A stretch of DNA of 64,000 nucleotides, from NCBI GenBank assembly GCA_963744145.1, contig CAVUSO010000001.1, positions 5,920,001-5,984,000 on the forward strand, given 5' to 3'. Within the stretch, counting starts at the first letter, position 1. Each line of letters begins with the position of its first letter. Below the pieces are notes generated by a model, which worked only from the letters and a program-made list of their open reading frames with translations, was not told where the DNA came from and did not search any database. Shown here piece by piece: positions 1 through 64,000 of this stretch. Both the position numbers and the translations under genes were made by a program. This DNA comes from an uncultured cyanobacterium. Lineage in GTDB: Bacteria; Cyanobacteriota; Cyanobacteriia; Cyanobacteriales; CAWUOF01.

Positions 1-2
1 AA

Positions 3-848
3 CAAGTAGGCGATCGCTCTCGTCAAGCTGAAGGAACCGGATTAGGATTAGCCATTAGTCAGCAAATTGTCCAGTTAATGGGAGGAGAGATTAAAGTTGA
101 GAGTACCTTGGGAGTAGGGAGTAAATTCTTTTTTGAAATCGAATTACCACTGAAGGTCGAATGGGTACAACAACAACAAAGTCAGGCTGGAAATATTGTA
201 GGGGCGTATGGCAATACGCCCGTACTTAATGGTGATCAAAAGCAAATATTAGTTATAGACGATCGCTGGGAAAACAGAGCGGTAATTACAAATCTGTTAG
301 AACCTATTGGTTTTGTAGTTAGGGTCGCGGAAAACGGAAAAGAAGGTTTAGAGAAAATGAGAGAAAATCATCCAGATTTAATAATCACAGATTTAGCAAT
401 GCCCGTCATGGATGGGTTTGAATTTCTTAAAGAATTACGGAATGATCCGAAATTAAAACATTTGAAAGTATTAGTTTCTTCAGCTTCAGTAGCGCAACTA
501 GATCAACAAATGAGTCTAGATGCAGGTGCGGATGATTTTCTCGCTAAACCAGTTAATGCCCCAGATTTATTTAATCTCTTAGCCCATCATTTACAACTGA
601 CTTGGAACTATGAAGAAGTAGAAGCGATCAACGAGCAAGAAATGATATTTCCCCCAGCAACGGAACTAGAGCAAATCTATCAAGGTACTAAACTTGGTGA
701 TATGGATATGGTTATAAATGAAGCTAATCGGTTAGAACAGTTGAACCCACAATATAAACCTTTTGTTACTCGCTTAATTGATTTGGCTGATGAATTTGAT
801 GATGCTGGTATTCTGAAATTTATTGAACCGATTCGGCGATCGCTATAA
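3..848 (+). CDS. Hybrid sensor histidine kinase/response regulator, C-terminal part (gene starts before the window)
   Basis: Open frame from base 3: QVGDRSRQAEGTGLGLAIS (HATPase G2 box), then a receiver domain (ILVIDD, DLAMP, KP). Confidence 0.9.
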   Translation, partial: QVGDRSRQAEGTGLGLAISQQIVQLMGGEIKVESTLGVGSKFFFEIELPLKVEWVQQQQSQAGNIVGAYGNTPVLNGDQKQILVIDDRWENRAVITNLLEPIGFVVRVAENGKEGLEKMRENHPDLIITDLAMPVMDGFEFLKELRNDPKLKHLKVLVSSASVAQLDQQMSLDAGADDFLAKPVNAPDLFNLLAHHLQLTWNYEEVEAINEQEMIFPPATELEQIYQGTKLGDMDMVINEANRLEQLNPQYKPFVTRLIDLADEFDDAGILKFIEPIRRSL

Positions 849-1034
849 ACTTATACCATAATTTAACCAATTTTTAACCTATCAAGTAATCTAATCAGGT
901 TAGGATAGAGCGAAAAAAATCAAAATCTAATTATTAAAATTAGCTGATTAAGCTAAAACTTATGTAAATCCGATCTGGATACAGTCATAATTGATCATTG
1001 TCAATTGTCAATTGTCAATTATTATACTTTGCTT

Positions 1035-4000
1035 ATGAATACTTCACATAACCAGACTGACCACCCCCAAAAAAAAGTCCGAAAAATTACTCTAAGTCTA
1101 ATTTTAGTCATTCCATTTCTCTTGGAAATATTTGCTGCTGTTGGATTGACTGGCTGGTTATCATTACTCAACGGTCAAAAAACCGTCAAAGATTTAGCCA
1201 GTCAACTACGAAGTGAAGTTAGCAATCGCATTGAACAGCATCTAGAAAGTTTCTTGGCTTTTCCTGAAATCGTCAATAAAACCTTTATTGATGCGATCGA
1301 ATTTGGTTGGTTAGATGTGGAAAATCCTCGGAGCATGGAACGCTATTTTTGGAAACAACTGCATCTATTTCCAACTGTTAGTGATATGGTGTTTGGTAAT
1401 GAAAAAAGGAAATCTTTTGGTTTTGAAAGATTAGAAGATGGAATATTTAATATTAATATTGATGATGAGGATACCGATTATAGTTTTAATACTTATGATA
1501 CAGATAAAGAAGGCCACTTAACTACAAAATTATTGAAAACAACTCCCAACTATGATCCTCGGATTCGTCCTTGGTATACTCCCGCAGTTCGTAATGGTCG
1601 CTCGACCTGGGGGAACATCTTTAATTATTTTGGATATAGTAATAAAATAGCAGTTACCTATTCAACTCCAGTTTACGATAAAAATCACAAGCTGATTGGA
1701 GTTATTGGTACAAATATTCTTTTGTCAGATATCAGTAAATTTCTCAGAAACTTAAAGATTGGCAAAAACGGACAGACTTTCATTATGGAGCGTTCTGGTC
1801 TATTGGTAGCTAGTTCAGTTGTAGAAAATTTATCCTATTCCACCTCTGAGAAACTAGCCAAAAATAATCTCAGACTTGCAGCAAGGAAGAGCAGCAACAT
1901 CTTAACTCGCAGCACAGCAGAATATCTGAGCGATCGCTTTGGAGACCTTCAAAATATTCGCCAGAAGCAACAACTAGATTTTAGTCTTGCTGGTCAGCAA
2001 GAGTTTTTGCAAGTAGTCCCCTATCAAAATCATCTCGGTCTTGACTGGTTAATTGTGGTGGTTGTCCCTGAAGCTGACTTTATGGCAGAAATTGATGCCA
2101 ATACTCATACGACTATTCTCCTATGTTTGTTAGCTCTCGCAGTAGCTGCACTTTTGGGAGTTTTTACTGCTCGTTTAATCACCAGATCGATTCTCGATTT
2201 AGGACGTGCTAGCATTGCCATTGCCAACGGTGATTTAGATCAACAAGTTGGTGTAAAAAGAATTCAAGAACTCGATCTGCTTGCCAATGCTTTTAACCGC
2301 ATGGCATCTCAACTGAAAACATCATTTAATGCTTTGCAAAATATTAACAACGAGCTTGAACAGCGAGTAGAAGAAAGGACTACTCAAATTCAACAACAAC
2401 AAACCTTTCTCCGGACAATTATTGATACCGATCCTAACATGATTTTTGTTAAAGATTGGAGCGGTAAATATATTCTTGCCAATCAAGCCCACGCTAAACT
2501 ATTAGGAACAACCGTTGAGGAATTAATCGGTAAAACTGATGCTGACTTCAATGCCAATTCCGCAGAAGTCGCCCAATACCTCGCCGCTGATCAACAAGTA
2601 ATGCAAACAGGAGTTCCCAAAATCTCAGAATACACATTTACCAGTAAAATTGGAGAAATATCTTATCTCCAATCCATTAAAATCTTGCTCCCATCGGAAA
2701 CTCCGCAAGTTTTAGGGGTATGTATAAATATTACCGAACGTAAACAATTTGAAGCCCAACTCCAACAAGCTAAGGTCGCAGCTGAAGTAGCTAACCAAGC
2801 CAAAAGTGAATTTCTTGCTAATATGAGTCATGAATTAAGAACACCCCTTAATGGCATTCTAGGTTATGCTCAAATCCTCCAAAGAGCAGATAATCTGAAC
2901 TCAAAACATCGCAAAGGTATCGATACTATTGAACAAGCAGGTTCTCATTTACTTAATTTAATTAATGACATCCTCGACCTGTCAAAAATCGAGGCTGGAA
3001 AAATGGAATTAATTTCCAAAGATTTCCATCTACCCTCCTTCCTAAATGGGATTGCAGAAATTAACCGTATTAGGGCTGAAACCAAAGAAATTAACTTTTA
3101 TTATCTTCCAGACCCAGCACTACCAATGGGAGTAATAGCAGATGAAAAAAGATTGCGTCAAGTGTTAATCAACTTAGTAGGAAATGCGGTAAAATTTACT
3201 GATCGCGGTCATGTAACTTTAGAAATAAAAGTATTAAATCAACAAGAAAAAACTGTGATAATTCGCTTCAGCATTAGTGACACAGGGATTGGAATGACAC
3301 CAGAACAAATGGAAAAAATATTTCTACCCTTTGAGCAAGTAGGATCAGCATCTAAGCGGGCTGAAGGGACAGGATTAGGGCTAACAATTTGTACCAAAAT
3401 TATCGAAATGATGGATAGCAAAATCCAAGTTAAGAGTAATTTAGGCCAGGGTAGCACTTTTTGGTTTGATATAAAAGTACCGATTTCTGACGAATGGATT
3501 AGCGCCGCTAGTTATAGCAGTAGAGGTAAAATCATCGGACATAGTGGACAGGAAAGAAAACTATTAATAGTAGATGATAAAGAAGTAAATAGAGAGGTTT
3601 TAGTGGAAATATTAACCCCATTAGGATTTGCGATCGCCGAAGCAGAAAACGGGGCAGAAGGGTTAGCAAAAGCTTCATCTTTTGAACCAGACTTAATTAT
3701 TACTGATATTGCTATGCCTGTGATGGATGGCTATGAATTTGCCAGACAAATTCGCCAATCATATTCAGAAAAAATCCCCATGATTGCTTGTTCGGCGAGT
3801 GTTTCTTCCAGTGATCAAAGTTTGGCAATAGCAGCAGGTTGTAATAATTTTTTACCCAAACCAGTGGATTTAGAACAATTATTCATTACTTTACAAAAAT
3901 ATCTGGAATTAGAGTGGGTGTATCAGGAATCTGAAAATTTAACAGATCCCCAAAAATCGAGTCAGCAAGAATTTATCTTTCCCCCAGCAGCAGAACTTGA

Positions 4001-4178
4001 GCAAATCTATGAAGCTAGTAGAATTGGCGATATAGATATAGTGATAAATGAAGCTACTCGGTTAGAACAGTTAAACCCTAAATATAAATCTTTTGTTGCT
4101 CATCTAATCCAACTTGCTGATGAATTCAATGATGCTGGTATTATCAAAGTCCTTGAACCACTTATGCGATCGCGATGA
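1035..4178 (+). CDS. Membrane hybrid histidine kinase (TM-dCache-TM-HAMP-PAS-HisKA-HATPase-REC)
   Basis: YDPRIRPWY Cache motif, FLANMSHELRTPLN H-box, GTGLGL, receiver; ATG 1035 preferred over TTG 1005; C-terminus paralogous to the upstream kinase. Confidence 0.92.
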   Translation: MNTSHNQTDHPQKKVRKITLSLILVIPFLLEIFAAVGLTGWLSLLNGQKTVKDLASQLRSEVSNRIEQHLESFLAFPEIVNKTFIDAIEFGWLDVENPRSMERYFWKQLHLFPTVSDMVFGNEKRKSFGFERLEDGIFNINIDDEDTDYSFNTYDTDKEGHLTTKLLKTTPNYDPRIRPWYTPAVRNGRSTWGNIFNYFGYSNKIAVTYSTPVYDKNHKLIGVIGTNILLSDISKFLRNLKIGKNGQTFIMERSGLLVASSVVENLSYSTSEKLAKNNLRLAARKSSNILTRSTAEYLSDRFGDLQNIRQKQQLDFSLAGQQEFLQVVPYQNHLGLDWLIVVVVPEADFMAEIDANTHTTILLCLLALAVAALLGVFTARLITRSILDLGRASIAIANGDLDQQVGVKRIQELDLLANAFNRMASQLKTSFNALQNINNELEQRVEERTTQIQQQQTFLRTIIDTDPNMIFVKDWSGKYILANQAHAKLLGTTVEELIGKTDADFNANSAEVAQYLAADQQVMQTGVPKISEYTFTSKIGEISYLQSIKILLPSETPQVLGVCINITERKQFEAQLQQAKVAAEVANQAKSEFLANMSHELRTPLNGILGYAQILQRADNLNSKHRKGIDTIEQAGSHLLNLINDILDLSKIEAGKMELISKDFHLPSFLNGIAEINRIRAETKEINFYYLPDPALPMGVIADEKRLRQVLINLVGNAVKFTDRGHVTLEIKVLNQQEKTVIIRFSISDTGIGMTPEQMEKIFLPFEQVGSASKRAEGTGLGLTICTKIIEMMDSKIQVKSNLGQGSTFWFDIKVPISDEWISAASYSSRGKIIGHSGQERKLLIVDDKEVNREVLVEILTPLGFAIAEAENGAEGLAKASSFEPDLIITDIAMPVMDGYEFARQIRQSYSEKIPMIACSASVSSSDQSLAIAAGCNNFLPKPVDLEQLFITLQKYLELEWVYQESENLTDPQKSSQQEFIFPPAAELEQIYEASRIGDIDIVINEATRLEQLNPKYKSFVAHLIQLADEFNDAGIIKVLEPLMRSR

Positions 4179-4454
4179 TTTAATCTGTAGAGAAAGTAAT
4201 TTTATCGGGAATCGGGGAAGCGATCGCTAGCGAGTATTGACAATAAAATTAATCTGACCAATAATAGAATTAAAACTAGCCTAAGTAGCAAGATTATGGG
4301 CGCATTCTACAGAAGCAGATAACTTGATTATATACTTGATATTACAATCCAGTTCAGTTACCCAAACCATTGCTAGTAAAACATCCTAGGACTTAGTGGG
4401 AAAAGTCAGCTCAACTGTATTGGCCCATAACCATCAAAATTTAATGAATCTGAT

Positions 4455-5630
4455 ATGATTGCAATTGGGTTAGCTCTGACAATTTTATCTTTAGTAATTT
4501 GGATCGTATTATTAGTTTTTTGGGGTCAATTTTGGCGCTCCGATCAATTTTTAGATGGAAAATTACCTCATCTAGAATTCTATCCTTCTGTTTGTGCTGT
4601 AGTTCCCGCTCGAAATGAAGCTGAATTATTACCAGTTACCTTGCGATCGCTTCTATTACAAAACTATCCTGGTGATTTTCATGTAATTTTAGTAGATGAT
4701 AATAGTACGGATGGGACAGCCGATTTTGCGCGAGGAGTTGCTTATGCTTTAGATAAATTTGACCAATTAGATATAATTTTTGGTGAGTCATTACCGACTG
4801 GATGGAGTGGTAAACTTTGGGCACTAGATCAGGGAATTAGTAAAGCTCAAACTCTCTCCCCACTACCAGATTATTTTCTCCTCACTGATGCAGATATTCA
4901 ACATGATCCCAGAAATTTACGTCAGTTAGTTACTAAAGCCGAGCAAGAAAGTTTAGATTTAGTTTCTTTAATGGTACTACTACGGTGTGAAAGTTTCTGG
5001 GAAAAACTCTTAATCCCAGCTTTTGTGTTTTTCTTTGCAAAACTTTATCCTTTTCGTTGGGTAAATGATCCGAAAAAATCCACTGCTGCGGCTGCGGGTG
5101 GTTGTATTTTAATTAAGAGAGAAGCTTTAAATCGTATTGGTGGAATTGAAGTAGTTAAAACTGCTTTAATTGATGATTGTGCTTTAGCTCAAGTAGTTAA
5201 GTCTCAAGGTAAAATTTGGCTAGGACTTAGTCAATTAACTCGGAGTTTACGTCCTTATCCATCCTTAACGACAATTTGGGATATGGTCGCAAGAACTGCT
5301 TTTACTCAATTAAATTATTCCCTTGGGCTTTTATTAGGTACTTTGGTGGGAATGAGTATTGTTTATTTAGCTAGTCCTGTCGGGTTAATAGTTGGTTTCA
5401 TCACTGGAAATTTGATCATGGCGATCGCGGGAATTATGGGATGGTTATTAATGTTTATTGCTTATTTACCAACCATCAGACTATATAAATGTTCTCCCTG
5501 GTTTGCGGTTTGTTTACCAGCGATCGCATTTCTCTATACCCTCATGACCATTGATTCAGCTTTACGTTATTGGCGCGGTCAAGGTGGAGCTTGGAAAGGC
5601 AGAGTTTATGCACCACCAAAAGCTAACTAA
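4455..5630 (+). CDS. GT2 glycosyltransferase, hopanoid-associated HpnB-like
   Basis: PARNE, VDDNSTDGT, GWSGKLWAL, TDAD, AAAGGCIL, C-terminal WKGR. Confidence 0.8.
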   Translation: MIAIGLALTILSLVIWIVLLVFWGQFWRSDQFLDGKLPHLEFYPSVCAVVPARNEAELLPVTLRSLLLQNYPGDFHVILVDDNSTDGTADFARGVAYALDKFDQLDIIFGESLPTGWSGKLWALDQGISKAQTLSPLPDYFLLTDADIQHDPRNLRQLVTKAEQESLDLVSLMVLLRCESFWEKLLIPAFVFFFAKLYPFRWVNDPKKSTAAAAGGCILIKREALNRIGGIEVVKTALIDDCALAQVVKSQGKIWLGLSQLTRSLRPYPSLTTIWDMVARTAFTQLNYSLGLLLGTLVGMSIVYLASPVGLIVGFITGNLIMAIAGIMGWLLMFIAYLPTIRLYKCSPWFAVCLPAIAFLYTLMTIDSALRYWRGQGGAWKGRVYAPPKAN

Positions 5631-8600
5631 TCTCTGACTACATTAGCATCGATCGGCTCAACCATATCAATCGTTTCAGGATGTATAATCTGTTCTTTTT
5701 TCTTTTTCTTTTGGGTTAATTTAGTCCGGAAAGCTTCCATATAAATATAAACCACGGGAGTAATATAAAGAGTCAGTAATTGGGAAAATAATAAACCTCC
5801 AACTACAGCTAAACCGAGAGGACGTCTTGCTTCTGCTCCAGCACCAAAACCTAAAGCGATCGGTAAAGCTCCCATCAGTGCAGCCATTGTGGTCATCATA
5901 ATCGGACGAAAACGTACTATGCAAGCTTCAAAAATTGCTGCTTGGGGATTCTTCCCTTCATTTTGTTGAGCATCTAGGGCAAAATCGATCATCATAATGC
6001 CGTTTTTCTTCACAATACCCACCAGCAAAATTAAACCGACAAAAGCATAAATATCTAATTCACAATGGAACATTAACAATGTTAATAAAGCACCACAACC
6101 AGCCGAAGGTAGACTAGAAAGAATCGTCAGAGGGTGAATAAAATCCTCATATAAAATTCCTAACACCAAATAAATGACTAAAATTGCCAATCCTAAGAGA
6201 AATCCTAAACCTTGTAAAGAAGCACCAAAAGCTTGAGCGCTACCTTGAAAATTGCTAGTAATAGTAGGTGGTAAGGTATTTCGAGCCAGGTCTTGAATCT
6301 TTTTCACCGCTTCACTTAAAGAAACTCCTGGTTTAAGGTTAAAGGAAATAGTGACAGCAGGTAATTGACCAGCATGAGTTACTGTTAAAGGTCCAACAGT
6401 TTGAGTTAATTTTGCTAAAGCTTCTAAAGGAATCTGTTGTCCACTACTCGATCGCACATAGAGCAATGATAAAGCTTCTGGATTTCCTTGATACTTAGGC
6501 TCTAATTCCATAATCACCTGATATTGGTTATTAGGTGTATAAATCGTGGAAATTTGCTCAGAAGCATAAGCACTGTTCAGAGCATTTTCAATTTGGCTAG
6601 CAGAAATTCCTAGAGCCGCAGCTTGATCGCGGTCAATATCAACTTTTACTTGCAGATTTTTAATTTGTAAATCACTGGTAACATCTTGCAATTCAGTTAA
6701 ACCTTTCATTTCACTTTCTAACTTTGTTGCTGCTGGATACAGATCGGCAGTATCTGGTCCTTGGAGAGTTAACTGATACAAACTTTTAGTTAGTTGTCCT
6801 CCTAAACGAATTGTTGGTGGATTTTGCAAGAAAATATTAATCCCTGGTACTTGAGCTAATTGAGGACGTAAATCTTGAATAATTTGATCTACATTTTGTT
6901 GACGTTCCGAACGGGGTTTTAATCTCATAAAGATCCGCCCCGCGTTAAAAGATGAGCTAGTTGCGCTTGCACCTACAGTTGAGGCATAAACTTCCACATT
7001 AGGATTCTTACTCACTATCTCTACTAATTTTTTCTGATGCACTACCATTTCATCAAACGAAATATCTTCAGGACCTTCGGTAGTACCAAATAATTGATTA
7101 GTATCTTCACTAGGAATAAATCCTTTGGGAGTAATACTAAATAGATATCCACTCAGGAAAATTAATAATATGGAAATAATTAAAGTAGTACGATGGAAAG
7201 ATAAAACATTTTTTAAGGTTGCTTGATAAGCATTTTGCATTCCATTAAAAAATGCTTCCGAAATCATATAAAGACGATTCTTTTGTTGTTCATGATGATC
7301 TGGAACCCGCAGAAAACGACTGCATAGCATTGGAGTTAAGGTTAAAGAAACAAATCCTGATACCAAAATCGAGGCGCTAATAGTGACAGCAAACTCATGG
7401 AATAATCTTCCTAAAATACCGCCTAAAAATAACATCGGGATAAATGCGGCAATCAAAGAAATCGTCATAGATAAAACAGTAAAGGCAATTTCCGCTGTAC
7501 CTTTAACTGCGGCAGAAAAAGATTTTTCTCCTGTTTCTATATAACGGACAATATTTTCTAAAACCACGATCGCGTCATCAACTACGAACCCCACGGAAAG
7601 AGTTAGTGCCATTAAAGACAGGTTATCTAAGGAATATCCCAATAGATACATTACTGAAAAAGTACCTAAGATGGAAATAGGCAGTGCTAGACTGGGAATA
7701 ATAGTAGCGGAAACATTACGCAGAAATAGAAAAATGACGAGAATAACTAATCCAATCGTTAATACCAGAGTAAATTGAACATCATTAACTGATTCCCGAA
7801 TTGTATCGGAGCGATCGAAGATCACTTCTAGATTTAGAGCTGGAGGTAATTGTTCACGAAAAGTTGGTAACAGTTTTTTAATTGCATCAGCTACTGCTAC
7901 TGTATTAGTGCCAGGTTGACGGAGAATCGCCAGAACAATTGATCTAGTTCCATTGAACCAACTAGCTAGTTTATTATTTTCAACATCATCGATCGCTTGA
8001 CCAATTTCTTCTAGTTTGACTGGCGCTCCATTGCGATAAGCAACTATACTTTGATTATAAGCAGCAGCATTAGTTAATTGACCGTTTGCTTGAATCGTAA
8101 AACTCCGTTTTTCTCCGGAAAGAGTACCTGTTGGTAAATTAACATTACTGTCACTAATGGCATTTTTAACTTCATCAATCCCAATTCCCTTAGTTGCCAT
8201 CGCTAAGGGATCTAGTTGAACTCGTACTGCATATTTTTGGGAACCATTAACCTGTACCTGAGCTACCCCATCAACCATTGAAAGTCTTTGAGCAACTAAA
8301 TTTTCCGCATATTCATCAACAACAGAAAGGGGTAAAGTCTCAGAAGTAAAAGCTAAATAAAGAATCGGCTGATCCGCAGGATTTACTTTTTGATAAGAAG
8401 GAGGACTAGGCAGATCAGGAGGTAACTGTTTTGCTGCTTTAGTAATAGCTGCTTGCACATCTTGAGCAGCGGCATCAAGTTCTCGACTTAGACTAAATTG
8501 TAATGTAATCGATGTATTTCCCAAAGAACTACTAGAGTTCATGGAATCTAAACCAGCAATAGTAGAAAATTGCTTTTCTAAAGGAGTTGCTACCGCAGAT

Positions 8601-8779
8601 GCCATGGTTTCTGGACTGGCTCCCGGTAGATTTGCTGAAACTTGAATAGTTGGAAAGTCTACATTAGGTAAATTACTGACAGGTAATAACCCATAAGTCA
8701 TTAAACCAAACAGCAAAATCCCCATCATAATCAAGGTAGTCATGACGGGACGGCGAATAAAAAGTTCCGATAACTTCAT
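5627..8779 (-). CDS. RND efflux permease (AcrB/MdtB-like)
   Basis: FIRRPV start, VVDDAIVVLEN, VKKNGIMMIDFA, RFRPIMMTT; 1050 aa. Confidence 0.95.
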   Translation of the reverse strand: MKLSELFIRRPVMTTLIMMGILLFGLMTYGLLPVSNLPNVDFPTIQVSANLPGASPETMASAVATPLEKQFSTIAGLDSMNSSSSLGNTSITLQFSLSRELDAAAQDVQAAITKAAKQLPPDLPSPPSYQKVNPADQPILYLAFTSETLPLSVVDEYAENLVAQRLSMVDGVAQVQVNGSQKYAVRVQLDPLAMATKGIGIDEVKNAISDSNVNLPTGTLSGEKRSFTIQANGQLTNAAAYNQSIVAYRNGAPVKLEEIGQAIDDVENNKLASWFNGTRSIVLAILRQPGTNTVAVADAIKKLLPTFREQLPPALNLEVIFDRSDTIRESVNDVQFTLVLTIGLVILVIFLFLRNVSATIIPSLALPISILGTFSVMYLLGYSLDNLSLMALTLSVGFVVDDAIVVLENIVRYIETGEKSFSAAVKGTAEIAFTVLSMTISLIAAFIPMLFLGGILGRLFHEFAVTISASILVSGFVSLTLTPMLCSRFLRVPDHHEQQKNRLYMISEAFFNGMQNAYQATLKNVLSFHRTTLIISILLIFLSGYLFSITPKGFIPSEDTNQLFGTTEGPEDISFDEMVVHQKKLVEIVSKNPNVEVYASTVGASATSSSFNAGRIFMRLKPRSERQQNVDQIIQDLRPQLAQVPGINIFLQNPPTIRLGGQLTKSLYQLTLQGPDTADLYPAATKLESEMKGLTELQDVTSDLQIKNLQVKVDIDRDQAAALGISASQIENALNSAYASEQISTIYTPNNQYQVIMELEPKYQGNPEALSLLYVRSSSGQQIPLEALAKLTQTVGPLTVTHAGQLPAVTISFNLKPGVSLSEAVKKIQDLARNTLPPTITSNFQGSAQAFGASLQGLGFLLGLAILVIYLVLGILYEDFIHPLTILSSLPSAGCGALLTLLMFHCELDIYAFVGLILLVGIVKKNGIMMIDFALDAQQNEGKNPQAAIFEACIVRFRPIMMTTMAALMGALPIALGFGAGAEARRPLGLAVVGGLLFSQLLTLYITPVVYIYMEAFRTKLTQKKKKKEQIIHPETIDMVEPIDANVVRD

Positions 8780-10296
8780 GATTGATCACCACCTGTTTGT
8801 TCTTTAATTTTTACCGTTGAACCTGGTTTCAGTCTCAGCTGTCCATCTATAACTATTTTCTCTCCTGGTTCAATTCCTTTTTCGATCACCGCTTCTCCGG
8901 CTACAGTTCTGCTAACAACTACAGAGCGATTTTCTACACTTAAATCTGGTTTAACTACAAAAACATACTGACCTTTTTGTCCAGTTTGAATTGCTTGACT
9001 TGGCACTACCAAAGTATTACGTTCTTGACTTAAATCAAGGATAACATTCACAAATAATCCCGGCCAAAGTTTAGAGTTTAAATTATCAAAAGTCGCTTTC
9101 AATTTGACTGTTCCGGTGGAACTATCTACGGCATTATCAATAAAAGTGAGAGTTCCTTCTAAGGGATTCTTTTCACTTTTAGGGATAATTGCTTTGACTT
9201 TTAAGTTGCCGCTATCCATATATTGTCTAATTAATGGCAACTGTTGTTGAGGCACAGGAAAAGTCACATAAATTGGATTAATTTGTTTGAGTTCGACCAG
9301 AGGTGTTTTATTAGCTTCAACCACATTACCTGAATTAGTTAAAATGCTACCAGCTCTGCCATCATCAGGAGCATAAATAGAAGTATAACTCAGGTTTACT
9401 TTCGCATTTTCTACTAACGCCAAATCTGCTTGAACTACTGCTTCGGCATTTTCCACCGCAGCCGCACTTGCTTCTACCGCAGCTTTAGCATTTTCCACTG
9501 CTGCTGAACTTTGTCCCACCACAGCTTTAGCATTTTCCACTGCTGCTGAACTTTGTCCTACTGTCGCTTTAGCATTTTCTAGACCAGCCTCTCCTGCTAA
9601 ACTAGAAGCATTTAAAGCTTCCGAATTCGATTGATATTGGTCATATTGATTTTTACTAATTACTCCCTGTGTAACGAGTTCTGCATAACGACGCGCTTCT
9701 GATTCTGCTTGAGCAGATTGGGCTTTATTCCTGATTAAATTAGCTTCTGATTGTTTAACCTGAGCCATATCTGCGGTTACTTTGGCTTGAGCCTGTTTAA
9801 TTTGGGCCATATCTGCGGTTACTTTGGCTTCAGCCTGATTTACTTGGGCTTTATCCGCAGCTAATTTAGCTTTTGCTTGATTGACTTGAGCCAAATCTTT
9901 AGCTAGAGTGGCTTGGGCTTGACTCAAAGCCGCTTCAAACGGTCGCGCATCCATCTTAAACAGCAAATCTCCTTTTTTGACATCATCCCCTTGGGTGAAA
10001 TAAATGCTTTTTATTTCCCCATCTACTCGAGATTTCACTGATACAGTAGAATAAGCTTCGACTGTGCCCATTCCCTGCACCTGCAATGGCACCGTTTTTT
10101 GACTAGCCGTGACCACAACTACAGGTACAGCCTCTTTTGGTGCTATGGGTTTGGTATTGGCGATCGATGTGCCACAAGCGGAGAGAAAGGTCAAACCAAT
10201 AATGGCTAAACTGCGAGGTTTCATGAAAAAAAATGGCTGATGGGAAATACCCCAGTTGATTTGCTTAAACATAAACAAGGTTTCCTTAAGATGCAA
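8776..10296 (-). CDS. RND periplasmic adaptor (membrane fusion lipoprotein); start codon uncertain
   Basis: LSAC lipobox, VKKGDLL lipoyl motif, long alpha-hairpin, VDSSTGT; 4-nt overlap with the permease. Confidence 0.92.
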   Translation of the reverse strand: MHLKETLFMFKQINWGISHQPFFFMKPRSLAIIGLTFLSACGTSIANTKPIAPKEAVPVVVVTASQKTVPLQVQGMGTVEAYSTVSVKSRVDGEIKSIYFTQGDDVKKGDLLFKMDARPFEAALSQAQATLAKDLAQVNQAKAKLAADKAQVNQAEAKVTADMAQIKQAQAKVTADMAQVKQSEANLIRNKAQSAQAESEARRYAELVTQGVISKNQYDQYQSNSEALNASSLAGEAGLENAKATVGQSSAAVENAKAVVGQSSAAVENAKAAVEASAAAVENAEAVVQADLALVENAKVNLSYTSIYAPDDGRAGSILTNSGNVVEANKTPLVELKQINPIYVTFPVPQQQLPLIRQYMDSGNLKVKAIIPKSEKNPLEGTLTFIDNAVDSSTGTVKLKATFDNLNSKLWPGLFVNVILDLSQERNTLVVPSQAIQTGQKGQYVFVVKPDLSVENRSVVVSRTVAGEAVIEKGIEPGEKIVIDGQLRLKPGSTVKIKEQTGGDQS

Positions 10297-10371
10297 AAGC
10301 TTGATCAGACAAGGTTTTGGCGATTAGTGAGCAGTGCTTACTGACGTTAAGGAAAGCATGAATCGAGATAT

Positions 10372-10386
10372 GTTAGATATACTAAC
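10372..10386. promoter_or_regulatory. Putative MarR operator palindrome GTTAG-N5-CTAAC
   Basis: Perfect inverted repeat between the divergent efflux operon and the MarR gene. Confidence 0.5.
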
Positions 10387-10423
10387 TATTAGCATACCAA
10401 ATTTTGACGAAGAGAGTGCACAA

Positions 10424-10876
10424 ATGCAAAGAATTGCTTCGGAAGTAACTCCCGAAGAATGTGCTGGAGAGATTTTAGAAGTGGTTCCCCTAATTATGCG
10501 TTTTATCCGCGCTGAGATGAGGAGTCAGGGACAATCAGTGCTATCAGTGCCCCAATTACGCGCCATGTTTTTTTTAAACAGGTTTCCTGGTTCTTGTTTA
10601 TCTAATGTTGCAGAGCATTTGGGTGTGACTAAAGCAACTGCTTCAACTTTAGTAGATAAGTTGGTGCATAAAGATTTGATTCATCGGATTGAAAATCCTC
10701 AAGAGCGTCGTCGTCATATTTTAACCTTGACTGATTCTGGTAATTTAATTGTTCAGCAAGCCCGACAAGCGACCCGATCGCGCATTGCTAGTGCTTTAAC
10801 TCATCTTTCAGAAAATCAACTGGCTCAAATTAAGAAAGGGCTAATTTTATTAGGAGACATATTTCAAGATAAATAA
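10424..10876 (+). CDS. MarR family transcriptional regulator
   Basis: Winged HTH (LSNVAEHLGVTKATASTLVDKL...ERRRHILTLT); ATG 10424 more likely than GTG 10334 because the palindrome lies between them. Confidence 0.9.
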   Translation: MQRIASEVTPEECAGEILEVVPLIMRFIRAEMRSQGQSVLSVPQLRAMFFLNRFPGSCLSNVAEHLGVTKATASTLVDKLVHKDLIHRIENPQERRRHILTLTDSGNLIVQQARQATRSRIASALTHLSENQLAQIKKGLILLGDIFQDK

Positions 10877-11000
10877 TATAACTTGTGACCTTTCAGCGTG
10901 CAGCATGTGGTTTGAAAAAATGGACTTTAACTTCCTGAGCAGCTAAGGATTTAGCAAAGAAATAGTTATAATAAAAACAATAGTTACCAGAACAAATTCT

Positions 11001-11429
11001 ATGAATATCCAGTCTTTACTTAATAAATCAGGTGATTTGGATCAGTTAAATTACTTAGTCCTGATTGAAGAAAAAGCCGGATTGTATAGTGCGACAGTGT
11101 GGGGCTTACCTGATTGTAAAGCTAGTGGTGTGACTCGTGAGGAAGCGTTGAAAAATATTCATCAGCTTTTAATAGTGCGTTTAGAAAAAACGGAAATAGT
11201 TTCTTTAGAAATCGAACTACCAAAACCTGAACATCCTTGGATGAAATTTGCTGGTAAATATAAAGACGATCCGTATTTCGATGAAATGCTAGAAGATATC
11301 AAAGTCCTTCGTCAAGAACGGGATGCAGAATTGGCAGCTTATTACCGTCAACTTGATACCCAGGCAGGGTTAGCGCATCTAATTTTGTCACCGAGGATAC
11401 AGAATATTTTCATCAAATATGAAATATAG
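11001..11429 (+). CDS. HicB-like antitoxin with its 3' end altered by the ISAs1 insertion
   Basis: GLPDCKASGVTREEAL and HPWMKFAG motifs; the original end DTQGM* is recovered at 12822-12839 when the IS is removed. Confidence 0.75.
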   Translation: MNIQSLLNKSGDLDQLNYLVLIEEKAGLYSATVWGLPDCKASGVTREEALKNIHQLLIVRLEKTEIVSLEIELPKPEHPWMKFAGKYKDDPYFDEMLEDIKVLRQERDAELAAYYRQLDTQAGLAHLILSPRIQNIFIKYEI

Positions 11430-12821
11430 CCATCGAGATCAGAACATCACAAATCTGGTAGAGAAAATAGTTGACAAAAGAGCATAGAGAGTGGTAGGTG
11501 AAAAACTATACCGTCCAACTCATAATCTCCAGGAATATTCAAATGTCTCAAGGGTTCGATATCAATATAGCTAATGCTAAACAAAACTCCCATTCTGCTA
11601 GGAAAAACCAAGTAGTAGCTGACTTGATGGAAATACAACAGAGTTTAGTCAAGCATTTTGAAGATGTTGAAGACCCGAGAGTAAACCGAACAAAAAAACA
11701 CTTATTGATAGACATTTTAGTGATGGCAATTCTGGCCATAATAGCTGGAGCACAAGGCTGGGAAGACATTGAGAATTATGGGATTAGTAAACAAATTTGG
11801 CTAGAAGAGTTTTTAGAATTACCCAATGGTATTCCCTCAGATGATACCTTTCGTCGAGTATTTGAAAGTATTAACCCCAACCAATTGGAGCAATGTTTTC
11901 AAGCTTGGGTAAACACCTTAGTTACTCAAATGGGAGGAGAAGTAATTGCCATAGATGGGAAGACTGTCAGAGGTTCCTATGACCGAAATCAAGGACAATC
12001 AGCATTACATTTGATTAGTGCGTGGGCTAGTGAACAACGATTAGTTTTAGCACAAATGAAAGTCCAAGATAAATCCAATGAAATTACAGCTATTCCAGCA
12101 TTACTAGAGTTACTTGATATCGCTGGCTCAATTATTACTATTGATGCGATGGGGACCCAAACCGAAATTGCTCAAAAGATTATTGATAAAAAAGCTGATT
12201 ATATTCTGACACTTAAAGCCAATCATCCAACTTTACATAATCAGGTACAACAATTCTTCCAAACTGCACAGAAAAATAATTTTTCAGGAATTGATTTCAC
12301 TCATGACAAACGGATTGAGAAAGGGCATCATCGGGTGGAAATTCGTGAAGTTTGGGTGCTCCCTATTACGGCCATTCCTGACCTTTACCAACCCAAATTA
12401 TGGGCAGGTTTAAAAAGTATTGTCATCATTCATCGTATCCGTCATCTTTGGAACAAAACTACTTGCGAGACTCAATACTATCTTACTTCTTTAGACAACA
12501 ATGCTGAATTCATAGGTCGAGCTATTCGTCAACATTGGGAAATCGAAAATTCTGCACACTGGACTTTAGATTGTACTTTTTTTGAAGATAGCTGTCGCAT
12601 TCGTTCTTTTCACAGTCCTCGTAACTTTTCTCTGCTCAGACGATTAGCTCTCAACGCTCTTAATCGCGAGTCAACTTACAAACGCAGTTTACGCCAGAAA
12701 AGTAAACGCGCTGCTATGGATAATAATTATATGCTCCAAATCCTCCTTTCTTGTTTCTCTGAGTCTACATTAGATCCTTCTTAATCCTTGTGTCAAGCCT
12801 AATTGAGATGCTCTTACCCTG
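11365..12821 (+). mobile_element. ISAs1 family insertion sequence
   Basis: Terminal IRs CAGGGTTAGCGCATCTAATT / CAGGGTAAGAGCATCTCAATT; 10-bp target duplication GATACCCAGG at 11355-11364 and 12822-12831. Confidence 0.95.
11543..12784 (+). CDS. ISAs1 family transposase
   Basis: DPR, GIPSDDTF, AIDGKT, KSNEITAIP, TIDAMG, HWEIEN..HWTLD. Confidence 0.95.
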   Translation: MSQGFDINIANAKQNSHSARKNQVVADLMEIQQSLVKHFEDVEDPRVNRTKKHLLIDILVMAILAIIAGAQGWEDIENYGISKQIWLEEFLELPNGIPSDDTFRRVFESINPNQLEQCFQAWVNTLVTQMGGEVIAIDGKTVRGSYDRNQGQSALHLISAWASEQRLVLAQMKVQDKSNEITAIPALLELLDIAGSIITIDAMGTQTEIAQKIIDKKADYILTLKANHPTLHNQVQQFFQTAQKNNFSGIDFTHDKRIEKGHHRVEIREVWVLPITAIPDLYQPKLWAGLKSIVIIHRIRHLWNKTTCETQYYLTSLDNNAEFIGRAIRQHWEIENSAHWTLDCTFFEDSCRIRSFHSPRNFSLLRRLALNALNRESTYKRSLRQKSKRAAMDNNYMLQILLSCFSESTLDPS

Positions 12822-12844
12822 GATACCCAGGGGATGTAAAGTGA

Positions 12845-12907
12845 GTCTTCGCTAGTAGCTTCGTGGATGTAGAAGGGAGCTATAAAGCTGGTATCTAAGT
12901 AAATCAA
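12845..12907 (-). pseudogene. VapC/PIN toxin N-terminal remnant
   Basis: TTG at 12907 overlaps the antitoxin stop (TTGA); MIYLDTSFIAPFYIHEATSE, then the similarity ends. Confidence 0.7.
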
Positions 12908-13419
12908 TACCTAGCCTCACTGCGTAGAGTTTGCAAAGTTTCTAGGCTACTGGTAGCAGCTATTGGTTGGTTTCTCCTTAGATGAGAGCGGGATTTCAGC
13001 TTTCCCTTAATTTGATCGTTAATGGTTGAACGATCGATTAATTCTTGCCTAATACCAATTAACTATGAAATTGCACTTAATCTGAGGTTGATCTGTTAGG
13101 TCAGGGCAGGTTTATAATGGTGATCTGTTGGTGGCAAAATTGACTGGTGAACCTGCCCCTACCAATTTTATCCTCAATTTGCGGATTTCTGTAGGGGTGG
13201 GTTCACCGAGATGTTTGACATTTACCTACTAATCATCAAAACCCACCCTCACCCACAGATCAATCTTATCAATGTATCTTCATAGTGAATTGGTATAATA
13301 GTGGATAATTTAGCGATCGCCTTTCCTTGACGAGTAATAATCACTTCTTCTCCCCGTTCCACCTGATTGAGAATTTGATTCATCCTAGCCTGAAAATCAG
13401 TAACACTTAATTCTATCAT
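12904..13419 (-). pseudogene. Phd/YefM antitoxin interrupted by a MITE
   Basis: MIELSVTDFQARMNQILNQVERGEEVIITRQGKAIAKL; removing 13053-13295 plus one TAA restores an 89-codon frame ending LRSEARY*. Confidence 0.8.
13053..13295. mobile_element. MITE with TACCAATT termini carrying two REP-like hairpins
   Basis: IRs TACCAATT(A/C)ACTATGAA, TAA on both flanks, internal GAACCTGCCCCTAC and GTAGGGGTGGGTTC. Confidence 0.8.
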
Positions 13420-13605
13420 AACAGGATCTCCTTAAAAGCTAAATTAGCTGGCAGCATTTAGGCTTGCTATTTGCACGATCTCTTTTAAATTATCCTATCA
13501 CGAGGTTCGTCATCAACAATCAAAATGCAAGGTAAATTCATTTTTGATCCTTAGTATTATAAATTATGATACTTTTTCATGTCTCATTTGAAAACGCTGT
13601 ATGAT

Positions 13606-14748
13606 CTAGTCCACTAATGGTAATTTAATCTCAACAGTAGTTCCTTGTTGATCAAGATTTGAAATTGATAATATACCTCCATATATTTTTAGTATAGTCG
13701 CCACTATTTTTAAACCTAAGCCAATGCCCTGTTGTTCATATAGTTTACGTTTAAATTGTCTAAAAGCTCCGATGTTAGCAATTTCTTCATCAGTCATCGT
13801 TCTACCTTGATTGCTAACTGTCAGATAAAAGCTATGATCAATAGCTTTACTGATTATTGTCACTGGAGTTCCTGGTTGAGAAAATTTGAAGGCATTTTCA
13901 ATGATTTCATTGAGGATATTCTGGAAATCTTTTTGATTGATAGCTGGTTCACCATTGTCTAAATCAAAGATCAAATCATCTAGACGACCAGATTGTTTGG
14001 CTTTATTTTCAATCAGATCGACAATGAATATTTTGTTAGGAATTTCCAGCAGTTTAATCTCCTTACTGTCAGGAGTATTGATTTGTTGAGTTTTGATTTC
14101 TAACTGGGTATAGGTTAGGAATTTTTGAGTTAACTTGTGGAGTCTGATGGCTGATTTATAGGATAATTGTAAGAACTCATAGACTTCTTCTGCGTCCATA
14201 TTCTTATGGTCTTCGATTAAGAATTCTAGACCGCCTAAAATTCCATTGAGAGGAGTATTGAATTCATGGGGGACACTAGAGGCTATATTACCGCTTAACT
14301 CTTGTAAATTCCTTTCTAAAATATTAATGGTATCTCTTTGCAATTCGGAAAATTTCTGAATTTCGTCATATTGTTGCTTAATGCGTAGCATGGACTTAAC
14401 TCTAGCACGAAGTTCCAGCCCATTGACAGGTTTACTGAGAAAATCGGTTGCACCTGCATTGAGACATCGGGCTAACTCTTCTTTTGCGGTTAGTGCTGTC
14501 ACTATGACAATGGGAATTGTTTGCCATTTGAGGTTAGCTTTAATCTTAGAACAGACTTCAATCCCATCCATTTCTGGCATCATGACATCTAATAAGATGA
14601 GATCAATTGGTATAACTTCTAGGGATTCAAAAGCTTCTTGTCCACTGGAAGCGTATTGTAATTCGTAATCTTCCTCGTTTAAAAGGGCTTCGATGACATC
14701 AAAATTAGCAGTCTCATCATCAACAACTAAAATACAGGGTAAATTCAT
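13606..14748 (-). CDS. Receiver-histidine kinase hybrid
   Basis: N-terminal REC (ILVVDD, DVMMP, KP), HEFNTPLN, NAFKF, GIGLGL. Confidence 0.9.
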   Translation of the reverse strand: MNLPCILVVDDETANFDVIEALLNEEDYELQYASSGQEAFESLEVIPIDLILLDVMMPEMDGIEVCSKIKANLKWQTIPIVIVTALTAKEELARCLNAGATDFLSKPVNGLELRARVKSMLRIKQQYDEIQKFSELQRDTINILERNLQELSGNIASSVPHEFNTPLNGILGGLEFLIEDHKNMDAEEVYEFLQLSYKSAIRLHKLTQKFLTYTQLEIKTQQINTPDSKEIKLLEIPNKIFIVDLIENKAKQSGRLDDLIFDLDNGEPAINQKDFQNILNEIIENAFKFSQPGTPVTIISKAIDHSFYLTVSNQGRTMTDEEIANIGAFRQFKRKLYEQQGIGLGLKIVATILKIYGGILSISNLDQQGTTVEIKLPLVD

Positions 14749-17700
14749 GATTTTTTCGATTTTGCTAAGATTTCCTGAATTACAACTACAAGCTGACTCA
14801 GTTTGAGCGGTTTACTGAGATAGTCGTTTGCTCCTGCTTCTAAGCATTTTTCTTTGTCACCTTTCATTGCCAGGGCTGTTAGGGCAATAATTGGAATATT
14901 CGCTACTTGGCGATCGCTGTCTTGACGAAGCCGTTTAATCGCTTCTAAACCATCCATACCGGGCATCTGAATATCCATTAAAATTAAGTCTAGACTCTGT
15001 GATTTGGCGATCTCAATAGCCTCTTGACCATCTTTAGCTAAGATAATTTCATATCCTTTTGCCTTCAGATAACGAGAAATGGTAATAAGATTGGCTTGAT
15101 TATCTTCGGCTAACAGAATCAGAGTAGGTTCTGTGGATGAGGTGAGGGAATTTTGGTCATAATAGGTTGTGGGATAGTCAGAGTTAAGATTTTGTCCGAG
15201 AAAATCTTTATATGGTAAACTGAAGGCAAAGCAACTCCCGACACCAAATTCACTATTAACTTTAATCTGACCACCGTGCATTTCGACAATCTGTTTAACA
15301 AGGATCAGACCTAAGCCTGTACCTGCATATTGACGATTTAATGCGCTGTCAATTTGGACAAAGGGTTGAAAGAGTTTAGCAAGATTTTCTTGGGTAATTC
15401 CAATACCATTATCGGTGATGGCAAAGCAAACTTGGCTAGTGGGTACAGAGGAATCTAGTTTGTTTGATTCAATCCGGACTTTTAAGGATATTCTACCGCA
15501 TTCTTGAGTAAATTTAACAGCATTTGTGAGCAAGTTAATTAAGACTTGACGGATACGCCGTTCATCTACGAGTAAATCGGGCAAATAAGGGGGAATGTCG
15601 GTGTGAACCTTAATCTGCTTTTGCATTGCCTGTTGTTTGATAAAGACCAGACTAGAATCGCATAAATTTTTAATAGAAACATGGGTGTAATCGAGTTCGA
15701 TCTTTCCTGATTCAATTTTGGCCAGATCGAGAATATCATTAATTAAGGACAGGAGATGAGTGCCACTACTTTCAATGGTTTGGACTGAATTATGTTGTTT
15801 TTCGTTAAGTGTGCCAAAAACTTCCTCTTGAAGCGCTTCGGACATCCCTAAAATGGCATTGAGAGGAGTTCGCAATTCATGGCTCATATTGGCGAGAAAT
15901 TTGTCTTTAAGGCGGGTGGCATGGGCAAGTTCTTGATTGGTTTTTTCCAATTGTTCTTCATATTTTTTGCTCTTGCTAATATCCCGGAGGATTGTCGATA
16001 TCTCAATGATCTTGCCATATTTGTCTTTAATGGGAGAAACAGAAATCGAAACATAGATTAGGCTACCGTCTTTTCGCCGCCTGATTGTCTCGTAGTCTTT
16101 AATGGGTTTTCCTGCTCGAATTTGGGACAGAATATGATTTTCCTCGTCCCTATGATTGGGCGGGAAAAGTGTCGTTATATCTTGTCCTACTATTTCTTCA
16201 CTAGTGTAGCCAAATATTTTTTCTGCGCCTAAGTTCCAAGTGTTAATAATTCCATCTAAGGTTTTACTAATAATAGCATCCTCTGAGGATGCTACAATTG
16301 ATGCTAACCTAGCGCTGGATTCTTCTGCCTGTTTACGTTCAGTAATATCAGCCACAACGCCAATTATTTCTTGCTTTCCCATGTATAAATGGGGGGACAT
16401 CATGCCCCAGTATGTGACCCAGCGTATTTCACCATCTAATCTGTAAATTCGATATTCAGTCTGAAAAACTTTTCCTGCTTTTATACTATCGGCGATCGCC
16501 TGGATGACTTGCTCTCGATCTTCTGGATGGATCATTGCTATAAATGTAGCGCGATCGCTCGGACAATTACCCTGCACAAAACCAAATATTTCTTGAGTGC
16601 GATCGGATAAAATCAGTTCATCTGTGGTCAGATTATCAATCACAGTTCCCATCTTCGCCGCCGCCAAAGCTACTTGTAGCCTTACTTTTTCTGTGTTTAA
16701 TTTTTCCTGTGTCTGTTTGAGTTGGGTAATATCAAAATTAACCCCAAGCATACTTTCAGGATTACCCTGAGTATCCTTTACCAATAATCCGAACGCTTTG
16801 ATAAAGTGAATGCTGCCATCAGGATGCACCACCCGAAACTCGGTATTGTATTCTGCTTGTTCTAAGACGGCTTGCTGAAGTAGGGTTTCCGTAGGGATGC
16901 GGTCATCGGGATGGACTCCATTTGCCCAAACGTCATAGACAACAAGAGTTTCAGCTTGTTTAGGGAGTCCATAAAGTTCATACATCTGTTCATCCCAAAT
17001 AATTATATTGGTTCTAATATCCCATTCCCAATAACCCATCTTTCCAGATTTGAGTGCCAAGGTGAGACTATGGGATAATTGCTGGAGTTTCGCTTCGGTT
17101 TGTTTGCGTTGGCTAATATCTTTAGCGATACCTAAAAAACCGATAGTTTGTTGATTGATATCCTTAAGGGGGGAGATTGATAGCAATACGGGAAAGCGCG
17201 AGCCATCTTTACGGATGTAAGTCCATTCTTGCTCATAGATGATTCCTTCTCGACAAGGTGCAACAAAGACTTCAAATCCCGGTTCAATAGTGCGATTAAA
17301 CTGTTGGGAGAGGATTTGAGCTTGGTTGGCTACTTCTGTGCGATCGTGGATAATTTCTGGAGTGACTTTACCAATCATTTCTTCAGAACTATAACCGAGG
17401 AGCTTAGTTGCACCCAGATTAAAACTCTGAATGATGCCGTTAAGATCGGTGGAAATGATTGAATAATCAGCCCCATCCAGAATCGCTTTTTGGATAATAT
17501 TAAGTTTTAGGACTTCCTGGGTTTTTTGTCGCACCATATCTTCAAGGGATTGGTTAAATTCCTCTAGTGCCGATTTTGCTTGGGATAACTCTTGATTTCG
17601 TTGTTGTAAAGTTTCAGTTGCTCTGATTCTTTCTATTTCTACTTCGGCTCTTGAGGCAAAAACCCGTAAAATATCAGTAATATTGATTATTTGATTTGAA

Positions 17701-19902
17701 GTGCTGACATTTTCATACCAGAGCGCAATGTAACCTAAAGACTTTCCTGCTTGATTTTGGAGGGCTATACCTATATCACTTTTGGCATAAAGATAATCTA
17801 AATCTTCATCGATCGGATCGGTTTGAAATTGATTATTAGACAAATCAACTATTTTACAAAATACTCCATGATTAAATTCTGTAATCACAATCCGGTCTAG
17901 GTCAAAGGCGTTTTTAATATGTTCAGCCAGGGATAGGAAAAAGTCTTTTTCGGTGACGCTGGATGTTCCTGCAATCAGGTTTTCCAGAATTTTATAACTT
18001 TGTTTCTTTTCAGTAATATCGTTGATAGAGCCAATATAACCGATAAATTCACCGTTAGTATTATATTCTGGGATCGCTTGCATAAACACCCAAATTATTG
18101 AACCATCGGGGCGTTGATGGCGATATTCTGACTGAAAAAGACGATTTTCTTGAACCGCAAGATCCCATTCAAAAACAAATTTGTCTCGATCGTCAAAATG
18201 GATGGTTTGAATCCAACCTTTACCGAGGGCTTCTTCTTGGGTAAATTCTGTGAGCAAACACCAATATTCATTCACATAAATACTGTCGCCCTGTGGATCG
18301 ACGCGGAAAATACCAACGGGGACGGAATTGACTAGGGTGGCATAGAGATTTTGGCTCTCGCTCAGGGCTGCTTCGATTTTGCGTCTTTCTGCTAGTTCGG
18401 TTTCAATTTGTTGGTAAGCTGTTGCTTGTTTAATAGCGATCGCTAGTTGGGTGGAAATTTGTTGTAAAAAGTTTATTTCTTCAGGTTGCCATTGGCGTGG
18501 GCTATGGGTTTGGGAAGTACATAACAAGCCCCAAAGGGTTTGACCTTGTAGAATGGGAACGATAATTTTTGCCCGAATTCCCAAGTTTTCGAGTAACTCC
18601 CGATGACAATCGCTCATTTCAATGGTGTAGATGTCAGACACAACTCGAGCGTATCCATCTTGATATTTAATATGATCACTCCAGAAAACAAGGATCTTCA
18701 ACCCGTGTAAATATCTGTTCGGTGATGGCTTGTGCACAAATAACGAAACTATGATCTGACTGTAACTGCCAAATTACAGCGTGATCGCATTTAAGGCATG
18801 ATTGTAATTCTTCTACTGTTATCTTCAGAATTTCGTCTAAATTAAGGGATGAGCGAATCTGGGTAGCGATATTCTTGATTAATCGCTCTTGTTCAGCTTT
18901 AGCTTTGAGGGTAGCGGTTCGCTCCTCCACTTGCCTTTCTAGTTTCTGCGCCCGACTTTCCAGTAATTCTATTTTTTCGACTTCTAATTGTGCTACTTTT
19001 TCTTGTAAAGTTATGGCTAATTTATATAATTCTAGTGAGTTGAGTGACTGTAAAATGCTGGTCTGAGTAATAATTCCTTGTAGTTCACCTCGCTCCCCTG
19101 TTACGACCAAGTGCCGAGTCAATTGCTGCTGCATAATCTGCTGTGCGCTCAAGAGAGAATCATCCTTTCTCACTGAGACAGTCCACTTATTCATTACAAC
19201 ATGGGCTTGACAGGTTTCTACATTGAGGTCTAATGCGTGAAATTGAACGATATCTCGCTCTGTTACAAAGCCGATGGGAATCAATAAACCTTCTTGTGCT
19301 TCTACAATCACGACTGAACTGATCCGATGCTTCGCCATCAACTCAGCGATCGCTAAGATTGAAGTATGGGAAGACACTGTTACCACATCAGCAATCATCA
19401 CTTCTTTGACCATGCGTAACCCTAATAAATCTACCGGACGCAATGTTTGTCTTAAGGTTTCGTGGGTTAGCAGTCCGACAATGCGATCTTGCTCATTAAG
19501 CAGGGGTAAATGGCGAATTTTAAGTTGTTTGAGCAGGTTAATCGCCACAAACAAATCAGTAAAATCAGATTCATAGAGGGTGACAATCGGATGAGTCATT
19601 ACCTCACTGATGGGCAGACTATCTAAATGACGTTTCTGGCTACAGATTCGTACTATATCCCTTTCCGTAAAAATGCCTAATAATTGCTGATTTTTGACAA
19701 TTAAGACGCAACTTGATCGAGCTTCTATATGTAATTCTTCTAGTTGGTTATTGTTTATGCTAGAAGTCGAACACATAGAATGTACTGAACTCATTAGCGC
19801 GATCGCATCTCTCACTGTTGTATTGGGTGCAACAATTAGAGGATTATGGACAATGGCAGATTGTAATTCAGTTTGGGTAAGAGTAGTCGATGATATTAAC
19901 AT
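14745..19902 (-). pseudogene. CBS-GAF-multiPAS hybrid histidine kinase split by a 1-nt frameshift near 18685-18688 (ORFs 18676-19902 and 14745-18737)
   Basis: The GAF domain continues across frames: ...VEDPCF|WSDHIKYQDG...SDCHRELL; removing one base from the T4 run joins the ORFs. Confidence 0.8.
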
Positions 19903-20191
19903 AATCTAAAATTATCTAATCTGTCCCTAGGGAGTTCACGGGGTCACAAGAGGGATAAAAGCCATACTCTGTTTAATATATGATGCCCACATTCCGCACT
20001 TCTTAACATTTAATTAATAATTTTTACTAAAATCGCTTGTGATCTTTTGACTGTAAGCATTTTTTTAGAGTATAACTATATATAAAAGTCTTAATATATA
20101 AGAAAACCTCTATTCCACATGATGATAAAGATCGCAATTCCATTGATATGATTTAATGGCATAAGTAAAGACCTAATATTTGGAGATAAAT

Positions 20192-20521
20192 ATGCAACCC
20201 GTGGCAACACCAGAACTAACGATCGAGCGAGTAAATCAAGCCATTGATGCAATTCTTAATGTTTTAGGTAATCCGGAAAATGATTTACATATCCAAGCCC
20301 ATACAGCGTTTAGTCATGGTGATCATCAGACCGTGAAGCGACTAGCCTCAACTAATTTATCCGATCACTATTGTAGAGCGTTGGGATATCTAGGAGGTGC
20401 CCTAAAATTGACACCTAATACCGATACTATTTTAGCAGAATCTGCACGAGCAGCAGCAGATTTTGCCAGAGAAAAAGTATTGCTAGAACTAGGGGATGCG
20501 ATCGCTAAGGCACTTAATTAG
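20192..20521 (+). CDS. Hypothetical helical protein
   Basis: ORF with GGAG RBS before ATG 20192. Confidence 0.7.
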   Translation: MQPVATPELTIERVNQAIDAILNVLGNPENDLHIQAHTAFSHGDHQTVKRLASTNLSDHYCRALGYLGGALKLTPNTDTILAESARAAADFAREKVLLELGDAIAKALN

Positions 20522-20639
20522 ACACCAGCTGTAAAGTAGCATCCATTTAATTAATAGGATGGTGAGAATTATGTCTCTTCATTTCTGATGAAAATATTTA
20601 GGTTTTAGATGCGATCGCAATTTCTGGACAATTAGCCCA

Positions 20640-20682
20640 ATAATGCAATATATTCTCAATAGTCTCAGATTGTTGATAATTG
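20640..20682. promoter_or_regulatory. Possible Fur-box-like AT-rich site upstream of fur
   Basis: TGCAATATATTCTCAATA and GATAAT elements; degenerate. Confidence 0.3.
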
Positions 20683-20728
20683 GCATCAAGAAAGACTATC
20701 ATTTTCAATAAAGAGTCTTTTTGAGAAA

Positions 20729-21253
20729 ATGATTATGGCTCTCTATACAGCCGATTCGCTGAAAGCTGAACTGAATTCAAGGGGCTGGCGGATGACCCCC
20801 CAACGGGAAACTATTTTACAGGTTTTCCAAAATCTTCCCAAGGGTAATCATCTGAGTGCGGAGGATCTACATCAGGTCCTAGAACGTCGTGGGGAAGGGA
20901 TCAGCTTGTCTACCATTTACCGGAGTCTCAAGTTGATGGCAAGAATGGGTATTCTGCGAGAATTGGAACTAGCAGAAGGTCATAAACATTATGAACTTAA
21001 TCAACCTTATCCCCATCACCACCATCATTTAGTTTGCATTCAGTGCAATAAAACCGTAGAATTTAATAATGATTCTATTTTAAAAATGGGTCTGAAACAG
21101 GCAGAAAAGAGCGGTTTACAATTGCTTGATTGTCAATTGACCATCCATACTATCTGCCCAGAGGCGATTCGCATGGGCTGGCCCGCTTTATTACCTAATA
21201 ATTGGTCTTGTCCCCGATCGCAGTTTTCTGCCCATGTGGAAAATTGTGACTGA
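20729..21253 (+). CDS. fur: Ferric uptake regulator
   Basis: YTADSLKAELNSRGWRMTPQR, HLSAED, STIYR, HHHHHLVCIQC. Confidence 0.9.
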   Translation: MIMALYTADSLKAELNSRGWRMTPQRETILQVFQNLPKGNHLSAEDLHQVLERRGEGISLSTIYRSLKLMARMGILRELELAEGHKHYELNQPYPHHHHHLVCIQCNKTVEFNNDSILKMGLKQAEKSGLQLLDCQLTIHTICPEAIRMGWPALLPNNWSCPRSQFSAHVENCD

Positions 21254-21290
21254 TCTCCAAAAAAATTCAGTCAAAAATTCTATTTTGACA

Positions 21291-21315
21291 CTCCCCGTAT
21301 CTTTAGACCGGGGAG
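21291..21315. terminator. Hairpin between convergent fur and cruG
   Basis: CTCCCCG...CGGGGAG stem. Confidence 0.5.
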
Positions 21316-21317
21316 GA

Positions 21318-22530
21318 TCAATTAGAAAAATTATAATTACGACCGCGCCATTGTCTAGGTTGTTGCCAAGTTGAAAGTAATATACGCCAGAAAGCTAAAG
21401 GATCAGCTAAAGGAGACAGCCAAAATAACCAAGCACCACTAGCTTGAGATCGATCATAAGCACCAGCGATCGCGAAATTCAAAGCAAAACGAACAATTAC
21501 CAAAAATAAATTCAATCCCCATAAACAGGAAGCAAAAAAACTCGTTCCCGGAAAACCCAACCAAAAACCGAGTAAAATCGGTATTGGTAAACCTTGAAGA
21601 GCGAACAAAAACCCCAGATCACCCCATAATTGGGCTAAATTAGAAGCATCTTTCAGATCAAGCGATCGACCCCATTCCTGCCAAGTTTGCATTGCCCCTT
21701 CATACATTCTGACCTTTAATACCTTGGTTCCATCTAGAAAACCGACCTTAAATCCTAACTTGGCTGCGGCTCTTGCTAGGGTTACATCATCACAAAAAGA
21801 ACTTTTTGCCAAACTATACCCATTTAATTGTTGCAAAACTTGGCGACGAGTAAGAAAACATTGACCATTAGCCATGACTCGTTCTGGTGTTGGGGCTGTA
21901 CTTCCAGTTGGACCAAATCGGTACACCAAAGTCATCAATAATGCTGGTTGTAGCCACATTTCCCCCGGATATTTCAAAATAAATTGGGGAGAAAGTGATA
22001 CCAGATCATAGCCTTCCGACTTAGCTGTAGTAACTAAACTAGCTACTAATCCCGGATCAGGTATAGTATCAGCATCAATACCTAATATCCATTCACTCTG
22101 ATCAGCAGAGTGTAAAAAACCTGTATGTAAAGCCCAAGGAACGTCCTACCCAATCACTTGGTAAGGGGTCATCAGTAATTAAGTGGATACGTGGGTCTTT
22201 AGCACCAGTTGTCTTGACTAATTCCTGTGTTCCATCTTGAGAATTACTATCGACAACTATAATTTCACGTACTTCATAACTTTGACGACTCAAACCAGTT
22301 AAACAAGGTTCAATTCGTTCAGCTTCATTCAAAGTTGGTACAATCACACTCACACTACCCAAGATTTCTACTGTCGGAGATTGAGGTTCTAAAGGAGGAC
22401 GACGACTTGGACCTTCTTTCAGTCTAGATAGCAGAATTGCTGTAGCTGGGACTTGAAGTAGTAGCATTCCTAGACAGACTAAATCTGCTAATAAATTAGA
22501 GTCAAGAGGATAGGGAATCTGTATGGTCAC
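21318..22530 (-). pseudogene. cruG: Carotenoid (myxol) 2'-O-glycosyltransferase CruG-like, 1-nt frameshift at about 22140
   Basis: VPTLNEAERI, DSNSQDGT; removing one T gives WVGRPWALHTGF...WILGIDAD, which runs into ANGQCF, FCDDVTLAR, EWGRSLDLKD. Confidence 0.8.
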
Positions 22531-22708
22531 AATTAGATGTCAAAATTAACGAGCATTTTCATCTTATCAGTTAAAATGAGCGCAAAAAATACTTGATCAT
22601 CTGAGCTGATTTTTATTGATAAATCAATCTAGTTAGCTGTTAAAATAAGTACCAATAACACAAACGTAGCTTTAGATGATTTAAAAAAGATATCCCCAAA
22701 AATGATGG

Positions 22709-23695
22709 TAACTGAATGGATTTTAAGATTTAGTTGATCTGTTGGTTGCATAGATGGTAAGGGCAAAGCATTTCGGTCATATTATGCTGCGTTTGTGCCA
22801 TGATTTATGCGCCGAAATGCTTTGCCCCTACAAGGAACTGAACTGGATTGGTATTTAATTAGCGATCGCTTGCCGATCAATCGGGTGTAGGGGCGAAGCA
22901 TTCGGGCGACAATTGAACAATCAAACCAGTAATATTAGATCCGAATGCTTCGCCCTTCTTCTGTGCCGAGTTCCCCAAAAATTCTTAACTGAATGGATTT
23001 TAAGGTCTAGTTGATCTGTTGGTTGCAGAGATGGTAAGGGCAAAGCATTTCGGTCATATTATGCTGCGTTTGTGCCATGATTTATGCGCCGAAATGCTTT
23101 GCCCCTACAAGGAACTGAACTGGATTGGTATTTAATTAGTGATCGCTTGCCGATCAATCGGGTGTAGGGGCGAAGCATTCGGGCGACAATTGAACAATCA
23201 AACCAGTAATATTAGATCCGAATGCTTCGCCCTTCTTCTGTGCCGAGTTCCCCAAAAATTCTTAACTGAATGGATTTTAAGGTCTAGTTGATCTGTTGGT
23301 TGCAGAGATGGTAAGGGCAAAGCATTTCGGTCATATTATGCTGCGTTTGTGCCATGATTTATGCGCCGAAATGCTTTGCCCCTACAAGGAACTGAACTGG
23401 ATTGGTATTTAATTAGCGATCGCTTGCCGATCAATCGGGTGTAGGGGCGAAGCATTCGGGCGATAATTTACCGCTTAAACCAGCAATATTAGATCCGAAT
23501 GCTTCGCCCTTCTTCTGTGCCGAGCTCCCCAAAAATTCTTAACTGAATGTATTGTAATATCTAGTTGATCTGTTGGTTGCATAGATGGTGAGGGCAAAGC
23601 ATTTCGGTAATATTATCCTTCGCTTCAGCAATTATTTATTCGCCGAAATGCTTTGCCCCTACGAGGAACTGAACTGGATTGGTATTTAATCAGCG
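22709..23695. repeat. Tandem array of 277-bp units (3 full plus 1 partial), each with two REP-like hairpins
   Basis: TAACTGAATG recurs at 22709, 22986, 23263 and 23540; hairpins GGGCAAAGCATTTCGG..CCGAAATGCTTTGCCC and GGGCGAAGCATTCGG..CCGAATGCTTCGCCC. Confidence 0.95.
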
Positions 23696-23941
23696 ATAAG
23701 CCTACGGCTCGCTGCCACGATAAGCCTACGGCTCGCTTCCGCGATCGCGCCAGCACATTTTTGTCCCACCACCCTGGCAAAACTTAGATTGAGGGGGGTT
23801 TTCCTAGGGACAATTAGGGTTAAGACATTTAATAAGGTTACTCATAATTTTAAAGACCTGATGTGGTAAGACCAATTAGGTACTTCTATCATATAATCAT
23901 CATATTCAAGGATAGTAAAAGCCGATCGCGTTTCCATACCA

Positions 23942-25192
23942 ATGACTTATTATATTTCTCCACGTTTTCTGGACAAAGTTGCTGTTCATATCACCAAAAA
24001 TTTTCTTGACCTTCCCAATGTGCGCGTACCCTTAATTTTAGGAGTTCATGGACGGAAAGGAGAAGGTAAATCTTTTCAATGTGAACTAATCTTCAAAAGC
24101 ATGGGGATTGAAGTGATCCATATGTCAGCAGGAGAATTAGAAAGTCCAGACGCGGGTGATCCAGCGCGACTAATTCGTCTTCGTTATCGGGAAGCAGCAG
24201 AATTAATTCGGGTACGTGGAACCATGGTCGTACTAATGATTAATGATTTAGATGCTGGAGCTGGACGTTTTGATAGTGGTACTCAATATACTGTTAATAC
24301 TCAGTTGGTAAATGGCACATTAATGAATATTGCCGATCATCCCACTGATGTGCAACTTCCTGGTAGTTATGACTCTACCCCGCTCCATCGTGTTCCTATT
24401 ATTGTCACTGGTAATGATCTTTCTACTCTTTATGCACCATTAATTCGTGATGGTCGGATGGATAAATTTTATTGGGAACCCGATCGCGATGATAAAATTG
24501 GCATTGTGGGCGGAATTTTTGCAACTGATGGACTAACTAGAAATACAATTGAGCAGTTAGTTGATACTTTTGCTAATCAAGCCATTGATTTTTTTGGAGC
24601 TTTGCGATCGCGTCTTTATGATGAACAAGTACGTGAATTTATCCACGAAGTTGGGATTGACAAAATATCCTTGCGTGTGGTAAATAGCACTGAGGCACCG
24701 CCAGAGTTTAAAAAACCAGATTTCCATCTATCTCATTTAGTAGAAGTAGGAAATTTTATGGTTCAAGAACAAAATCGAGTTCAAGATATGCGACTGGTGG
24801 CAGAATATAATACATTACGAAAATTTGAGCATCCCAATCCAGTAAATGCTGCTAGTAATACCCCAACTCGCGATCGCAGCGAATCGATTAGTATCAATCC
24901 TATTCCCCCTAAACCAGAATTAAATTCAGATGTGCTTCAACAAGTACAACAATTGTTGAATGGAGGTTATCGGGTTGGAATAGAATATGTAGACAAGCGA
25001 CGTTTTTCGATGAATTCTTGGAACTGTTATGCAGTGATTACCGCAAAAGAGCAATCTGAAGCGATCGCTACCCTGAAACTCTGTTTGAATGAACATAGTG
25101 ATAAATATGTCCGTTTAGTCGGGATTGAGCCTAGTAATAAAAAACGAGTCATGGAAAAGATAATTCACCGTCCAGATTTAAGCTCAAATTAG
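23942..25192 (+). CDS. rca: Rubisco activase-like AAA+ protein with C-terminal RbcS-like domain
   Basis: GRKGEGKS Walker A, INDLDAGAGR, TGND..TLYAPLIRDGRMDKFYW; C-terminal GIEYVDKRRF...YVRLVGI. Confidence 0.9.
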   Translation: MTYYISPRFLDKVAVHITKNFLDLPNVRVPLILGVHGRKGEGKSFQCELIFKSMGIEVIHMSAGELESPDAGDPARLIRLRYREAAELIRVRGTMVVLMINDLDAGAGRFDSGTQYTVNTQLVNGTLMNIADHPTDVQLPGSYDSTPLHRVPIIVTGNDLSTLYAPLIRDGRMDKFYWEPDRDDKIGIVGGIFATDGLTRNTIEQLVDTFANQAIDFFGALRSRLYDEQVREFIHEVGIDKISLRVVNSTEAPPEFKKPDFHLSHLVEVGNFMVQEQNRVQDMRLVAEYNTLRKFEHPNPVNAASNTPTRDRSESISINPIPPKPELNSDVLQQVQQLLNGGYRVGIEYVDKRRFSMNSWNCYAVITAKEQSEAIATLKLCLNEHSDKYVRLVGIEPSNKKRVMEKIIHRPDLSSN

Positions 25193-25193
25193 C

Positions 25194-25958
25194 ATGATCA
25201 AAAGTAGCGGGGGGAACTCGATCGCGATGATTCTGCTGGTTCTAAATTTGATCGGTTGTCAGCAGGAATCTCGATCTATTCAGTCATCTCCATCCCTATC
25301 TCCACCCTCACCTTTAGTTAAGACTACACCTTTATCTAAACCTGCTCCTCAAGCTCTAGCAGAAGCTAGTCAGAATCGTCAGCAAGGTTTAAAATATCGA
25401 GACGAGGGGAATTATGAACAAGCGATTGTCTTTTTCCAAAAAGCTGTCAGTCTTGACCCCCAAAATCTTTCCGGTCAAGTGCTATTAGGTTGGACTCTTC
25501 ATCTGGCTCGCAAAGAGGAAAATGCTGCTAAGGTGTTAGAACAAACACTAGCTCAAGATTTATCTTATGTTCCCGCTTTGAACGCTTTGGGTATTGTCTA
25601 CTTAGTCAGTAGTCAATTAGAGTTAGCTATCAAAACTCACACTCGTGCTGTATCTTTACAAACTGACGATGAGGTTGGTTACTATAACTTGAGTTTAGCT
25701 TACCAACGCTTGCAAAAATATGAGCTGGCGATCGTCAATGCGGAACGAGCAACTACTTTAGAACCGGACAATCCCCATCCTTGGGTAGCACTAGCGATCG
25801 CTTATTGGAGTAAATCAGATCCAACTAAAGCAAAACAAGCTTACCAACGGGCTGTTAGTTTAGATTCTCGTTATAGTGATTCCTCATCCGTAGATGATCT
25901 ACAACAAGCTGGATTTAGTCAAACACAAATTGAACTGACTAAAAAGATGTACAACTGA
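25194..25958 (+). CDS. TPR-repeat lipoprotein
   Basis: LIGC lipobox and several TPR motifs. Confidence 0.85.
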   Translation: MIKSSGGNSIAMILLVLNLIGCQQESRSIQSSPSLSPPSPLVKTTPLSKPAPQALAEASQNRQQGLKYRDEGNYEQAIVFFQKAVSLDPQNLSGQVLLGWTLHLARKEENAAKVLEQTLAQDLSYVPALNALGIVYLVSSQLELAIKTHTRAVSLQTDDEVGYYNLSLAYQRLQKYELAIVNAERATTLEPDNPHPWVALAIAYWSKSDPTKAKQAYQRAVSLDSRYSDSSSVDDLQQAGFSQTQIELTKKMYN

Positions 25959-26047
25959 GTAGCATTTAGAAAGCTAATTCTGTTACAAAACTAGTTTCAA
26001 TATTGAAATCTTCAATACCTAACTACCTCCGACTATGATTTATAATC

Positions 26048-26206
26048 CAATCCGATTCAGTTAAGTGTAGGGGTGAAGTATGTTTAGCGACAATCGAGCG
26101 CTCAAACCAGCAATATTAGATCCGAATGCTTCACCCTTCGACTACGCTCAGGGTAAACCCTTCTTCAGCCCAGATCCACAAAAACATCCTTAACTGAACC
26201 TTATTG
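26048..26206. mobile_element. MITE-like repeat (CAAT..TTCAGTTAAG termini) with a REP hairpin and a nested 24-bp CCCTTCGACTACGCTCAGGGTAAA repeat
   Basis: Imperfect terminal IRs; interior homologous to the 277-bp array unit and to the 28.2-kb copies. Confidence 0.75.
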
Positions 26207-26329
26207 AATTATAATCTGCGATTGTTTAGGTAAGTTTTTTTTGGGTAATAAATTGTCCAGGAAATGTGGTTATGTATTGGTCATTGGGAAGAAAAATATT
26301 GAACCAAGTATTTTGTGATAGGAGTAGTC

Positions 26330-28084
26330 ATGGTTTTAAAAATACCAGCCAGATTCATTAAACCCCTAGTCATTTTCCATCTCATGGTTTTGTTTACAGT
26401 TGGTTGGGGAGTAATGGGTAGTTTAGCCCAAAAACCAACTACTGAAAATGCTAATTCAGTCTGTCTAAATTCACAACGGAAAGGTTCAGAAGACCCCGTG
26501 ATTCAAGGGATAAGTTTTCTGACAAAAGCTGATCAAGAGTGGCAGGATATATTTTCCTCCTTGGTTGGTACAATGCAAGCATATAGTCAGGCGAGTCCTT
26601 GGCCAGAAATCAATCAACGGGCTCGACAAGCAAAAGTCCCTGTCATGATGTATCACGATATTCTTAATGAAAAGCAGGTTTCCTGGGATGTTACACCCAC
26701 AGAATTGGAAGAACATTTTCAATTAATTCAAAAGAATGGCTTAACTCCCATTAGCATGGAGAAATTAATTATCCATTTACAAACAGGATTACCTTTACCA
26801 GAAAAGCCGATCGTTTTGACCTTTGATGATGGTTATGAAGGTCACTATCAGTATGTTTACCCATTGCTCAAAAAATATAATTATCCCGCTATTTTCTCTA
26901 TATATACCAACGGAGTTGGCATAAATAATGGAGACCCTTCTGCTCCTCTTCAGGGTAAAGGTCGTACCCATATTAGTTGGAAACAAATTAAAGAAATGAT
27001 CGCTAATCCGCTTGTGGAGATCGTTTCTCATTCGGTTACCCATCCCTTGGATCTGATTGGGATGACTGATAACCAGCTCAGGATTGAACTGGGTGAATCG
27101 AAGAAAATCCTGGAACAGGAGTTAGGTGTACCGATTAAATATTTTACTTATCCAGTGGGCAAAAATAATGATCATATTCGTCAGCTAGTTGCGGAAGCAG
27201 GTTATAAAGCAGCTTTGACTATGCACGAAGATCCAGCCGAAGAACAGTTAGCTGGTGAATCTGATAATCTGCTAGCGATCGGTCGCTGGGGACAATCTCG
27301 CTTAACCGAAGCGATTACTAAAGCTTGGGGCGGTCCACCTTTGCCGAAAATTGGTAATGGTAGTTTTAACTTTAGGTCTCCCATTCAACTGACTCGTCAA
27401 ACCTTTGACAATATTCCTTTAATTATAGTATCTGGCGGTCGGCCTATGACTATTCATGCCAACAGCCGTTATCAAGTTCAGGAGATTCTAGCTAATAATA
27501 AACCGATCGCTGGGGTAGCTGGGGGCTTTTTCTCCCTAGAATTTCTGGATTCTAACCAAATGATTGGTCCGGTCATGGGTAGCAATACAGGTAAATTTAT
27601 TCCTGGTAATAATGGGGACAATGTGCGTCTCCAAAACCGTCCTTTAGTGCTAATTAGTCCTAAAGAGGTTAAATTTATTCCCTTTGACTACAAAAAACAC
27701 AATACCCTGAGTGGTGTACAAGCAGAGATACCTGATGTGACTGATGCTTTTGTCGCAGCAGCATGGTTAGTCCGGGATGGTCAACCTCAACCGGCTAAAG
27801 CTTTCGGTAATTTGTTTGATTTTGATGCTGAACGTCATCGGACTTTCTGGGGAATAGGTAAAGACGGTCGTCCAATGATTGGGGTATCTACGGAAATGGT
27901 TGATTCTGTTAGATTAGGGAAAATTTTAGAACAGGCTGGCTATCAAGATGCTGTGATGTTAGATTCTGGAGCAAGCACTTCTTTAGCTTATCAGGGAGAG
28001 TCTTTAGTGGGTTATACTCCTCGCCCTGTTCCCCATGTGGTTGGTTTGGCACCACCAGAAACTGATCAATCTTTCTGTATGTAA
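26330..28084 (+). CDS. Polysaccharide deacetylase with C-terminal phosphodiester glycosidase (NAGPA-like) domain
   Basis: VMMYH, LTFDDGY, SHSVTH, YFTYPVG; C-terminal RTFWG and MLDSGAST. Confidence 0.85.
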   Translation: MVLKIPARFIKPLVIFHLMVLFTVGWGVMGSLAQKPTTENANSVCLNSQRKGSEDPVIQGISFLTKADQEWQDIFSSLVGTMQAYSQASPWPEINQRARQAKVPVMMYHDILNEKQVSWDVTPTELEEHFQLIQKNGLTPISMEKLIIHLQTGLPLPEKPIVLTFDDGYEGHYQYVYPLLKKYNYPAIFSIYTNGVGINNGDPSAPLQGKGRTHISWKQIKEMIANPLVEIVSHSVTHPLDLIGMTDNQLRIELGESKKILEQELGVPIKYFTYPVGKNNDHIRQLVAEAGYKAALTMHEDPAEEQLAGESDNLLAIGRWGQSRLTEAITKAWGGPPLPKIGNGSFNFRSPIQLTRQTFDNIPLIIVSGGRPMTIHANSRYQVQEILANNKPIAGVAGGFFSLEFLDSNQMIGPVMGSNTGKFIPGNNGDNVRLQNRPLVLISPKEVKFIPFDYKKHNTLSGVQAEIPDVTDAFVAAAWLVRDGQPQPAKAFGNLFDFDAERHRTFWGIGKDGRPMIGVSTEMVDSVRLGKILEQAGYQDAVMLDSGASTSLAYQGESLVGYTPRPVPHVVGLAPPETDQSFCM

Positions 28085-28531
28085 TACCAATTTAATGTGA
28101 AGTTGTATAAAATTGATCCCCCTAAATCCCCCTTAAAAAGGGGGACTTGAAATTCATGCTCCCCCTTTTTAAGGCAATACGGTTCAGTTAACTGTAGGGG
28201 CGAAGCATTCGGGCGATAAGTGATCACTTAAATCCGTTAATTTTAGATCCGAATGCTTCGCCCGGTTCTTCGCCGAGATATCCAAAAAAAAATTCTTAAC
28301 TGAACCGTATTGCTGGTTAAGGGACTTGAAATTCATGCTCCCCCTTTTTAAGGCAATACGGTTTGTTTAAGGGTATTTTGGGAGATATCGGCGGAAGTTG
28401 GGCGAAGCATTCGGGTATAATATTACTCGTTAGAGCGTTCAATTGTCGCCCGAATGCTTCGCCCCTACACTTAACCGAACCGTATTGCTGGTTAAGGGAC
28501 TAATTCTATGCACCCTCATCAAAAATTGGTA
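28085..28531. mobile_element. Composite MITE (TACCAATT termini, TAA flanks) containing two inner GCAATACGG-terminated REP cassettes
   Basis: Inner cassettes 28174-28313 and 28353-28488 in opposite orientation. Confidence 0.8.
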
Positions 28532-28604
28532 TAAGAGATCGGAATAGGTTGAGTTTCCGTCCTATTGATACAGAATTAATTCCCTATGATGTCCTTTTTC
28601 CTAG

Positions 28605-29660
28605 ATGTCTAACCGTCGTCAGTTTCTCCAAACCTTTGTTGCTACTGCTTTGACTTGTGGAATGACTTCCGGTCTTGAGTCAGCAACAGCACAAGAAACC
28701 AAGCGATCGCCCATCAAACCTGCACGCTTAAAACCAGGCGATCGAATTGGACTGGTTGCTCCTGCTGGTGCTGTATTTATTAAAGAAGATATCCAGATTG
28801 TGCAAGATGCTGTGCGGGCTTTAGGACTTGTCCCTCAACTTGCTCCCCATCTTCTTGATCAATATGGTTATTTGGCAGGTAAAGATCGCGATCGGGCGGC
28901 AGACATTAATCTGTTTTTTGCTAATCCAGACATAGCAGCTATATTACCAATAACTGGTGGTTGGGGTTGTAGTCGCATGATCCCCTATCTGGATTACGAA
29001 CAAATTCGCCACCATCCGAAAATTATTGTTGGTTTTAGTGATTTAACTGCTTTAATCCTGGCAATTAATGCGAAAACTAATCTAGTCACATTTCACGGTC
29101 CCAATGGACTGACCTCCTGGAGAACAGTCCAAACCGACTATTTCCGTCGGGTTTTGTTCGCTGGTGATACCCCGACTTTTCAAAATCTCAAAGATGGGGA
29201 GGATGCAGATCGTTTGATGCAAGTCAAATATCGCATCCAAACCATCAATCCTGGTAAAGCACGCGGTAGACTTATTGGTGGGAATCTTTCGGTATTTTCT
29301 ACTCTGGTCGGTTCTCCCTATCTTCCTGATTTAAACGGTGCGATCCTGTTTTTAGAAGAAGTAAGAGAAAATGTTTACCGGATCGATCGCTGGATGACTC
29401 ATCTCAAACTAGCAGGTGTATTTGACCGACTCGCTGGTTTTATCTTTGGGCAATGTCCAGATTGTGCCCCGGATGCTGATTATGGCTCTCTGACCCTAGA
29501 GCAAGTGGTCTGGGATCATATCCAACCCCTTGGCATTCCCGCCTGGTCTGGTGCTATGATTGGTCATACTGAACCGATTCTGACCCTACCTATTGGTTTA
29601 GATGTAGAAGTAGATGCTAGTGTCGGCACAATTCGGATGCTCGAACCCGCAGTGGTTTAA
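28605..29660 (+). CDS. LD-carboxypeptidase (peptidase S66) with Tat signal
   Basis: NRRQFL, GGWG, GFSDLT, FHGP, GGNLS, LFLEEV, IGH. Confidence 0.9.
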   Translation: MSNRRQFLQTFVATALTCGMTSGLESATAQETKRSPIKPARLKPGDRIGLVAPAGAVFIKEDIQIVQDAVRALGLVPQLAPHLLDQYGYLAGKDRDRAADINLFFANPDIAAILPITGGWGCSRMIPYLDYEQIRHHPKIIVGFSDLTALILAINAKTNLVTFHGPNGLTSWRTVQTDYFRRVLFAGDTPTFQNLKDGEDADRLMQVKYRIQTINPGKARGRLIGGNLSVFSTLVGSPYLPDLNGAILFLEEVRENVYRIDRWMTHLKLAGVFDRLAGFIFGQCPDCAPDADYGSLTLEQVVWDHIQPLGIPAWSGAMIGHTEPILTLPIGLDVEVDASVGTIRMLEPAVV

Positions 29661-29736
29661 GAGGATGGCAAAATAATTGTTTTGAATTTATTAATTCATT
29701 GTGTTAAAGAACCAAAGTCATGTTATAGTAAATGTT

Positions 29737-29830
29737 GATCTGGACCCATGCGATCGCAACGCCCAAACCTTGTCAGGACCGGAAGGTAGCAGCAATACGG
29801 GATGCTTGAGATAGGCGTGGTATCCGGGTC
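29737..29830 (+). ncRNA. ffs: Small bacterial SRP RNA (4.5S)
   Basis: TCAGGACCGGAAGGTAGCAGCA helix-8 motif, closing stem, TATAGT -10 box at 29724, T-run after. Confidence 0.93.
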
Positions 29831-29928
29831 ACTTTTTTTCCGGGGATCAGTGAGTGGAAGTTTAGCTGATTTACCACATATCCTGGAATAATCAAAATAA
29901 TTTACCTGTTGAAGGAGCCTCGGTTGAT

Positions 29929-30304
29929 ATGCCTGGTTTCGGAGATATTGTACAAAAGGCGTTCTACCTAGGAGTAGGAATAGCATCTCTAGCTGGTGAA
30001 AAAGCAGGTACTACGATCGCGCAGTTACGCATCCAAGCTCAAAAACTAGCAGATGAACTCGTAGCAAGGGGAGAAATGAGCAGCCGAAGAAGCACGTCGG
30101 TTGGTTGAGGATATGGTTAATAAAGCACAACAACCACCAACTGAAGCATCTTCATCCCCATCTCAACCATCCGAACCGCGTCGAATTGAGATTCTTACCG
30201 ATGAAGAAGAACCAACTCAGCAAGAATCTCCCGATGATGTTGAAAAAATGCGTAGACAAGTAGAAGCTATGCAAGCAGAACTTCGTCGTCTTCAACGCGA
30301 TTAA
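29929..30304 (+). pseudogene. Phasin-like conserved protein with a 1-nt frameshift at about 30082
   Basis: MPGFGDIVQKAFYLGVG...ELVARGEMS, extra base, then AEEARRLVEDM...LRRLQRD*. Confidence 0.75.
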
Positions 30305-30317
30305 ATGACAAGGTGAT

Positions 30318-30761
30318 ATGTTCCCAAACCCTATGGATGAGTGGTCAAAAGACTTTTTGGTGATGCTAGAAACAGCAGCTAATGAGGTGGAACAGTTTTT
30401 CCTAGAAGTCACTCAAGATGTGACCGTTATAGTAGAAACTCTATGGCAAGCTTCTGAAGAATTTACCGAAGAACTGCATCAGAATATTTTCCCCGAATTA
30501 GATTTGCGTCTGCAAGAGTTAATTGAACCACTTTTTGATGATGATCCCGGAAGTGAAGAACCGATCGATAATTTGCCTCAAATCGTTACCTATTTAGAAC
30601 CAACTCCACAAAAGCATCCTGCTTGTATAGGTTGTCAACACTACCACGGTCAAGTTTATGGGGGCAATTTGCTAGTTTGTGGAATGCACCCCTACGGTTG
30701 GGAAACCAACAACTGTCCGGATTGGGAAGCTGATGATTTTCACACAAATTATCCTGATTGA
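30318..30761 (+). CDS. Conserved cyanobacterial protein with C-terminal Cys/His motif
   Basis: ACIGCQHYHG...LVCGMHPYG...CPDW. Confidence 0.8.
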   Translation: MFPNPMDEWSKDFLVMLETAANEVEQFFLEVTQDVTVIVETLWQASEEFTEELHQNIFPELDLRLQELIEPLFDDDPGSEEPIDNLPQIVTYLEPTPQKHPACIGCQHYHGQVYGGNLLVCGMHPYGWETNNCPDWEADDFHTNYPD

Positions 30762-30842
30762 CAAATCAAACGGATATGAAGCTGAAAACGATTGCTAGTT
30801 AAACGGTAAGCGCGATCGAATTCGGGTGATTAATAATCGTAT

Positions 30843-31415
30843 CTATTGGTCTACAAGCATATCGTCAACACTAATTAGTAAATCTGGAAATGCCAGGGGT
30901 GAGATACTTTCACCGCGTCTAAATTGTTGGATACTTTCATAACCGTTCGGACCAGGATTGCGATAAACCTCTATCAATTCGGCATTAATGTCTACGATCC
31001 AAAGTTCAATAATTCCTGCTCTGGCATAGCACACTGACTTAACATTACGGTCATCATCAATGGTGGTATCCGCTACTTCAATTAGTAAATAAACATCTTG
31101 GATTTGGATATCTGATTCTATGTAATCATCTTTACAAGGTTTCAAAATTGATAGATCGGGTTCCGGTTGTAATCCCCCGTTTAATCTGACTGGGATTTGA
31201 ACTGCAACTAAGGCACGCTTTCTTAAATTTTCAGAAAAAATTCTATCCAGCCGAATTATGTACCCAGCGTGACGACGCCCCATTGGTGCCATATAAATAA
31301 TATCCCCATCAATTAGCTCTGTCCTACCATCTCCCAGCATCCCCAACTCACCTAGCTGGTAATATTCCTCTACCGTGAATTTCTTTCTTGTTGGTGTGGT
31401 TGCTACTGCGGTCAT
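30843..31415 (-). CDS. Uma2 family endonuclease
   Basis: FTVEEY, ELIDG, PEPD, LLIEVAD, YARAGI.ELWIVD. Confidence 0.9.
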   Translation of the reverse strand: MTAVATTPTRKKFTVEEYYQLGELGMLGDGRTELIDGDIIYMAPMGRRHAGYIIRLDRIFSENLRKRALVAVQIPVRLNGGLQPEPDLSILKPCKDDYIESDIQIQDVYLLIEVADTTIDDDRNVKSVCYARAGIIELWIVDINAELIEVYRNPGPNGYESIQQFRRGESISPLAFPDLLISVDDMLVDQ

Positions 31416-31475
31416 CTTTCTCACCATCTTATCCACTAATTCTTATTCTAAATTGCGTTCAGGTAGTGTACCTTA

Positions 31476-32623
31476 TACCAATTCTTGCAACTTTGACTAC
31501 AGATAGTGTAGAGTATAATTTGAGTAGAGTTGAAGGAAAAATATGGCAGGAGTTTATCACCTAGACATTAAGGAAAGTGAAGCCGAGCTGAAGAAATTGC
31601 TCGCAGTGGAAAAAACTGGTCCAGGAAAAGAACGATTACAAGCATTATATCTACTCAAGATAAACAAAGCTAAAACAGTCACAGAAGTTGCTGAAATCTT
31701 GGGCAGAAATCGAGTTACCGTTCAAGATTGGTTAGCCAAATACCGTCAAGGAGGATTGGCCAAATATCTGGGGAAAAAAGTGGGTACAGGCCGACCGAGA
31801 AAAATTCCTGACTGGGCGGTAAAAAGTTTAGAAAAACGACTAAATGAAGAGGAAGGATTTAATAGTTATGGGGAAATTTGTCAATGGCTATCATCCACCC
31901 TTGGGATAGAAGCTAAATATAAAACCGTTCATCAATTAGTGCATTATAAACTAAAAGCCTCACCAAAAATCGCCAGGCCGAAAAGTACAGAACAGTCAAA
32001 AAAAAAGTTAGATAATTTTAGAAATCACTTGGCAGAGGACCTAGCTATGCTGAGTTGGTTTGCCATAACAGTAATGAGTTTAGGAGATAAAGTCAGATTT
32101 TTATGTCAAGATGAAACGCGGATCGGCATGAAAACGATTAGTGGGAGAAAAATTACCATTCGTGGGGTAAAACCAATTGGTAAAGTGCAGTGGAAATTTC
32201 AAGCGACTTATATTTATGGCGTAGTAGAGCCAAAGACAGGGGAACATTTCTTTTACGAGTTTACTCATCTCAATAGTCAATGCTTTCAGATATTTTTAGA
32301 CTTAGTAGCCGCGCATTTTTCGGATAGTATTTTGATCATTCAGTTAGACAATGGTGGTTTTCATAAAGCTAAAAAGTTGGTAATTCCTAAAAACGTTATT
32401 TTAATGTTTCAACCATCCCATTGTCCTGAATCAAATCCAATCGAACAGGTATGGCAGTATCTCAAAAAGGGATTGAGATGGGAATTACCAAGAAACTTAG
32501 ATGAATTAAGACTTTTAATTAGTAAAGAACTAGAAAAGATGAATTCAAAAGTCATTGCCTCAATTACGGGACGAGCCTATATATTAGAGGCACTATCTGT
32601 AGTCGGTATTTAGAGAATTGGTA
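31476..32623 (+). mobile_element. IS630 family insertion sequence
   Basis: 33-bp imperfect IRs TACCAATTCT...GACTACAGATAGTG, TTA on both flanks. Confidence 0.92.
31543..32613 (+). CDS. IS630 transposase (single intact ORF)
   Basis: N-terminal HTH; QDETR, LDNGGFH, PESNPIEQVW DDE triad. Confidence 0.93.
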   Translation: MAGVYHLDIKESEAELKKLLAVEKTGPGKERLQALYLLKINKAKTVTEVAEILGRNRVTVQDWLAKYRQGGLAKYLGKKVGTGRPRKIPDWAVKSLEKRLNEEEGFNSYGEICQWLSSTLGIEAKYKTVHQLVHYKLKASPKIARPKSTEQSKKKLDNFRNHLAEDLAMLSWFAITVMSLGDKVRFLCQDETRIGMKTISGRKITIRGVKPIGKVQWKFQATYIYGVVEPKTGEHFFYEFTHLNSQCFQIFLDLVAAHFSDSILIIQLDNGGFHKAKKLVIPKNVILMFQPSHCPESNPIEQVWQYLKKGLRWELPRNLDELRLLISKELEKMNSKVIASITGRAYILEALSVVGI

Positions 32624-32870
32624 TTACAGCCTATTCCAGGTTTATGAAGTTCATCAAGGTGATCTGTGGTTTCCTGGCGGGTTCATTAATACCTCGACTA
32701 CGCTCGGCACAAGGGTTATTTGTGTGTGGCAAATTCAACGGTGAACCCGCCCCTTGTATCTTTAAAGGATACAGATAATTGGACTAACCAGATACAGGTA
32801 CATCAAGGATCAGGGAGAAATCTAAAGAAACTAGAAAAGTTTCCGACCTCCGCCCAAGAGAGATGAGAAA

Positions 32871-33057
32871 GTGTGCTGAAGAACATCAGCAAGTGGTGAA
32901 GTTGGCCTGCCCCTTAGACCTCATAAGTCTGTTTTGTAGATAAGCTCCCAGTCGCTGATGACAGACGCACAGAAAGCTCGACAGTATCTAAGGCACTCGT
33001 GGTCACGAGATAGCCTGTATTAACAAGGTTAGTTTAATGTCTGTCAAGTTCTCACAT
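32871..33057 (+). ncRNA. IS110 bridge RNA (target- and donor-binding loops); 5' end uncertain
   Basis: LTG CCTGCCCCT 32906-14, RTG TGTAG 32935-39, LDG ACAGTATCT 32981-89, RDG ACAAG 33023-27, each pair inside a closed stem-loop. Confidence 0.85.
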
Positions 33058-33090
33058 ATGAAAGAGATCAAGAGACATCAGGAGAAACTT

Positions 33091-34077
33091 ATGACATCTA
33101 CAGTCTTAGGAATTGATATTAGTAAAAAAGACTTTTATGTCGTTTTACTCAAACCGGACTGTGGGAAAAAGCCAAAACCCAAAAAATTTACCAACGATCT
33201 CTCAGGGTTTGGAAGTTTAGCACAATGGCTAAAACAACAAGGTGTGGTAGAACTTCATGCTTGCCTAGAAGCGACCAGTATTTATGGGGAAGCATTAGCT
33301 GAATTTCTCTACCAGAGTGGTTATCAGGTAAGTATCGTTAATCCAGCGCGAATCAAAGGATTTGCCAAAAGTGAACTCCTGCGAACAAAAACCGACGCGG
33401 TAGATGCAGGCTTAATTGCCCGTTTTTGTGCGGCGATGAAGCCGTCACTGTGGACACCAACAGCACCGGAAGTTAAGGAATTACAAGCCCTGCTCAGACG
33501 ACTAGAATCCTTCATCGAAATCGCGCAACAGGAACAGAATCGGCTCGAAACCGAGAGTGAACCTGTCGCACAAATAACGAGAAAGCATCTAGAATATCTC
33601 GCCCAACAACAAGCAGAGATCAAACAATTAATTCGCGACCATTTTGACCAACATCCCCATTTAAAACAACAGCGTGAGCTGTTGACTTCAATTCCGGGAA
33701 TTGGCGAACAAACTGCGGCTGTATTGTTAGCTGAAATTGGTCGGATTACGGATTATAAAAATGCCCGCCAATTAGTCGCTCATGCTGGGTTAAACCCGTG
33801 CGAACGGACTTCAGGAACTTCGGTTCATGGCAAAACTCGTTTGTCTTGTACAGGCAATACTCGACTCCGAAAAGCGTTGTATCTGCCTGCGGTAGTAGCG
33901 ATGCGTCATAACCCGTTACTCAAAGCCATGAGTGAGCGATTATTAGGTCGTGGCAAGGTCAAAATGCAGGTAATTGGTGCCCTGATGCGGAAACTCTTAC
34001 ATTTAGCTTTTGGCATTTTAAAATCCCAACAGCCTTTCGATCCCAATTATGCGATCGCTACCCCTTTACCCGTCTAG
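33091..34077 (+). CDS. IS110 DEDD recombinase
   Basis: GIDISK, LEAT, KTDAVDA, SIPGIG, TSGTS serine loop; AGGAG RBS before ATG 33091. Confidence 0.95.
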   Translation: MTSTVLGIDISKKDFYVVLLKPDCGKKPKPKKFTNDLSGFGSLAQWLKQQGVVELHACLEATSIYGEALAEFLYQSGYQVSIVNPARIKGFAKSELLRTKTDAVDAGLIARFCAAMKPSLWTPTAPEVKELQALLRRLESFIEIAQQEQNRLETESEPVAQITRKHLEYLAQQQAEIKQLIRDHFDQHPHLKQQRELLTSIPGIGEQTAAVLLAEIGRITDYKNARQLVAHAGLNPCERTSGTSVHGKTRLSCTGNTRLRKALYLPAVVAMRHNPLLKAMSERLLGRGKVKMQVIGALMRKLLHLAFGILKSQQPFDPNYAIATPLPV

Positions 34078-34823
34078 ACGGGATCTGGCGGGCGAAATCT
34101 TGCCACCAGAACCTGTTCATCCCTCAACCGAGATGAACAGACAAAACTGACGACTGTGCATCGGGAGGATCTCGCTTAAACAACTACGGAACTGGTTGAC
34201 TTCTATTCCCAGTATTGGTGAACAAACGGTGGCTCTATAGTTAGGGTCAACCCGTCGGGTTTCCAGTGCCAAAAATGCTCGCCTTTCTGCCCACAGTCAC
34301 GATGCTTCACCACCCATTACTCCCATTAATGAGTGAGAGATGATGGCTGCGTGGGTCAGGTAAAAATCCAGGAGATTAGTGCTTTAATGGTAAAATTTCT
34401 ACCCATATTTTGGCGATTTTCCCATCCGCTAAACTCTTTGACCCTAATTAGGCAATTTGGCGATCGCCACCCCTTGACAAATCAAGACAGTATCTACAGA
34501 GATTCACCAAAAAATCGATCAGGATTAGAGGATGACAAGATTAACAGGATTCGTAGGGGCTGGTGAATGAATTTATGATCACAATCAACCGGGATTTGTA
34601 GGGGCAGGTTCACCAATCAATTCTGCTCCAAACCGATAACTATCATAAACCTGCCCAACCAACACAGATCACTCACAATCTCGGACAGGCAAGATGCCTG
34701 TCCCACCATTCATGCCAAATCTTACTGTACTTCATCAACAGGTCATCCGCTGTATGTAATCGCAGGTAAGCTCCTCTCGGTGACAGCCTGGAAAAAACTT
34801 TAAATAAAATTTTAGTGAATGGC

Positions 34824-34864
34824 TAATCGGGGAAATTAATATAAATTATGACTTTCCCCGATCT
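34824..34864 (-). terminator. Hairpin after ftsZ
   Basis: ATCGGGGAAA...TTTCCCCGAT. Confidence 0.55.
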
Positions 34865-34872
34865 AAATTAAC

Positions 34873-36156
34873 CTACTTATTAGGACGTTGTCTTTGGAGA
34901 AAATCAGGAATGTCCAACCCTGGTTTTGATTCAGATTTGTGCTGAGGTTCAAAAATTGGTGATGGGTGTGGTGTGACAGGTGCAGTCGTTGACCGTTTAC
35001 CAGTCGGTGTTCTGGTAGAAGTTGTCGCAGGTGGTGGTGGGGGAGCTTCACCAGTAAAACCTGTAGCAATCACTGTAATTCTGATTTCACCTTGCAGTCG
35101 TTCATCAATTACTGCCCCAAAAATAATATTAGCATCGGGATCGACAGCTTCATAAATCGTTTCTGCGGCTGCATTTACTTCGTGCAAAGTTAAATCATTG
35201 CCACCAGTAATATTAAAGACAACTCCTTTTGCTCCTTCAATGGAAGAATCAAGTAAGGGAGAAGAAATCGCTGCGATCGCTGCTTCCCTAGCTCGCGATT
35301 TACCAGAACCTACTCCAATTCCCATCATCGCCGAACCAGCATCAGCCATGATCGCTCGCACATCAGCAAAATCAACATTAACTAAGCCTGGGATGGTAAT
35401 GATATCTGATATACCTTGCACCCCTTGACGGAGAATTTCATCAGCATAGCGAAATGCTTCTTGAACTGGAGTATGTTCGGGAATTACTTGTAGTAATTTA
35501 TCGTTAGGAATCACAATCAGGGTATCTACCCGACTTTGTAAAGCTTCTATTCCTTGTTTGGCTTGAGCAGCGCGGCGTTTTCCTTCAAAAATAAAAGGAC
35601 GAGTAACCACACCGACAGTGAGAGCGCCCACTTCTTTGGCCACTTCCGCGACGATCGGCGCAGCTCCAGTGCCCGTACCGCCCCCCATCCCAGCGGTAAT
35701 AAAAACTAAATCAGCATGATCTAGAGCATTAGCAATCTCATCGCGAGATTCCTCGGCTGCTTTTTGACCAATAGCAGGATTACCTCCTGCCCCCAGACCG
35801 CGAGTTAATTTTTGACCAATTTGGAGACGTTTAGAGGCTGCTGAACCGACTAGCGATTGGGCATCAGTATTGATAGTCCAGAAGTCAACTCCCGAAAGAT
35901 CACCTGCAATCATGCGGTTAACCGCATTGCCCCCACCCCCACCGACGCCAATCACTTTGATTCTGGCTATACTACTCGGCACGATGTCATTACTCCTCGA
36001 TTCTTCGCCCGGTATGCCTGTGATATCACGATTTTGGTTTAAATATAACCCAGAATTGCCAAAAGGATTGGCGGGTTCCACTGCCACTGGAAAATTAGGT
36101 TGTTCTTCAGGATGAGGGCTTTTATGGGTGAGCCCCCAGTTATGATTAAGCGTCAT
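34873..36156 (-). CDS. ftsZ: Cell division protein FtsZ
   Basis: [20 protein letters not shown] tubulin signature, C-terminal DIPDFL. Confidence 0.99.
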
Positions 36157-36418
36157 AGTTATTAGATGGGGGAATTTCAGAGTAATTCGGAGTAAAAAGT
36201 AGTTTTTCAGAATCCATAGCTATAGCCATTAGAATTGGGATTGGTAGATCAACAACTTTTCAACTCCAGGCAGATCAAAGTCCAATATAGGCTAATTGTC
36301 CAAAAAAACCAACTATAGAGAGATGGTTTTTTTAACTATACTTACTTGGCTGTCAACAACCTAGCACGAGGGGGGTTTTAGTACCTTAATATAGCTTCTC
36401 TCACTATTAAAGATAAAT

Positions 36419-37255
36419 TTAGGTATTGGATTTTACTGCTTCATGTGCTGGTCTGATCTGAATTTTGGGTGGAAGATCGGGATTTTTCAAGTCTATATAG
36501 GCAATTTGGTCGGGATTGATATTTTGGGGCAATTGTCGCATTCGGTCAAGCACTTTGATTTGCAAAGCAAATTTGGTACTGTATGGTCCTAAATGTACCA
36601 GACCAATTTCTGTTTTTAAGATCATATTGGCTGGATCTTGCCAATTAATCTCAGAAATTTTTACTGGACTGCTACTAATTACTTGATAAAGCCCGGGCCA
36701 ATAGGGCCGATAATTTTCTCGCATCCCAATTATTTTGAGGTTGGGCAAACCTCGTTTTCCTTCGAGGGATGTATATGCTTCTAAGGATATCCATATTCCC
36801 TGAGCATCTAATAATTTTACCTCGGGAGAATTAGTCGCGCTTTGGTCTGAGGTGATTAGTTGAGCGATCGCGACGGGATGTCGCTCTTGGACCTTGACGG
36901 TTAAACCTGGAGGAAATAGTTGTCTGGTGACTGTAGCTGAAGCGATCGGTCCTTGTGATGCTAGTTGATTGGCGATCGCGACTGGTTGGAGCCGCAGGAG
37001 AGATTGAGGGTAAGATAGTGGTAGGATTGAGCGAATTGCCTGTTCTGACAAAAATTGATTACCAACAATCACGACCTGTTCTGGTTTACGGATTAACCAA
37101 CCTGGTAAGGTAATTGCCCAGATTGAGCCACTTGTCAATCCTCCTAGCACTAAAATTCGCCACATTGTTGTCACGAATTTTCGCCGTCTTTCTTGTCTTA
37201 ATTTTTTGCGCCGACCCACTAATTCTGCTGGGGAAACTGATGCAATACTATTCAT
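36419..37255 (-). CDS. ftsQ: Cell division protein FtsQ
   Basis: Basic N-terminus, TM, POTRA, YIDL; directly upstream of ftsZ. Confidence 0.92.
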   Translation of the reverse strand: MNSIASVSPAELVGRRKKLRQERRRKFVTTMWRILVLGGLTSGSIWAITLPGWLIRKPEQVVIVGNQFLSEQAIRSILPLSYPQSLLRLQPVAIANQLASQGPIASATVTRQLFPPGLTVKVQERHPVAIAQLITSDQSATNSPEVKLLDAQGIWISLEAYTSLEGKRGLPNLKIIGMRENYRPYWPGLYQVISSSPVKISEINWQDPANMILKTEIGLVHLGPYSTKFALQIKVLDRMRQLPQNINPDQIAYIDLKNPDLPPKIQIRPAHEAVKSNT

Positions 37256-37429
37256 CGATTACCTCTGGGTTTTCACACATAATATTGATGGTTACTTTTT
37301 CAGGCTCCTGGTTTGGGATTAATCAAAATTTTGTTGCTATCGAAAAATTTCAGATTTTCGCATCCATTGGTATGATACACTAAAAGGAACTTTTTAGTTA
37401 GCAATGTTACCACAGAAGTTTCTGGCAAG

Positions 37430-39019
37430 TTGACTGAATTTATGCGTTTTCAAACCGCCTTGATTTTGATTTGGATGGTTCTTGGAATTGGGGAAACTCA
37501 CCGAGCGATCGCGGATGATTCCTCTCTAGTTCAGCTACCTGCTCATAGTTTACGAACCGATAATTTACCTTTAAATTTGCCCGAAACTTCGGCGAATAAA
37601 GCAGCAGTTATTGGTCTGCCGATCGAAGCAAATTTTTTTTCAGTTTCCCCGCAGTTAGCTGATACTACTAATATTTCCCCAGCTCAATCTGCTCCGGATG
37701 GAGGGAGATTTGTCAGACATATAGAAATTCGTTTTATTAAGAAAGCAGGTGAATCAATTGATCAAAAAGATGAATTTATTCAAGGGAGAACCAAGAAATC
37801 TTTTCTACTAGATCAATTAAATCTCAAACCAGGACAGTTGTTTCAGGAAAGTCTGCTTCAGCAAGATTTGCGGCGATTATTGCGATTAGAATTGTTTAAA
37901 GATGTCAAAGTTTCAGTCAAGCAAGTTGGTAATCATGATGTTGATCTTATTTATACAGTAAGTGAACGTAAATTTCCTTCGCTTAGTTTTGGAGTTGGTA
38001 ATGATTCAGATGTCGGTATATTTACAACTTTTGGTTATGCTGATGAAAATATTGGTGGGATGAATCAGCAATTAAAATTTGATAGTAATTTGAGTACCAA
38101 AGATGTCAATTTTCAAGCGCGGTTTGTTAATCCTGCTTCTGCTACAAAACCAGAGCGATTAGGTTATAGTTTGGCGATTTTTCGTGAGCGCAATTTATCT
38201 GATATTTTTAACAAAGGTATTAATTTAGATAATGGTAATAGAGTCAGGGAAGGTAGAATTGGTGCGGGCGCAAGTTTATTGCGTGCTTTTAGTGATGAAT
38301 GGCACGGAGAATTGGGATTAAATTATACCAGATTAAGTATTCGCGATGGCAGTTTTAATGTCAGAAGAAGAGATTTTTTAGGTAATCCTTTATCTTTGAG
38401 TGGTAAAGGAATTGATGATCTATTTCTTGTGTCTTTGCGTTTGATCAGAGATACACGCGATCGACGTTTAACTCCGACCAAAGGTGCAATTATTACCCTC
38501 AGCACTGAACAAGCTCTACCAATTGGTTTCGGGGAAATTTCTTTAAATCGACTCCTAGCTAATTATATCCAATATGTACCTGTGAAGTTTGTTGGTATTA
38601 TTGATCCTGCCAAAAATCCAGAATTAGCAGAAATGATCGCGTTTAATTTGCAGAGTGGTACAATTCTGGGTGATTTTCCTCCAGCCGAAGCATTTACTTT
38701 AGGTGGTTTTAATTCAGTCCGAGGTTATAATACAGGAGATATTGGTAGTAGTCGTAGTTATATTTTAGGTTCTGTCGAATATCGTTTTCCGGTTCGATCG
38801 TGGTTAGGAGGAGTAGTGTTTACTGACTTTGCTTCAGATTTGGGATCAGGAGATAGTGTGTTGGGAAAACCCGCGATTATACGAGGAAAACCTGGAAGTG
38901 GTTTTGGTTATGGGATTGGAGTTCGGGTAAAATCTCCCGTTGGACTACTTCGTGGTGATATTGGTATTAGTGATGGAGGAGATATTAGAATAGATGTTCG
39001 TACTGGTCAAAGATTTTAA
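37430..39019 (+). CDS. Omp85 (BamA/TamA family) outer membrane protein
   Basis: POTRA-like segment, GGFNSVRGY, EYRFP, C-terminal Phe. Confidence 0.88.
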   Translation: MTEFMRFQTALILIWMVLGIGETHRAIADDSSLVQLPAHSLRTDNLPLNLPETSANKAAVIGLPIEANFFSVSPQLADTTNISPAQSAPDGGRFVRHIEIRFIKKAGESIDQKDEFIQGRTKKSFLLDQLNLKPGQLFQESLLQQDLRRLLRLELFKDVKVSVKQVGNHDVDLIYTVSERKFPSLSFGVGNDSDVGIFTTFGYADENIGGMNQQLKFDSNLSTKDVNFQARFVNPASATKPERLGYSLAIFRERNLSDIFNKGINLDNGNRVREGRIGAGASLLRAFSDEWHGELGLNYTRLSIRDGSFNVRRRDFLGNPLSLSGKGIDDLFLVSLRLIRDTRDRRLTPTKGAIITLSTEQALPIGFGEISLNRLLANYIQYVPVKFVGIIDPAKNPELAEMIAFNLQSGTILGDFPPAEAFTLGGFNSVRGYNTGDIGSSRSYILGSVEYRFPVRSWLGGVVFTDFASDLGSGDSVLGKPAIIRGKPGSGFGYGIGVRVKSPVGLLRGDIGISDGGDIRIDVRTGQRF

Positions 39020-39102
39020 TATGACTTGCGCTAAATTCATGGGATAATGCGGGCAGCATTAGTCAAACTAGCGACAACTAGAAGATAACGTGAGGTTTTT
39101 TT

Positions 39103-40041
39103 ATGTCAACCAGCCAAAAGTATAGATTAGTTACCAGAAGTGATTTTGACGGACTGGTATGTGCTGTTCTTTTGAAAGAATTAGACCTGTTAAATGAGAT
39201 TATTTTTGTCCATCCTAAAGATATGCAAGATGGCAAAATTGCTGTAACCAATCAAGATATTACGACTAATCTACCCTATGTAGAAGGAGTATACTTAGCT
39301 TTCGATCATCATGCTAGTGAAACTACACGCAATGTGGAAATCAAGTCTAACCATATTATTGATCCTAACGCACCTTCAGCGGCTAGAGTAGTTTATCAGT
39401 ATTATGGTGGTAAAGATAAATTTGCCCAAATTTCGGAAGAAATGATAGTCGCTGTTGATAAAGCGGATTCAGCCCAATTTTCTGAGTCGGAAATTTTAGA
39501 TCCTACTGATTGGGTACTTTTAAACTTTCTGATGGATGCAAGAACTGGATTAGGAAGGTTTAAGGATTTTAGAATCTCTAATTATCAACTAATGATGGAT
39601 TTGATTGATCACTGCAAAAATCATAATACAATTACAGAGATTTTAGAATTTCCCGATGTCAAAGAAAGAGCAGATTTGTATTTTTTCTATCAAAAGCAGT
39701 TTAAAGAACAAATCCAGAAATGTTCAACTGTTTACCAAAATTTAGTAGTTTTAGACTTGCGTAATGAAGAAGTTATCTATCCTGGTAACAGATTTATGAT
39801 CTATGCGTTGTTTCCCCAGTGCAATATATCAATCCATGTGATTTGGGGTTTGAAAAAACAGAATACAGTTTTTGCTGTTGGTAAATCAATCTTTAACCGG
39901 ACTTCTCAAACTAATATCGGTGCATTAATGTTGAAATATGGTGGTGGTGGTCATGTCAATGCTGGGACTTGTCAAGTTGAAAATAGTCAGTCTGAAGCTT
40001 TGTTAAAAGATTTGATTGCTCAAATCAATTTAGATGGTTAA
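39103..40041 (+). CDS. DHH-family phosphoesterase (exopolyphosphatase-like)
   Basis: RSDFDG, FDHH, GGGGH..AG. Confidence 0.85.
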   Translation: MSTSQKYRLVTRSDFDGLVCAVLLKELDLLNEIIFVHPKDMQDGKIAVTNQDITTNLPYVEGVYLAFDHHASETTRNVEIKSNHIIDPNAPSAARVVYQYYGGKDKFAQISEEMIVAVDKADSAQFSESEILDPTDWVLLNFLMDARTGLGRFKDFRISNYQLMMDLIDHCKNHNTITEILEFPDVKERADLYFFYQKQFKEQIQKCSTVYQNLVVLDLRNEEVIYPGNRFMIYALFPQCNISIHVIWGLKKQNTVFAVGKSIFNRTSQTNIGALMLKYGGGGHVNAGTCQVENSQSEALLKDLIAQINLDG

Positions 40042-40134
40042 GATCAGATTAGTTTATTGATCGAACAGTTGCAGTTTTTTTGACATTTTCACTGCTACCA
40101 CATCTGATCTTTCCCATACTTCCACAGAAAACAC

Positions 40135-43100
40135 TTAATTTGGAATATTTACAGCTTTTTCATAAGTAGTATTATTTGGGTATTGCACTTTGACGACATG
40201 ATTTCCTGGTGGTAAAGACAGGACTCCTGTTGCGATCACAGTATTAGATTTCCAAGTATAGTTGCTCTCTGTTCCATCGATAAATACTTTCATTTTCTGT
40301 GTTTGCTGCTGATCAAAAATAACTTGAGGTTGAGTTGGAGTAAACTGTCTGATCCAAATAGCATCAACTGTAACTTTCACATTTACATTTTCTTGATTAG
40401 GTGCAAATCCCCAGACTCCTCGATACTGATCTGTGGTAGAATATCCAGTCCTCACTGCTTTTTGGATATTATGCTCAAGCCAAAATACTTGATTATCTGT
40501 ATATCCGACTGAAAAATGTTCTTGGCTAAATGTTGGTGAGGATACATTGCTAGAACCTACAATGTTGATTCCATCTACATAATATCCGATTTTGGGTAGT
40601 TGATCATCTCCAGGAAATAAGTAAATAGTTTCTTGAAAACCACCGACAGAAAATCCCCAAATTGGTGAAGAATTTTGTTCGATCGAAGCGATCGAATCAA
40701 TTGCATAAGGTTTTCCAGTTGGCCATTTGAATTTCCAGTTTAAGGAGAATCCTTGTTGATTATATAAATTATCAGGATCAAAAGTTCCGGAAATTACCAT
40801 TTGCTGACCAATTTTTTCAACTTTTACTTGTCCAGATTGACAAATATCGTAATAATCAGCTAGTTCTGGAGCGGTGAAATCATCAAAAAATAAGAAGGTT
40901 TTACTACCATTGCTTTGACTAACTAAGCTAGAGTCACCCCAGGATACATAGATCCGAGAAGTACCGATCGGGATTTTGCCAATATTTACCCAAATTTTTG
41001 TTGATGTTGTATTTAAACCTTGCTGTATCCAATAATTTAATTCTGATGAATTATCATTGCATCTAATATCACCACCATCCGATCGCATCTGATTTGCGCT
41101 GATTGGTGTTTTAGTATCTAAACTCAATAAGATGGGATAGTTATAAAGAGCTTGATTGTTAGGATTGGTGATTTTATATATAGCTTGATAATTAGGAGCA
41201 GGAAATGCTTGTCCTTGAATGAGTAAGGATTTATCGCTGTTCACTTGCACTCCGGAAATCATATTTAATGCTATATCAAAGTTAATTGTCCCTTTTGCTA
41301 CTACTGTTCCTTTACCAATTTGAACAGATATCGGTTTAATTCCTGTAATTCCGCTGGTCTTAATTTTGATGATCTTTGCTGTAACAACTTTGGTCTGATA
41401 ATTAATGAAATTAACTACTTTTCCAGCTACATTGACATTATCGATCAGGAGATGAAAATTCGCTGGTAACTTTCTCGATTCCGGTAATCCGGTAATAATG
41501 ACTTCAAATTCACCTAATTTATTTAACTGACTAGATATTTGCAGATTAGCTAAGTCGTAATCGGTAATAGTAGCACCAGCTATCCAGTCTAAGCTTCCTT
41601 GAATTGCACCAGCATCTACGGGTTGACTTTGGGATATTCCTTCAAGATAAACCCCATAACCTACAGCTTCAGCGGTAGCTAATAAAGTATAATCACCTGG
41701 GTATTTATTTTGGAAAAAGTTGGGTTCTTGGTGATCTCCATATTCATAATTATTTTGGCAAACCCAAAAATTTTGTTTATCGTTACTAGGTTTATCGATC
41801 GACAAACAAATATTATTTTTAAATTCATTACCGGGAGTAATAGTGTTGTCATCGTAACCAATTATACCCAGGGTTGTATTGTGGTAGATTTTGCGATTAC
41901 AATTAGCGATCGCGTTATCTGGATTACTAGCATCATAAGGCATCAGACCAATACAAGCGGATGTACAATTCCAAACTATATTATGATGAACAAGAAAATT
42001 TTTAGTTAAGTGATCTAAATAAATCCCATGTCCACCATAGAATCTGAGATCGACATTAAAGTCTCCCTGAGCATCATGAACTAAATTATAGGATATTTCC
42101 GCACCTTTGCCATCGATTTTCCATCCGGTGATTGCACCAGTATCTGTATTTTGGAGATGTGTATCATACACATCATTATACATAATATCTAATCCAGGAG
42201 CGATCGATATAGCTTGATAACCACAGGAATGAATCGTATTTTGAATAACTTGATTTTTGGCTGTACCACCTGGATTTTCTCCCCCATTGCTTAATTGACC
42301 ACCATCAATTGCACTACCACGACCTGAGTATCCTACACAACAAATATAGTTATTGATCGCTTTATTGTTGGTGCCATTGAGAATAATTGTGTCGGTAGCT
42401 ACATGACGAATTTCTGAGTTTTTAATGGTACAATTATTCCCTTGAAAATAAATTCCGCGATTATCGGGGGCAGTATAGTAAATAACTGATATATTATCTA
42501 GATGTACCGGATATAAAAACTTTAAATTATCATAGATCAGGTTGTTGCTATTCTCATTAGTTTTAATTGTACAAGCGTGCAATGTTAGATTTTGAATATT
42601 TAGATTAGAAATTCCATCTAAATAAAAGCTATAAAATCTTTGTTTGATTTGAAAATCATTGGGAGTAGCATTGTCAGGAAACCATAAAAATAGCTCTTTA
42701 GTAGATTGATTGAGGAACCATTCACCTGGATGATCAAGTAAATTCAAGCTATCCCAGCAATAAAAAACGTTAGCTGTTTGGGGATAATAATTGCCATCAA
42801 AAGAATAATAATCATAAGGAATTTTGATGTTAATGCGATTATTAACATGACTAACAACCATTCCACACCAAGTATCCCACATTGGACCAGGACTAAAGGT
42901 AATTTTTGCTCCGGTCAAATCAGGTGCATTAATTAGGTCTGGAGATTCATACCATCCATCCTTAGATGATACATAGCCACTCCCGTCCGTAGCGCGACAT
43001 TTTAAATCATTGGTCAGTCGAGTTACTTGCTCAAAGGGAACATTTGGCCAACGAGCGATCGGGAGCATTTGCTGGTGATAAAAAACTTGGTCAAATCCAT

Positions 43101-43416
43101 CTTTTAAAATATTTCCTAAAGTTGCACGATATATATTCTTACCATTGGTCAAATCTGAAGCAGTCCAATTAGTAATTAAATCTGTACCAGTAATAATTAC
43201 TTCTTCTTGGTTGTAGCGATCGTAAATAATTGGTTTTTGAGCGGTTCCAGAATTAGCAGGATAAATAGTTTCACGGTATATCCCACCAAAAATCTTACAA
43301 ATATCCCCAGGTTTTAAAATTTGAGCGGCTTTTTGAATAGTTTTAAAAGGAGTGTTAGGGGTTGTTCCGGAATTTTTGTCGGCACCAGTTTGGTTGGAAA
43401 CGTAGTAGATAGTCAT
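40135..43416 (-). CDS. Large right-handed beta-helix protein with DUF2341-like domain
   Basis: YYVS..G.D...GT...PFKTIQKAA, GGIYRE, LLDHPGEWF, DTGAI; C-terminal GDIR..YWI..KIWV..FFDDF. Confidence 0.75.
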   Translation of the reverse strand: MTIYYVSNQTGADKNSGTTPNTPFKTIQKAAQILKPGDICKIFGGIYRETIYPANSGTAQKPIIYDRYNQEEVIITGTDLITNWTASDLTNGKNIYRATLGNILKDGFDQVFYHQQMLPIARWPNVPFEQVTRLTNDLKCRATDGSGYVSSKDGWYESPDLINAPDLTGAKITFSPGPMWDTWCGMVVSHVNNRINIKIPYDYYSFDGNYYPQTANVFYCWDSLNLLDHPGEWFLNQSTKELFLWFPDNATPNDFQIKQRFYSFYLDGISNLNIQNLTLHACTIKTNENSNNLIYDNLKFLYPVHLDNISVIYYTAPDNRGIYFQGNNCTIKNSEIRHVATDTIILNGTNNKAINNYICCVGYSGRGSAIDGGQLSNGGENPGGTAKNQVIQNTIHSCGYQAISIAPGLDIMYNDVYDTHLQNTDTGAITGWKIDGKGAEISYNLVHDAQGDFNVDLRFYGGHGIYLDHLTKNFLVHHNIVWNCTSACIGLMPYDASNPDNAIANCNRKIYHNTTLGIIGYDDNTITPGNEFKNNICLSIDKPSNDKQNFWVCQNNYEYGDHQEPNFFQNKYPGDYTLLATAEAVGYGVYLEGISQSQPVDAGAIQGSLDWIAGATITDYDLANLQISSQLNKLGEFEVIITGLPESRKLPANFHLLIDNVNVAGKVVNFINYQTKVVTAKIIKIKTSGITGIKPISVQIGKGTVVAKGTINFDIALNMISGVQVNSDKSLLIQGQAFPAPNYQAIYKITNPNNQALYNYPILLSLDTKTPISANQMRSDGGDIRCNDNSSELNYWIQQGLNTTSTKIWVNIGKIPIGTSRIYVSWGDSSLVSQSNGSKTFLFFDDFTAPELADYYDICQSGQVKVEKIGQQMVISGTFDPDNLYNQQGFSLNWKFKWPTGKPYAIDSIASIEQNSSPIWGFSVGGFQETIYLFPGDDQLPKIGYYVDGINIVGSSNVSSPTFSQEHFSVGYTDNQVFWLEHNIQKAVRTGYSTTDQYRGVWGFAPNQENVNVKVTVDAIWIRQFTPTQPQVIFDQQQTQKMKVFIDGTESNYTWKSNTVIATGVLSLPPGNHVVKVQYPNNTTYEKAVNIPN

Positions 43417-43519
43417 ATTACTTTTATTATGTCTAGTGGAAGCAGCATGAATTATTTCTTGCCGAGATTATTATACTGTAAATCCAGATCATTAAACATC
43501 ACTAAAATTCTTCCCAAAA

Positions 43520-43549
43520 AAAATCCCCTGTTATTAAACAGGGGATTTT
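43520..43549 (-). terminator. Intrinsic terminator of psaAB
   Basis: AAAATCCCCTG...CAGGGGATTTT stem with a T-tract on the minus strand. Confidence 0.8.
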
Positions 43550-43579
43550 CATTAATTACCTAAACAACTAGCAATTGGA

Positions 43580-45808
43580 TCAACCGAACTTACCAGAAGT
43601 TGAAGCAATGAGGAATGCGGCGTAGGTGAGGATATAGCCAACACTAAAGTGGACTAAACCAACCAAACGAGCTTGAACGATGGAGAGAGCAACGGGCTTA
43701 TCTTTCCAACGAACTAGGTTCGCTAGAGGAGTGCGCTCATGTGCCCAGACCAGGGTTTCAATTAACTCTTGCCAGTAACCGCGCCAAGAGATCAGGAACA
43801 TGAAACCAGTCGCCCAAACTAGGTGTCCAAAGAGGAACATCCAAGCCCAGACGGACAGATTGCTAGTACCAAATGGGTTGTAACCATTAATCAATTGGGA
43901 GGAATACAGCCAGAGATAATCCCTGAGCCAACCCATAATGTAGGTAGAAGATTCATTGAACTGAGCTACATTACCTTCCCAAACTCCCAGATGCTTCCAG
44001 TGCCAGTAGAAAGTTACCCAAGCAATGGTATTGAGCATCCAGAAAGTAGAAAGATAGAAAGAGTCCCAACCCGAGATATCGCAGGTGCCACCCCGGCCAG
44101 GGCCATCACAAGGGAAAGCATAGCCGAAGTCCTTTTTATCGGGCATCAGCTTCGATCCACGAGCATCCAACGCACCTTTGACCAAAATCAAAGTGGTGGT
44201 ATGCAAACCAAGAGCGATCGCATGGTGAATCAGGAAATCACCAGGACCGATGGTCAAGAACAGAGAATTAGTGCCAGAGTTAATGGCAGCTAACCAATTA
44301 GGTAACCAAACGTCACCGTGGTTTGGCCAAGCGGTGCTAGCAATACTATCTGGATTAGACAGTAGTACATCCATCGCATAGACCGCTTTACCATGGGCAG
44401 CTTGAATGAACTGAGCAAATACTGGTTCAATCAAGATTTGCTTTTCTGGAGTACCAAAAGCGACTACTACATCGTTATGGACATACAAGCCCAGGGTATG
44501 GAAGCCCAGGAACAAGGAGACCCAAGACAAATGGGAAATGATCGCTTCTTTGTGATCCAGCATCCGGGCCAATACATTACCTTTGTTGGTTTCAGGATCA
44601 TAATCCCGTACAAAGAAGATGGCACCGTGAGCAAAAGCACCAATCATCAAGAATCCAGCAATGTACTGGTGATGGGTGTACAAAGCGGCTTGAGTGGTGA
44701 AATCCTTCGCAATAAATGCGTAGGATGGCAAAGAATAGGAGTGCTGAGCTACTAGAGAGGTAATTACCCCTAAAGCTGCCAGGGCTAGACCTAACTGAAA
44801 GTGCAGCGAGTTGTTAACAGTTTCGTACAGACCTTGGTGAGGCAGATTAAACGGCCCTTCAGTCTTCGCCCCAAACAGACGATCTTTAGAGTCCATCATT
44901 TGCTTGATGCTATGGCCAATTCCCCAGTTCGTCCGGTACATATGGCCAGCAATGATGAACAGCACAGCAATGGCTAAATGGTGATGAGCCATGTCTGTGA
45001 GCCACAAAGACTCAGTTTGAGGGTGGAAGCCACCTAAAAAGGTAAGGATTGCAGTTCCTGCCCCTTGAGAAGTCCCAAAAACGTGACTGGCTGTATCAGG
45101 GCTTTGGGCATAAACACCCCAGTTTCCGGTAAAGAAGGGAGCCAATCCCGCTGGGTGAGGCAGAGTAGACAGGAAGTTATCCCAACCCACATGCTGTCCG
45201 CGAGATTCGGGGATAGCAACGTGGATCAAATGACCAGCCCAAGCCAAGGAAGATACCCCGAACAGAGCAGCGAGGTGGTGGTTCAGGCGAGACTCGGCAT
45301 TTTTGAACCAAGCCAAACTGGGCCGATATTTAGGTTGTAGGTGCAACCAGCCAGCGAACAGAGCAACAGCAGCCAGGATCAATAGGAACACAGCCCCTTG
45401 ATACAGGTCATTATTGGTCCGCATCCCGATCGTGTACCACCAGTGGTAGACACCGGAATAGGAGATGTCAACTGGGTAAGAGGCACCAGCTTGTGTAAAA
45501 GCATCAATGGCTGGTTGGCCAAATTGAGGGTCCCAAATCGCGTGGGCGATCGGACGGATATTCAGGGGATCTTTAATCCACTGCTCAAAGTTTCCTTGCC
45601 AGGCTACATGGAACAGGTTGCCGGATGTCCACAAGAAGATAATTGCTAAATGGCCGAAATGCGAGGCAAAAATCTTTTGGTAAAGATTTTCCTCGGTCAT
45701 GCCATCGTGGCTTTCAAAATCATGGGCCGTGGCAATCCCGTACCAGATCCGACGGGTTGTCGGGTCTTGAGCCAAGTCCTGGCTAAACTTGGGGAATTTA
45801 GTTGCCAT
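43580..45808 (-). CDS. psaB: Photosystem I P700 apoprotein A2
   Basis: [34 protein letters not shown]. Confidence 0.99.
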
Positions 45809-45814
45809 AAATCC

Positions 45815-46160
45815 TAACTAGATCCTCCACTTGCTGTGCAAGGGCTATTTCCGATGACGCGATCGCGCCACACTTAGCTACCGGAAAAGCTCCACCAACG
45901 CCTTAATTTTATTACCTGCGCTGAGAAACCCCTCGCTGAGGCAGGAGGGTGTCCCCTCCACCAAAGTTTGGTTAATGCCGATTTTTTCTTGCTGATTTAG
46001 CCAGGAAATCGACAAAACCTGTGAAGATCTCTCCGGTTCCTCCCTGCCAACATGTCCCTTCTTCAGGCACCCACCGATCATGGGTTTGTAGATTTTCCGG
46101 GCTGGAGAAACACCCTTAACTACGTAGCAGACAGGGAAATTGTGACTGAGCGATCGCTTA
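45815..46160 (-). ncRNA. Structured RNA, probably an ORF-less omegaRNA/HEARO-like (IsrB-type) element
   Basis: Nested stems plus a TTTCTCC/GGAGAGA pseudoknot; motif order resembles OMEGA scaffolds as I recall them. Confidence 0.55.
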
Positions 46161-46167
46161 GTTTAGC

Positions 46168-48474
46168 TTAACCTACTGAAATGATTCTGGCTAAGAAGAA
46201 CGCCCATGTGGTGACGATTCCACCTAACAGATAGTGTGCTACACCAACTGCCCGACCTTGAACAATACTCAAAGCACGAGGCTGAATTGCTGGAGCAACT
46301 TTCAATTTGTTGTGAGCCCAAACGATCGACTCAATTAGTTCTTGCCAGTAGCCACGACCACTGAACAGGAACATCAAGCTAAATGCCCAAATAAAGTGAG
46401 CGCCCAAGAACAATAACCCATAAGCAGACAGAGCTGACCCATAGGATTGAATTACTTGGGATGCTTGCGCCCAGAGGAAGTCCCGCAACCAGCCGTTGAT
46501 GGTGAGGGCACTGGTCGCAAAGTTACCTCCAGCGATGTGAGATACTACTCCATCGGCATCTACTGTGCCCCATACATCTGACTGCATTTTCCAACTAAAG
46601 TGGAAAATTACGACAGATATAGAGTTATACATCCAGAATAAGCCCAAGAATACATGGTCCCATCCAGAAACTTGACAGGTGCCACCCCGACCGGGGCCAT
46701 CACAGGGGAAGCGGAAGCCTAAATTCGCCTTATCGGGAATTAGACGAGAACTGCGGGCGAAGAGAACGCCTTTGAGCAGAATTAGAACAGTGACATGAAT
46801 CGTGAACGCATGGATATGGTGGACCATAAAGTCCGCTGTTCCCAAGGCGATCGGCATCATGGCCACTTTGCCACCTACTGCTACCAACCCACCACCAAAA
46901 GCATAGCTAGCGGGTTCGAGCGCATGGGGGGCAGTGCTGCCAGGGGCTAAAGCATGAAGGTGTTGGACCCACTGAGCAAAAACTGGCTGAAGCTGGATGC
47001 CTGTATCGGAGAACAAGTCTTGAGGACGACCAAAAGCCCGCATGGTGTCGTTATGAACGTACAAACCAAAGCTATGGAAGCCTAAGAACATGCACACCCA
47101 GTTAAGGTGAGAGATGATTGCATCTCGGTGACGCAGCACCCGATCCAACAGGTTATTTTGATTTACGACTGGATCGTAGTCGCGCACCATAAAGATTGCG
47201 CCGTGAGCTGCACCGCCCACGATACAGAAGCCACCAATCCACATATGATGGGTGAAGATGGACAACTGGGTCGGATAATCTGTGGCGATGTAAGGATACG
47301 GAGGCATCGAATACATGTGGTGCGCCACGATGATGCTCAAAGATCCCAGCATCGCTAAGTTAATGGCGAGTTGGGCGTGCCAAGAAGTGGTCAGGACTTC
47401 GTAGAGACCTTTATGACCTTCACCGGTTAATGGTCCACTGTGAGCATCGAGGAGTTCCTTCATGCTGTGACCGATGCCCCAGTTAGTCCGGTACATATGT
47501 CCAGCAATGATGAACAATACAGCCAAGGCCAAGTGGTGATGAGCTGTATCCGATAGCCACAATCCCCCAGTTACTGGATTTAAACCACCTTTAAAGGTCA
47601 GGAAGTCTGAATAAACTCCCCAGTTACCTGTAAAAAATGGAATTACCCCAGAAAAATAACCCCAGTCTACCTTGGGATACAAGTCAGACATCAGGCTTGG
47701 GTTGAGAATAAACTCATGGGGTAATGGAATATCAGCAATGGTGTTGATTACTTTTCCGCCGATGGTTAAAGGCTTACCAGCATCAATCGCATCTAAAGCT
47801 GCGTTGATTGGTAGGGAAACGTGAATCTGTTGTCCTGCATAACCTAAGCAGCCCAGACCCAGCAATCCTGCTAGGTGGTGGTTCATCATTGACTCCACAT
47901 TCTGGAACCATTCCAGTTTGGGAGCCTGTTTATGATAATGGAACCAGCCAGCGAATAGCATTAAAGCTGCCATCACTAGAGCGCCGATCGCGGTGCAATA
48001 CAACTGAAACTCATTGGTGATGCCATTAGCCCGCCAAATCTGGAATAGTCCAGAAGTGATCTGAATCCCGTGGAAGCCACCGCCCACATCGGCATTCAGA
48101 ATTTCTTGCCCCACAACTGGCCAAACGACTTGAGCGCTAGGCTTAATATGGGTGGGATCGCTCAACCAAGAAGCATAGTTTGAGAACTTAGCACCGTGGA
48201 AATATGCGCCACTCAACCAGACAAAAATGACTGCCAAATGACCGAAGTGAGCGCTGAAAATCTTGCGCGATACATCTTCTAGGTCGCTGGTATGACTATC
48301 GAAATCATGAGCGTCCGCGTGGAGGCTCCAAATCCAAGTGGTGGTTTTGGGTCCTTTGGCTAGGGTGCGGTCAAAGTGCCCGGGTTTTGACCACTTCTCA
48401 AAGGAAGTGGGAACTGGGTCTTTATCGACTACAACCCTAACCTTTGCCTCTCGCTCTGGAGGACTAATGGTCAT
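46168..48474 (-). CDS. psaA: Photosystem I P700 apoprotein A1
   Basis: [29 protein letters not shown]. Confidence 0.99.
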
Positions 48475-48718
48475 GAAGACTCTCCCCTCTCCTTAAGACA
48501 AGAAACCAAACATGCCTCATCCGAGATTTATTTTCGTGAGGCGGAAAGTGGTACTGGATTGCCCTCTTTCCATCAGGCCCGTTTTTTAGTGCCGATAATG
48601 CCGAAACGGAGCCATAAACACTCGATCAACTCTCTCTTGATCTAGATCAGGTAAAAAGATTTCCTGATCTAAAATCTAGACCCTCAGCTTAGAAAAACTG
48701 TGTCTTGAGAGTTCTCTT
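48475..48718 (-). promoter_or_regulatory. Long structured psaA 5' leader (candidate psaA RNA motif); -10 TATAAT at 48730-48725
   Basis: Several hairpins, e.g. TAGATCAGG..CCTGATCTA and GCCTCA..TGAGGC. Confidence 0.55.
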
Positions 48719-48849
48719 TGGAGAATTATAAACTTGCTGATCGATTATGGGAATTTAGTTAACAAAACTTCAAGGTGATTCAATTACTATTAAAACCTAG
48801 CTTGGAGGTTCATAATTTCTGATAAAAGTCAAGAGTTATGGCAATTAAC

Positions 48850-48867
48850 TTTACAATACTAAACAAT
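48850..48867. promoter_or_regulatory. HLR1-like (RpaB) direct repeat upstream of psaA
   Basis: TTTACAAT-AC-TAAACAAT matches the HLR1 octamer-N2-octamer pattern. Confidence 0.55.
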
Positions 48868-48982
48868 AAACCAGGGTGAGAGAATTTGAGGAAAAGTAAT
48901 TAAGACTTTTGGGCGATCGTGTCATAGTAGCGAGATTGTCCCTAAAAATAAATATCAGTAGTTAACTTAGGAGTGTTGCTGA

Positions 48983-50986
48983 GTGTTTACTAAAAATTAT
49001 CTTCAGTCTGCGACTCGATTGCTAATTAGTGCCCTAGTGACAATCGGTTTAATGATTAGCTTGGCCAGTTGCAGCGATCGCCTTGTGGTCAACTCCGATT
49101 CCCCGATCTCCAATGTTGCACCATCTCAACCAATTGAAAAAATTTCGGAAGTATCCCCTCCGGAGGTAATTCAAGAGTTGAGTTCAGTTTTAGAATCCTA
49201 TCAACCGCAAGTAAAAATCATTAATCCGCAGCCAGACCAAATTATCGAAGACACTAATATTGTGGTGCGCTTAGATGTAAAGGATCTACCACTGTTTAAA
49301 GATCCCAACTTAGGCTTAGGCCCCCATTTGCACGTTATCCTTGATCAAGAACCAGAACAAAAGGTTTACGATCTCAACGAACCCTTAACCTTTAATGATT
49401 TATCTCCAGGAACCCACACCTTGCGAGTTTTTGCAGTTCGTCCTTGGGATGAAAGCTTTAAAAACGAGGGTGCTTATGCCCAAACAACTTTTCATATTTT
49501 TACGAAAACTAGCGACCACAATCCCGATCCTGCCTTACCACTTTTGACATATAACCAGCCAGCAGGTAAGTATGGAGCCGAACCCATTCTACTCGATTTT
49601 TATCTGACCAATGCCCCACTTCATTTAGTAGCCCAACAGAATTCCGATGATCAGATTGCTGATTGGCGCATTCGTGTAACGATTAATGACAAAACTTTTT
49701 TTCTCGATCGTTGGGAGCCTATATATCTAAAAGGCTTTAAACCTGGAAGCAATTGGATACATTTAGAATTTCTCGACGAAAAGGGAACTTCGATCAAAAA
49801 CATTTTTAACGATACCGTCAAACTGATTACTTACGAACCCGATGAAAAAGGACCTTTGTCTCGAATATTTCAAGGTGAGATTTCTGCGGCTGATGCTCGT
49901 GGTATCGTAGATCCTAATTATACTTCCAAAATACCCGCTTCTAGTCCAACTATTACACCAACCCCTGCGGAATTGACTCCAACGGTAGAAGAACCAACCC
50001 CGGTTGAGTCAACTCCAACGGTAGAAGAATCAACCCCGACTTCAACAGGAGAAGAACCAACCCCAGTTGAGTCAACCCCGACTTCAACAGGAGAAGAACC
50101 AACCCCAGTTGAGTCAACTCCAACCTCAACAGGAGAAGAACTAACTCCAACTCCAACAGGAGAAGAACCAACCCCGGTTGAGTCAACTCCAACTTCAACA
50201 GGAGAAGAACTAACTCCAACTCCAACGGTAGAAGAACCAACGACCGTTGAATCAACTCCAACGGTAGAAGAACCAACCCCAGTTGAATCAACTCCAACGG
50301 TAGAAGAATCAACCCCAGTTGAATCAACTCCAACGATAGAAGTAGAAGAACCAACGACCGTTGAGTCAACTCCAACAGGAGAAGAACCAACCCCGGTTGA
50401 ATTAACTCCAACAGTGGAAGAACCAACCCCAGTTGAATTAACTCCAACAGTGGAAGAACCAACCCCAGTTGAATCAACCTCGACTCCAACAGTGGAAGAA
50501 CCAACCCCAGTTGAATCAACCTCGACTCCAACAGTGGAAGAACCAACCCCAGTTGAATCAACCTCGACTCCAACAGTGGAAGAACCAACCCCAGTTGAAT
50601 CAACCTCGACTCCAACAGTGGAAGAACCAACCCCGGTTGAATTAACCTCGACTCCAACGGTAGAAGAAATAACCTCGACTCCAACAGTGGAAGAACCAAC
50701 TCCGGTTGAATCAACCTCGACTCCAACGGTAGAAGAACCAACGACCGTCGAATCCTTATCTCAACCACAAGCTCAGAAAGCTGAAAAAAACAAGTTTGGT
50801 CAATTATTTAGTTGGTTTCAAGATAGATTTAGTGGTCAATTGAAACCTTTCTCTACATCATCACCAAAATTACAGGAAGTCACAAAAGAAACTGTACCTT
50901 CCTCAGTAGTTCCAGCATTAGATTCTTCTCAGAATAATGAAGAAGCAACACCTACAATCTCCAAGGAAGTAGAAAGCGCTCCTTAA
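48983..50986 (+). CDS. Lipoprotein with conserved N-terminal domains and a long Pro/Thr/Glu repeat stalk
   Basis: LASC lipobox, GPHLHVILD, PGTHTLR; EEPTPVESTPT repeats. Confidence 0.85.
   Translation: MFTKNYLQSATRLLISALVTIGLMISLASCSDRLVVNSDSPISNVAPSQPIEKISEVSPPEVIQELSSVLESYQPQVKIINPQPDQIIEDTNIVVRLDVKDLPLFKDPNLGLGPHLHVILDQEPEQKVYDLNEPLTFNDLSPGTHTLRVFAVRPWDESFKNEGAYAQTTFHIFTKTSDHNPDPALPLLTYNQPAGKYGAEPILLDFYLTNAPLHLVAQQNSDDQIADWRIRVTINDKTFFLDRWEPIYLKGFKPGSNWIHLEFLDEKGTSIKNIFNDTVKLITYEPDEKGPLSRIFQGEISAADARGIVDPNYTSKIPASSPTITPTPAELTPTVEEPTPVESTPTVEESTPTSTGEEPTPVESTPTSTGEEPTPVESTPTSTGEELTPTPTGEEPTPVESTPTSTGEELTPTPTVEEPTTVESTPTVEEPTPVESTPTVEESTPVESTPTIEVEEPTTVESTPTGEEPTPVELTPTVEEPTPVELTPTVEEPTPVESTSTPTVEEPTPVESTSTPTVEEPTPVESTSTPTVEEPTPVESTSTPTVEEPTPVELTSTPTVEEITSTPTVEEPTPVESTSTPTVEEPTTVESLSQPQAQKAEKNKFGQLFSWFQDRFSGQLKPFSTSSPKLQEVTKETVPSSVVPALDSSQNNEEATPTISKEVESAP
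49965..50752 (+). repeat. Intragenic tandem repeat of mostly 36-42 bp units
   Basis: About 20 copies of GAAGAACCAACCCCAGTTGAATCAAC..CCAAC variants. Confidence 0.95.
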
Positions 50987-51000
50987 TTTTCACCATGTTA

Positions 51001-51030
51001 TTAACCCATCCCTTTAAAGGGATGGGTTAA
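51001..51030. terminator. Palindromic hairpin
   Basis: TTAACCCATCCCTTT-AAAGGGATGGGTTAA. Confidence 0.7.
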
Positions 51031-51205
51031 AGCCACTAAAGATTATTTTAACTATGCTTTTAGTTCCCAAAAAACTAAGATTGGTAATTGAAACTCTGTA
51101 ATATAGTGCAGGTACAAAAAATCAATATTCCATCTGGGTCAGAAAACATTTGTTAAATTTTGCGATCGCCAGAGATTAAGTGAGTCAGTCATAAATAAAA
51201 TAATC

Positions 51206-52666
51206 ATGTTAACTGAACGAGAGTTGTTTATGCAGATAGATATTAATCAAGTTGTGGAAATTGATCCTCTTAATGACAAGACGTATGAGCCGCTACTGAA
51301 CAATTTACAAGGAAATATCCTCAAAGGTCATGGTCGAGACCACAGTATTCAATTGTTTCTGAGATTTACTAATATCCCCAATGCTAAAAAATGGTTGGGT
51401 GAATTTAGCAAAAAATACGTTACCTCAGCTCTACAACAAGCTCAAGAATCCCAGGATTATCGAGATTCTCAAAAACAGCACCAGGGCACAATTTTTGCCA
51501 ATGTCTTTTTAACCATATCTGGTTATAAGTACCTAGAGTTTGTCAAACAAGGGGAAGAAGAGTTCTCCTTTAAGGATAAATTTTTTGCTCACGGAATGAA
51601 AGATCCCCAAAATCTACAGGAGTTGGCTGATCCACCGATTCAGCAATGGGAACATGGCTTCCAAGACACTATTCACGCTATGATTCTGCTGGCTGATGAC
51701 AACTTGGGAAAATTGCTTCAGATTATGATCAAGGAATTCCATCAATTCATAACTCTTGCTCAGGTTGTCCATGTTGACTATGGCTTTGTCCTTCGCAATA
51801 GTGACAAGAAGGTAATTGAACATTTTGGTTTTCGGGATGGGGTTAGTCAGCCATTGTTCTACAAAAGAGATATTGAAAAAGAGAGAAAATATAATCCCAT
51901 CAATTTTACCAATTGGAACCCTCGTGCGCCCTTAAGTCTGGTGCTACTGAAAGACCCCTTTGGTACAACACCTGAAAGTTATGGCAGCTACCTGGTTTAT
52001 CGCAAACTTGAGCAAAATGTAAAAGGTTGGAATAAAGACGTAGAAGAGTTAGCCAAGACATTGAATATTAAACCCGATCTCGCAGGTGCTTATGTAATGG
52101 GACGCTTTCAAGATGGCACACCGGTTGTGTTAAGCAACGAGCAACTACAAAGTCCAGAAGCCGCTATTGATAACTTTAATTTTCAAGAGGATACGCAGGG
52201 AGCGAAATGTCCATTTCATGCCCACATTCGCAAAACAAATCCTCGGGGAGATACTGGTAACCTATTATCAGAGAAAGTACCTCTAGAACAAGAGAAAATG
52301 AAGCGAATAGTCCGTCGTGGTGTTAGCTATGGCGAACATGATTTGACAAAACCCCTAGAAACTGATTCTGGATTGTTATTTATGTGCTTTCAAGCTGACA
52401 TTAACAATCAATTTGCCTTAATGCAGAGAGACTGGTCTAATTCCCGTGACTTTATTAAACAGGGCACAGGGAGTGATCCAGTCATTGGTCAGATTCCACT
52501 CCAAAAAACAAATACTCCGCCCAAAGAACCCTATGAGTGGCCAGCTACCTGGGGAAAAACTGAAGAACGCATTAAAGCAGATTTTTCTCATTGGGTAAAC
52601 TTCAAAGGTGGCGAGTATTTCTTTGCGCCTAGTATGAGTTTCCTGATATCTCTCATATCCAACTAG
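51206..52666 (+). CDS. Dye-decolorizing (DyP-type) peroxidase
   Basis: EHFGFRDGVSQP, CPFHAHIRKTNPR, IVRRG, GGEYFFAPS. Confidence 0.93.
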   Translation: MLTERELFMQIDINQVVEIDPLNDKTYEPLLNNLQGNILKGHGRDHSIQLFLRFTNIPNAKKWLGEFSKKYVTSALQQAQESQDYRDSQKQHQGTIFANVFLTISGYKYLEFVKQGEEEFSFKDKFFAHGMKDPQNLQELADPPIQQWEHGFQDTIHAMILLADDNLGKLLQIMIKEFHQFITLAQVVHVDYGFVLRNSDKKVIEHFGFRDGVSQPLFYKRDIEKERKYNPINFTNWNPRAPLSLVLLKDPFGTTPESYGSYLVYRKLEQNVKGWNKDVEELAKTLNIKPDLAGAYVMGRFQDGTPVVLSNEQLQSPEAAIDNFNFQEDTQGAKCPFHAHIRKTNPRGDTGNLLSEKVPLEQEKMKRIVRRGVSYGEHDLTKPLETDSGLLFMCFQADINNQFALMQRDWSNSRDFIKQGTGSDPVIGQIPLQKTNTPPKEPYEWPATWGKTEERIKADFSHWVNFKGGEYFFAPSMSFLISLISN

Positions 52667-52822
52667 ATTTGCTTTGAAGTTTTCTACCTCTTCGCCCTGA
52701 CTAAGAGAAGAGGTAGTCCCTCATTGATACAGGTGATGATAAAAATAAACTGGCCAGATGCTCTAAAAAACCTAATGTTGCAGAAAGTAAAAGTTAAAAA
52801 ATCTTTGCTGCTAGCTGTTTTT

Positions 52823-53968
52823 TTAAAACCCAGAAGACATATTAGGTTCGCTAGCAAAAGCTAGCCAAAGAGGAAACTGCAACAGGGAAAGATTAATTTG
52901 ATTTTCAGTTTCATCAATCACAATCAATGGTAATTGTCCATCTTTAATCAAACGATCGGCTTTTTGGGCTAGAGCTTCCGGTGCTTCAAAGAGAACAACA
53001 CCTCCTTCCGGACCAAAATCAGCGCGAGCAATTCCCAAACAATCTTGCAATCCTCGACGCCATTCCCCTAGACGTTCAGGACTATTTGCTAAAACTAAAG
53101 TACGCTGGCGATCGCCATAGAGATTTCTTAATACAGAAATAACCGCAGAAGTAATCAGAATATTTTGCAAACGACTACCCATAGTTCGTAATGCTCCTCG
53201 ACCACCTTGGGTAAAGAACCAGTTAGAAACTTTTTCAGCATGACTGGGCTCAAAGGTGCGACGTAGTTGCCAAGGGGGACCGTAATAATCAGGCAAAGTT
53301 CGATATTGATCTAAAATTTTGCGAATTTGTTTGACTTGTTCGTGAAACCCCTGTTCTGCAAACTTCGGAGTTGGTAAGGGAGATGATGGGGAACGACTAG
53401 TTTTTTCTTCATTTTGAGGAATCTGTTTCTCAGTTTCGGGTTTAGCCGGAATTAATTCAAGTTGCTCTGCTGCATTAGCTAAATCCTGTAAACTCCCGAC
53501 CAGATAATCTTTAAATCCTTGGACTCGAATTGCTAAATCTTGAGAAACTCCAGCAAAAGAGGTCCGCATTTCTTTACGGATGCGTTCTTGACGACGTTCA
53601 AGTTGTTCGACCGAAATTAGTAGTGTTTGTCTACGTTGCTCTAACTCACTCAATCCTTCTTGAATCAATCGTCCCATTGCCGTTTGAGTTCTGGCCATCT
53701 GTTCTTGCAAAATAGTAGCAGTAGTTTGGAGCCTAGCTATTTCTTCTTTGAGAGTTTGTTCTTGTTGCTGTAATTTGACAACCCGTGATTCTAGCTCAGT
53801 CGTTTGGTGGTCAATCACTGCGGGAGCTGATTTTACTTCGGTTGGGGGTGATTCTAACTCAATGGGAGTCTGAGCAATTACTGATTCTGATGTCTCTTCG
53901 CTTTTTTCCGAAGAATCTGAGACTGTTGCAGAATCTGGGGTGGGAGATTCATCTGAGTTCATAGTCAA
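52823..53968 (-). CDS. DUF3086-like coiled-coil protein
   Basis: RVQGFKDYLVGSLQDL, ERLGEWRRGLQDCLG; synteny with the next two genes. Confidence 0.8.
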   Translation of the reverse strand: MTMNSDESPTPDSATVSDSSEKSEETSESVIAQTPIELESPPTEVKSAPAVIDHQTTELESRVVKLQQQEQTLKEEIARLQTTATILQEQMARTQTAMGRLIQEGLSELEQRRQTLLISVEQLERRQERIRKEMRTSFAGVSQDLAIRVQGFKDYLVGSLQDLANAAEQLELIPAKPETEKQIPQNEEKTSRSPSSPLPTPKFAEQGFHEQVKQIRKILDQYRTLPDYYGPPWQLRRTFEPSHAEKVSNWFFTQGGRGALRTMGSRLQNILITSAVISVLRNLYGDRQRTLVLANSPERLGEWRRGLQDCLGIARADFGPEGGVVLFEAPEALAQKADRLIKDGQLPLIVIDETENQINLSLLQFPLWLAFASEPNMSSGF

Positions 53969-54005
53969 ATTGTGGAAATCCTGAGATGGGGAGAGAAGGG
54001 ATTGG

Positions 54006-54398
54006 TTAATTAATCCTGGGACAGCGTTGTTCTAGACAGCTTTGTAGTGTTTTCGGATCGAATAGCATGGGCACAAAATGAATGCTCTTTACTTCTTTAA
54101 AGTAGAACAAGATGGGCACAGGATGCCAGAAAATTCGCCAATTTTGCCATTCTTGATAGGGAAAGCGCCGAATTAAGTTGTCAGAACGATAGATATCTAA
54201 GTCCGTTGGTGTGAATTTTAAGCGAATGGTGATGGTTTGGAAGAGTAGGAATAAGCCAAATATCGCGATCGCAAAACTTAACCAGGGTTGCCAAAATAAT
54301 AGTGGAATTGCCGCTCCTACCAAGGCAATGGGTAGGATATAGCTAGGAGAGAGTTCAATTGTCTGTGTTGATGAAAAAGAAGATGTAGTAGTGGTCAC
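54006..54398 (-). CDS. DUF3119-like membrane protein
   Basis: RFPYQEWQNW, YFKEVKSIHF. Confidence 0.8.
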   Translation of the reverse strand: MTTTTSSFSSTQTIELSPSYILPIALVGAAIPLLFWQPWLSFAIAIFGLFLLFQTITIRLKFTPTDLDIYRSDNLIRRFPYQEWQNWRIFWHPVPILFYFKEVKSIHFVPMLFDPKTLQSCLEQRCPRIN

Positions 54399-54464
54399 AA
54401 ATTTTGATCTCCTTGAGGCCCGAAAGTTAAGTTAATATCTTCTATATTTTAAAGGCTCAAGCCA

Positions 54465-55262
54465 TCAGAGACTTTTTAGCACAGCACTACCATTTCCAGG
54501 AAACATCACCCAAGAAAGGAAAAAGTTGGCAACAAAAATAGACAACAGAGCAGTTACTACTGCTGCGGTGGTGGATTGTCCTACTCCTTTGGCTCCACCT
54601 GTCGTGGTCAAACCCCAACTACACCCAATCACTGCAATCAATGCGCCAAAGCAACAGGCTTTAATTAGACAACTACTAATATCCCATACATCTAAGAATT
54701 TCCGAACTGAGTCAATAAAGATGGCCGAGGAGATATGATAAATATTCGCAGAAATTAGCAATCCTCCTGCTATCCCGGTCATGAGGGAGAAGATGGTTAA
54801 AATTGGTAGCAGTACACAACAGGCAATTACACGGGGAATTACTAGGTAATCGATCGGGTCAGTTTTGAGCATATATAGAGCGTCAATTTGCTCTGTAACT
54901 TGCATGGTGCCAATTTCAGCAGCAAAAGCTGATCCTACTCTTCCTGCTAAGATGACTGCGGTTAAAACTGGTCCTAATTCCCGCGCTAAGGATAAGGCTA
55001 ATACACCCCCCACCGCAGTACCTGCACCTAAGCTAATAAATTCTCTTGCTACTTGGATCGTAAAGACCATCCCCACGAAACTAGCAGTTAATAGGGCAAT
55101 AAACAGAGATTCTGGGCCAACAATGATCATCTGCTCAATGGTGTTCCGTCGATGGATCTTACCTGCTAGTAAATGGACTAAAACTTGACCACCTAAAAGA
55201 ATAGCGGCGAGAAGACGTTGACTCCATACTTCCAGACTAGGACGATTAGTGGGTTGGTTCAA
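54465..55262 (-). CDS. MlaE/Ycf63 lipid ABC transporter permease
   Basis: RELGPVLTA, GSAFAAEIGTM.VTEQIDAL, GGAKGVG. Confidence 0.92.
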   Translation of the reverse strand: MNQPTNRPSLEVWSQRLLAAILLGGQVLVHLLAGKIHRRNTIEQMIIVGPESLFIALLTASFVGMVFTIQVAREFISLGAGTAVGGVLALSLARELGPVLTAVILAGRVGSAFAAEIGTMQVTEQIDALYMLKTDPIDYLVIPRVIACCVLLPILTIFSLMTGIAGGLLISANIYHISSAIFIDSVRKFLDVWDISSCLIKACCFGALIAVIGCSWGLTTTGGAKGVGQSTTAAVVTALLSIFVANFFLSWVMFPGNGSAVLKSL

Positions 55263-55549
55263 TGTGAAGTTATGTTATGGCTTTTTGAACTCATTTGTAT
55301 TTCTAATAATGATTTTAATCTACGATTTACTCTGCGAATCCCTGATCTTGGGAAAAAAACCTGATTAACTCGGAGTGGGATTGCGGCTAGATGAATTATG
55401 GTTACAGATCTTCACCAAGATTTTTTAATGAATTTTTAAGATTTCTGACAACTTAGTTATAGTAATGCGATCGCTCGTATTGTAGATCAAGGTTACGTTG
55501 TCCATTATGTCTGCTTTCAGGCCATTTAGCTGGACTTAATCTAGATTTT

Positions 55550-55843
55550 ATGAGTATTTTACCCAATTTTCTTTGCTCCTTGTTATTGACTACTGTTTTC
55601 AGTTTTACGGTTCCCCTACTTTTCATTGGGGGCATTTTGGGCAGTTTATTTTTGCTCAGTTATATACCAAATCTGGAATTGTTGGGTCAATCTGGGGCTG
55701 AACAAATTTTGGAGTTTCTGTCCACTTTTGGCAGTGGACATCCAGGGGAAGGGTTGTTAATTATTGGGATAACTTGTAGTTTAGTGGGAGCAATGTTTGA
55801 TACCTACGCTTTTTACAGGTATCAGAATTTGCGGGGACAATAA
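55550..55843 (+). CDS. Small membrane protein
   Basis: Two hydrophobic segments; FGSG...FDTY. Confidence 0.7.
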   Translation: MSILPNFLCSLLLTTVFSFTVPLLFIGGILGSLFLLSYIPNLELLGQSGAEQILEFLSTFGSGHPGEGLLIIGITCSLVGAMFDTYAFYRYQNLRGQ

Positions 55844-56036
55844 CCTGAGTTTAACTATTCAATGTTGGTGTTTGTGATATTAGCAATCGAATTGTTTTGA
55901 TCAAAAAAGTACGGCAATTACGATCGCTGTTGGGAAAACAACCGAATCTCTTAATTTTTGAGTCTCCAGTATATTAGAAGCAAGCTGAAAGAACAGCTTT
56001 GCATCTCTTAAATTCTAGTTAAAGGAGGCAACAATT

Positions 56037-56477
56037 ATGGCTCTGATTCGTTGGGAACCTTTCCGGGAAGTTGAAAGCTTACAACGGGAAATGAACCGTC
56101 TTTTTGATGCCATGAACCCGAGTAGCGATGGAGTTTCTAATAACCTTGTCTTTGCACCAGCAGCGGAACTTCAAGAAACTTCGGATGCAATTCATCTGAA
56201 AATTGAAATTCCTGGTTTAGAAGCAAAAGACTTAGATGTTCAAGTAACGGCTGAAGCCGTGTCTATTCGTGGTGAACGTCGTTCGGAAAGCAAGACAGAA
56301 GAAAAAGGTGTTTTTCGGACTGAATTTCGCTACGGGAAGTTTCAAAGAGTAATTCCTCTACCAGTCCGAATTCAGAATGACAAAGTAGAGGCGGAGTATA
56401 AAAATGGTGTTCTGACTCTCAACTTACCAAAAGCGGAAGAAGAGAAAAACAAAATTGTCAAAATTAACCTCGGCTAA
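56037..56477 (+). CDS. hspA: Small heat shock protein Hsp20
   Basis: MALIRWEPFRE, EFRYGKFQR, YKNGVL; AGGAGG RBS. Confidence 0.92.
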   Translation: MALIRWEPFREVESLQREMNRLFDAMNPSSDGVSNNLVFAPAAELQETSDAIHLKIEIPGLEAKDLDVQVTAEAVSIRGERRSESKTEEKGVFRTEFRYGKFQRVIPLPVRIQNDKVEAEYKNGVLTLNLPKAEEEKNKIVKINLG

Positions 56478-56513
56478 TTTATCGCTAGGTTAAATCATCC
56501 TAGATTTTGATCG

Positions 56514-56546
56514 AAAAACAGTCCTAATCCTTAGGGCTGTTTTTTT
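56514..56546 (+). terminator. Intrinsic terminator after hspA
   Basis: AACAGTCCT...AGGGCTGTT followed by a T-run. Confidence 0.75.
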
Positions 56547-56776
56547 GTTTAATCAATCTTTGGCATAAAAATGTTACTGCGATCGCCAATAAATTTTGTC
56601 CAGATTATTGTTAATTGGAATAGTCGCAAATATCAGTCCTAGTTATAGAGAATATTTCGCAAAACAAATTTTCTAGTTGAGCTAAAGTAGCTGTCTATAA
56701 AAAAAAGATATATAATTATTGACTGCTACAGTAGTTTAAAGGCAAAATCTAGTTCAATAAGAGTGTTGAGGTGGTA

Positions 56777-57235
56777 ATGAATCGTCGTACTTTTCTTGGT
56801 TGGGTGGGTGTTGGTTGGTTAGCTAGTTCTTTACCCATTGCGATCGCTGCTTGTTCTAATCAGACCAAAACCGAAACTTCTGGGACCCCAACACCTCCTC
56901 ACCCCCCAAACAATGATGGATTTAAGGTGATTGGTACTGTTTCTCAGTTAGATCAGAAAGGAAAAATTCTCAATAAACAATTTTCTAGTCACGGAGTATT
57001 AGTAGTTCGTCACCCTGATGACCCTAATCGCTTATCTGCGGTCAATCCGATCTGTACTCATAAGGGTTGTACAGTAGACTGGAAAAAAGATAGTAAAGTA
57101 TTTGATTGTCCTTGTCATCATGCTAAATTTACCGCTGATGGCAAAATAGTTAAAGGACCGGCTAAAGAACCTTTGGCTACTTATGAAGTAAAAATTGCTG
57201 GTGATTCTATTTTAGTTAAAGAAAAACAATCCTAG
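56777..57235 (+). CDS. Tat-exported Rieske [2Fe-2S] lipoprotein (PetC3-like)
   Basis: NRRTFL, IAAC, CTHKGC, CPCHHAKF, GPA. Confidence 0.9.
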   Translation: MNRRTFLGWVGVGWLASSLPIAIAACSNQTKTETSGTPTPPHPPNNDGFKVIGTVSQLDQKGKILNKQFSSHGVLVVRHPDDPNRLSAVNPICTHKGCTVDWKKDSKVFDCPCHHAKFTADGKIVKGPAKEPLATYEVKIAGDSILVKEKQS

Positions 57236-57366
57236 TAATTTGTATGGGAGACTATTCCGAGGGTGCGATAGTCTCCCTGATGGAAAAATAATTGAGTGCT
57301 AAAATGAAATTTTCACAAAAGTTACTCACTAACCAAGTAAATAATTAGCGGAAATGGTCTAAACTG

Positions 57367-57966
57367 ATGACAAATCTAATTGCATTTCGGAAATTACACC
57401 GGAAAATTGCTCCCCTTATCTTCCTACCTTTAATTCTTGCTGCAATTACAGGAATTCTTTACAGTTTAGCCACTAATTGGCTGGGGATAGATGAAAGCGC
57501 CGCACATATCTTGATGAAAATTCATAAAGGTCAATATCTCGGCTATCAATTATCATCAGCTTATGTGATTTTACTTGGTTTAGGCTCAATCGGGATGATT
57601 GTGACTGGTTTAACTATGATTAAGTTATTTCCCAGTAAACGTCCCCAACGACCAGGTGCTAAACTCGATTTTCGTCGAATTCATCGTCTGGTTGCACCTG
57701 TGTTCTTTTTACCTTTAACCATTAGTACCATCACTGGTGTAGCCTATCAAGTGGGACACAGTTTGTTACGAATAGATGATGAAAAAGTAGAAATTTTTAT
57801 GATTATTCATCAGGGAGAATATCTGGGCGATTTCTTGAAGGTAGTTTATGTACTATTGGTGGGATTAGGGGCGATCGCCCTCTTAATAACGGGTTTAGAT
57901 ATGACCGGTATATTTCGCAAACCCCGTCAAACTAACCCACCCACTCATCACGACTCTGAGTCATAA
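57367..57966 (+). CDS. PepSY-associated TM-like membrane protein with duplicated His motifs
   Basis: FRKLHR..ITG..IHKG and FRRIHR..ITG..IHQG internal duplication. Confidence 0.75.
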   Translation: MTNLIAFRKLHRKIAPLIFLPLILAAITGILYSLATNWLGIDESAAHILMKIHKGQYLGYQLSSAYVILLGLGSIGMIVTGLTMIKLFPSKRPQRPGAKLDFRRIHRLVAPVFFLPLTISTITGVAYQVGHSLLRIDDEKVEIFMIIHQGEYLGDFLKVVYVLLVGLGAIALLITGLDMTGIFRKPRQTNPPTHHDSES

Positions 57967-58267
57967 TACTCATATTTTCTCCGAAGATCAGCTCTTGACT
58001 TCTCAACCGTAGCACTAATATAATTGCCGAATCGGATTTTAACCACGATTATTTAAAAATAATACCTTTTTTTTCTAAACTTAATGATAAATTTTTTCGA
58101 TAAAGTAAGCAATAAACTCTATACTATAGAAGAGAATTAGCAATAAATGGCCAAAAAAAAGAGTAATATTTGGCTTGAAAAGCTTATTTTACAGGCTTTT
58201 TGGGTCAAAGTTACATATTTATTGAGTAATTCTTAATGACAAACTATATGGGTGTGAAGGAGAAAAT

Positions 58268-60142
58268 ATGTTACAGATTGGACGAACTGTTTTAGTAATG
58301 ACCCCAGCAATAGTAGGAGTAGTCCTCTTATCGAGTCTAAATGCAATGGGGGTAGAAAAACCCTTAGACTCCCCCTTCGACTTCGCCCTTCGACTTCGCC
58401 CCCTTCGACTACGCTCAGGGCAAGCTTCGACTACGCTCAGGGTAAACTCAGGGAACACTCAGGGCAAGGCTCAGGGTAAACCAAAATTGCCGAAACCCGA
58501 AATTGCTCAGATTGAAGCGATCGGGAATCAAGATCACGATGACATGCTAGGAAGCGAAACAGATTCAGCTAGTCTGTTAGAGGAACCGGATTTAATCGGG
58601 AGAAGTTCAGATGGTAAAGTTACCACAGTTTCTGAATTATCGGACGTTCAACCAACTGACTGGGCTTTTCAAGCAATCCAATCATTAGTAGAACGCTATG
58701 GTTGTATAGCAGGATATCCTGATGGTACGTTTAAGGGAAACCGCGCTTTAACTCGATACGAATTTGCCGCAGGTTTAAACGCTTGTATGGATAAAGTATC
58801 ACAATTAATCGCAGCTAACGGTGGTCAGGGAATCAGGAAAGAAGACTTAGGAATTTTGCAAAAACTCCAAGAACAATTTGCCACAGAATTAACCAATTTG
58901 CGGGGAAGAGTAGATTCTTTAGAAAAACGTACCGCTGAAATTGCCGCCCATCAATTTTCTCCCAGCACTAAATTAAATGCTGAATCAATTTTTGCCTTCA
59001 TAGATGTTGGTGGAAAAAATGCTAGTGGTCAAAATATCTATAGTTCTGGGGTGCTAGGAACAAGAACTCGTCTCAATTTTGATACTAGCTTTGTTGGTGA
59101 AGATAACCTCAGAGTTCGACTCCAAGTTGCTAACTTAGATGCTTTATCTAATAATACCACCCAGACGACAGAAGGAGATTTACGCTTTACCACTCCTACC
59201 CCTTATCAAAAAGGTAGTAATCAGATCCTTTTAGATGCTCTTTTGTATTCTTTTCCGATTGGGAAACAAACTACTGTAGTTCTTGAAGGTAACGCTGGAG
59301 CTGCTGATGACTTTACTAATACCATTAATCCTTATATTGATGGTGATGGAGGTAACGGTGCTTTATCGCAATTTGGCACCCGTAATCCCATTTATTATTT
59401 AGTTAATGGTACGGGACTGGGAATTAGGCATCAATTTAATGACAAACTAGAACTTAGTCTGGGATATTTAGCTAATAATGCTAATGATCCTAGTAACAAT
59501 GGAGGATTATTCAATGGAGCTTATGGTGCGATCGCGCAATTAACTGTTAAACCTAACGAAAAATTTACCTTTGGTTTAACCTACGTCAATTCGTATAATA
59601 ACGATTTCACTGCCAATGGTAGCAGTGGTAGCAATCGTGCTAATATCACTTCAGCCTTACTCAGCGATAATGGTGGTTTACCAAGCAGTTTAGCACCTTT
59701 GCGAGGTTCATTGTTATCAAATTCTCGCAATTCATACGGTGTAGAAGCATCCTGGCAAATTAGCCCTAAGTTTGTGATTAATAGTTGGGGTGGTTATACG
59801 GCTACACGCATTTTATCTACTTTGAGTGGAGCAACTAATCGAGGGGATTTGAGTATTTGGAATTGGGGAGTTACTTTAGGATTTCCAGATTTGTTGAAAG
59901 CCGGTAGTTTAGGGGGTATTGTAGTGGGGATGGAACCACAAGTAACCAGTGTTAGCAATTCTTTAAAAGGAACGATCGGCAAAGATCCAAATACTGCTTT
60001 TCATATTGAAGGTTTTTACCAGTATAAAGTCTCTGATTATATAGCGATTACTCCTGGACTTATCTGGATTACCTCTGCTGATGATAATAAGAGTGACGGT
60101 AGTATTGTGATTGGTGCTATCCGGACAACATTTACCTTCTAA
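58268..60142 (+). CDS. SLH-domain cyanobacterial porin (OprB/iron-uptake porin family)
   Basis: SDVQPTDWAFQA..LVERYGC..GYPDG, RLNFDTSF, C-terminal RTTFTF. Confidence 0.93.
   Translation: MLQIGRTVLVMTPAIVGVVLLSSLNAMGVEKPLDSPFDFALRLRPLRLRSGQASTTLRVNSGNTQGKAQGKPKLPKPEIAQIEAIGNQDHDDMLGSETDSASLLEEPDLIGRSSDGKVTTVSELSDVQPTDWAFQAIQSLVERYGCIAGYPDGTFKGNRALTRYEFAAGLNACMDKVSQLIAANGGQGIRKEDLGILQKLQEQFATELTNLRGRVDSLEKRTAEIAAHQFSPSTKLNAESIFAFIDVGGKNASGQNIYSSGVLGTRTRLNFDTSFVGEDNLRVRLQVANLDALSNNTTQTTEGDLRFTTPTPYQKGSNQILLDALLYSFPIGKQTTVVLEGNAGAADDFTNTINPYIDGDGGNGALSQFGTRNPIYYLVNGTGLGIRHQFNDKLELSLGYLANNANDPSNNGGLFNGAYGAIAQLTVKPNEKFTFGLTYVNSYNNDFTANGSSGSNRANITSALLSDNGGLPSSLAPLRGSLLSNSRNSYGVEASWQISPKFVINSWGGYTATRILSTLSGATNRGDLSIWNWGVTLGFPDLLKAGSLGGIVVGMEPQVTSVSNSLKGTIGKDPNTAFHIEGFYQYKVSDYIAITPGLIWITSADDNKSDGSIVIGAIRTTFTF
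58361..58480. repeat. Nested short dispersed repeat CCCTTCGACT(A/T)CGCTCAGGG, in frame within the porin
   Basis: Left halves clustered first and right halves after; 120 bp. Confidence 0.85.
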
Positions 60143-60449
60143 AATTTTCTCTAGCTAGAACTTCTGATCAGTTTCTACTGAAGAGGTTTAACAGCTTAGT
60201 TTCAGCCCAAAAATACCGCCATATCTATCTATAATTACCGGATTTTAGAATAAATGGCGGTATGCTAATGGAAAAATGATTAAACTTTTTCTAATGGGAT
60301 TTTCCGACCAGCGATCGCCCTATTTTATTTCTCGATATTCTCAGATTGATGAGTTAGCATAAAGTAATTGTAAATTTTTGACAAAAACCCTTTTTTAGGT
60401 TAGATTAATGGCTAATGAAACTTTGACTTGCCAATTGGTAAGATAAACT

Positions 60450-60752
60450 ATGACCAAAAATGTACTAACTTGGTTCAGCTATTCTAGTTCAATGGCTTTA
60501 GTCCTGCTAACCGTGACTATAGCCAATGCTAGTGAAGTAAAATCACCATCGGTGCCATTATCAGTACCAACGGTAACAGATACCCAAACAATCGGTGCAA
60601 AAGTCCAAGGATCTGGTCCCTATTCCGCACTGGATGTGAATAGTGATACAATTGGAGATATCGCGATCGCCAAATTTGGTTGCGATTGTCCAGCTTGTCG
60701 GAACCAAGCACTCCAAATGATTCAGTTAGGGAAAATAAGTCTTACTCGTTAG
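60450..60752 (+). CDS. Small secreted protein with AKFGCxCxxC motif
   Basis: Signal peptide (ANA-S), AKFGCDCPACRN. Confidence 0.8.
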   Translation: MTKNVLTWFSYSSSMALVLLTVTIANASEVKSPSVPLSVPTVTDTQTIGAKVQGSGPYSALDVNSDTIGDIAIAKFGCDCPACRNQALQMIQLGKISLTR

Positions 60753-60927
60753 TCTTTCTGATGAGAACGGTTAACTAGATGGGGTACATTTACCCCATGT
60801 TGGATTGAAAATTACCATCACATTGGGTCTTTTCTCACCTGAATAAAAAATTAAGTGGTTAGTCAATGCTTAAATCAGTTAAGTGTTGTAACTAAATTCG
60901 GCTCAAACCTACTTGTGGCAATAGATT

Positions 60928-61227
60928 ATGAATAAAAATGTCTTGACTTTATTGGGTTGCACTGGTTCTTTATCTTTGCTCCTGTTAACAGGTAATAGTG
61001 CTAGTGCTAGAATGGCTAACGCCCAAGATGCAGCTTTCCCTGAAGCAAACAAGATTGAAGCACCAAGCACTAATAATAGTATTTCTCAAGAAGAACCCCA
61101 ATCATCACAAGTCCTATTTAACCAAAAAGTTGAGTTGATTGCCTTAGCTAAGTTTGGTTGTGCTTGTGCTAACTGTCAAAATTTAGTCCGTCAAATGATC
61201 AGTTCTGGTCAAATTCAAGCAAACTAA
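60928..61227 (+). CDS. Small secreted protein with AKFGCxCxxC motif (paralog)
   Basis: Signal peptide (ASA-R), AKFGCACANCQN. Confidence 0.8.
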   Translation: MNKNVLTLLGCTGSLSLLLLTGNSASARMANAQDAAFPEANKIEAPSTNNSISQEEPQSSQVLFNQKVELIALAKFGCACANCQNLVRQMISSGQIQAN

Positions 61228-61636
61228 ACCTATATTTATAAACAACGGGGATTGGATTAGGTTAAATCATCCCCGCTGCCTAAACTAGACCCATCATTTG
61301 TCCCATTTGAGAGAGGTGAGCTTTGGACAGATTGGATCATAGGGGATAGAAAAGTTATAGTAATTACGGATATTTCCCTGATCCCTATCTTGAGATTGCT
61401 GATCCCTAATGCCTTGAGATGATTACCATCAACAAAAATCTATTGAGTAAATCCATAAATCATTAATAAATTTAATCTAAATTTTATTGAATAGATTGCA
61501 TAAATCTAATATGATACATAGATATTACTGAATTAGTCAGCTTTTTTCTCATAAGAAAAAATAATCTCTAGAAAAAAGTATTGATCTAAATACCTAACTC
61601 TGCCATAGTTAATAAGGTACTCTTGAATATGGCAAT

Positions 61637-62614
61637 ATGTTAATCCAACCTTTAACGATTCTTAAGGAACGCGATCAAGCTGGCAATAATGATGCTGAAG
61701 ATGTGATTCAAGGTTTAAGGAAAAATCCAAAAACTTTACCAGCAAAATATCTTTATGATCATGATGGTTCTCAATTATTTGAAAAAATCTGTGAGTTACC
61801 AGAATATTATCCAACCAGAACCGAAGCATTTATTTTGAGCGAATCTGCTGATGAAATTGCTCAGATCACAGGTACTTGCGAATTATTAGAATTAGGAAGT
61901 GGGAGTTCTACTAAAACTCGGATTCTGTTAGATGCTTATCAAAGCCAAGGATATCACTGTAAATATGTACCGATCGACGTGAGTGAAAGTATTCTGAAAT
62001 ATAGCGTTAATCAATTACAACAGCAATATCCCAATTTACATATTAAAGCATTAGTTGGAACTTATGAACAGGCGCTAGCACAATTAACTCCTACAGCTTT
62101 ACCAGCAAGAATGATTTTTTTCTTGGGGAGTTCTATGGGAAACTTTACTATCCAAGAATACGATACTTTTTTAAACCAAATTAATGATGTCCTCAACCCA
62201 GGAGATTATTTTTTGCTAGGGATTGACCTGCAAAAACCAAAAGAAATTTTAGAAGCAGCTTATAACGACAGTCAAGGAGTAACATCAGCTTTTAACCTGA
62301 ATATACTCTCCCATTTAAACTGGCGTTTTCAGGGTAACTTTAACATTAATTCATTTACCCATCAAGCCACTTATAATCAACAGGAAAATCAAATTGAAAT
62401 GTATTTACATTGCCAAGAAAGCCAGGTAGTACATTTGCAAAACCTTGACTTGAAAGTAAATTTTCAAGCTGGGGAATACATTCGCACGGAAATTTCGCGT
62501 AAATTTCAATTAGAAGCGGTGCAAAAAGAACTAGAATTAAAAGGATTAAAACCCTTAAAAGTATTTACAGATCCACGAAATTGGTTTGGTTTAATTCTTT
62601 GTCAATCATTCTAA
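61637..62614 (+). CDS. egtD: L-histidine N-alpha-trimethyltransferase
   Basis: PAKYLYD..GSQLFE.IC.LPEYYPTRTE, ELGSGSS.KT, FLGSS.GN, AYND..GVT..FN.N, TEISRKF. Confidence 0.93.
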   Translation: MLIQPLTILKERDQAGNNDAEDVIQGLRKNPKTLPAKYLYDHDGSQLFEKICELPEYYPTRTEAFILSESADEIAQITGTCELLELGSGSSTKTRILLDAYQSQGYHCKYVPIDVSESILKYSVNQLQQQYPNLHIKALVGTYEQALAQLTPTALPARMIFFLGSSMGNFTIQEYDTFLNQINDVLNPGDYFLLGIDLQKPKEILEAAYNDSQGVTSAFNLNILSHLNWRFQGNFNINSFTHQATYNQQENQIEMYLHCQESQVVHLQNLDLKVNFQAGEYIRTEISRKFQLEAVQKELELKGLKPLKVFTDPRNWFGLILCQSF

Positions 62615-62652
62615 TGAGATTAAGTTCTTATTCCAAATTTACTTAAAAAACC

Positions 62653-63987
62653 ATGAATAATAGTAGCAAATGTGTATCACCGATTCAACTGAATAATTGC
62701 ACAACAGAAACCATTTTCAATTACTTTCAAAATGCTTGGGAGTGGGAAGATGTACTAATGAACAGCATCGTGGGAGAAGAAGCGTTTTATCTTAACCCAG
62801 ATTTATTAAGAAACCCCCTAATTTTTTATTTAGGTCATTCTGCTGCTTTTTACATTAACAAATTAATCCGAGTTAATTTGTTAGCAAAACATCTTAATCC
62901 AGATTATGAAAGATTGTTTGGAGTTGGCGTTGATCCACAAACTTATAAGGAACTAAATACAGTTATTTCTAAAATTAAATGGCCCAGTTTAGCTCAGACT
63001 TGGGAATATCGTCATCAAGTTTATGGAATAGTTTCTGAGCTAATTAAAAATCTCACCCTGGATCTACCAATTCATCAAAATCATCCTCTTTGGGCTCTAA
63101 TGATGGTGATCGAACATCAGCGAGTTCATATCGAAACTTCTTCGATGCTGATCCGACAACTTCCGATTGAGAAAGTTGCCCATCCCCAGAACTGGGAGTA
63201 TGCTCCTGGTAATGGTTACACTCGTGAAAATAAAATGATTGAAGTTGCTGGGGGAGTAGTAAAACTTGGCAAAAATAATGATGATTTAACATACGGATGG
63301 GATATTGATTATGGCGATCGCACGGTAGAGGTAAAATCTTTTTTAGCCAGCAAATATCTGATTACGAATGCAGATTTTTTTAACTTTGTCAAAGATCAGG
63401 GTTATGAAAACCCCAGCTATTGGGATGAGGAAGCTTGGAATTGGAAAACTGAATATGAGATTAAACATCCTAAATTCTGGATACCAGAAAATGATCATTA
63501 TAAATATCGTGCCATGTTTGACGAAATTGACTTACCATTTGATTGGCCCGTTGAAGTCAATCAGTATGAAGCGATCGCTTATTGTCGGTGGGTAGGTAAT
63601 CAGAGTCGATTAATGACTGAAGCTGAGTATCATCTAGCTACTTATCCTCATGGATTAGCAGCAGATCCAGATAATTACAATTTGAATTTAAAATTTGGTT
63701 CACCTCATCCAGTGGGTTTATTAGAAACAGCCAAAAGTGAGTGTGGATTGTATGATTTACGGGGGAATGTTTGGGAATGGCTAAGTGATAACTTAACTCC
63801 TTTTTCCGGATATCAACCTCATTTTCTGTATGAAGAGAATTCGGCGATTTATTTTGATACTAAGCACAATATGATGTTAGGTGGATCTTGGATTACTAAC
63901 GGCATCGAAGCATTAAAATATTACCGCAACTGGTTCCGTCCTCATTTTTATCAACACGCTGGGTTTAGAATTGTGCAAAATCAGTAA
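62653..63987 (+). CDS. OvoA-like sulfoxide synthase lacking the methyltransferase domain (ergothioneine EgtB function likely)
   Basis: RNPLIFYLGH, EHQRVHIETS iron ligands, FGE-like domain, GNVWEW, FRPHFYQHAGFR. Confidence 0.88.
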   Translation: MNNSSKCVSPIQLNNCTTETIFNYFQNAWEWEDVLMNSIVGEEAFYLNPDLLRNPLIFYLGHSAAFYINKLIRVNLLAKHLNPDYERLFGVGVDPQTYKELNTVISKIKWPSLAQTWEYRHQVYGIVSELIKNLTLDLPIHQNHPLWALMMVIEHQRVHIETSSMLIRQLPIEKVAHPQNWEYAPGNGYTRENKMIEVAGGVVKLGKNNDDLTYGWDIDYGDRTVEVKSFLASKYLITNADFFNFVKDQGYENPSYWDEEAWNWKTEYEIKHPKFWIPENDHYKYRAMFDEIDLPFDWPVEVNQYEAIAYCRWVGNQSRLMTEAEYHLATYPHGLAADPDNYNLNLKFGSPHPVGLLETAKSECGLYDLRGNVWEWLSDNLTPFSGYQPHFLYEENSAIYFDTKHNMMLGGSWITNGIEALKYYRNWFRPHFYQHAGFRIVQNQ

Positions 63988-64000
63988 ATTGGAATCTACC

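Follow-up and report, generated by a model that had tools for sequence, protein, structure and literature searches.

A 64-kb stretch of DNA from a filamentous cyanobacterium, referred to here as the window, carries at positions 32753-34495 an IS110-family element with a CT core at each boundary. The element occupies an intergenic site downstream of ftsZ, inside a cluster of target repeats that lies between an IS630 gene (ending at 32613) and ftsZ (ending at 34873), and both tblastn and an nhmmer profile found one copy of it within the 64-kb window. To its left the plus strand reads CCCGCCC (32746-32752) followed by CT (32753-32754), the left target half and core (32746..32754), which form part of a REP-like unit, GGTGAACCCGCCCCT, that starts at 32740. 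The left non-coding end (LE; 32755..33090, plus strand, 336 nt) opens with the bases TGTATC, contains a -10-like TATCTT at 32757-32762 and begins TGTATCTT, a start that recurs across loci in 31 matches, with TGTATCCT in seven others. The outer right end (34470..34495, plus strand) follows the family consensus CCCCTTGACA..TCAAGACAGTAT-CT, with a -35-like TTGACA at 34474-34479 and its core CT at 34494-34495 between a preceding ..ACAGTAT and a following ACAGA. Together with the left flank, the right target half ACAGAGATTCACC (34496..34508, plus strand) restores a full repeat unit: each junction shows the dinucleotide core without a longer target duplication, and the rejoined flanks read as the repeat motif.

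The recombinase gene (33091..34077, plus strand) starts at an ATG after AGGAG and encodes 328 amino acids with a DEDD RuvC-like domain and a Ser-containing C-terminal domain. Profile searches matched Pfam PF01548 (N-terminal DEDD RuvC-like domain, E = 3e-24, residues 24-171 of the 346-aa ORF), PF02371 (C-terminal Tnp domain with the conserved serine, E = 1.7e-28) and, above its cut-off, NCBIfam NF033542, "IS110 family RNA-guided transposase" (1.6e-71), while the structure database (PDB) returned the IS621 transposase (8wt6, E = 1.1e-73) and ISCro4 (9t56, 3.4e-74), aligned over residues 6-319. The motifs GID (GIDiSK), EAT (lEATs), KTDxVDA (KTDaVDA) and SGxSV align with the IS621 catalytic residues D11, E60, D102, D105 and S241, the SGTSV of the window protein lying opposite the SGSSV of IS621, in which S241 is the active-site serine. 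As far as can be read from the DNA, the open reading frame is intact and its catalytic residues are conserved. The exact 328-aa sequence exists in a public protein collection, and its 90% protein cluster contains another full-length copy, which is 93% identical and shares the unusual C-terminus, as well as a truncated one.

For comparison we fetched 59 loci of IS110 elements (Microcoleus/Chamaesiphon), of which 25, with both ends mapped, measure 1,238-1,687 bp. Relatives of the element occur in Microcoleus, Tychonema, Kamptonema and Chamaesiphon; they share 46-89% protein identity with it, have the same donor ends and a nearly identical bridge RNA, and most of them sit at the same target, AACCCGCCC-CT-AC. 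The nearest relative in the genome collection reaches 89% identity in its best segment. A distant blastn search of the plasmid collection with the whole element found no close copies; the only match, at 64%, was to an IS110 gene carried by two Leptolyngbya boryana plasmids.

Bridge RNA and guide segments

A bridge RNA region, conserved in family alignments, lies at about 32868..33052 on the plus strand and is the single match in the window to a bridge-RNA nhmmer profile (E = 1.1e-47). Its target-binding loop (32884..32960, plus strand) is closed by the basal stem CATCAGC (32884-32890)/GCTGATG (32954-32960) and contains the left target guide CCTGCCCCT (32906-32914), an inner stem-loop (32915-32931), the right target guide TTTGTAG (32933-32939), a 7-mer whose register comes from the IS621 bridge-RNA template, and a handshake AT (32940-32941). 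The donor-binding loop (32960..33045, plus strand) is closed by the stem (G)ACAGAC (32960-32966)/GTCTGT(C) (33039-33045), with the basal stem at 32961-32966/33039-33044, and holds the left donor guide ACAGTATCT (32981-32989), an inner stem-loop (32991-33017), a right donor guide that the IS621 template splits into AT (33019-33020) and ACAAG (33023-33027), and a handshake GT (33028-33029), all on the plus strand.

Both the target and the donor loop regions fold better than shuffled sequences (z = -4.0 and -2.0, respectively); when a single sequence is folded, the guide segments pair among themselves. Because an unguided RNAalifold consensus recovered part of the architecture only, with 23 pairs that had weak support from covariation (term -0.46), we examined an explicit IS621-style structure of seven helices in 20 family members. 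In this structure 83.4% of the cells were paired, compared to 27-44% when the partners were slid, a control in which the helix set is favoured, having been derived from the window's own sequence. Changes on both sides were found at 14 pairs across the 20 members, a number that none of 500 shuffles reached. A scan of 32300-34900 against Rfam 15, with E values up to 10, returned four chance-level matches, none of them relevant; Rfam 15 may hold no bridge-RNA family.

On the donor side, the left guide matches the outer end in 9/9 positions and the right guide matches the start of the LE, discontiguously, in 7/7. The junction that these ends would form in a circle, ACAGTAT-CT-TGTAT, is a 14-nt sequence identical to the wild-type IS621 donor given in the supplementary tables of Durrant et al.; with up to two mismatches allowed, the joined 14-mer is absent from the window, as it should be if the copy is integrated. 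Since the donor hardly varies within the family, covariation of the donor guide is impossible to see. The computed junction of right end and LE also brings TTGACA and TATCTT together at an 18-nt spacing, which resembles a sigma-70 promoter by consensus match only; TTGACA is present in 38/49 right-end-like ends. A promoter and terminator scan of the integrated element gave three promoter-like sites compared to 3.2 in shuffles, none above chance in the integrated LE.

On the target side, a hand count of the occupied site gave 14 Watson-Crick and two G.U pairs out of 16, both wobbles being mismatches in the strict sense, one in the left guide (U opposite the bottom-strand G) and one in the right; an unoccupied repeat nearby scores 16/16. 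When the 9-mer of left target plus core was sought in each element's own target loop, 27 of 35 loci carried it without mismatch, seven with one and one with two, while among 3500 shuffled loops none contained a perfect match and seven contained a match with one mismatch. Loops paired with the targets of other groups needed three to four mismatches in 112 of 117 comparisons. Four targets were found (CCCGCCC, ATTGCCC, ATAGCCC and GGTACA), each with a matching guide: 24 loci, the window counted, share the left target and flank of the window element, 11 lie elsewhere, and the guide differs wherever the target differs. As common descent accounts for the single target of most of the 35 loci, this guide covariation rests on about four independent groups. 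For the right target guide, CTAC is invariant in 30/30 loci and positions 5, 6 and 7 match in 12, 4 and 9 of them; the left guide covaries with its target, and the right guide is weakly tested. Among 42 bridge-RNA rows, U at the third left-guide position occurs only in the window; 31 rows have C there, and the other 10 (the Chamaesiphon group, L046, L047 and L057) have different guides.

These results bear out most of a preliminary description that had been made from the letters of the window. The CT cores, the flank and end sequences and the target and donor stem-loops are all present in the sequence as it had read them, the Pfam, NCBIfam and PDB matches together with the conserved helices agree with its assignment of the element to the IS110/IS621 family with a bridge-RNA layout, and the donor, in its view apparently that of IS621, proves identical over the 14-mer. 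The left parts of its guides stand; the right target guide, which it gave as TGTAG, is better described as the 7-mer TTTGTAG, and the right donor guide, given as ACAAG, as AT..ACAAG. It had further proposed that the guide is programmed against a REP-like repeat of the host, in agreement with the flank 9-mer in the element's own target loop and with relatives inserted at the same sites, and it had held that copies at sites unrelated to the repeat would count against this view; this check does not refute it, the 11 of 35 loci at other targets each carrying a guide that differs with the target.

The host repeat as target

The REP-like palindromic unit that serves as target, GGTGAACCYGCCCCTAC, occurs five times in the window, the occupied copy included. 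The preliminary description called the repeat abundant and credited it with many landing sites, suppositions that rest on these five units of the window. Allowing up to one mismatch, CCTGCCCCTAC occurs three times in 64 kb compared to 0.54 expected, a count reached in 2/100 shuffles, and five sites in the window score at least 15/16 against the guides, compared to 0.6 in shuffles. Two unoccupied units lie on the minus strand at 34550..34608: the one at 34595-34608, about 100 bp downstream of the element, is the 16/16 guide match, and the one at 34550-34563 scores 15/16. A further unoccupied pair, at 13145..13208 (plus strand), is inverted and forms an 18-bp hairpin (-36.6 kcal/mol, z = -6.4), in which candidate targets score 15/16 and 16/16 with wobbles; it is extragenic, flanked by ORFs that end at 12784 and 13606. 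No such fold is seen for the tandem pair at 34540-34625 (z = 0.3). In 304 kb of relatives' flanks, CCCGCCCCTAC, an 11-mer of their ..AACCCGCCC-CT-AC.. sites, has 27 further intact copies.

Proposed mechanism and the composite right end

In our view the window very probably contains an IS621-like, RNA-guided insertion sequence of the IS110 group that integrated at the CT of the REP-like unit and that encodes both a DEDD/Ser recombinase and a two-loop bridge RNA. By homology with IS621, the element would exit as a circle whose RE-CT-LE junction serves as the donor, and this junction would build the predicted promoter from the TTGACA of the right end and the TATCTT of the LE, from which the bridge RNA may be transcribed. 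In the target loop, CCUGCCCCU, the sense sequence of left target and core, would pair with the bottom strand, and UUUGUAG with the top strand of CT-ACAAA or CT-ACAGA; in the donor loop, ACAGUAUCU and AU..ACAAG would pair with the joined ends. Holding donor and target together, the bridge RNA would allow the recombinase to exchange strands at the CT cores, and the element would enter another copy of the repeat without duplication beyond the core.

It is possible, though rather doubtful, that these parts are intact and the ability to transpose is nevertheless gone, for example through too little bridge RNA or a drifted guide. The solitary copy in 64 kb, the left target guide that is one base off its occupied site and the lack of a promoter-like site above chance in the integrated LE all fit such a loss, as do the cluster copies, which lie about 7% apart with one truncated and point to an old rather than a recent spread. 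Against it stand the open frame with five catalytic residues aligned, the nearly invariant bridge-RNA positions, all of which are kept in the window copy, the exact match of both ends to the donor guides and the perfect unoccupied target nearby; moreover, natural guide/target pairs normally have zero to two mismatches.

Its right end is composite. At or overlapping the stop codon lies a decayed inner right end (34061..34086, plus strand) with a CT at 34085-34086, in which TTGACA has become TTTACC and ACAGTAT has become ACGGGAT. The 409 bp that follow (34087-34495) consist of a decayed 3' part of a recombinase gene and the consensus right end, and owing to this tail the stop codon lies 418 nt from the outer end. 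The pseudogene tail proper (34087..34469, plus strand) corresponds to about codon 142 to the end of the gene and is disrupted by stop codons, by a frameshift and by the deletion of about 116 nt; tblastn aligned it to residues 191-232 and 264-322 (E = 4e-11), and its DNA homology to the gene begins at about 33516. Since that start is earlier than a left-donor-like site within the gene (about 33532-33542), we dropped the idea that the tail starts at this site. We also rejected a recent in-situ duplication of the window gene, as the tail is no closer to it (65.2% identity) than to other family members (62-69%). The preliminary description had spoken of an intact bridge recombinase, a word that calls for qualification given the composite right end, in which it missed the decayed inner end and the pseudogene tail.

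It is unlikely, if conceivable, that the mobile unit is 32755-34086 alone, ending at the inner CT, and that the 409-bp tail, left behind by a previous occupant of the same site or by a partial tandem copy, is dead and does not travel with it. The resulting 1,332 bp would be a normal size for the family, whose mapped relatives have their right end at the stop codon, and the alignments with all relatives stop exactly at the CT at 34085-34086. The identity values mark the tail as old or foreign, the inner end still matches 8/10 positions of GACAGTATCT, and Hu et al. (2026) report that local expansion commonly produces partial IS110 modules with left-donor-only boundaries. The inner end, however, lacks the conserved TTGACA and has two mismatches to the element's own left donor guide, of a kind poorly tolerated in IS621, while the outer end matches this guide in 9/9 positions. 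Likewise, the GGCGGG.. that follows the inner CT does not match the right target guide, whereas the sequence after the outer CT does. The second full-length protein copy also ends in ..ATPLPV, the product of the altered inner end, which suggests that the alteration predates at least one transposition. The last 26 nt of the element fit the consensus, although identity has fallen to about 65% in the rest of the tail, which suggests that the outer end is under selection. We conclude that the outer end at 34495 is most likely the functional one and that the preceding 409 bp are best explained as what is left of a partial tandem copy.

More tentatively, two changes may have gone together, an outward move of the working right end by about 410 bp and a left guide that tracks, or has widened to, the repeat variants of the host; as a joint account we regard this as speculative. 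A partial tandem copy, perhaps arising through left-donor-only "half-match" recombination, would have supplied the second right end and uncoupled the right end and its -35 box from the recombinase stop, after which the gene-proximal end could decay, with the protein gaining three residues, while the distal end kept the consensus and the gene fragment beside it decayed. On the same reading, the C-to-U change in the left target guide would permit A-U pairing with the CCTGCCC variant of the repeat and G.U pairing with the CCCGCCC variant.

That the guide and flank matches are coincidental, the LE being a mere 5' untranslated region and the target being recognised by the protein alone, is exceedingly improbable: the negative Rfam scan and the mutual pairing of guide segments in single-sequence folds would fit, but the guide changes with its target in four groups, perfect matches number 27/35 against 0/3500 in shuffles, and the architecture and donor are identical to those of IS621, for which Durrant et al. 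(2024, PMC11208160) report recombination guided by RNA, both in vitro and in E. coli.

Relation to known systems

Taken as a whole, the element is a well-preserved, ordinary member of the IS110/IS621 group and adds little to the mechanism, since REP targeting, the two-loop RNA, the CT core, the junction promoter and this class of target are already published. Its value is that of a clean natural example, in which the guides can be compared directly with an occupied target and with a perfect one, still empty, about 100 bp away, and our literature search found no dedicated description of such elements in Cyanobacteriota beyond incidental mention in two papers. The identity of the 14-nt donor in E. 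coli and cyanobacterial elements may be of specialist interest, and the composite right end may record the separation of overlapping end and gene functions after a partial duplication. As an idea for application, a native recombinase that finds many natural landing pads might be used as an integration tool in cyanobacteria.

The closest point of reference is IS621, the E. coli IS110-group prototype of the bridge-RNA recombinases (Durrant et al., 2024, PMC11208160; Hiraizumi et al., 2024, PMC11208158), which itself targets REP sequences (PMC11208160). The two elements share the same two Pfam domains with aligned catalytic residues, a bridge RNA in which the target loop precedes the donor loop, the CT core and the donor, the GUAGAU end formed by right target guide and handshake, a discontiguous right donor guide, and a palindromic extragenic repeat of the host as target that ends in ..CCTAC. 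The predicted junction promoter occupies the same place in both, reading TTGCAG, a 17-nt spacer and TATTAT in IS621 (our own reading) compared to TTGACA, 18 nt and TATCTT here. They differ in the left target (CCYGCCC here, ATCGGGC in IS621), in the host, a cyanobacterium as opposed to E. coli, and in the standing of the recombinase activity, which is predicted from sequence in our case. The IS110 group has a long left end and a short right end (PMC11208160, Extended Data Fig. 10 legend); in the window the LE, which includes a variable stretch ahead of the target loop, has 336 nt, compared to about 190 nt preceding the gene in IS621, and the right end carries the 409-bp module that sets it apart from IS621. 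The cyanobacterial relatives differ from the window in the same feature: wherever their right end was located, it lies at the stop codon, whose TGA falls within CCCCTTGACA, and none has the tail.

ISPpu9 and ISPpu10 of Pseudomonas putida and further REP-targeting elements of this kind, which we compared by their description, are likewise IS110-family elements that insert site-specifically into REP sequences of their host, with other hosts and other repeats. The expanded IS110 loci of Hu et al. (2026, bioRxiv 10.64898/2026.08.14.744561) resemble the window in having a partial second module downstream of an intact gene and an internal boundary that is still left-donor-like and followed by CT. 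Compared to those loci, the module described here is small (409 bp), strongly decayed and free of cargo, and a half-match origin is a candidate explanation for it.

Recombinase and bridge RNA

The IS621-like element of the IS110 family is delimited by CT cores at 32753-32754 and 34494-34495, with GGTGAACCCGCCC as its left and ACAGAGATTCACC as its right flank; it starts with TGTATCTT (32755) and ends with ..CCCCTTGACAAATCAAGACAGTAT-CT. Its recombinase is encoded by an ORF at 33091-34077 (328 aa), best read from an ATG with AGGAG seven bases upstream, and contains the two IS110 domains, PF01548 (3e-24) and PF02371 (1.7e-28). The protein reaches 241 bits (cut-off 140) with the NCBIfam model 'IS110 family RNA-guided transposase' and matches the structures of the IS621 and ISCro4 transposases over residues 6-319 (E 1e-73 to 3e-74), and its GID, EAT, KTDxVDA and SGxSV motifs align with D11, E60, D102, D105 and S241, the catalytic residues named in the IS621 structure paper. 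At the start of the left end (LE) there is also a perfect small palindrome, GTATC-TTTAAAG-GATAC (32756-32772), which the relatives lack; their left ends begin instead with TGTATCTTAAAAGAG..

All four guide strings given in the preliminary description were found in the sequence. Based on comparison with the IS621 bridge RNA and the design template (Durrant et al. 2024 supplement, PMC11208160), we placed the left target guide CCTGCCCCT at 32906-32914, the inner stem-loop of the target loop at 32915-32931 and the right target guide TTTGTAG at 32933-32939, followed by the handshake AT (32940-32941), and the left donor guide ACAGTATCT at 32981-32989 and the right donor guide, AT + ACAAG, at 33019-33020 and 33023-33027, followed by the handshake GT (33028-33029). 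The two bases that interrupt the right donor guide reproduce the discontiguous pattern reported for IS621 by Durrant et al. (2024; PMC11208160), and the 14-mer at the joined element ends is the listed wild-type IS621 donor (Durrant et al. 2024 supplement), as the preliminary description had suggested. When a seven-helix structure in the style of IS621, modelled on the window sequence itself, was tested on 20 family members, 83.4% of cells were paired, compared to 27-44% with slid partners; 14 pairs were altered on both sides, a number reached in 0 of 500 shuffles. RNAalifold on its own recovered just part of this structure, and an Rfam scan gave no relevant match.

The host repeat as target

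The rejoined flanks read GGTGAACCCGCCCCT followed directly by AC.., a unit that recurs elsewhere in the window and in the flanks of relatives, bearing out the earlier proposal that the element targets a host repeat. Units lie at 13146-13162, at 13188-13207 (inverted) and, as a pair on the minus strand, at 34550-34608; the first two, in an intergenic gap, pair into a hairpin of 18 bp (-36.6 kcal/mol, z -6.4). All CT dinucleotides of the window were scored over the 16 guide positions, with G.U allowed; five reached at least 15/16, compared to 0.6 in shuffles, and four of these five are members of the repeat family. At 34595-34608 the guides pair at all positions (16/16) by Watson-Crick pairing alone, and the occupied site, counted by hand under the same rule, has 14 Watson-Crick and two G.U pairs. 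Among the relatives, the intact 11-mer CCCGCCCCTAC occurs 27 times in 304 kb of flanks, usually preceded by ..TTGGTGAA. We conclude from the units in the window and these 27 copies that the repeat is real and common to these genera. At one position the left target guide has a U, apparently an unusual feature, that could pair with either repeat variant, through A-U or through G.U.

A 28-nt inverted repeat (71% complementary; 32659-32686 and 34645-34672) flanks the whole repeat cluster holding the insertion sequence, and its outer words, GTGATCTGT.. and ..CACAGATCA, also flank the REP-like hairpin at 13.1-13.26 kb (compare 13090-13260); a larger, MITE-like palindromic element may have the REP-like units as its core. 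In the tandem array at 22693-23697 (3.6 copies, 277-bp period, 95% matches), every 277-bp unit carries GCCCCTAC in both orientations, inside ..GAATGCTT(C/T)GCCCCTAC..; this array is a different repeat family that has the IS-target core in common but fits the guides badly (12-14 of 16 positions). An IS630-family transposase gene (31543-32613, plus strand; NCBIfam NF033545, E 2e-62; Pfam DDE_3 and HTH domains) stops 140 bp short of the IS110 left core on the upstream side; two unrelated insertion sequences adjoin each other in this intergenic repeat cluster, just past the 3' end of ftsZ (34873-36156, minus strand; TIGR00065, E 2.4e-137).

Guide and target agreement across relatives

The comparison covered 59 related loci (46-89% identity; one genome per species, mostly Microcoleus, Tychonema, Kamptonema and Chamaesiphon, and not the window's own genome), most of which share the ends ..CCC-CT-TGTATCTT.. 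and ..CAAGACAGTAT-CT-AC.. Among the 35 loci with both bridge RNA and left flank, the 9-mer of left target plus core was found in the locus's own target loop with no mismatch in 27, one in seven (the window element included) and two in one. Against loops of another target group, 3-4 mismatches were needed in 112 of 117 comparisons, and shuffled target loops gave no mismatch in 0 and one mismatch in 7 of 3500 trials. A matching guide is present for each of four targets (CCCGCCC, ATTGCCC, ATAGCCC and GGTACA), and because most of the loci have inherited one and the same target, the independent covariation evidence consists of these four groups only. On the right side, CTAC pairs in 30/30 loci without any variation, and pairing falls to 12, 4 and 9 of the 30 at guide positions 5, 6 and 7.

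Several related loci have an altered donor loop, on the left in L005 and L044 (guide ending ..TATAT) and on the right in L014, L016, L041 and L044 (ACTCT(T/C)GT replacing ACAAGGT); their element ends, where mapped, are still ACAGTAT-CT and CT-TGTATC. These loops may belong to disabled bridge RNAs or may reflect alternative pairing. L014 and L016 each have a nearby second copy in opposite orientation, and in L037 about 1.5 kb of inserted DNA splits the recombinase gene (859-1432 and 3001-3670). L047 (48% identity) has the same bridge-RNA layout with its own matching guide/target pair, ATAGCCC-CT; its contig (1,286 bp) is titled a Rhizobiaceae MAG, a non-cyanobacterial bin, and binning may be unreliable for a contig this short.

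Composite right end and known systems

The preliminary description was right about a CT-bounded element with all guide strings, but overlooked its composite right end, which appears to be unusual. The relatives all have their right end, where located, at the stop codon (TGA inside CCCCTTGACA), the element measures 1,238-1,687 bp in the 25 of them mapped at both ends, and the alignment of the window with all relatives breaks off exactly at the CT at 34085-34086. This inner right end (34061-34086) is decayed (TTGACA to TTTACC, ACAGTAT to ACGGGAT), with changes that extend the protein by a few residues to the C-terminus ..PLPV. The 409 bp that follow hold a degenerate recombinase gene copy (tail, 34087-34469), with tblastn matches to residues 191-232 and 264-322, stops, a frameshift and a gap of ~116 nt; its DNA homology begins at ~33516 (score 39 versus 22 +/- 3.8 in shuffles, 0/300 reaching 39), and it shares 62-69% identity with each member of the family, the window's own gene standing at 65.2%. 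That the mobile unit ends at 34086, where the relatives' alignment does, and that the tail is an inert relic seems less likely to us: despite the ruined tail, the outer right end (34470-34495) fits the family consensus and matches the element's own left donor guide at 9/9 positions, and the right half of the repeat comes next. The public protein collection contains the 328-aa protein in identical form, and its 90% cluster also has a second full-length protein, 93% identical with the same ..ATPLPV end, and a 273-aa truncated protein, all three from contigs of equal length (7.63 Mb). We infer from these sequences that the altered inner end has probably been through one or more transpositions already and that the element probably works with its outer end. 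Such a composite end fits the partial tandem IS110 modules with left-donor-only boundaries described by Hu et al. (2026, bioRxiv 10.64898/2026.08.14.744561). In L005, a second right-end-like string, ..CCAAGACAATAT-CT (~1561-1570), lies downstream, ~130 bp from the true right end, and may be another partial-module relic.

Judged by its homology to IS621, the element would excise in circular form, and the circle junction, right end-CT-LE, would serve as the donor; of the two bridge-RNA loops, one would bind this junction and one a repeat unit by base pairing, with strand exchange by the recombinase expected at the CT cores. The circle junction would place TTGACA (34474-34479) 18 nt from TATCTT (32757-32762), consensus matches that make a putative promoter, located where IS621 rebuilds one according to Durrant et al. 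(2024; PMC11208160). A promoter scan of the integrated region gave no excess of promoter-like sites.

A full-text literature search returned no paper devoted to cyanobacterial bridge-RNA elements, the terms occurring only incidentally, in two papers. That IS110 elements insert site-specifically into repetitive extragenic palindromes has been known for a long time; Durrant et al. (2024; PMC11208160) state it for IS621, and reports on ISPpu9 and ISPpu10 describe the same specificity. The published natural targets (Supplementary Data 2) already include this class (..AACCCGCCCCTACAAAA.. and ..GACCTGCCCCTACC..), and 0-2 mismatches are described as usual for natural guide/target pairs. Palindrome targeting, target class and mismatch range are all published; the initial reading is a correct one of a further element of the already known IS110/IS621 kind, and only its composite right end and the one U of its left target guide appear to set it apart.
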